Of a stretch of DNA of 11,084 bases, positions 1-11,084 are shown piece after piece. Every line of letters begins with the position of its first letter. The stretch's first letter is position 1. The translations under genes and the position numbers were made by a program. The DNA lies in NCBI GenBank assembly GCA_031366795.1, contig JANLOX010000040.1:1-11084 (forward strand). Reading direction: 5' to 3'. The DNA is from Candidatus Eiseniibacteriota bacterium. GTDB lineage: Bacteria > Eisenbacteria > RBG-16-71-46. The notes under the pieces were generated by a model that was not told the origin of the DNA, made no database searches, and saw only the letters and a list, made by a program, of their open reading frames with translations.

Positions 1-92
1 GGAAACGCAGCTGCCGACGTGCACGAGCCCGACCGCCTCGACCGCACGCCACAGCACGACCGGAAACGGTGTGCTGACGGCAGGTTGCCAGT

Positions 93-141
93 CCATCAAT
101 TACCGTGAACGCCACACCATCAATTAGCGTGACCACGCTCA
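93..141. mobile_element. IS21-family-like terminal region (element body lies to the left, mostly outside the window)
   Basis: Two direct repeats CCATCAATTA(C/G)CGTGA(A/C)C at 93-110 and 117-134, ending in ...ACGCTCA (5'-TG on the minus strand). TG..CA termini with tandem transposase-binding repeats are typical of IS21. HTH-like coding sequence begins right after 141. Confidence 0.6.
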
Positions 142-380
142 AAATAGCCCAGGACATTTATCGCCTGCGGACCGAGGCAAAGCTGAGCCAGAAAGGGCTC
201 GCCGAACTCGTCGGCACGACGGCGTCGGCCATCTGTCGTCTGGAGGACGCCGACTACGGCGGCCACTCGCTCAGCATGGTTCAGCGCATCTGTGCCGCCC
301 TCGGGCAGCGGATGGAGATCCGCTTCGTGCCGATCCGTGTCACGCGTGCTACCCGAATCCGGGCGGTCCCCGGCCGATAG
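105..380 (+). pseudogene. XRE/HTH_3 regulator, HigA-like antitoxin, probably 5'-truncated by IS insertion at about 141
   Basis: IAQDIYRLRTEAKLSQKGLAELVGTTASAICRLEDADYGGHSLSMVQRICAALG is a typical HigA-type XRE HTH. Both candidate starts (GTG 105, GTG 129) lie inside the IS-end repeats and lack an RBS, so the natural N-terminus appears to be missing. Confidence 0.7.
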
Positions 381-496
381 CATTGTGCCGAACCGCCGAC
401 GGAGGCTTGAAGAAGTCACAGGGGAAGTCGAAGGTCCCCAGTCCGGTCGCGTGAGTGGCTCCGCAAGCACCCACCGATCTATGAGCGATGTGGCCA

Positions 497-645
497 GTTC
501 ACGATCACCGAAACGGGCGTTCACGATCCCGAAACGAGTGTTCACGATGCCGTTTTGGGTGTTCACGATCCCGAAACGAGCGTTGATGATGCCGTTTTGG
601 GTGTTCACGATCCCGAAATGCCTGTTCACGATGGCCGAAAGCACA
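497..645. repeat. Seven tandem 21-22 bp repeats (core GTTCACGAT) ending in CA; IS21 (IS408/IS1162-like) terminal array
   Basis: Units start at 497, 519, 540, 561, 582, 603 and 624. The minus strand reads TGTGCTTTCGGCCATCGTGAACAGGCATTTCGGGATCGTGAAC, resembling IS21-family ends. No transposase is adjacent. Confidence 0.75.
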
Positions 646-719
646 AAGTCACGCCCGCTCGAGCCATGCGCGCCTCACGAGCGTCAAAAAGACACGGTTC
701 TCGGCGGCCGTCGACAAGT

Positions 720-781
720 CCGGTGGCCGGGGTGGAGGAATTTGAGATGGCCACGGGTGGGGGATTTTGGGTGGCCACCGG
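720..781. repeat. 62-bp dispersed repeat, copy 1; IS21-like end with internal TGGCC-anchored repeats
   Basis: 58/62 identical to 1185-1246. Internal direct repeats GGTGGaGGAATTTGAGaTGGCCAC and GGTGGgGGATTTTGGGTGGCCAC. Confidence 0.75.
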
Positions 782-1082
782 GACTGGCTCGCAATTCGAC
801 GGATTTCAAAGGAGTGAATCGAGGACTTGAAATATTTGAAAGCTTGCAATTGCGATGGACTGAAATCGGGAATTGGTTTCCACGAAATCCGCTTTGGGCC
901 CCGTAATGCGTTGTTGATTGAGGTCTTGGTCAACTTCTAGCGCATGACGCTGAGAGCCGGTGTGCCAGCAAGCACAACCTTCCCAACTACCCCAGATCCC
1001 CTACGCCCACCGGCCTGACTGAAAGATTTGAAAGCATTGGGCACGAGCGAATTGGGACGTAGAGACGGCGAGGCAAGTTCCG

Positions 1083-1133
1083 GCGACTCTGGCTGTGACT
1101 CTGGCCGCGACTCTGGCTGCGACTCTGGCTGCG
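1083..1133. repeat. 12-bp minisatellite, about 4.25 copies of GCGACTCTGGCT
   Basis: Units at 1083, 1095, 1107 and 1119; two of them carry a single substitution. Confidence 0.9.
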
Positions 1134-1184
1134 TAGAGGCGGTGCCCCCGCCCGGGGGGGATAGGTTCTGAGAAACTCACCTTG

Positions 1185-1248
1185 CCGGTGGCCGGGGTGG
1201 AGGAATTTGAGGTGGCCACAGGTGGGGGACTTTGGGTGGCCGCCGGCA
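1185..1248. repeat. 62-bp dispersed repeat, copy 2; IS21-like end terminating in CA
   Basis: Direct repeat of 720-781 with 4 mismatches, ending ...GTGGCCGCCGGCA. Confidence 0.75.
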
Positions 1249-1262
1249 ATTGAGCGGCAATC

Positions 1263-1691
1263 TCAGCCGCCTCCCACCAACCGCAGCGTCCCTTCATCAC
1301 CTTCGCCCTCGAAGTACTTCGCGAGGAGCAGCTCGAACACCGACCCCGCCGGCGACACGGACGCGAACAGCGTCGCGCACGACCTCAGCTTCATGTCGTC
1401 GGGGGTGCCGAAGATCTCCAGTGCGGAGCGCGCTTCGACACCCAGGGCGGCCTCGGCACACTCGATCAGCCGCGGACCGAGAACGGGATGGCCGAGATAC
1501 GCATCAGCCTCGGCGAGGCTCTTTATCGCGTACCGCTGCGAGGTCGCACTGAACCCCAGCCCATCGAACTGCGGGAAGACGTACCACATCCAATGCGTTC
1601 GCTTTCGCCCACTCTGGATCTCGGCGAGCGCTCGTTCGTAGTCGGCCTCCTGCGCGAGCAGGAAACGGTTCAGGTCGTATGAGTCGTGCAC
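1263..1691 (-). CDS. DUF1810 family protein (Rv1873-like)
   Basis: DLNRFLLAQ..YERALAEI..GRKRTHWMWYVFPQ..GLG.S..SQRYAI...AYLGHPVLGPRL...IFG.PDDMKLRSCATLF is the DUF1810 signature. Start placed at GTG 1691 by family length; the exact start is uncertain. Confidence 0.9.
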   Translation of the reverse strand: MHDSYDLNRFLLAQEADYERALAEIQSGRKRTHWMWYVFPQFDGLGFSATSQRYAIKSLAEADAYLGHPVLGPRLIECAEAALGVEARSALEIFGTPDDMKLRSCATLFASVSPAGSVFELLLAKYFEGEGDEGTLRLVGGG

Positions 1692-1840
1692 GCTGCCGTC
1701 GTCGCAGAGGAAGTTCGATACCACTGGGGCTGCACGTTCGTCTACACCGAGGACGAGACGGGCATCTGCATCACGCATCTCTTCCGCGTTCCGCTCTGAG
1801 ATCCCCCCACCGGCCTGCTGCGTCCCATCCGGCGCCCCTC

Positions 1841-2377
1841 CTAGAATCCGAACGCCAAGGACACCGCGGCACCGCGCTCACCGACGGGCACAAAGCTCAG
1901 ACGGATGCGATCCTTGGGCAGCTCCTTCCACCGTTCCGCTGGATGGACGGCGACACCAATCAGCGCCCCTATGGGTGCAAAGAATATGGCGGCGATCAGA
2001 GCCTTTTCCCCCGCCGTGAACCTAAAGAATGAATTTGCATCATCGCTCCCGGACGCAAGGCCCATGAGACCGCCAGCCCCCGCGCCAATCCCTGCTCCGA
2101 TGAGGGCGCCTCGGCCCCTGGAGCGGCGCCCCGCGCTGACCTCCAACTGGGTGATGTCATCGCGGAGGAGAACCTTAGTGTCCGTCTTGCCCAGAACCTG
2201 CAGCGTGAGGTTGTTGTCGTCGAGTGCGAGAACTGTCCCGACCAGCTGACCGCCTCCCGTTGGGACCGTGACGCGAACACGAGTGCCGGAAGCGAGCTGG
2301 ACCGCATCGTCGGCCAGGGCTACAGCCGCGGCAATAGAGAGGATTCCAACGAACGCAACGATCAAAGCGTATCGCAT
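1841..2377 (-). CDS. Exported/membrane hypothetical protein (signal peptide, small beta domain, glycine-zipper-like hydrophobic segments)
   Basis: ATG 2377 preceded by GAGGTG RBS; signal peptide MRYALIVAFVGILSIAAAVALA; GALIGAGIGAGAGGLMG segment; C-terminal Phe. Confidence 0.8.
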   Translation of the reverse strand: MRYALIVAFVGILSIAAAVALADDAVQLASGTRVRVTVPTGGGQLVGTVLALDDNNLTLQVLGKTDTKVLLRDDITQLEVSAGRRSRGRGALIGAGIGAGAGGLMGLASGSDDANSFFRFTAGEKALIAAIFFAPIGALIGVAVHPAERWKELPKDRIRLSFVPVGERGAAVSLAFGF

Positions 2378-2435
2378 AGTCACCTCTTCGTTCTTGGCGG
2401 CAGACCTGCTTTGGCCGCGTCTACCGCGCACCGCG

Positions 2436-4115
2436 TCACTCCACCCGGATCACCCTCCAAGCACGCGCAATGCCCTGCCCGCTCGCGCGCACGAAGAAGA
2501 TCCCCTCCCCCGCGGGGTGTCCGTCGCTCGAGCGGCCATCCCATGTGAGCGCGTTCGCTCCGGCGGCCAGCACTGCGGGCTCGTAGGCACGAATGGCCCG
2601 ACCGCGGACATCGAAGACCTCCAAGCGCACTGTCGTGGCGGCCGGCAACACGAACGTGAGCCGCACGCGATCGACGAATGGATTGGGCCATGCGCGGGTC
2701 ATCTGCAGGGCCTCGGGCGCTTCCGGCACCGCCAAGGTGCGGCCGATCGCATTCACGTGCTGAAGATAGATGTCGTTGTTAGTTCCGCTGCGCCGGTCCT
2801 GCCAGGACACGAACGCGCCGAGTGCGCCATCGGTCGCGATCGTCGGCAATTGCTGGTTGTCCACCGCGGCGCATAGTGCCAGCCCATCGGGCGTCCACGT
2901 CGATGCTCCCGTCAAATCCAAGTGCTGGGCATAAATGTCGTCGCCCGTGGCGAACATGCGCCCGTCGTACCAGGTGATGACGGAGCCCGTCGCGCCGTCC
3001 GAGGCGATCGTCGGCGCGAGTTGGTCGGCCTGAGCCGTACACACCGGGACGCCGCTCGGCATCCACATAGGCGCTCCCGAAGCATTCACCTTCTGGGCGT
3101 AGATGTTGTAGTTCGTATTCGTGCGGAAGTCCTGCCACGCGACTGTTGCGCCGCCGGCTCCATCGGCGATCATGGCGCACTGGTTACCCGCAGTGCACAG
3201 CATGACGCCAGCGTTGGTCGGCGGCCACAGCTTATCGCCATTGAAATTGACGCGCTGAGCGTAGATGCCCGTGCTGCCGGCGGCCCACGCGACGACGGCG
3301 CCACCCGAACCATCCATGACGATCGCGGGGCGCCGGTTGTTCGAGAGACTGCTCAGGGGTGAGTTGGACCACAGGCTCGCCCCGGCAGAATTCAATCTCT
3401 GAACGCGGCACCCGCCCGTTCCGTTGAACCAAGCGATGATCGCGCCTCCCACTCCGTCCGAGACGACTACCGGAAGCGTCTCGCCGTTCATGCTGGTCAT
3501 CGTCACTGGAACTCCGATGGAACCCCAGAGCATCGCCCCCGCGGCATTCACCTTCTGGGCATAGATGTCGGAGACACCACCCGCGCCATTGTCCTGACGC
3601 CACACGACGATGGCGCCGCCCGCTCCATTGATGTCTCGAGCGATCGCCAGATCGCGCATCGTCGGCGAGGCGACCGAGACTGGAACGCCATTGGCGCCCC
3701 ATTGAGGATTTCCCGCCGCGTTCACCCATTGCGCGCGAGGCTGGGCGCTGGTGCCTCCGAAGGCGAGATAGGCGCCCCCTGTGGCGTCGGAAGCGATGGC
3801 GGGGACCGTCGGGTCACCCGAGTCCCCGGTCACGGAAAGCGGTACACCGCCTGGCGCCCATTGCGGGAGTCCCGCCGCGTTCACGCGTTGCGCGAAACAG
3901 ACACCGCCAGCGGGAACGGTGGGGCGAAGGTCGTGCCACGCCACGATTGCACCGCCCGCTCCGTCCGGCACCATGGCAGGGCTCAATTGATCGCCCGCCG
4001 CCGTGCACACCCCGTTGCCATTGGCGTCGTCCGCAACCGCGGGACCGATGCTGATCGATGATGCAGTAAGAGCAAGGATGAGCGTCAGCACGATTACTTG
4101 GGGTTTGCAGTTCAC
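2436..4115 (-). CDS. Secreted repeat (probable 8-bladed beta-propeller) protein with C-terminal FlgD-Ig/T9SS-like sorting domain
   Basis: GTG 4115 with GAGG RBS; signal peptide; 8 repeats of P.I..DG.GGA.V.W...IYAQ.VN..G...W...GV; C-terminal WPNPF...LEVFDVRGR...LTWDGR...G.FFVR. Confidence 0.85.
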   Translation of the reverse strand: MNCKPQVIVLTLILALTASSISIGPAVADDANGNGVCTAAGDQLSPAMVPDGAGGAIVAWHDLRPTVPAGGVCFAQRVNAAGLPQWAPGGVPLSVTGDSGDPTVPAIASDATGGAYLAFGGTSAQPRAQWVNAAGNPQWGANGVPVSVASPTMRDLAIARDINGAGGAIVVWRQDNGAGGVSDIYAQKVNAAGAMLWGSIGVPVTMTSMNGETLPVVVSDGVGGAIIAWFNGTGGCRVQRLNSAGASLWSNSPLSSLSNNRRPAIVMDGSGGAVVAWAAGSTGIYAQRVNFNGDKLWPPTNAGVMLCTAGNQCAMIADGAGGATVAWQDFRTNTNYNIYAQKVNASGAPMWMPSGVPVCTAQADQLAPTIASDGATGSVITWYDGRMFATGDDIYAQHLDLTGASTWTPDGLALCAAVDNQQLPTIATDGALGAFVSWQDRRSGTNNDIYLQHVNAIGRTLAVPEAPEALQMTRAWPNPFVDRVRLTFVLPAATTVRLEVFDVRGRAIRAYEPAVLAAGANALTWDGRSSDGHPAGEGIFFVRASGQGIARAWRVIRVE

Positions 4116-4358
4116 GACTACCTCAGGATAGGCAAGGGGCGTTTCCCAGGGGGGCACGGCAGCTCGGGGGGACACCACGATGCTACTGACCCGGTGGAGG
4201 GGTACTCAAGGACGAAGATCGTGTTCCTTACGCTGCGGATCTCGGCGAGCGCGCTGAGGTGATGAAGGACGATGATTCTGAGATGCGCACCGATTTCATG
4301 GCGTGATAGGGTCGGCACCTTCGTGGTTCGGTCCCCCCCAGCAGAGGAGAAGAGACTC

Positions 4359-4691
4359 GTGCCCCACTACATCAACTTCTTTTCGTACGCAGGCGCTGCG
4401 GCGAAGGCCATGATCGATCGACCGTCAGATCGTCACGCAGCAGCAAAAACCCTCGTCGAATCTCTCGGGGGCAAGTTGGACGCGTTCTACTGGATGAACG
4501 GGAAGTTCGATGGCTTTCTCATTGCTCAACTTCCCGACGGCATGAGTGCGGCGGCACTGGCGGCTGCCGCATCGAGTTCCGGCGCATTCACCGACTTTGA
4601 GACTCACGAGATCTTCGATCGCGATGCGCAGGCCCAGATCCTGAAGTCCGCCAAGACGGCCACGACGGCCTACAAGTCGCCTACTGCGTGA
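4359..4691 (+). CDS. GYD domain-containing protein
   Basis: GTG 4359 with GAGGAG RBS; MPHY...SY......MIDRP.DR..AAK.LVESLGGKL..FYW..G.FD matches the GYD family pattern; 110 aa. Confidence 0.85.
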   Translation: MPHYINFFSYAGAAAKAMIDRPSDRHAAAKTLVESLGGKLDAFYWMNGKFDGFLIAQLPDGMSAAALAAAASSSGAFTDFETHEIFDRDAQAQILKSAKTATTAYKSPTA

Positions 4692-4699
4692 TTCCGGTT

Positions 4700-4732
4700 G
4701 TGAACGCCGCGGAGATCTTCCGCGGCGTTCAC
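4700..4732 (+). terminator. Perfect 14-bp hairpin after the GYD gene (terminator-like, no U tract)
   Basis: GTGAACGCCGCGGA-gatct-TCCGCGGCGTTCAC, 8 nt after the stop codon. Confidence 0.65.
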
Positions 4733-4815
4733 TAACTCCTGCGTGGACCGCTGGATCTTCGGCGCGCATGCGCAAATTCCGGCCTTGTAATGAAGTGGTG
4801 GAGACGCGATTCTAG

Positions 4816-5645
4816 CCTAGATTATGCGTGAAGCGTGAGATACACGAAGACCTCCATGTCGTAGAAAGGTCTTGTTCAGGGACATTTCTGCTGACAACGG
4901 AGGTCTTCGCGTGTGCGATTCTACCACAACAGCCTGCGTGCTGTTCCCCGAGTTGTTCGAGCGGCCGCTGACGGCCACGTTCGAGGTCCCAACGCCAGTT
5001 CGGATGGTGGCGCGGTGCTGCTCAAGGCGGCGGATCGGCGGCTCGGCTTGATCTCGAGACTGGCCGCAGCACTCGTCGATGAACGGCAGCACGCCAAAGT
5101 GCGGCACGCCGTCCAGGACTTGCTCACGCAGCGCATCTACGGTCTGGCGCTCGGCCTGGGTGAGGGACTGTTCGAGACGGTGCTGACGCGGCACGCGCAC
5201 CGCCGTCGCAAGGTACGCCGCATCACGATCGACATGGACCTCACCGACGATCCCACGCACGGTGCGCAGCAACAGGCGTTCTTCAATAAGTTCTACGACG
5301 CTCACTGCTACCTGCCGCTGCTGGCGTTCCTGACGTTCGATCGCGAACCATAGCAGTACCTGTGCGCGGCCGTCCTACGGCCGGGCAACGCGGCCACCCA
5401 AACCGGTTCGCTGACGCTGTTGAAGCGCATCGTTGGCCGCCTGCAGAAACGCTTCCCGAAAGCACGCATCCTTGTGCGCCTCGATGGCGGCTTCGCGGCG
5501 CCGGAGCTGTTCGAGTTCCTCGACATCGTCGGCGTCGACTACGTCGTCGCGATGGCCAAGAACAAGGTGCTGGAGCGTGAGTCCGAGCTCGACATGATCG
5601 TCGCGCGGGTACCGAGCGAGACCACGGGCGAGACCGAGCACGTCC
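4816..5645 (+). mobile_element. Decayed, 3'-truncated IS1380-family element
   Basis: Left end CCTAGATTATGCGTGAAG resembles the ISEcp1-type IRL (CCTAGATTCTACGTCAG, recalled). It is followed by a transposase pseudogene; no right IR is seen. Confidence 0.8.
4911..5645 (+). pseudogene. IS1380-family DDE transposase pseudogene
   Basis: GTG 4911 with GGAGG RBS; motifs SSDGGAVLL, QRIYGLALG, IDMD.TDDPTHGAQQ..FFN.FY...CYLPL, LRPGN, VRLDGGFA. Frameshift at about 4988, apparent internal deletion after GLALG, in-frame TAG at 5351-5353, truncation at about 5645. Confidence 0.9.
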
Positions 5646-5744
5646 TTATCTCGAGTCTCTCTCGTGATCCAACAGCGCGGAGCCGTGTCCGAATCGTCGG
5701 ACCGCCAGGATCGCCTCAGTTCTCAAAACTCGAAAACCGATCCT

Positions 5745-5852
5745 TGGGAGGATCGTTCGTTCCATCCCAATCATGGCGCCGACGAATCCATTGATCAGCA
5801 GCAGTAGCGAGAATTGACCGAGATTCTCATGCAGGCCGAGCCTTACGGTCAC
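5745..5852 (-). pseudogene. N-terminal remnant of an MFS transporter
   Basis: VRLGLHENLGQFSLLLLINGFVGAMIGMERTILP matches the TM1 region of an MFS subfamily often found in rhodanese/ArsR clusters. Similarity stops after about 35 codons. Confidence 0.7.
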
Positions 5853-6011
5853 GGGGCTTGCAGGGCCTCCAGGGGTGAGCACGGACTCAGGAAACGGCGC
5901 ATCGGTTGGCCGGGAGCCGCACCGCGTCGCGAACTGCGCCCAGCGCCACCGCATCGGCAGGAATGTCTTCGGAGCCTCGTATCATATTGAAGGCGGCACG
6001 GTCGAAGGCAT

Positions 6012-6821
6012 TCAGGAACCAGCTCGTGGCACTCGTGAACCCGGCTTCCTCGCGCGGAAGTTGATCCCGAGCGTGCCGAATTGAGCCGCACTGGAGTGCT
6101 GCGGCGCGCCGCTGAAGACGTCCGCACGCCAGGTGATCTCGAACCCTTCGAAACCCGCGGCGAGGACCACGCTCTCGAGCTCTGCTTCCAGCAGAGCGCC
6201 GGCGATTCAGCCCTTCCAGAGATCGATGTCGCGCTTGGCGGACTCGGGCACCGCTTTCTGGACGAGGATGTCGCCGATCTGGAGCCGGCCACCGGGGCCG
6301 AGGACGCGGAACATCTCGCGGAAGACGTGGACCTTGTCGGGACAAAGGTTGACCACCCCGTTCGAGATCACAACATCGGCCCACCCATCGGCTACGGGCA
6401 GCCGTTCGGCGTGCCCCTGGTGGAACTCGACATTGCGCATGCCAGACTCGAGGGCTGAAGCCCTGGCCTTCTCGAGCATCTCCGGGGTCATGTCCACGCC
6501 CACGACACTGCCCTGCTCCCCGACCAATCGTGTCGCGATCAGGCTATCGATCCCGGCGCCGCAGCCCACGTCGACGACTCTCTCGCCCGGCATGATCGAT
6601 CCCGCAGCGAATGGATTGCCTGTCCCGGCGAAGGACTCGATCGATCGCTCGGGCACGCCCTCGAGCGAAGTGCTGGCGTAGCCCAGCAAGCGGGCAAGCG
6701 GGCGACCCGTATGAAAGTGGAAGCCTCGATGAGGATCTTTGGCAACTTCGGCGTATTCCTTGCGGATCTCGCACCGAAGCTGTTCGACGTCGACATCAGG
6801 GACGGAAACAGGATGTGTCAT
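6012..6821 (-). CDS. ArsM-like class I SAM-dependent methyltransferase, probable selenoprotein (Sec at TGA 6207-6209; 269 aa)
   Basis: Motif I VVDVGCGAGID, GVDMTPEML, DVVISNGVVNL. After DLWKG-TGA the frame stays open for 64 codons (IAGALLEAELESVVLAAGFEGFEITWRADVFSGAPQHSSAAQFGTLGINFRARKP...), continuing the ArsM pattern LWxGCIAGAL....L..AGF...I. Confidence 0.85.
6179..6206 (-). promoter_or_regulatory. Candidate bacterial SECIS element
   Basis: mRNA: UGA-aucgccggc-GCUCUGCU-gga-AGCAGAGC. Perfect 8-bp stem; the G-initiated apical loop starts 18 nt after UGA. Confidence 0.7.
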
Positions 6822-7501
6822 GCTCCCTCCTTAAGTTTCGCGACGGGCAGACCAGCCGCCCGCCAATCCGGAAAGCCAATTTCCAACCGGCGCGCGCGAT
6901 AGCCACGCCGGCGGAGCTGGGCCACTGCCTCATCGGCGTAGACACAGAACGGTCCGCGACAGTAGGCAACGACCTCGTGTCGCTTGGGGATCTCCTTCAG
7001 TCGCTTTTCGAGTTCTCCAACTGGAACAGAGCGGGCGCCAGCGATGTGGCCAGCCTCAAATTCGGCTGCTGGCCTGACGTCGAGAACGATGACGTCCTTC
7101 TCGCGGATGCGCTTGAGCAACTCTTTGCCATCCACACTCTTGAACTGGGCCCGGTCCGCGATGAATGCCGCTACGAGGCGATCAATCTCGGCAAATTGCG
7201 CCTGACCGAGATCGCGAATCGCCTGCCAGACCCCAAACACCCGGTCGCCGGAGAGCCGGTAGTAGGAACAGGCACCGTCGCGGCGGACCGCCACAAGTAG
7301 CGCCGCGCGCAAGATTTGAAGGTGCTGCGACGTGTTCGCCACCGACATTCCCGTGAGGCCAGCGAGATCGTCGACGGTGCGCTCCGCTTGAGCGAGCAGG
7401 TCCACCAGTTCCAACCGATGCGGGCTGCCAAGCGCCTTCCCGACCCGGGCGAGCTCGCGGAACAAGTCATTCTTGAATTGCCGATGAACGTTAGTTTTCA
7501 T
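6818..7501 (-). CDS. ArsR/SmtB-family regulator fused to a rhodanese domain
   Basis: KALGSPHRLELVDLLAQ..RTVDDLA...SVANTSQHLQIL (ArsR HTH); VLDVRP..EF..GHIAGA and YCRGPFC (rhodanese active-site loop). Its stop overlaps the methyltransferase start (ATGA, 6818-6821). Confidence 0.93.
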   Translation of the reverse strand: MKTNVHRQFKNDLFRELARVGKALGSPHRLELVDLLAQAERTVDDLAGLTGMSVANTSQHLQILRAALLVAVRRDGACSYYRLSGDRVFGVWQAIRDLGQAQFAEIDRLVAAFIADRAQFKSVDGKELLKRIREKDVIVLDVRPAAEFEAGHIAGARSVPVGELEKRLKEIPKRHEVVAYCRGPFCVYADEAVAQLRRRGYRARRLEIGFPDWRAAGLPVAKLKEGA

Positions 7502-7502
7502 G

Positions 7503-7537
7503 AATTCAATTGACTCATTGAATTATACTCGAGTCAA
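7503..7537 (-). promoter_or_regulatory. Operator/promoter of the ArsR-rhodanese operon
   Basis: Perfect palindrome AATTCAAT-N6-ATTGAATT (7503-7524) abutting the ATG; second inverted repeat TTGACTC-N14-GAGTCAA (7510-7537); minus-strand TATAAT (7522-7527) and TTGACT (7532-7537). Confidence 0.75.
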
Positions 7538-7902
7538 GGGCAACTTATCCGGACGAGTTGCTGCATGTTCGGTGCGCGCCAGCAGGCGCAGTGGCAGCCG
7601 GGCTGTCTGGATCACCAGCACCCCCCGTCGGTGATGCACTACGCCGAACCGCCAGAAAGACACGGTTCTCCGCCGCCGGCCAGAGACGAGGGCTCTCCCT
7701 CGGGCGGAGCCGGTGGCCTCTGCCCGGCGCTCGAAAATGCTGGCCCCGGCAATGCACCATTCGCAGTACTCTACGTTCGGCGCGAAGGGTTGGGAGGTCC
7801 GTCACGAATGACTCGATTGGCCAGATCCGGAACTGCCTCACACCCGGCCACACCGAAACATCACCTGCTCGTTGGTCGGGCGACGAATCAAAGGAGAAAC
7901 GA

Positions 7903-8097
7903 ATGACTCGAGCGAAAGTAGCTGTGGGACTTGTTTCCCTCACCAGCATTGTTTCGTTCATCGCGGCTCTGATTCCTCTGCTTAAGGGCGGCCGAATGAA
8001 CGCCGACTTTCTGGGCTCCGGTGTGGTCTTTATGGCGGTTGCGATTGCGATCGCGAAGCGGAAGCCCTCCTCCAAGGGCGGCCCTCCCGCGGCCTGA
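7903..8097 (+). CDS. Small two-TM membrane protein (64 aa)
   Basis: AAGGAG RBS then ATG 7903; two hydrophobic helices and a basic tail. The longer ORF from 7558 is probably a spurious extension. Confidence 0.7.
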   Translation: MTRAKVAVGLVSLTSIVSFIAALIPLLKGGRMNADFLGSGVVFMAVAIAIAKRKPSSKGGPPAA

Positions 8098-8142
8098 GAA
8101 GCGCTTGCTACAGCCGACGCTCACCGCACGGAGGGATAGGTT

Positions 8143-8829
8143 TTGAAAATCGCCACCTTCCGATCCCCCACCTTGCGATGCCATGTCCCACACCCTCGAC
8201 TCGCCGTAACGGCCACCATCGCGTGCCTCCTCCTGGCCTCGCCCGCCCTAGCCGCACCGCGCCCCGCCACGCTCCTCGACGAGTTCATGCCGTCGTGCCA
8301 CTTCCGTAACGCCGAGTCCGTGCGCATCCACGCGCCGCCGTGGGCGGTGTTCGCTGCGGTCCGCGCCGTGACGGCCAGCGAGGTGCAGGGGTTCATGCCG
8401 TTCGCGATTGCGGTGCATGCGCCGCGCTTCCAACTGACTCCACGAGAGAACGTGCTCATGCGCCGCCCGATGATCGAGGCCATGCGTGACGAGGGCTACG
8501 TGCTGCTCGGGGAGACCGTGGGCCAAGAAATCGTGGTCGGCGCTATCGGGCAATTCTGGGCCGACCGGTACGTGGCGTTGCGCAGCGCGCGCGACTTCAG
8601 CGCGTTTCGTGATCCACGCTTCGCACGCATCGCCGTGAATGTGCGCATCCGCGACGATGGGCACGGCGGCAGCCTGGTCACGACGGAGACGCGCGCGCTG
8701 TGCCCGGATGCGCAGGCGCGCAGGAAGTTCGACGGCTGCTGGCGGTTGTGGACTCCGGGTGGATCACTGGTGCGCACGCAGTGGCTCGAAGCGGTGCGGC
8801 GGCGGGCTGAGGGGGCGCGGCGGAGGTAA
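8143..8829 (+). CDS. Conserved hypothetical protein (DUF2867/SRPBCC-like) with signal-peptide-like N-terminus
   Basis: LLDEFMP..HF......I.APP..VF.AV; LLGE..G.EIVVGAIGQFW; S.VTTETR...D..ARRKF..W resembles a widespread uncharacterised family. Start codon uncertain (TTG 8143). Confidence 0.7.
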   Translation: MKIATFRSPTLRCHVPHPRLAVTATIACLLLASPALAAPRPATLLDEFMPSCHFRNAESVRIHAPPWAVFAAVRAVTASEVQGFMPFAIAVHAPRFQLTPRENVLMRRPMIEAMRDEGYVLLGETVGQEIVVGAIGQFWADRYVALRSARDFSAFRDPRFARIAVNVRIRDDGHGGSLVTTETRALCPDAQARRKFDGCWRLWTPGGSLVRTQWLEAVRRRAEGARRR

Positions 8830-8841
8830 GGGCAGCCCTGC

Positions 8842-9615
8842 CTACCCCCGCTCCCGGCACGCCCCCAGCAGCTCCGCCACGACCTCCCGCGTCGTCTCCC
8901 CCACCTCATCGAACGCCGCGAGCTTCTCCCCCGTGACCTCGTCCATGTACAGCCGCCGGTTGATCTCAACCATGATCGCGCCGACCGAGGCATTCCGCTC
9001 GTAGTAGTCGGCGGGCACCAGCGCGCCTGCGAAGGGGCGATTGATCTCGACGGAGAGCGCGCGCTTCGCGAACAGCTCAGCCGCCAGCGCCGCCAGCCAC
9101 GCGGGCGTGTGGTAGGGGTCCGTGCCGATGCAGATGTCCGGCCGATCGGGTGACTGATCGGAGTGGCAGGGCAAGGGCACCGCCGGGAAGCTGTGGCAGT
9201 CCACGACCAGACACTGGCGGTGTTCCTCGAGCGCGGACAGCACGGCCTGCGTGAGTGCTGCGTGATGCGGCTCGTAGAAGCGTTCGATCAGCCCGCGTCG
9301 CTCCGCAGCGGTCGGCGCATCCCGCAAGACCTTGCCGTCGTGCGTGCGGGTGTAGATGACGCCCATGCCGCGCGACGCCATCACCTCTTGCGAATCGTCG
9401 AGGAAGCGCTCGGGATCGAGCACCAACCTGCTGATCGGGAATCGAACGGGGACAGCATCCGCCGGGGGGAGCGCGAAGAGTTCGTCGGTGTACCAGTCGG
9501 TCATCGTGAGCAGTTCGCGACGAAGGACGTCATCGGAGACGAGCAAGCGCGGACGCACATCCGCCGGGATCGCGATGGCGCTATGCGGGATGTGGAGGAC
9601 GGCGAAGGGGGGCAT
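8842..9615 (-). CDS. N-formylglutamate amidohydrolase family protein
   Basis: LHIPHS, TDWYTDELF, SRLVLDPERF, YEPHHAAL, VDCHSFP, RPDICIGTD, N.PFAG and IMVEINRRLYMDE motifs; likely start ATG 9615. Confidence 0.9.
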   Translation of the reverse strand: MPPFAVLHIPHSAIAIPADVRPRLLVSDDVLRRELLTMTDWYTDELFALPPADAVPVRFPISRLVLDPERFLDDSQEVMASRGMGVIYTRTHDGKVLRDAPTAAERRGLIERFYEPHHAALTQAVLSALEEHRQCLVVDCHSFPAVPLPCHSDQSPDRPDICIGTDPYHTPAWLAALAAELFAKRALSVEINRPFAGALVPADYYERNASVGAIMVEINRRLYMDEVTGEKLAAFDEVGETTREVVAELLGACRERG

Positions 9616-9628
9616 GGCGGGTCGTCGC

Positions 9629-10081
9629 CTAACTTGCGCGCTCGCGAAGGTAGCTGACCACCGACGCCCAATCGGGGACGCGCGGCGTGCCGAAGTGGAT
9701 GTGCTCGCCCTTGAATAGGTCGGCGCCATTCTTCGTCCGGTCGTCGATCAAGTAGTCGCCCACGTTCAGGTGCTTGTGGTGCGAGAGGATCAGCCGCTTG
9801 TAGGCCGGCGCCCCAAGATGGCGCTTCACCCAGAGCAACTTGTCGGACCACGCGGACGGATTCTCCCAGGGCGCAGTCGACAGGATGTACGTGTCGAACA
9901 ATTTCGCGAGTTCGTGGAAGCCCTCGATCGCGCCCGGCATGGGATCCATCAACGCGAAGATCCCGGGGACCTCGTCGAGATCGTCCTCGTGCTGGAGTTG
10001 GATCTCGGGCGGCGTGCGATCGATCCCGGACTTGAAGTCCACGAGAACGTTGTCCATGTCGACGTAGAGGGTTTTGTGCAC
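9629..10081 (-). CDS. HAD-superfamily 5'(3')-deoxyribonucleotidase (NT5C type)
   Basis: Motif I LYVDMDNVLVDF, YILSTAPW, K..WV, GDYLIDDR; GGAG RBS before GTG 10081. Confidence 0.9.
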   Translation of the reverse strand: MHKTLYVDMDNVLVDFKSGIDRTPPEIQLQHEDDLDEVPGIFALMDPMPGAIEGFHELAKLFDTYILSTAPWENPSAWSDKLLWVKRHLGAPAYKRLILSHHKHLNVGDYLIDDRTKNGADLFKGEHIHFGTPRVPDWASVVSYLRERAS

Positions 10082-10489
10082 TGGGAATCTCCAAGGGCCA
10101 GATGCGGTCGCGTGATCATGCTGATCATAGTGCTTCGATCACACCACGCCCACCGCGCCATCGCGCGGCCATTCGGTGCGGTGCAACTCAATCCGTATTG
10201 CAGCACTGAACTTGGATTCACGCCAGACTGACGATTCGAACGTGTAGTTGTAGGCGGAAGATTACAGTTCTACGGCAGGTCGTTTCCCGCTCGCGCGGCG
10301 GTTCGATGAGTTGTGCCGCGCAAGTACTACGGATGATGAACGTTGCTTGCGCGGATCGTTTCTACCAACGGCGGTGGTCCAACTGATGCATTGCCGTGAC
10401 GCGCCTCCTCGCCCGGCGGCCGCGCGCCCATCGGGGCCGTGCTCCCCTTCCGGAGAGCATCCGCATGCATGCACGATGGTTTAGTTCAT

Positions 10490-11084
10490 GGGGCTTCGGG
10501 GTTTGGTGTGGCTGAAAACCTACGGGTCATGATTTCGTGCTGACGGCCGCCGGATAGAGATTGAGCCCGCCACAATGGAAGAAGATCGCCGTGCGGAACC
10601 GTTCGCGATTGCGGAACCCACAAGCCCGCCGCTTCGCCGACTGGATCTTCGCGTTGAGCGACTCCGCACCTGCATTGGTGACGCGATGCGTGAAGTAGGT
10701 CCGGATGTTCGCCCAGTGACGCTTGATCATGGCCGCGACCTTGCGCATAGGCTCGATCTGGCTGCGACGCGCCCAGCGATACCAGATGGCGAAGTTGCGA
10801 TCGGCCACTTGGGGGTTATGCAGCGCCCACAGCGCCATGGCAGCTTCGCGCAGTGCCCACGCGCGACCCATGCGGGGCGCGAGATCCCGCAGCAGGTTGA
10901 ATGCGCGGCTCTCGGACCAACTGCGGCCACGCGGACTCTCCAGCCAGCGGTACTTCGTGCCCTTGAGGATCGGGTCCCCTGCCGCCATGTTCGACCGGTG
11001 CTCTTGCCTCCGCACGAGATCGACGGCGTTGCCGAGGTGTTGGGCGATGTGAAACTTGTCGAACACGATCTTGTCCGCCGCGCC
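10490..11084 (-). mobile_element. ISL3-family element, right part (continues beyond the window)
   Basis: Transposase 3' end followed by an ISL3-like right end, forward GGGGCTTCGGGGTTTGGTGTGG from 10490; AT-rich flank TAGTTCAT. Confidence 0.85.
10527..11084 (-). CDS. ISL3-family transposase, C-terminal part (5' end outside the window)
   Basis: IVFDKFHI...AVD.VRR.E, TNAGAESLNAKIQ..KRRACGFRN..RFRTAIFFHCGGL motifs. Confidence 0.92.
   Translation of the reverse strand, partial: GAADKIVFDKFHIAQHLGNAVDLVRRQEHRSNMAAGDPILKGTKYRWLESPRGRSWSESRAFNLLRDLAPRMGRAWALREAAMALWALHNPQVADRNFAIWYRWARRSQIEPMRKVAAMIKRHWANIRTYFTHRVTNAGAESLNAKIQSAKRRACGFRNRERFRTAIFFHCGGLNLYPAAVSTKS

Follow-up and report, generated by a model that had tools for sequence, protein, structure and literature searches.

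Recoding of UGA to selenocysteine (Sec) is in itself textbook knowledge. A Sec-containing 'arsenite methyltransferase' appears among the entries of three catalogues (PMC13188914; PMC9312934; PMC2398784), in one of which it is tied to NF008823/PRK11873, a UxxG context and the example WP_011987699.1, with a table that cites Fomenko 2007 (PMC13188914). The name already covers forms without the Cys174 equivalent of the arsenic methyltransferase ArsM, as it is missing from three of the six entries that a deep-Sep supplement file lists under this name (PMC12013277). For ArsM itself, the account given is that methylation of As(III) needs all four conserved cysteines, with Cys174 and Cys224 binding the metalloid, and DMAs(III) is bound by Cys224 alone in the published scheme (PMC6138428).

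The window, the stretch of 11,084 nucleotides analysed here, encodes a protein that has in common with the catalogued Sec enzymes the fold, a putative Sec at the Cys224 column and the UxxG context. WP_011987699.1, however, keeps the equivalents of both Cys72 and Cys174, whereas the window protein has neither and reaches 229.5 bits with the NF008823 model, the cut-off of which is 263. Haft and Tolstoy are said to have described in 2025 three NCBIfam selenoprotein families, NF047649 (MTase/UXPK-star), NF041537 (ArsM/AhpD) and NF041536 (ArsM/DUF2284), which have Sec at the same column. The window protein stays below the cut-offs of these models (209.5 of 460, 229.7 of 510 and 214.5 of 575 bits, respectively) and is devoid of the second Sec domain that is part of all three, its final TGA being a variable stop. 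Two NF047649 members found over the cut-off possess, like the window protein, Gly at the Cys174 column, but these two retain a Cys located two positions ahead of the Cys72 column, are without the His motif listed below and, at 35-41% identity, belong to a separate branch.

The caution in the earlier note that the family itself may not be new was thus well placed, as Sec-containing ArsM-like methyltransferases, forms without Cys174 included, are already catalogued. No paper singling out the present branch or a sulfur role came up in the literature searches made, and Haft and Tolstoy 2025 may already describe the branch.

Conservation of the in-frame TGA

The methyltransferase gene is located on the minus strand (6821-6012, with the ATG at 6821), a strand that the earlier note does not give, and is preceded by a Shine-Dalgarno sequence at 6832-6826. 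Translation of the plus strand of 6012..6821 gives no such protein, and a plus-strand reading was dropped as there is no gene there. The features that matter for the reading of the gene are the following.

6012..6821, minus strand: gene of a SAM-dependent methyltransferase with an ArsM-like fold, 269 aa if the TGA is read as Sec
6207..6209, minus strand: in-frame TGA, codon 205, aligned with Cys224 of CmArsM, inferred Sec
6179..6197, minus strand: hairpin resembling a bacterial SECIS, with a stem of 8 bp and a GGA loop 17 nt past the UGA
6012..6014, minus strand: genuine stop codon (TGA), which relatives do not consistently keep as TGA, and not a second Sec
6818..7501, minus strand: ArsR-rhodanese fusion regulator, intact, its stop overlapping the methyltransferase ATG

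Translation of the minus strand bears out that the called open reading frame ends in DLWKG-TGA and that the frame is open for 64 codons further: the TGA at 6209-6207 directly follows DLWKG and is succeeded by 64 sense codons and a stop TGA at 6014-6012, which amounts to a stop at residue 204 in the standard code and to 269 residues with the TGA as Sec. A contig of sequencing run X6 crosses the TGA with no difference there; as X6 comes from the same study as a possible source, this argues only against an assembly error. Among the sequencing runs listed as carrying this DNA, none is of RNA. The final TGA was considered as a second Sec of the UXPK-star type and rejected, since the stop codon of relatives is TAA, TAG or TGA and no conservation extends past it. 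A promoter and terminator scan of 5600-7900 gave 0 sites, and Rfam at the gathering threshold gave 0 matches over the whole window.

In a scan of species-representative genomes, one search pattern of which favoured Cys, the best 80 of 516 confirmed stretches were used as loci; column 205 is TGA in 77 of them, TGC in 2 and TAG in 1, and in the TGA loci 55-90 open codons follow. When 151 genomes of the host phylum and 201 of the class Anaerolineae were searched in addition, and the repeats L090 and L127-L129 (of L011, L016, L015 and L034) dropped, 12 non-duplicate members were obtained, 10 with TGA and 2 with TGT (TGA in 4/4 further host-phylum and 6/8 further Anaerolineae members). In total, TGA is found in 87 out of 92 related genomes of several phyla, Cys in 4 and TAG in 1, a count of related sequences and not of independent events; the Cys codons (TGC/TGT) stand at the DNA level in L073, L078, L132 and L133. 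Five loci (L065, L080, L081, L083, L087; genomes G058, G073, G076, G074, G080) derive from unpublished genomes and are included in the 80-locus counts, in the tallies of hairpins and of selA/selB, and in the tree; with these five removed, TGA amounts to 72/75.

The protein collections give another picture, with Cys at column 205 in 79 of the top 120 protein hits, and another residue in 6, Trp being read in 4 of these, a set biased to Cys forms because these are full length. The remaining 35 hits end before the column, as had been foreseen for a protein that gene callers truncate. Uncorrected pN/pS of the window against 44 close relatives (the partial L047 and L052 being left out here and in the tree) is 0.36 before the hairpin and 0.27 after it, the latter value indicating that the part past the TGA is coding. 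The homologs therefore provide what the earlier note had named as support, a conserved TGA or Cys at the column and purifying selection on both sides, and the TGA is not private to this genome with TGC/TGT in close relatives.

L074 (4001-4753) has TAG at the Sec column, retains 6/8 hairpin pairs, has neither selA nor selB found, and is probably a decayed Sec gene. In L013 a second methyltransferase copy (3-641), which also ends at the Sec column, lies 3.3 kb upstream of the first.

The hairpin and the selenocysteine machinery

The stem-loop described in the earlier note was recovered on the minus strand, with arms at 6197-6190 and 6186-6179 joined by 8 Watson-Crick pairs, a GGA loop at 6189-6187 and a start 9 nt past the UGA. 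According to the bSECIS model as set out in one catalogue, a loop of 3-9 nt with a G within its first two positions, a stem of 4-16 bp, a spacing of 16-37 nt and an MFE of at most -7.5 kcal/mol are expected (PMC13188914); checked by hand, the hairpin has a 3-nt loop, 8 bp, GGA, 17 nt and -13.3 kcal/mol, all within these ranges. Its folding energy is no better than that of shuffled GC-rich sequence (z = -0.62 to +0.24 in 4/4 segments), so that the case for the hairpin rests on comparison.

With the peptide fixed and codons drawn as the host uses them, the chance of a perfect 8-pair Watson-Crick stem is 4e-4 (0.013 with G-U), and of the genome's 14,102 open-flanked TGAs this one alone has such a stem, the geometry having been chosen after the fact. 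Over codons 206-215, pS is 0.27 versus about 0.65 elsewhere (44 pairs), and Ala209 is encoded by GCT in 46/46 sequences, a codon that makes up 6% of host Ala codons; at 19 further Ala columns the commonest codon has a mean share of 0.51 and a maximum of 0.63. At least 7 of the 8 stem pairs are formed in 71/78 TGA sequences, so a conserved hairpin is present, and two-sided changes occur at the pairs +11:+27 (8), +12:+26 (20) and +15:+23 (4), also in places where the peptide differs. Both Cys members form just 3/8 pairs. With synonymous sites frozen and pairs covarying, the hairpin is selected as RNA. In 4/4 DNA runs, contigs of other organisms pile up at 6160-6263 of the window, which fits the expectation if the UGA and hairpin are the most conserved DNA of the gene.

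A search of the host genome (96% complete) for the Sec machinery, proposed along with the selenoprotein reading, retrieved selA, selB, selD and tRNA-Sec (selC), all over cut-off, and a host without this machinery is thereby not at hand; selD adjoins selC, and selB runs off a contig end. Among the 77 TGA genomes from the best 80 of 516 loci, 68 possess selA, and in the other nine selB is over cut-off in three, below it in three and without a match in three, these last having neither selA nor any selB match in incomplete assemblies. As selA is near-universal in the host phylum (144/151 genomes), its presence is necessary but not telling and the test has little power; selA is also found in 3/4 Cys-form genomes, and Cys versus Sec form shows no clean pattern against host selA.

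A second tRNA-SeC called by ARAGORN (G000:C211:12692-12770, TCA anticodon) is poorly paired, is absent from the RF01852 matches and is likely false. The host shares its class with the Eisenbacteria record L011. In a Dehalococcoidia record (L010:1933-3804, minus strand) a gene that by eye resembles selB is situated divergently, just upstream of the Sec methyltransferase.

From TGA and hairpin conservation, selection and host machinery, the TGA at codon 205 is very likely read as selenocysteine, which agrees with the earlier reading of a 269-aa Sec enzyme. It is accordingly very improbable that the codon reflects a simple nonsense mutation or a sequencing error, or that TGA is reassigned throughout the genome. 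The decayed neighbours, the unexceptional hairpin energy and the TAG at column 205 of L074 are what a nonsense mutation would have in its favour; short of direct proteomics it is refuted by the conservation of the TGA across phyla, and selection acts downstream and on the hairpin in a host with a true tRNA-Sec beside selD. Against reassignment, both the methyltransferase gene and its upstream neighbour end in TGA at points where their homologs end as well.

An ArsM fold without the arsenic-binding cysteine pair

The best sequence and structure matches of the protein are canonical ArsM/AS3MT enzymes (CmArsM 4FR0, TM 0.72; CrArsM 5EVJ, 1.4e-32; human 8XT7), and no enzymes other than arsenic methyltransferases are among the nearest solved structures. 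The structure predicted with Cys in position 205 (pLDDT 91.8) is that of a class I SAM methyltransferase with the ArsM fold. The inferred Sec205 aligns with ArsM Cys224, but of the four conserved ArsM Cys positions just this one holds S or Se in the window protein. Three further sites distinguish the sequence.

6357..6359, minus strand: Gly155 at the ArsM Cys174 position, arsenic ligand lost
6621..6623, minus strand: Thr67 at the ArsM Cys72 position, Cys lost
6702..6722, minus strand: branch-specific N-terminal motif with two His, residues 34-40, conserved

These replacements are not peculiar to the window. The Cys174 column is Gly in 80/81 aligned members and in all of the top 120 protein hits, Cys is not among the top residues of the Cys72 column throughout the branch, and the N-terminal part has no conserved Cys, the Cys44 column itself lying outside the alignment shown. 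The other cysteines (87, 160, 212) each occur in under 40% of the 81 members, eight of which have zero Cys apart from the Sec site; judged from the aligned sequences, Sec is the sole conserved S/Se residue of the branch. As to the motif LWxGCIAGAL with a catalytic Cys, ascribed to ArsM in the earlier note, the Cys is indeed common to the solved ArsM proteins and the Trp is not, W-x-G-[U/C]-IAGAL being the wording of this branch.

No NCBIfam model is over its cut-off among the 25 matches listed. In a quick midpoint-rooted tree of 139 rows, made without bootstrap, 18 canonical ArsM form one clade (SH-aLRT 97) and the Sec methyltransferase branch forms another (106 rows; support 93), within which the Sec forms are interspersed with Cys forms. 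The canonical arsM genes of the host phylum, in contrast, have TGC, both Cys motifs in 18/18, an adjacent CxC ArsR and a clade of their own. A separate ArsM over cut-off is present in 4/5 host-phylum carriers of the Sec methyltransferase; the host genome has none, so that the methyltransferase could fill the ArsM role there.

Further ArsM-like genes of the host phylum (L096, L098, L100, L102, L110, L114), approximately 40% identical, share the TGA of the Sec column and the Gly of the Cys174 column and belong to two other branches. In 24/81 aligned members (e.g. L013, L033) the domain is followed by a C-terminal helix ending in Cys, which is absent from the window protein and resembles the linker preceding the TusA domain in Cys-form fusions.

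Gene neighbourhood and proposed function

The context was surveyed over the best 80 of 516 loci, with up to 4 kb on each side, many flanks being shorter, and with our own ORF calls. Neighbours encode ArsR-rhodanese at 23 loci, MFS at 18, MBL (metallo-beta-lactamase) at 17, DsrE at 15, OsmC at 11, TusA at 4, an LMW-phosphatase (ArsC-like) at 2 and a glyoxalase-fold protein at 1; other methyltransferases stand near some. The rhodanese, TusA, DsrE and MBL families handle sulfane sulfur. Any of ArsR-rhodanese, MBL, DsrE and TusA is found at 36 of the 80 loci (32/75 without the unpublished genomes), and the 44 loci without these four are so partly because contigs are short. By Pfam, 18 of the top 120 protein hits, all Cys forms, are fusions of the enzyme with TusA. 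The MBL neighbours may be persulfide dioxygenase-like, an assignment below any cut-off, as they score far below that of Blh and their best match, glyoxalase II, is below cut-off as well.

Genes of the ars context typical of canonical ArsM/AS3MT are, on the other hand, scarce. A CxC ArsR occurs at 1 of the best 80 loci versus 17/18 canonical arsM loci, the latter with a smaller flank and all from one phylum, and Acr3, ArsB, ArsH and thioredoxin-fold ArsC were not found (E<=1e-12) in 149 of the 163 unclassified near neighbours, the scan leaving out 12 methyltransferase-cluster ORFs, one EF-Tu-like and one SelB-like protein. With the partner Cys gone, the NF008823 cut-off missed and a sulfur context in place of ars, the arsenite chemistry implied by the earlier note finds no support, and as far as the sequences go the arsenite-methyltransferase label is doubtful for the Sec methyltransferase.

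The selenoprotein might still methylate a metalloid (for example antimony, tellurium or an arsenical with one or two methyl groups), with one high-affinity Se ligand replacing the Cys pair. ArsM as the closest solved fold, DMAs(III) held by Cys224 alone, catalogues that call even Cys174-less Sec forms 'arsenite methyltransferase', and a host without other ArsM over cut-off are consistent with this. The missing Acr3, ArsB, ArsH and thioredoxin-fold ArsC, the single CxC ArsR and the canonical ArsM that co-occurs in four of the five relatives speak against it and render it unlikely.

The preferred proposal, with chances about even, is that the single Sec would anchor a sulfur or selenium substrate, not arsenite, for methylation; it is derived solely from the neighbours and the missing residues, and the few LMW-phosphatase and glyoxalase-fold neighbours count against it. 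At its outset the hairpin would very probably be bound by SelB and Sec-tRNA delivered to the UGA. With one chalcogen ligand, the protein would quite probably neither hold As(III) nor run the disulfide cascade of ArsM. A rhodanese, a TusA or DsrE carrier or a small persulfide may then, which is an evenly poised guess, supply the Sec with sulfane sulfur or selenium to give a Sec-S(-) or Sec-Se(-) adduct next to SAM. The outer atom of this adduct would attack the SAM methyl like the metalloid in ArsM; a cellular thiol would free methanethiol or methylselenol, with a second methylation possible. A lone Sec beside SAM suits such a two-coordinate substrate. The ArsR-rhodanese fusion would sense the same sulfur or selenium species and the operon would serve detoxification.

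Methylation of sulfide and persulfide has precedents in unrelated enzymes, MddM1/2 (PMC12904073) and TPMT (PMC13089183), and MddH is a further S-methyltransferase (PMC11445057); in the available text of the former two sources a Sec anchor is not described (PMC12904073; PMC13089183). All of these enzymes are SAM-dependent, and the job proposed for the window enzyme would be analogous. The likeness is one of function only, MddM being of UbiG/UbiE type with 204-210 aa.

The Sec or the His pair might instead activate an organic thiol or another small molecule, or Sec might relay the methyl group, with the carrier neighbours engaged in repair or regulation and not in supplying the substrate. The invariant His35/His37 motif, the OsmC-family neighbours and other methyltransferases nearby, and the C-terminal Cys of 24/81 members, which could recycle Sec, fit such a role; the TusA fusions and DsrE/rhodanese/MBL neighbours indicate sulfane sulfur specifically, and this alternative is no more probable than methylation of a metalloid.

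The sulfur/selenium proposal can be extended, tentatively and at somewhat worse than even chances, to a widespread group of systematically truncated selenoenzymes that would methylate persulfide sulfur or selenide on one Sec, fed by rhodanese, TusA or DsrE. If so, Chloroflexota, Gemmatimonadota, Actinomycetota and Eisenbacteria would possess an unrecognised way of making methanethiol, dimethylsulfide or methylated selenium, built on a repurposed ArsM scaffold, and a Sec-dependent enzyme would be added to volatile sulfur or selenium production. Many protein-collection entries of the branch are named arsenite methyltransferase; with entries cut at residue 204 and so named, arsenic-methylation surveys may count a branch without the arsenic-binding Cys. 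The natural Cys forms and TusA fusions, expressible without Sec machinery, would allow an easy test of the sulfur/selenium reading.

As the earlier note had observed, the genes next to the methyltransferase are decayed.

5887..5910, minus strand: rhodanese/metallo-beta-lactamase (persulfide-dioxygenase-like) remnant, last 7 codons and stop, body missing
5691..5870, minus strand: 5' fragment of an MFS transporter, a family companion
4913..5590, plus strand: IS1380-family transposase fragments where the remaining MFS gene would lie

In the closest relatives, L138 and L139, the order is methyltransferase, rhodanese-MBL, MFS, the rhodanese/MBL gene being whole in L139 and present in L138. The pairwise match of the remnant to L025 is weak (E 0.045), and the call is made because the last 7 residues are identical and the position is the same in L138. 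With two downstream genes broken the operon may be decaying, and the Sec gene could be real in the family with the window copy silent, a reading compatible with the preferred one and slightly less probable than either alternative substrate. The patchy spread (6/151 host-phylum genomes, no copy found in the one same-genus genome) agrees with it, along with the MBL gene reduced to its last codons and the MFS gene cut off beside IS1380 fragments. The regulator, ribosome-binding site, frame and perfect hairpin are, however, all intact, and many family members stand without MBL or MFS neighbours.

The contig is rich in mobile-element debris, with ISL3 transposase fragments at 10527-11084 (minus strand) of the window. 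A 62-bp direct repeat (720-781 with 1185-1246, 94%), found on contig C208 too, possibly represents insertion-sequence ends, and a short tandem repeat at 490-640 has look-alikes on contig C85. At 2436-4178 (minus strand) the window encodes a repeat-rich, likely secreted protein of 580 aa with a C-terminal FlgD Ig-like domain.
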